Below are positions 1 through 14,448 of a stretch of 14,448 bases of DNA, one piece after another (within the stretch, counting starts at the first letter, position 1; the number at the start of each line of letters is the position of its first letter). This DNA is from Octopus sinensis. Its lineage: Eukaryota. Made by a program: the position numbers and the translations under genes. The notes beneath the pieces were generated by a model. That model was not told the origin of the DNA. It searched no databases and worked only from the letters and a program-made list of their open reading frames with translations. The stretch is from positions 1 through 14,448 of the forward strand of contig NW_021825803.1 of assembly GCF_006345805.1 (NCBI RefSeq), read 5' to 3'.

Positions 1-687
1 ATTTTAAGTAAAGAGAGTTTGGTTTATTAAAGAAATACATTTTTATAAAGCAAACATTTAGAATTACGTCATGAAAATATGCGCCATTTCGAAGCTAATT
101 TTCCGTGTGGGTTGAGAAAAAATAGCGAAAAAGTAATTTAACGAAACATAAAAAGATAGAAATAAAGAATGAGTAAAATTGGAGAATAATGGAATAGGTT
201 AAATAAATAAAAGTTTATTTAAAATAAAAAATACTCCAAACAACATATACGAGTAATTCAGGCAAAAAACAAACAAAAAGACCTAGAAATCCGGAAGGAA
301 ATCTGCTCTTTATTAAAGGAAGTTTATTTTTTAAATTTAAATTTACAAGGAAAAAAATGATGTAATTTTAGATGAAAAAAAAAAAGGAAGAAATGACGAA
401 AGTTAAAATAGGGGAGTAACAGATTTAGTTTTAATTAAAATGGTTGTAACGTGATAAGTAAAGAACGAAATACAAGTTGGGTGGGAGCTGTGAAATGTTT
501 CGGGGTTAGGGTTAGAGTATAAAGCAGAAATTTAAGCTGAGATTTTGGAGGAGAAATAAATGATTATAAAGGTTAAAAGGTCTGGAAAGGTTAAGCCTTT
601 TATTTGTAGATTTTTAAAAAATTTGAAATATAAGAGAAAACTTTTAAATAAAAATATAATTTAGGATCATTTAGAAGTGTGAAGAAT

Positions 688-764
688 GATGGGAAATGAA
701 GGGCAACAACTAATTGTTAAATACGTGAAAGAGCAAACAAGAACATTAAAAACCTGGATGATTT
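688..764 (-). repeat. Dispersed ~80-bp module X, copy 1 (inverted relative to 5011-5090)
   Basis: The reverse complement of 713-740 (ttgtttgctctttcacgtatttaacaat) is identical to 5037-5064. Gapped similarity extends on both sides. Confidence 0.85.
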
Positions 765-877
765 CAATTTCAATTTCTGTGAGCAGAAAGAGCGAATCAG
801 ATTAACTTGTTTAATCTTCATCAGGGATTATCTCTTATCTGTGAACAGAAAAATTAGCTGCATTTTAGCTGTTGCTA

Positions 878-1477
878 CTACGTTCCTTCAAATGTAAATA
901 GGGTACCTACTTTATGAGGTACCTACTGAGTGTAGTTAACTCTGGCAGATCTGTTTGTGAGTTTCTCAAGGGGCTTAGTGTAAAAGGCGTGGTTTACTGA
1001 GCTGACAACACTTGTAAGTCTGTAGAACTTTCCACACTGAAAAATGGTTGGCATAAACTGTAAGCAGGATTTGTATCTGCATCTGGTGAAGATGTTGGAA
1101 ATGACTTTCAAGGATTTAAAGCTTTAATAGAAAAACAGAACATATAATAATCTGATTCCTTGAGCTCGTTAATTAACTAATCTTGCAGTAAAGGATCTTA
1201 CATTGAGAATGGATTAAAGTAATGCTGGGAAACGGATGAATGTAAATGAAGACGCAGCTTTTGTTCTTCCTTACACTGACTCAGAATTGTGCGGTGGTTG
1301 CAAGTCCACCAACAATTAACCAGTAGAGAAAACAGGGATGAAAAAAAGGAAGCGGTAGTCTCTGTTGATAGATGAATTCAATTGATTGGTGAAATACTAA
1401 TATAAAACACAGTTTTATGAGTGAACAAGAAATAATTGATGTTTACAACGAGGCAGGATAACCTAATCAAAGAAATC
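878..1477 (+). pseudogene. Degraded pogo/Tigger-family (Jerky/JRKL-like, DDE_1) transposase fragment, C-terminal part
   Basis: Frame +2, 878-1117, reads LRSFKCK*GTYFMRYLLSVVNSGRSVCEFLKGLSVKGVVY*ADNTCKSVELSTLKNGWHKL*AGFVSASGEDVGNDFQGF. As I recall the family, this follows the post-DQG segment of Jerky/TIGD transposases (LRSxKxKY...F...VN.G..V.EF.K...KDA.Y....W..V...TL..AWH.LW...DFEGF). Other frames continue the similarity (MNVNEDAAFVLPYTDSEL near 1237-1290; MSEQEIIDVY at 1417-1446). Stops at 899, 998 and 1061, plus frameshifts. Not in the ORF track. Confidence 0.7.
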
Positions 1478-1526
1478 TTCTTTTGAATTGGATCTCGACG
1501 TACATTTAAAACTAGTAATAATAGGC

Positions 1527-1736
1527 TCCAAAGTTTTGGCACAAGGTCAGCAAGATCTGGGAAAGGGCTAAGTCTATTACAGCGACCCCAGTGTTAAGCA
1601 GGTACCTATTTTCCTCGACTCCGAAAAGATGAAAGGCAAAGTCGGCCCAGGTAGGATTTGAACTCAGGACGTAAAGACGAACGAAATGCTGCTGAGCATT
1701 TTGCCTGATGTGCTAACGATTCAGCCAGCTCATCAC
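1527..1736 (-). mobile_element. tRNA-derived SINE, family A, old diverged copy
   Basis: Aligns by eye with 6484-6713 (taagtc.attaca.cgacccc...gatgaaaggcaaagtcg...atttgaactc...acgaaat...gtgct.acg.t.c.gccagctc). Minus-strand B-box-like gagttcaaat near 1656-1665. Confidence 0.8.
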
Positions 1737-1796
1737 GATTCGGTTCATCATCTTCTTTTTAAAAATAAAAGCTATAAATTAGAACAGATAAATAAT

Positions 1797-2004
1797 AATA
1801 TCGGGTTGAGAAACCATTTTGGATAGAAAAAGCCAAACGCCCCTCATGGGACTCGTAGCCAGATCTCCTGTAGACATGATAGGCGTTCTACAATTGTGGT
1901 AAAGCAATTTTTCGAACGCCAGTCATAACTACAGGGGATGCGGGTTCGAGTCCCACGGGCGGACTTCGAGTTTTCTGTCCCAAACGGTTTTTAAACCCAA
2001 TATT
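1797..2004. repeat. ~208-bp imperfect palindrome of two divergently oriented tRNA-like (Thr-like) units; MITE-like or twin-SINE-like
   Basis: Arm 1797-1888 versus reverse complement of 1914-2004: 28/34 identical in the outer block and 33/42 in the inner block. An inner stem aattg/caatt closes the loop tggtaaag. The right unit carries a canonical B box, GGTTCGAGTCC, at 1943-1953. Confidence 0.8.
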
Positions 2005-2302
2005 TCCGTGCCAAATTAAAAAGATTTATATGTACATCGAGATCCAATTCCAAAGAAGAATTCTTCCCCCGTTCTCTCAAATGCTTATAGATTATTATGA
2101 TGTCAGCAATAATCAAAGACAGGCCAAAATATATTCAATCTGCTCAACTTGCAAGATACGTTTAGAAAATAACCAAAATGGTATGGAACAGGATAGGAAT
2201 TATTTGAAAAGTTCCAATAAAAGGCTCCAACATTTGCTCGTTCATCTTAGACATTTTCCAAAATAAAGAAACAAAGAATCCTAACAGCTCTTCATCTCAA
2301 GA

Positions 2303-2632
2303 CATGCTATCTGGCATTCCGTCGGTTACGACGACGAGCGTTCCACTTGATATGGTCAACGGATCAACCTGCTCGTGAAAATAACGTGCAAGTGGCTGAG
2401 TACTCCACAGACAAGCGTACCCTTAAGGTAGTTCCCGGGGAGATTCAGCGGGACACAGAAAGTGACAAGGCTGTCCCTTTTGAAGTACAGGTGCAAATCC
2501 TTTTTGCCAGCTGAGTGGACTGGAGCCACGTGATTTAATAGTGTCTTGCTCAAAGACAGAATGCGCCATCCTATATCGAACTCCTGACCTTACGATTGTG
2601 AGCTGGATACCACCCTAGCCACAAAACCATGT
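2303..2632 (-). mobile_element. tRNA-derived SINE, family B (CORE-like central domain, LINE-like 3' tail)
   Basis: The minus strand starts with a tRNA-like head (gtggctagggtggt...aggagttcgatat, B-box at ~2573-2585), then gtctttgagcaagacact...ccagtccactcagctggcaaaaa, which resembles a CORE-type domain. A complex non-simple tail runs to ~2303. Matches my memory of a common octopus repeat. Confidence 0.7.
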
Positions 2633-2785
2633 ATCCCCAAGACATGCAAATGTGCTTTAGTAGCAAATTCCAGCTCTTCACTTTGGAAAACTTTTCCGTG
2701 CAACTCGTTAAAATGTCACTTGAAAATGCTAATTAATGCTTCTTGTTTTCTTTTAATTAAAATTTCACTTAATTTTCATTTAATA

Positions 2786-2926
2786 TAAGGTTGTCTCAAA
2801 AGTTCGTAGAAAGTCTTGGAAAATAATGGTCTTTATTTTGAGGAATAATTTTTGTTGCTTTTGTTAGTACTTGGCGAGTAAAAATTCAATTTTCGCAAGT
2901 GTTTACGAACTTTTGGGACAACCTAA
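2786..2926. mobile_element. 141-bp mariner-type MITE
   Basis: 23-bp terminal inverted repeats: taaggttgtctcaaaagttcgta (2786-2808) versus tacgaacttttgggacaacctaa (2904-2926), 2 mismatches. TA dinucleotides at 2784-2785 and 2927-2928. TTAGGTTG...AAAAGT termini are typical of Hsmar1/MADE1-like mariners. No coding capacity. Confidence 0.85.
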
Positions 2927-3147
2927 TATTTCTTTTCTTTTCTTCTTTAAATTAAAATCACACTCCACTTAGATTTCATGTTGTCTTGTTCCTTTAGCAA
3001 CCAACTTGTACCGATTTTTGAGGGGTATTTTGAATTTGAGATAAAGGTGATGAGCTGTTGAGATGGTGTTTTCAAATTTATCACTCTGTAATCCGACAAA
3101 ATCACTAATCCAGTATCACTCTCCTGCCGGATTAGTGATGCTCCACT

Positions 3148-3182
3148 TATACACACACACACGCCACACACACACACACACA

Positions 3183-3226
<44 letters not shown>

Positions 3227-3278
3227 TCACACACACACCACACATATTTACTCATATATATATATATATGTATGTATT
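3148..3278. repeat. (CA)n/(TA)n microsatellite
   Basis: Direct dinucleotide runs. Confidence 0.95.
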
Positions 3279-3315
3279 ATGTATGTATGTGTGCAAGTAT
3301 GCATCTATCTATCTA

Positions 3316-3353
<38 letters not shown>

Positions 3354-3384
3354 CATCAATCCATCCATCCATCCATCCATCCAT

Positions 3385-3422
<38 letters not shown>

Positions 3423-3442
3423 ATCCATGTATGTATGCATGC

Positions 3443-3518
<76 letters not shown>

Positions 3519-3640
3519 GTCCGTCTGTTTGCCTGTCTGTCCGTCCATCCATCCCTCCCTCCCTCCCTCCCTCCCTCCCTATGTATGAATGTTTGCACGT
3601 ATCTATCTATCTACCTACCTATCTATCTATCTGTGTGTCT
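3279..3640. repeat. Compound tetranucleotide microsatellite (ATGT, CTAT, CTGT, CCAT, CCCT, CTAC)
   Basis: Consecutive tetranucleotide blocks visible directly. Confidence 0.95.
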
Positions 3641-3650
3641 TTCTATTACC

Positions 3651-3855
3651 TACACACGCGCGCACACAGACACACACACACACGCACACATACATACACA
3701 CGCACACACACACACACACACGCACACGCACATACACACGCACGCACACGCACATACACACGCACACACACATACACACACACACACACACATACACACA
3801 CACACACACATACATACACACGCACACACACACACACACACGCACACGCACACAC

Positions 3856-3892
<37 letters not shown>

Positions 3893-3904
3893 TGCACACA
3901 CACA
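3651..3904. repeat. Interrupted (CA)n microsatellite with CG/TA variants
   Basis: Direct dinucleotide runs. Confidence 0.95.
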
Positions 3905-3942
3905 TGTTAGGTGCGTGAAGGTGTTGGTCTTTGAGATAGCAT

Positions 3943-4053
3943 GGTGCACAGATTGTTTTCACTGGAAGTCTTCCAGGAATCGACCAAGAGAGCGGCAGAG
4001 ATGATCGCTTCATTAGTTTCAAAGAACCAATTTAGCTCAGATTGACAAAGAGA
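3943..4053 (+). repeat. Dispersed ~110-bp module Y, copy 1 (direct repeat of 5263-5372)
   Basis: Shares these blocks with 5263-5372: ggtgcacagattgttt, ctggaagNcttccagg, aatcgacc, atgatcgcttcattagttt, aaagaa.caattta, attgacaaagagata. Confidence 0.9.
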
Positions 4054-4117
4054 TAAAAAAAAAACCCAGAAAAATATGGGTTACATAGGCAGACAATCGC
4101 ATATATAGGTACATAAA

Positions 4118-4119
4118 TA

Positions 4120-4185
<66 letters not shown>

Positions 4186-4975
4186 CATACACACACAGAC
4201 AAACACACAGACAAACACATACACACACAGACAAACACACACACAAACACACACAAACACACACACACACACAAATACACACACACATACACACACACAA
4301 ACACACATACACACACAAACACACACACAGACAAACACATACACACACAGACAAACACAGACACAACACACACAAACACACACCACAAACACACACACCA
4401 CACAAACACCACTACACACACACAAACACACACCAGACAAACACATACAAACACAGACAACACACACCCCAACACACCAAACACACACACAAACACACAC
4501 ACCCCACACACAAACACACACAAACACACACACAGACAACACATACACACACCAGACACCACACACAACACAACACAAACACACACACACACACACAACA
4601 ACACCACAAACACCACACACCCACAAACACGCACACACACCAACACACACACACACACACACACACACAACACTACACCCACGCACGCACACACACACCA
4701 CCACACAAACACACACACAAACACACACACATACATACACACACACAAACACACACACAAACACACACAAACACACACACAAATATATATATATATGAAT
4801 GCATGTATGTATGTATATATAAGTCTGAAAACACACACACACACACAAACACACACACATATACACACACACACACAGACACACAAACACACACACACAC
4901 ACACACACACAAATATATATATATATGAATGCATGTATGTATATATATATATAAGTCTGTATACGTACACACAGA
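4118..4975. repeat. Long degenerate (CA)n array with CAAA/CAGA/CCA interruptions and a terminal local duplication
   Basis: Direct inspection. The block aaatatatatatatatgaatgcatgtatgtat...aagtctg occurs at 4781-4827 and 4911-4959. Confidence 0.95.
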
Positions 4976-5010
4976 CATTTTATCTTTAGTTGTGTCTACA
5001 AAACATTTAC

Positions 5011-5090
5011 AAATCATTCGGGGTTTTTTAATCTCGTTGTTTGCTCTTTCACGTATTTAACAATAGATGTTGTCCTTCGTTCCCTTCATC
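5011..5090 (+). repeat. Dispersed module X, copy 2
   Basis: See 688-764; the 28-bp exact core is at 5037-5064. Confidence 0.85.
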
Positions 5091-5262
5091 TTTTTTTTCT
5101 TCTTCCTGTTTTATTTATTTATTTATTATTTATTTTTTTTTGTTTTTTTTCGTTCCTTCACCTTCGCTTTATTAACGTCCAGGGGTGCTGGCTTGCATTT
5201 TATGGGAGCGCGCGAGCGCGGCAGAGCGCACATGCGAAGGTATCAGCAACTTTGGTTTGCAA

Positions 5263-5372
5263 GGTGCACAGATTGTTTGGCTGGAAGCCTTCCAGGGAAT
5301 CGACCCAATGGTTGCAGATGATCGCTTCATTAGTTTTAAAGAAGCAATTTAACATACATTGACAAAGAGATA
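5263..5372 (+). repeat. Dispersed module Y, copy 2
   Basis: See 3943-4053. Confidence 0.9.
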
Positions 5373-5404
5373 GATAAAGGCATAGATAGGCAAACGCAGA
5401 CATT

Positions 5405-5416
5405 ACACACACATGC

Positions 5417-5482
<66 letters not shown>

Positions 5483-5598
5483 TATATATATATTATATAT
5501 ATATATATATATACACATACATACATATATGTATGTATATATATGTAAGTATATATATATACACACACATCATACATATATGTATGTATATGTGTAAG

Positions 5599-5630
<32 letters not shown>

Positions 5631-5886
5631 CATGCATATATGTATGTATATTGTAAGTAATATATATATATAATATAATATATATATATATATACACACA
5701 CATACATACATATATGTATAATATGTGTAAGTATATATATATATATATATTATAACACACACCATACATACATATATGTATGTATATATGTAAGTATAAT
5801 ATATATATATGCATGTATATATATCTGCATGTTTATATATATAGACGTAGATATATATGTGTAGTGTGTGGATAGATATACATGTA

Positions 5887-5925
<39 letters not shown>

Positions 5926-5945
5926 ATATATGCATATATATATAT
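5405..5945. repeat. (TA)n-dominated compound microsatellite with a higher-order unit
   Basis: (TA)n runs separated by five recurrences of cata(c)atatatgtat...tgtaagta. Confidence 0.95.
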
Positions 5946-6483
5946 CTGAATGAGTGATAGTCAAATACGGACACAAATGCAAATACAACACACACAACCA
6001 CACACACACACACACACGCACACACACACATCCATACACATAATAAAATTTAAAAAAAACGGAGAAAAAAGACAAGAAAAAACAACAACAACAACAGGCG
6101 CGGACGTAGTACATGCAGGTACTAATGAGACGCTCCGAGAAGGAAAGAAAGAAAGAGTGGTTGTTTTGCGTTTCGTGCAAAGCTCTTCTTCGGAAACAGG
6201 AGACATTATAAAATCTGAGAGAAAAAGATGAAGGAGGAAGAAAAATCGCCAGCAGTAACGCAAACACAAACCTGCACACATACATATATTCATACAGAAA
6301 CACACACAAATATACGTGTAGAGACGCATACACAGGCACACATCACAAATCCACCATAATTTACGAACTAGCCATTGCTTAAGACAATAATTCTAAAGCC
6401 CCTAAAACCCTTATACAATGAAACTAATAACGAAATGAAAAAAATATATATAACTTCCATCTCGATCTAATAAAAATATATTT

Positions 6484-6713
6484 ATTTCCTACCCACAAGG
6501 GGCTAAACACAGAGAAGACAAACAAGGACAGACAAACGGATTAAGTCGATTACATCGACCCCCAGTGCGTAACTGGTACTTAATTTATCGAACCCCGGAA
6601 GGATGAAAGGCAAAGTCGACCTCGGCGGAATTTGAACTCGGAACGTAACGGCAGACGAAATACGGCAACGCACTTCGCCCGGCGTGCTGACGTTTCTGCC
6701 AGCTCGCCGCCTT
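6484..6713 (-). mobile_element. tRNA-derived SINE, family A, well-preserved copy
   Basis: The minus strand begins aaggcggcgagctggcagaaacgtcagcacgccgggcgaa (A-box-like) and carries a B-box-like ccgagttcaaattcc. The body continues gtcgactttgcctttcatccttccgggg and the tail ends at tgtgggtaggaaa. Homologous to 1527-1736. Resembles the octopus tRNA-derived SINEs as I recall them; subfamily not assigned. Confidence 0.85.
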
Positions 6714-6800
6714 ATAAAATAGACCTTATAAAAATAGACCTTATAATTGACAGCTGGTAATTGACACATTTGTCAAATGTGAAACACGGCTGTCTGTTAA

Positions 6801-6814
6801 TGCTGCTACTACTA

Positions 6815-6868
<54 letters not shown>

Positions 6869-6876
6869 CTACTACT

Positions 6877-6930
<54 letters not shown>

Positions 6931-6968
6931 CACCACCATCACTACCATCACCACTACTAGTACCACTA
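6801..6968. repeat. Compound trinucleotide repeat (CTA)n-(CTG)12-(CTA)n-(CCA)n
   Basis: Direct inspection; the CTG run spans 6830-6865. Confidence 0.95.
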
Positions 6969-7211
6969 TGTAAACCTGAAGATTGCGAAAGCATGAAAGT
7001 ACTTGTATTAGTGACAAGGTTACAAAAGCAACGAAAATTTTAGAATATACATGTGTGTGTGTGTGTGTGTGTGTAAATAATAAATGAGTGGAAATTGAAC
7101 CGGTGAGTGTGTTAGATATTAAGATTTGTATCATTCAAATATAGAATATTGTAAAATTGTAAAAAATACAAAAATAAAACATGAATTTCAGACAATGTAT
7201 TGGAATATAAT

Positions 7212-7214
7212 ATG

Positions 7215-7285
<71 letters not shown>

Positions 7286-7365
7286 AATGTGTGTGTGTGT
7301 GTTGAATGTATATATATATATGTATATATATATGAATGTATGTATGTGTGTATATGTATGTTGGC

Positions 7366-7426
<61 letters not shown>
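7212..7426. repeat. (TA)n/(TG)n compound microsatellite
   Basis: Direct inspection. Confidence 0.95.
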
Positions 7427-7427
<1 letters not shown>

Positions 7428-7616
7428 TGTGAATATAATGTATAAAAATACTTATCTTATAATGTCATAATTAAAAGTCACGCGTCTCTGACGGTTTGAC
7501 ATTAAAACTTGATTAAGTAATTTGCGTCATGCAACTAATAATCACTTAATGTTAATGAAACGTACGTAAGAGACTACAACTAAATATTGTGTTGACCATC
7601 TCTCATGCTTTGTTTT

Positions 7617-7688
7617 ACACGCACACACACACATATATACACGCACGTAAATAAACACACACACAAACACACACACACACACACACAC
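7617..7688. repeat. Interrupted (CA)n microsatellite
   Basis: Direct inspection. Confidence 0.9.
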
Positions 7689-7887
7689 TGAGAGTGCGTG
7701 TGTATGTGTATGTGCATGTGTCTTTTCATGCTGCAAATCAGAGTTTCGCCCTAACTATCCCCAGGCAACTGATTATAAGATGCATAAAGTTTGTTCACAT
7801 ACACGCTACACATCTGTTGCAGCCGTACAGTTTCCCACTGAAAGCTATTAGTCAGGAAGCTATAAGTTTCACAGAACTTCACGTATA

Positions 7888-8111
7888 TCTTTATCTTTTC
7901 TTTTATCTTTTACTTGTTTCAGTCATTTGACTGCGGCCATGCTGGAGCACCGCCTTTAATCGAGCAACTCGACCCCGGTACTTATTATTTTTGTAAGCCC
8001 AGTACTTATTCTATCGGTCTCTTTTGCCGAATCGCTAAGTGACGGGGACATAAACACACCAGCATCGGCTGTCAAGCAATGCTAGGGGGACAAACACAGA
8101 CACACAAACCA

Positions 8112-8177
<66 letters not shown>

Positions 8178-8345
8178 AATATACACGACGGGCTTCTTTC
8201 AGTTTCCGTCTACCAAATCCACTCACAAGGCATTGGTCGGCCCGGGGCTATAGCAGAAGACACTTGCCCAAGATGCCACGCAGTGGGACTGAACCCGGAA
8301 CCATGTGGTTTGTAAACAAGCTACTTACCACACAGCCACTCCTGC
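7888..8345 (-). mobile_element. Full-length tRNA-derived SINE, family C, with an internal (TA)n(TG)n tract
   Basis: Minus strand: gcaggagtggctgtgtggtaag (A-box-like), ccgggttcagtccc (B-box-like, 8285-8298), gtggcatcttgggcaagtgtcttc (CORE-like), ggatttggtagacggaaactgaaagaagcccgtcg, a microsatellite, the 3' body, then an aaaagata-type tail. Colinear with 8449-8950. Confidence 0.88.
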
Positions 8346-8448
8346 ATATATGCATACAAAAATAAACTTACTATCCGGATTTACCTGAAGACCTCATAAT
8401 CGAATTAATCTATACCGTGAGGATGGCGGCTGAATATTTACCTATCTT

Positions 8449-8588
8449 TAGGTGTGGCTGTGTGGTAAGGATCTTGCTTCTAATTACGTGGGATCGAGTT
8501 CAGTCCCAATGCATGGCACCTAGGGAAAGTATCTTCTACTATAGCCCTCTTAGTGGATTTGGTAGATGGAAACTCAAAAAAGCCCGTC

Positions 8589-8628
<40 letters not shown>

Positions 8629-8950
8629 TATATTATATATATATATATATATATTATGTGTGTATATATTATATATATATGTGTGTTGTGTGTATATATA
8701 TATATATATATATACATAATCTATATAATAATGTGTGGTGTATGTGTGTGTGTATCTTTGTGCTTGTGTTTGTCCCTACCGATGTTTGAGAACCAGTGTT
8801 GGTGTGTTTACGTCCCTGTAACCTAGTGGATCGGCAAAATAAACCGATAGAAAAAGTACCAGACTTTAAAAAATATAGGTACAGGGGCTGATACATTCGA
8901 CTAAAAATTCTTCAAAGCAGTGCCGCAGTATGACCGCAGTTTAATGATTG
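8449..8950 (+). mobile_element. Full-length, more diverged SINE, family C, with an expanded internal (TA)n/(TG)n tract
   Basis: gtggctgtgtggtaagg...gagttcagtccc...ggcacctagggaaagtatcttctactatagccc...ggatttggtagatggaaactc...agcccgtcgt-(TA)n-tgtttgtcc...ggtgtgtttacgtccc...accgataga...gcagtatgaccgcagt. This is an inverted homolog of 7888-8345. Confidence 0.85.
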
Positions 8951-9007
8951 CTTATGGATTAACTTATGGATTAACTTATGGATTAACTTATGCTTATGGA
9001 ATTAACT
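8951..9007. repeat. 12-bp tandem repeat (cttatggattaa)x3 plus two partial or variant units
   Basis: Exact units at 8951, 8963 and 8975; variants to 9007. Confidence 0.95.
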
Positions 9008-9030
9008 CATATGAGCCGAACATCTGTTTT

Positions 9031-9570
9031 TCGCAGACACAAAAATCCACGCAAAGTAAATTTAACGGGAAGCTCTTAAGGACTCCCTTTTTTTCGATAG
9101 CAAGGGCATTCCCCACATCCACTGGGTCCCCTCTAGCCAAGCGGTCAGCAAGGAGTACTTTGTGGAAATTTTAAGAGAGTTCAGGAAGAGATTTCGTCGC
9201 AAAGGGTCTGAGCTCCTGAGCACCAGGACAATGCATTGGTTCCCAATTCCATCCTGCTGACCAAATATTTGACAGAGATGGGTATCAAAGCTGTCCCTCC
9301 CGCTCCCCACAGGCCAGACCTTGCTCTCTGTGGCTTTTGATTGTTCCCCAAGCCAAAGGAGATGAAGGAGGCTGTGACAAGCGTCCTGGACACACCTTCA
9401 ATTTGGAGGACTTCCACGGGCGGCCTTCATGAAGTTGCGGAAGAGTTACAACAAATGCATTGAAGCCAGAGGTTCCTATTTTGAAGATGATTAGCGTTTT
9501 GTAATTCTTTCAAACTAATAAATGTCTCCCCTAAAAAAAAAATCTCAAAACCTCTGGAATACACCTTGTA
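9031..9570 (+). pseudogene. 5'-truncated mariner (D34D) transposase relic with 3' terminus
   Basis: Across frameshifts it reads TQKSTQSKFNGKLLRTPF/FDSKGIPHIHWVPSSQAVSKEYFVEILREFRKRFRRKGSELL/HQDNALVPNSILLTKYLTEMGIKAVPPAPHRPDLALCGF*LFPKPKEMKEAVTSVLDT/FNLEDFHG/FMKLRKSYNKCIEARGSYFEDD* (stop 9492-9494). HQDNA is at 9221-9235. HRPDLALCGF corresponds to the mariner YSPDLAPxDF motif. The two catalytic positions (9227, 9332) are 105 nt apart, i.e. D34D spacing. It ends in ...ctggaatacaccttg+TA (9569-9570), a mariner-like TIR. Confidence 0.92.
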
Positions 9571-9774
9571 TTTCAATAGGAATACTGTAATAACAGAGCC
9601 AGACTCTGTAAAATTAGCCACTTTTAATCACAGACCTAGAGGCAGTCTCAGGTGGATGTTGGCATTAAAATGGTTAAGGAACAATCAACGTCTCAGTCAT
9701 TGAACCGTGGCATTAAATCGCCTGGCTTTAAAAGATCTTACAAATTTAAGGCTGGAAGGTTTTAATTTAAACAT

Positions 9775-10006
9775 TTAATCCTTTTGATACCAGCCTCCTT
9801 AAGACCAACCCAGGGCTCTTATGATACAAACATCCGGTTTTAAAGAGATCTAAATTAAAACTTACCATCAAAATTTCGTGTTAAATTATGTTTTAAAGAC
9901 AAGTTTCATAAAGCCGAAGTTATTTGCATAAATTTTTCGTCGTTTGGAAAATGTATTGAAAATAAGGCAATATATTTTAATAAAAACATGGTAAGAAAAC
10001 GATGAA
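9775..10006. mobile_element. Possible degenerate TTAA-flanked (piggyBac-like) MITE
   Basis: Starts ttaa-tccttttgatacc and ends ggtaagaaaacga-tgaa, a decayed version of TTAA-CCCTTT...AAAGGG-TTAA termini. The right end is poorly conserved and the call relies on recall of a similar repeat. Confidence 0.3.
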
Positions 10007-10100
10007 CCTTTTCGATATATCAACTTGCCTGAAGCAGGAATATCGTTCATCCTGTTTTCTTTTTTTTTATATAGTTGTCTAGCACAAGAGAGTCAACATG

Positions 10101-10119
10101 TATGTATGTGTATATATAT

Positions 10120-10170
<51 letters not shown>

Positions 10171-10190
10171 ATATATATATACATACATAG
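10101..10190. repeat. (TA)n microsatellite, probably the internal tract of the adjacent SINE
   Basis: Direct inspection; it lies where family C carries its internal tract. Confidence 0.9.
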
Positions 10191-10204
10191 ATTCAGAAAC
10201 ACAC

Positions 10205-10370
10205 ACGTACAAAGGGTTTTTTCTTCCGTTTTCCGTCTGCCAAATCCACTTACAAGGATGTGTCGGCCTGAGGTTATAGTAGAAGACGCTTGCCTAAGGT
10301 GCCACACAATGGGACTGAACCCAGAACCATGTGATTTGGGAAGGAAACTTCTTTTCACTCTGTCGCGCCT
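10205..10370 (-). mobile_element. SINE family C, 5' half
   Basis: Colinear with 8185-8345 (ttccgtct.ccaaatccact.acaagg...tatag.agaagac.cttgcc.aag.tgccac.ca.tgggactgaacc..gaaccatgtg). Confidence 0.85.
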
Positions 10371-10480
10371 ATGTTTATATATATATGTTTATTTATATAT
10401 ATATATATATATATAATATATATATATATATGTATTATATATGTATATATGTATATATATATACACACATACATATACAT
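10371..10480. repeat. (TA)n microsatellite
   Basis: Direct inspection. Confidence 0.9.
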
Positions 10481-10756
10481 AAACTTAGTTGGAAATGGAT
10501 GCGTATCATTCAATCAAATGATGATACATTATTTGATTGAACACTACGCATCCATTTCTTACTAAGTTTATCTTAATCTTTTTGATGCGACTCTACTCTA
10601 TACTGTTTTTTCCCTCTCGTTTTTCTCTTATCCTTTCACTAATTCCCTTTTTTCTTCTCTTCATCGTTTTCTGTTTCTCTTACCCCTTCTTTCTCCTTTA
10701 CTCTCTCGCTCTCTCGTTGCTTATACGTGACCATCTTCCATCTTTCTTTTCCTCAC

Positions 10757-10861
10757 GTGGTAAGGATCTTGCTTCTAACTACATGGGACCGAGTTCAGTC
10801 CCAATGCGTGGCACCTAGGGAAAGTATCTTCTACTACTAGCCCTGGGACAACCTAAGCCTT
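10757..10861 (+). mobile_element. SINE family C, 5' fragment
   Basis: 10757-10844 matches 8462-8548 with 4 transitions and 1 indel. Confidence 0.9.
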
Positions 10862-11274
10862 CTTTTCTTTCAGGGCTGTCCTAAAGACTGGAGTAACTTA
10901 TCTCTCTTTTCTATCTTTCTCTTGTCAAAGAAAACATTTCTCCAGCGTTCGCTATTTTACCCTCGTTCTGGTCTAACGAACCACCATGTTTGCTTTCGTT
11001 CGGCTTTCTTGTATATCTCCGCTGTCCTGTTTTTGTTCTCCCTCCATAAATCCCAAATTTTATTTTCGTACTTATGGGAGCAACTGTCTTCGAAGACGCA
11101 TACTGTCGTTCAGTGCTCGAAATGAGGATGAGATTGACAACCGATGAAGGGTCGTTCTTTATGTTACTTGTCCTGTTTTCCTTTTGTTTCTCTCGTTGTT
11201 TGCATATTGAACTCATTTGTTTTCATATTACATGTTGTTACCGTTGGTGACGTCCTTTACCCACATATGCATAT

Positions 11275-11275
11275 G

Positions 11276-11318
<43 letters not shown>

Positions 11319-11540
11319 ATATATACATACATACATACATACATACATAATACATACTACATACATACATACATACATACATACATACACACATATATAT
11401 ACATACATATATATTTGTATATATATATATATATTATATATATATATATATATATCCAAATATATATATATGTATATGCATATATATTATATATAATATT
11501 ATATATTATATATATATAATATATATTATATTTATATATG
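11275..11540. repeat. (TA)n/(CATA)n compound microsatellite
   Basis: Direct inspection. Confidence 0.95.
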
Positions 11541-12019
11541 GTAGTCTTCCACAGCTGTCTCCAAGACGTGATGGCTATGAATGTAAGTAAAGAACCAACC
11601 GTAATCTTGCAAATTACTTTCCAAAGCTAATAAATTCTTATCACAACCGGCAACCAGGTAATTTATAATTTATATAATTTCTTAATCCTGGAAATAATCT
11701 TAAGTAAGCCATAAAGAATTGTCAAGTTTGAAACAGTTTTTCCGATCTTCGTTTTGTCAGCCTTGACAACACTGTATGTGAAACACCATGACTCAGGAAC
11801 CAAAGTTGTTATCTGGTTAAAACCAGCTTATCTTTTAAAGGCAACATCGTTGAAGAATATAAGTGTGAACGAATTCTTGTATGACGATGAGCGAAATTTC
11901 TTCGTGTGACCGGAATAATCATTTCAATTCGAATATGCTTCTCTCTTGATCACTCTATATCAATGGCGGATCAGCAAAATATTGAATAAACCGTGAACAA
12001 TGGATCACGTGATTACTGT

Positions 12020-12463
12020 TTGCATGTGTCTGTACATCTGTATCTCTTTGTATCAGTATGTGTGAGTGCGTGTTTGTATGTGTGGTGTGTGTATCTGTGT
12101 GTAGTTTGCTTTTGTCTGTCTATGTATTTGTGTATATATGTGTGGTGTATATGTGTGTGTATGTCTGTGTGTGTGCGTTTGTGCTTCTTTGTCCGTGTGT
12201 ATCTGTGGTCTGTGTGTTTGTTTTTGTGTATATGTCTGTGTGGGTGTATGAGCGTGTGAGTGTGTGTGAGTGTGTGTGTGTGTGTGTGCGTATGTTTCTT
12301 TTATTAGTCTTTCTCTGTGAGTATATGTGTGATAGATTTCTGCTGTGTGTGTGTGAACGTGTATGTGTGAGTGTTTGTGTGTGTGAGTCTTTGTTCCTAT
12401 GTCTATATGTATCTGTAATATGTGTGTGTACTTCTCTAAGTATTTGTGTGTATATGTGTGTGT

Positions 12464-12511
<48 letters not shown>

Positions 12512-13012
12512 ATATGTATGTTTGCGTATTTGCCTTTCTGCTAGGATATGTGATGTATGCGTGTGTTTGATTTTGCTTCTTTGTGTGTGTGTGTGAGAGA
12601 GTGCATGTATCTGTGTACGTCAGTGTTTGCATGGTCGTATCTTTGTGTGTGTATGTGTGCTTGTTTTTCTTTGATAATGTGTGTGTGCGTGCGTGTGTAT
12701 TCATGTGCACGTGTCTGCGTATCTGTGGTAAAGAGCCAAGAGTTTGTTTTTGCCTGTGTATGTATGTGTATGTAGGCGGGTAGATATATGTGCACGTGTG
12801 TCTATGTGTGTGTGTATCTGTCTACGTTTGTGTATATCTATATGTCCGTGTATGTGTGTGTTTCTTTACATATATCACTGTGTGTGTGTATGTGTGTGCG
12901 TGTGTGCGTGTGCTTGTCTCTGAGTAACTTTGGTGCATGCGTCAACGTATATTTGTGTTTGTTTCTTTGGCTGTGCGAATATGTGTGCGCGCACCCGTGC
13001 ATGCGCGCGTGT

Positions 13013-13049
<37 letters not shown>

Positions 13050-13060
13050 TGTGTGTGTAC
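12020..13060. repeat. ~1-kb degenerate (TG)n array
   Basis: TG-dominated, with TATG/TCTG/TTTG interruptions. Confidence 0.9.
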
Positions 13061-13329
13061 GTACTACACCAAAAAGAAAAAAAAAAAAGGAAGAAAAAAA
13101 ACGAGAACAGAGACAGTGGAACACAGTTTAATAACGACTCTCCTCTGTTTCCTGAATAACGGGTACGAGTGATCCCATCCGTGAAGGTTAGCGCAAAAAA
13201 CGAACTGCATCACTTTCACTTTTCATTCCTTCTTTCATTTATAATTCTTTCATTATTTTCATTCATTTATACTTTTATCCATCCATTCCGTTCGTTGTTT
13301 TTCTTTATTCAATTATTTCATCTTTTTAA

Positions 13330-14448
13330 TTCTTTCGTTCGTTTATTCTTTTTTTATTATTTCTATATTCTCTTATTCTTTCACTTAGTTTTCATTCCTT
13401 TATTCTTTCATTCTCCCATTCTTTCGTTCGTTTATTCTTTTTTTATTTCTATATTCTCTTATTCTTTCACTTAGTTTTCATTCCTTTATTCTTTCATTCA
13501 CTCATTCTTTCATTCATATCCATTCATTCTTTCATTCATACGTTCTCTTATTCTTTCACTTAGTTTTCATTCCTTTATTCTTTCATTCTCCCATTCTTTC
13601 GTTCGTTTATTCTTTTTTTTATTTCTATATTCTCTTATTCTTTCACTTAGTTTTCATTCCTTTATTCTTTCATTCTCCCATTCTTTCGTTCGTTTATTCT
13701 TTTTTTATTTCTATATTCTCTTATTCTTTCATTCTCCCATTCCTTCATTCGTTTATTCTTTTTATTATTTCTATATTCTCTTATTCTTTCACTTAGTTTT
13801 CATTCCTTTATTCTTTCATTCTCCCATTCTTTCGTTCGTTTATTCTTTTTTTATCATTTCTATATTCTCTTATTCTTTCACTTAGTTTTCATTCCTTTAT
13901 TCTTTCATTCTCCCTTTCTTTCGTTCGTTTATTCTTTTTTTATTATTTCTATATTCTCTTATTCTTTCACTTAGTTTTCATTCCTTTATTCTTTCATTCT
14001 CCCTTTCTTTCGTTCGTTTATTCTTTTTTTATTATTTCTATATTCTCTTATTCTTTCACTTAGTTTTCACTCCTTTATTCTTTCATTCTCCCATTCTTTC
14101 GTTCGTTTATTCTTTTTTTATTATTTCTATATTCTCTTATTCTTTCACTTAGTTTTCACTCCTTTATTCTTTCATTCTCCCATTCTTTCGTTCGTTTATT
14201 CTTTTTTTTATTTCTATATTCTCTTATTCTTTCACTTAGTTTTCATTCCTTTATTCTTTCATTTTCCCATTCTTTCGTTCGTTTATTCTTTTTTTTATTT
14301 CTATATTCTCTTATTCTTTCACTTATTCACTTTATTCTTTCATTCTCCCATTCTTTCGTTCGTTTATTCTCTTTTTTATTTCTATATTCTCTTATTCTTT
14401 CACTTAGTTTTCATTCCTTTATTCTTTCATTCTCCCATTCTTTCGTTT
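13330..14448. repeat. 86-89-bp pyrimidine-rich minisatellite, about 13 units, runs off the window
   Basis: Unit: ttctatattctcttattctttcacttagttttcattcctttattctttcattctcccattctttcgttcgtttattc(t)n(att)at. Anchors at about 13361, 13447, 13623, 13709, 13769, 13858, 13947, 14036, 14125, 14212, 14299 and 14380, plus a variant unit near 13535. Degenerate related sequence extends back to ~13215. Confidence 0.97.

What the first reader, a model, noticed from the sequence alone, without database searches (positions are those of the whole stretch)
1797..2004. Palindrome of two back-to-back tRNA-Thr-like units: candidate bidirectional Pol III or MITE-like element
Seen: a ~92-bp arm pair about 80% identical in the alignable blocks, around a short central hairpin (aattg-tggtaaag-caatt). 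Read outward from the centre, each arm looks like the 3' two-thirds of a tRNA: gaacg, an anticodon-like arm (ccagt-cataact-acagg on +, cctat-catgtct-acagg on -, the latter with TGT = Thr at the anticodon position), a variable loop, then a T arm (gcggg-TTCGAGT-cccac on +, degenerate on -). About 45 nt of shared tail with T4-T5 runs follows. Established: metazoan tRNA-Thr contains gcgcctgtc...aaacaggagatc.tgggttcgaatccc; internal A/B boxes drive Pol III and T runs terminate it. Inference: this is neither an ordinary head-body-tail SINE nor a functional tRNA. It may be a foldback element whose inverted arms carry outward-facing Pol III promoters. It could give two divergent small RNAs, or one long hairpin (an ADAR or Dicer substrate) if read through. 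I cannot match it to a named family. No clear target-site duplication is visible.
Basis: partly seen in the sequence, partly recalled or inferred. Interest (0 to 1): 0.75.

Follow-up and report, generated by a model that had tools for sequence, protein, structure and literature searches.

The report
Decayed palindrome of tRNA-Thr-like repeat units
In repeat-rich non-coding octopus DNA, an old inverted duplication places two 5'-truncated tRNA-Thr-like units head to head; it is real and larger than reported, but it looks like inert decaying repeat DNA rather than a working Pol III unit.

Summary
The inverted repeat is real. Arms 1797-1893 and 1909-2004 share 71 of 97 positions (BLAST E 7e-23), and the fold is -99.8 kcal/mol (z -10.7).

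It is larger than reported. A second, concentric repeat (1470-1513 / 2022-2065, 39 of 44) belongs to the same roughly 350-bp palindrome. The left arm was later split by a dispersed SINE (1514-1739) with a candidate 7-bp target duplication.

The window's repeats match Octopus vulgaris DNA.

Both arms resemble the 3' two-thirds of tRNA-Thr(AGU). ARAGORN and the Rfam tRNA model find nothing. There is no A box on either strand. Only the right arm has a B box. Arm differences show CpG decay and no strand bias that would preserve an RNA hairpin.

So "two tRNA-Thr-like units in a palindrome" holds, and "outward Pol III promoters" does not.

No octopus genome could be searched beyond 24 kb. I therefore cannot say whether this is a one-off duplication, which I favour slightly, or a copy of a MITE-like family. 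Interest is low to moderate.

The parts
1470..1513 (.). Outer left arm of the palindrome
   Evidence: Pairs with 2065-2022 at 39 of 44 (88.6%), self-BLAST E 1.3e-9
1505..1511 (+). Candidate target-site duplication of the SINE insertion, copy 1 (TTTAAAA)
   Evidence: Exact 7-bp direct repeat with 1758-1764. It is AT-rich and not flush with the SINE head, so it is only a candidate.
1514..1739 (-). Dispersed tRNA-derived SINE inserted into the left arm; not part of the palindrome
   Evidence: Matches window 6480-6718 and three places in the O. vulgaris locus L017. A four-copy alignment defines the head GGCGAGCTGGC... and the tail ...CCTTGTGCC...TATTATTATTA. An A-box-like site lies at 1717-1727.
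1758..1764 (+). Candidate target-site duplication, copy 2 (TTTAAAA)
1765..1796 (.). Left spacer, AT-rich with (AAT)n; weakly homologous to the right spacer
   Evidence: Collinear alignment with 2005-2021; 62 of 5000 shuffles do as well
1797..1893 (-). Inner left arm (unit reads outward on the - strand)
   Evidence: 71 of 97 identical to the right arm; E 6.7e-23
1839..1890 (-). tRNA-Thr(AGU)-like segment of the left arm (about tRNA positions 21-72)
   Evidence: Local alignment score 22; 0 of 5000 shuffles reach it; best of 22 tRNAs.
1892..1909 (.). Central hairpin aattg-tggtaaag-caatt (turn of the palindrome)
   Evidence: Sequence. Not significantly like a tRNA D arm.
1909..2004 (+). Inner right arm (unit reads outward on the + strand)
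1917..1958 (+). tRNA-Thr(AGU)-like segment of the right arm (about tRNA positions 26-69)
   Evidence: Score 18.5; 0 of 5000 shuffles reach it. The T arm also matches the Rfam tRNA consensus, 8 of 3000 shuffles.
1943..1953 (+). Perfect B-box motif GGTTCGAGTCC, the only one in the element
2005..2021 (.). Right spacer
2022..2065 (.). Outer right arm of the palindrome

Best explanation
This is an inert, decaying palindrome of about 350 bp in non-coding Octopus DNA. It spans 1470-2065 once a later SINE insertion is taken out.

A stretch of at least 165 bp was copied in inverted orientation next to itself, leaving a 15-nt turn. That stretch held a 5'-truncated tRNA-Thr(AGU)-derived unit (a SINE-like retroposon fragment or tRNA pseudogene), about 45 nt of tail, and about 60 nt of further sequence. 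I lean to a DNA-level fold-back duplication at this locus, by template switch or hairpin repair. The two halves then diverged neutrally for tens of millions of years, and a SINE landed in the left arm.

Neither arm is a working Pol III gene. The 5' third of the tRNA, with its A box, is missing from both, and only one arm keeps a B box. The only thing the element 'does' is fold. As DNA it can extrude a cruciform. If a host transcript reads through it, the RNA forms a long imperfect stem.

Shown: the anatomy, the tRNA-Thr likeness, the lack of A boxes, the later SINE insertion, and the neutral-looking decay. Inferred: that the duplication happened once at this locus rather than in the founder of a repeat family.
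For: - Geometry. The two arms share the same inner end and stay similar to within a few bases of the centre. With the SINE and one TSD copy removed, the halves align collinearly over 181 columns with 125 identities, out to 1470/2065. The repeat therefore runs past the tRNA-like unit and its ATATT(ATT)n end into further sequence. This is what duplication of a genomic segment predicts.
- No target-site duplication at the outer ends (sequence).
- tRNA-derived SINEs make up 11.6% of the O. vulgaris genome (PMC13282606). Several lie in this window. A random duplicated segment therefore often contains one.
- Decay. There are 25 mismatches in the inner arms, 5 of them CpG transitions, and the right arm keeps 8 CpG against 4 in the left. 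G:U-compatible changes number 5 for + strand RNA and 7 for - strand RNA, with 13 unpairable. That gives no sign of selection for a hairpin.
- Not a gene. ARAGORN finds nothing. Rfam tRNA finds nothing at E<=10 on 241 nt. There is no A box, and one B box.
- Age. The Jukes-Cantor distance per arm is 0.06-0.16. With the calibration quoted in PMC13282606, this is roughly 17-44 My. The inserted SINE is itself old.
Against: - The outer 44 bp are better conserved (88.6%) than the inner arms (73%, or 77% without CpG transitions). That pattern is typical of terminal inverted repeats of a transposon family. A single duplication would be expected to give more even divergence.
- The inner repeat ends in T(C/T)GGGTT flanked by TA on both sides, which could be a Tc1/mariner-type end with a TA duplication.
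- Copy number in the genome could not be measured. Only 38 kb of octopus DNA was available.
- Most palindromes of a few hundred bp in animal genomes are copies of MITE families (my own knowledge).
Confidence: 0.45

Rival explanations
1. It is one old copy of a dispersed, non-autonomous fold-back or MITE-like DNA transposon family whose long inverted arms happen to carry a tRNA-Thr-derived segment. A transposase encoded elsewhere would have moved it by cut and paste, and it is now dead.
For: - Size (about 350 bp), no coding capacity, and a full-length palindrome with a short loop.
- The terminal 44 bp are better conserved than the interior.
- The genome is rich in TIR families and MITEs (PMC13282606).
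- A bona fide mariner-type MITE with a TA duplication lies 780 bp away and has a 99.3% identical copy in another O. vulgaris locus.
Against: - No target-site duplication at 1470/2065, and the ends (AAGAA...) fit no superfamily motif I know.
- No second copy in the window or in 24 kb of O. vulgaris DNA. This only bounds the family at roughly fewer than 2e5 copies.
- tRNA-derived interiors are not a usual feature of MITEs (my own knowledge).
Confidence: 0.3
2. Two nested elements. A roughly 200-bp fully palindromic Tc1/mariner-type MITE (1801-2000, TA duplications at 1799-1800 and 2001-2002) inserted into the loop of an older, unrelated element of about 165 bp with 44-bp inverted ends. A SINE also fell into that loop.
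For: - The inner repeat stops sharply at AATAT/ATATT, with TA on both sides.
- Its ends, T(C/T)GGGTT(G/T)A, resemble the TAAGGTTGTC end of the nearby mariner-type MITE.
- Inner and outer repeats differ in identity, 73% against 88.6%.
Against: - The spacers between inner and outer repeats align collinearly better than chance (62 of 5000 shuffles). That favours one continuous palindrome.
- TA next to an AT-rich palindromic end is weak evidence.
- The resemblance to mariner ends covers only about 8 bases.
Confidence: 0.1
3. The element is a working bidirectional Pol III unit or a hairpin-RNA gene. It would give two divergent small RNAs, or one long hairpin processed by Dicer or edited by ADAR, and would be kept by selection.
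For: - A perfect B box in the right arm.
- T runs 8-30 nt after each tRNA-like part.
- A strong predicted hairpin.
- Weak hits to long-hairpin miRNA models MIR2670 and MIR7526, at 34-35 bits.
- dsRNA from repeats is a common ADAR substrate across animals (PMC5625713).
Against: - No A box on either strand, and no B box in the left arm.
- tRNA finders report nothing.
- The miRNA hits are far below their gathering scores of 117 and 110, and reflect hairpin shape only.
- 27% of stem positions are mismatched, with no bias toward G:U in either strand.
- A SINE has disrupted the larger palindrome.
Confidence: 0.03
4. Two independent insertions of the same 5'-truncated SINE landed head to head by chance, like inverted Alu pairs.
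For: - SINEs are very dense here, and another head-to-head SINE pair lies at 8194-8340 / 8455-8590.
- The left arm ends in ATATTATTATT, like the (ATT)n tail of the neighbouring SINE family.
Against: - Both arms are truncated at the same point and are only 15 nt apart.
- The similarity continues through the centre and beyond the tails into the flanks.
- No target duplications are visible around either arm.
Confidence: 0.04

Closest known systems
tRNA-derived SINEs of octopus (Ohshima and Okada 1994, three tRNA-derived retroposon families, as cited in PMC10886601; SINEs are 11.6% of the O. vulgaris genome, PMC13282606)
   Same: Each arm has a tRNA-related part followed by a short unrelated body. 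The end is ATATT(ATT)n, like the TATTATTATTA tail of the SINE family found next to it.
   Different: - The 5' third of the tRNA, with its A box, is absent.
- T4-T5 runs lie inside the 'body'.
- The units form a symmetric palindrome instead of a single head-body-tail copy.
- No dispersed copy was found in the 38 kb available.
Palindromic MITEs such as human MADE1 (Hsmar1-derived, source of mir-548 hairpins), and the mariner-type MITE in this window at 2785-2927
   Same: Short, non-coding, almost fully self-complementary, and predicted to fold into a long hairpin. There are TA dinucleotides at the ends of the inner repeat.
   Different: - The true MITE here has sharp ends, a clear TA duplication in two different flanks, and a 99.3% identical second copy in only 24 kb of genome.
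- The finding has none of these.
- Its arms are tRNA-like rather than transposase-binding ends.
Inverted SINE pairs (for example inverted Alu pairs), the main ADAR substrates in animals
   Same: Two SINE-like units in opposite orientation would form dsRNA if transcribed (PMC5625713).
   Different: Those pairs arise from independent insertions with their own ends and spacers. Here the arms share a truncation point, a 15-nt spacer and flanking sequence, which points to one duplication event.
Twin SINE of Culex pipiens (two tRNA-related regions in one element; recalled from memory, not checked here)
   Same: Two tRNA-related units in one element.
   Different: Twin has the units in tandem, in the same orientation, with promoters. 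Here they are inverted and lack A boxes.

Membership tests
Functional tRNA gene | Complete cloverleaf recognised by tRNA finders | tested here: not met
   ARAGORN finds 0 genes. At an 80% threshold it gives 13 scattered calls, including a differently phased one at 1922-1998, which is noise. Rfam RF00005 gives no hit at E<=10, even on 241 nt. The same tool finds a real tRNA at 56.7 bits.
Functional tRNA gene / Pol III type-2 promoter | A box (TRGCNNAGTGG) 30-60 nt upstream of a B box (GGTTCGANNCC) | tested here: not met
   No A box with up to 2 mismatches in 1797-2004 on either strand. The B box is perfect at 1943-1953 only, and the left arm fails at up to 1 mismatch.
tRNA-derived SINE | tRNA-related 5' head | tested here: inconclusive
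   Only about tRNA positions 20-72 are present. Against the Rfam consensus only the right T arm matches, 8 of 3000 shuffles. The composite structural motif is not rarer than chance, with a mean of 0.49 per shuffled window.
tRNA-derived SINE | Many dispersed copies flanked by target-site duplications | not testable with these tools
   No copy elsewhere in the window or in 24 kb of O. vulgaris DNA. No octopus genome could be searched. The metagenome scan gave 16 chance matches of 22-26 bp (one extends to 35 bp).
MITE (miniature inverted-repeat transposable element) | Terminal inverted repeats, small size, no coding capacity | tested here: met
   Inverted repeats. The element is about 350 bp without the SINE. 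There are only short, stop-interrupted frames.
MITE | Target-site duplication of a fixed length at the ends | tested here: inconclusive
   None at the outer ends 1470/2065. TA (or AATAT) flanks the inner repeat, but it is part of the palindrome itself and lies in AT-rich DNA.
MITE | Family of similar copies at unrelated loci | not testable with these tools
   As above. For contrast, the MITE at 2785-2927 does have a 99.3% copy in L017.
miRNA / hairpin-RNA precursor families in Rfam | Score at or above the family's gathering threshold | tested here: not met
   MIR2670 scores 34.7 against 117. MIR7526 scores 34.5 against 110. The others score 17 bits or less.
Independent inverted SINE pair (inverted-Alu type) | Two separate insertions, each with its own ends | tested here: not met
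   Shared truncation point, a 15-nt spacer, and similarity that continues into the flanks.

The most novel reading that the evidence does not exclude
The palindrome is the founder type of a dispersed octopus family of fold-back elements whose arms derive from a tRNA-Thr gene. It would be either a tRNA-derived MITE moved by a DNA transposase, or a SINE that forms inverted dimers by reverse-transcriptase snap-back. Such a family would seed hairpin-forming dsRNA across a genome known for heavy A-to-I editing.
Probability: 0.12. Interest if true: 0.55.

Novelty: new member of a known kind. Interest (0 to 1): 0.27.

Why it matters
On present evidence it matters little. It is one more decayed repeat in a genome that is about two-thirds repeats.

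It does show how a tRNA-derived fragment can be turned by inverted duplication into a long hairpin-forming sequence. It also shows that a B-box-like motif and T runs can survive without making a Pol III gene.

If genome-wide searches showed a dispersed palindromic family, it would be an unusual tRNA-derived fold-back element. It would then be a possible source of dsRNA in cephalopods, where dsRNA-dependent editing is prominent.

Tried and rejected
- Metagenome scan with the arm pattern GAACGCCNNTCATNNCTACAGG. It gave 16 loci, all with matches confined to the pattern region (22-26 bp; one of 35 bp), so these are chance.
- Looking for other copies through spurious ORFs in the protein collection. 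A profile of both arm translations found nothing.
- A control with the abundant SINE's translation also found nothing. That route is therefore uninformative about copy number.
- Exact-protein look-up of the ORF at 2030-2266 found nothing on record.
- I first took ttggcacaagg (1537-1547) as part of the left arm pairing with 2007-2015. The four-copy SINE alignment showed it is the SINE's own 3' region, so I rejected that.
- I tested whether the centre (TTGTGGTAAAGC) is a remnant D arm, which would make the + strand unit a full tRNA. It is not significant.
- The Rfam tRNA model as a test of tRNA origin is negative for the arms. It is also negative for a bona fide SINE head, so it has low sensitivity here.
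- A structural motif count for anticodon hairpin plus T arm gave 1 real hit against 0.49 expected, which is not significant.
- Full-text search for the tRNA-Thr sequence, to check my typed reference, found no paper.
I did not pursue it, because the ORF list shows only low-complexity frames.
- Sampling octopus DNA through the rhodopsin locus gave only 24 kb.

Full report
**What is there**

The region 1797-2004 is a genuine imperfect palindrome.
- The repeat finder reports the outer 34 nt of each arm at 82%.
- BLASTN of the element against its own reverse complement gives 71.4% over 210 columns, E 6.7e-23.
- A global alignment of 1797-1893 (reverse complement) with 1909-2004 gives 71 of 97 identical, with 11 transitions, 14 transversions and one gap.
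- The turn is the small hairpin aattg-tggtaaag-caatt at 1892-1909.
- As RNA, the 208 nt fold at -99.8 kcal/mol against -52.4 +/- 4.4 for dinucleotide shuffles, z -10.7.

The one correction is that identity is nearer 73% than 80%.

**Where the window comes from**

The window has no credible coding ORF. It is full of microsatellites, a satellite and dispersed repeats.

It retrieved the annotated Octopus vulgaris rhodopsin (P0001, 96% identity) and its locus on chromosome OX597836.1 (L017, 24.3 kb).

The window's repeats recur there:
- 6480-6623 at 93%
- 6544-6707 at 86%
- 7906-8287 at 84%
- 2783-2928 at 99.3%

The window is therefore from O. vulgaris or a very close relative. A 2026 re-annotation puts repeats at 66% of that genome, with SINEs at 11.6% (PMC13282606). 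Octopus SINEs are classically tRNA-derived (Ohshima and Okada 1994, as cited in PMC10886601).

**The palindrome is larger than reported**

Self-comparison shows a second inverted pair, 1470-1513 / 2022-2065, at 39 of 44 identical.

On the right, this outer pair lies 17 bp beyond the inner arm. On the left it lies 283 bp away. Most of that gap is a SINE in minus orientation at 1514-1739.
- It matches 6480-6718 in the window and three places in L017.
- A four-copy alignment defines its head (GGCGAGCTGGC...) and its tail (...CCTTGTGCC...TATTATTATTA).
- An exact 7-bp direct repeat, TTTAAAA, at 1505-1511 and 1758-1764 is a candidate target duplication.

With 1512-1764 removed, the two halves align collinearly from the centre out to 1470/2065. 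There are 125 identities in 181 columns, or 162 ungapped. The spacers align better than chance, with 62 of 5000 shuffles doing as well. An earlier test, made before the SINE limits were known, gave 117 of 2000.

I read this as one palindrome of about 350 bp whose left arm was later hit by a SINE.

**Are the arms tRNA-like?**

Detectors say no.
- ARAGORN finds nothing. When relaxed to 80% it gives 13 scattered calls in 14 kb.
- The Rfam tRNA model gives no hit at E<=10 on the whole window or on 241 nt. Only a 13-nt T-loop match to tmRNA appears.
- The same test also misses the bona fide SINE head at 1540-1780, while it scores a real tRNA at 56.7 bits. It is therefore insensitive to decayed heads.
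- A composite structural motif (5-bp stem, 7-nt loop, 4-5 nt, then a 5-bp T stem around TTCRANY) occurs once, in the right arm. Shuffled windows give a mean of 0.49, and 36% of them have at least one. The structure alone is not beyond chance.

Sequence similarity says yes.
- The alignments cover about tRNA positions 20-72.
- 0 of 600 shuffles reached the observed best-of-22 score, and 0 of 5000 reached it against Thr alone.
- The window's known SINE heads do worse by the same test, with 2-12 of 600 shuffles reaching their scores.
- This evidence is a lead rather than a proof, because the references came from memory.
- Against the tool-derived Rfam consensus, only the right arm's T arm stands out (15 nt; 8 of 3000 shuffles). 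The left arm does not.
- I could not verify the tRNA-Thr sequence in the literature.
- The centre is not recognisably a D arm.

**Is it a Pol III unit?**

No.
- A type-2 promoter needs an A box and a B box.
- No A box with up to 2 mismatches lies in 1797-2004 on either strand. The SINE heads at 1717-1727, 8328-8338 and 8455-8465 do have one.
- A B box is present only at 1943-1953. The left arm fails at up to 1 mismatch.
- T runs follow each tRNA-like part, but this is AT-rich DNA.

**Is the hairpin under selection?**

There is no sign of it.
- Of 25 inner-arm differences, 5 would still pair as G:U in + strand RNA, 7 in - strand RNA, and 13 in neither.
- Five differences are CpG transitions. 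The right arm keeps 8 CpG against 4 in the left. This is the pattern of neutral decay.
- Jukes-Cantor distance per arm is 0.16 for the inner pair, 0.06 for the outer pair and 0.14 overall. With the calibration quoted in PMC13282606 (0.09 at 25 My, 0.2 at 56 My), this is roughly 17-44 My.
- The inserted SINE is itself strongly diverged from a crude consensus.
- Rfam hits to plant long-hairpin miRNA families score 34-35 bits against thresholds of 110-117. They only reflect the hairpin shape.

**What it most likely is**

The arms share one truncation point, a 15-nt spacer, and similarity that runs past the ATATT(ATT)n end into further sequence. Two independent insertions are therefore unlikely. 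That leaves two readings.

(a) A DNA-level inverted duplication at this locus, of a segment that held a 5'-truncated tRNA-Thr-derived unit plus its flank.
- No target duplication is visible at 1470/2065.
- SINE-like content is what a random octopus segment often holds.

(b) A copy of a palindromic MITE or fold-back family.
- The better-conserved terminal 44 bp fit this.
- So do the TA-flanked T(C/T)GGGTT ends of the inner repeat.

A true mariner-type MITE at 2785-2927 shows what a family member looks like here. It has sharp ends, TA duplications in two different flanks, and a 99.3% identical copy within only 24 kb of genome. The finding shows none of these.

I lean to (a) at 0.45 against about 0.4 for the MITE readings together. 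The deciding datum is copy number and the shape of other copies in an octopus assembly, which was out of reach. The 38 kb available only exclude a family of more than roughly 2e5 copies.

**Verdict**

'Palindrome of two tRNA-Thr-like units' stands. 'Bidirectional Pol III' is not supported. 'MITE-like' remains open.

This is an ordinary kind of object, a decayed inverted repeat built from tRNA-derived repeat DNA, in a repeat-rich genome.

Noticed in passing
window 2785-2927: A young mariner-type (Stowaway/MADE1-like) MITE. It has 27-nt inverted ends, TAAGGTTGTC(T/C)CAAAAGTTCGTA, and TA duplications. A 99.3% identical copy sits inside the O. vulgaris rhodopsin gene range (L017 12255-12400) with different flanks. 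There is a weak Rfam mir-548-like hit at 2784-2928.
   Followed up: partly
window 10479-10571: A 93-bp near-perfect palindrome (84%), TAAACTTAGTTGGAAATGGATGCGTA..., set between a TA microsatellite and T-rich DNA. It looks like another small MITE.
   Followed up: no
window 8163-8612; also L017 19342-19750 / 20158-20538: Two copies of a second SINE family lie head to head about 115 bp apart (8194-8340 minus, 8455-8590 plus), with (TA)n tails outward. This is the same geometry as the finding, but with full heads carrying A-box-like sites. In the O. vulgaris locus the same family forms a tail-to-tail pair. Close inverted SINE pairs seem common in this genome.
   Followed up: partly
window 13210-14447: A satellite with an 89-bp unit (8.3 copies at 95% in 13721-14447; older copies start at about 13210). 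It runs off the end of the window.
   Followed up: no
window 3000-6000, 7200-7400, 11277-11539, 12059-12510: Very long, degenerate microsatellites: (AC)n of about 800 bp, (AT)n of about 530 bp, (ATCT)n and (TG)n. They produce long spurious ORFs and many false miRNA-model hits (mir-297, mir-3149, mir-466).
   Followed up: no
window 1514-1739 and 6480-6718: Two copies of one tRNA-derived SINE family, 75% alike. The Rfam tRNA model does not detect either head, which shows how weak covariance-model tests are for decayed SINE heads.
   Followed up: yes
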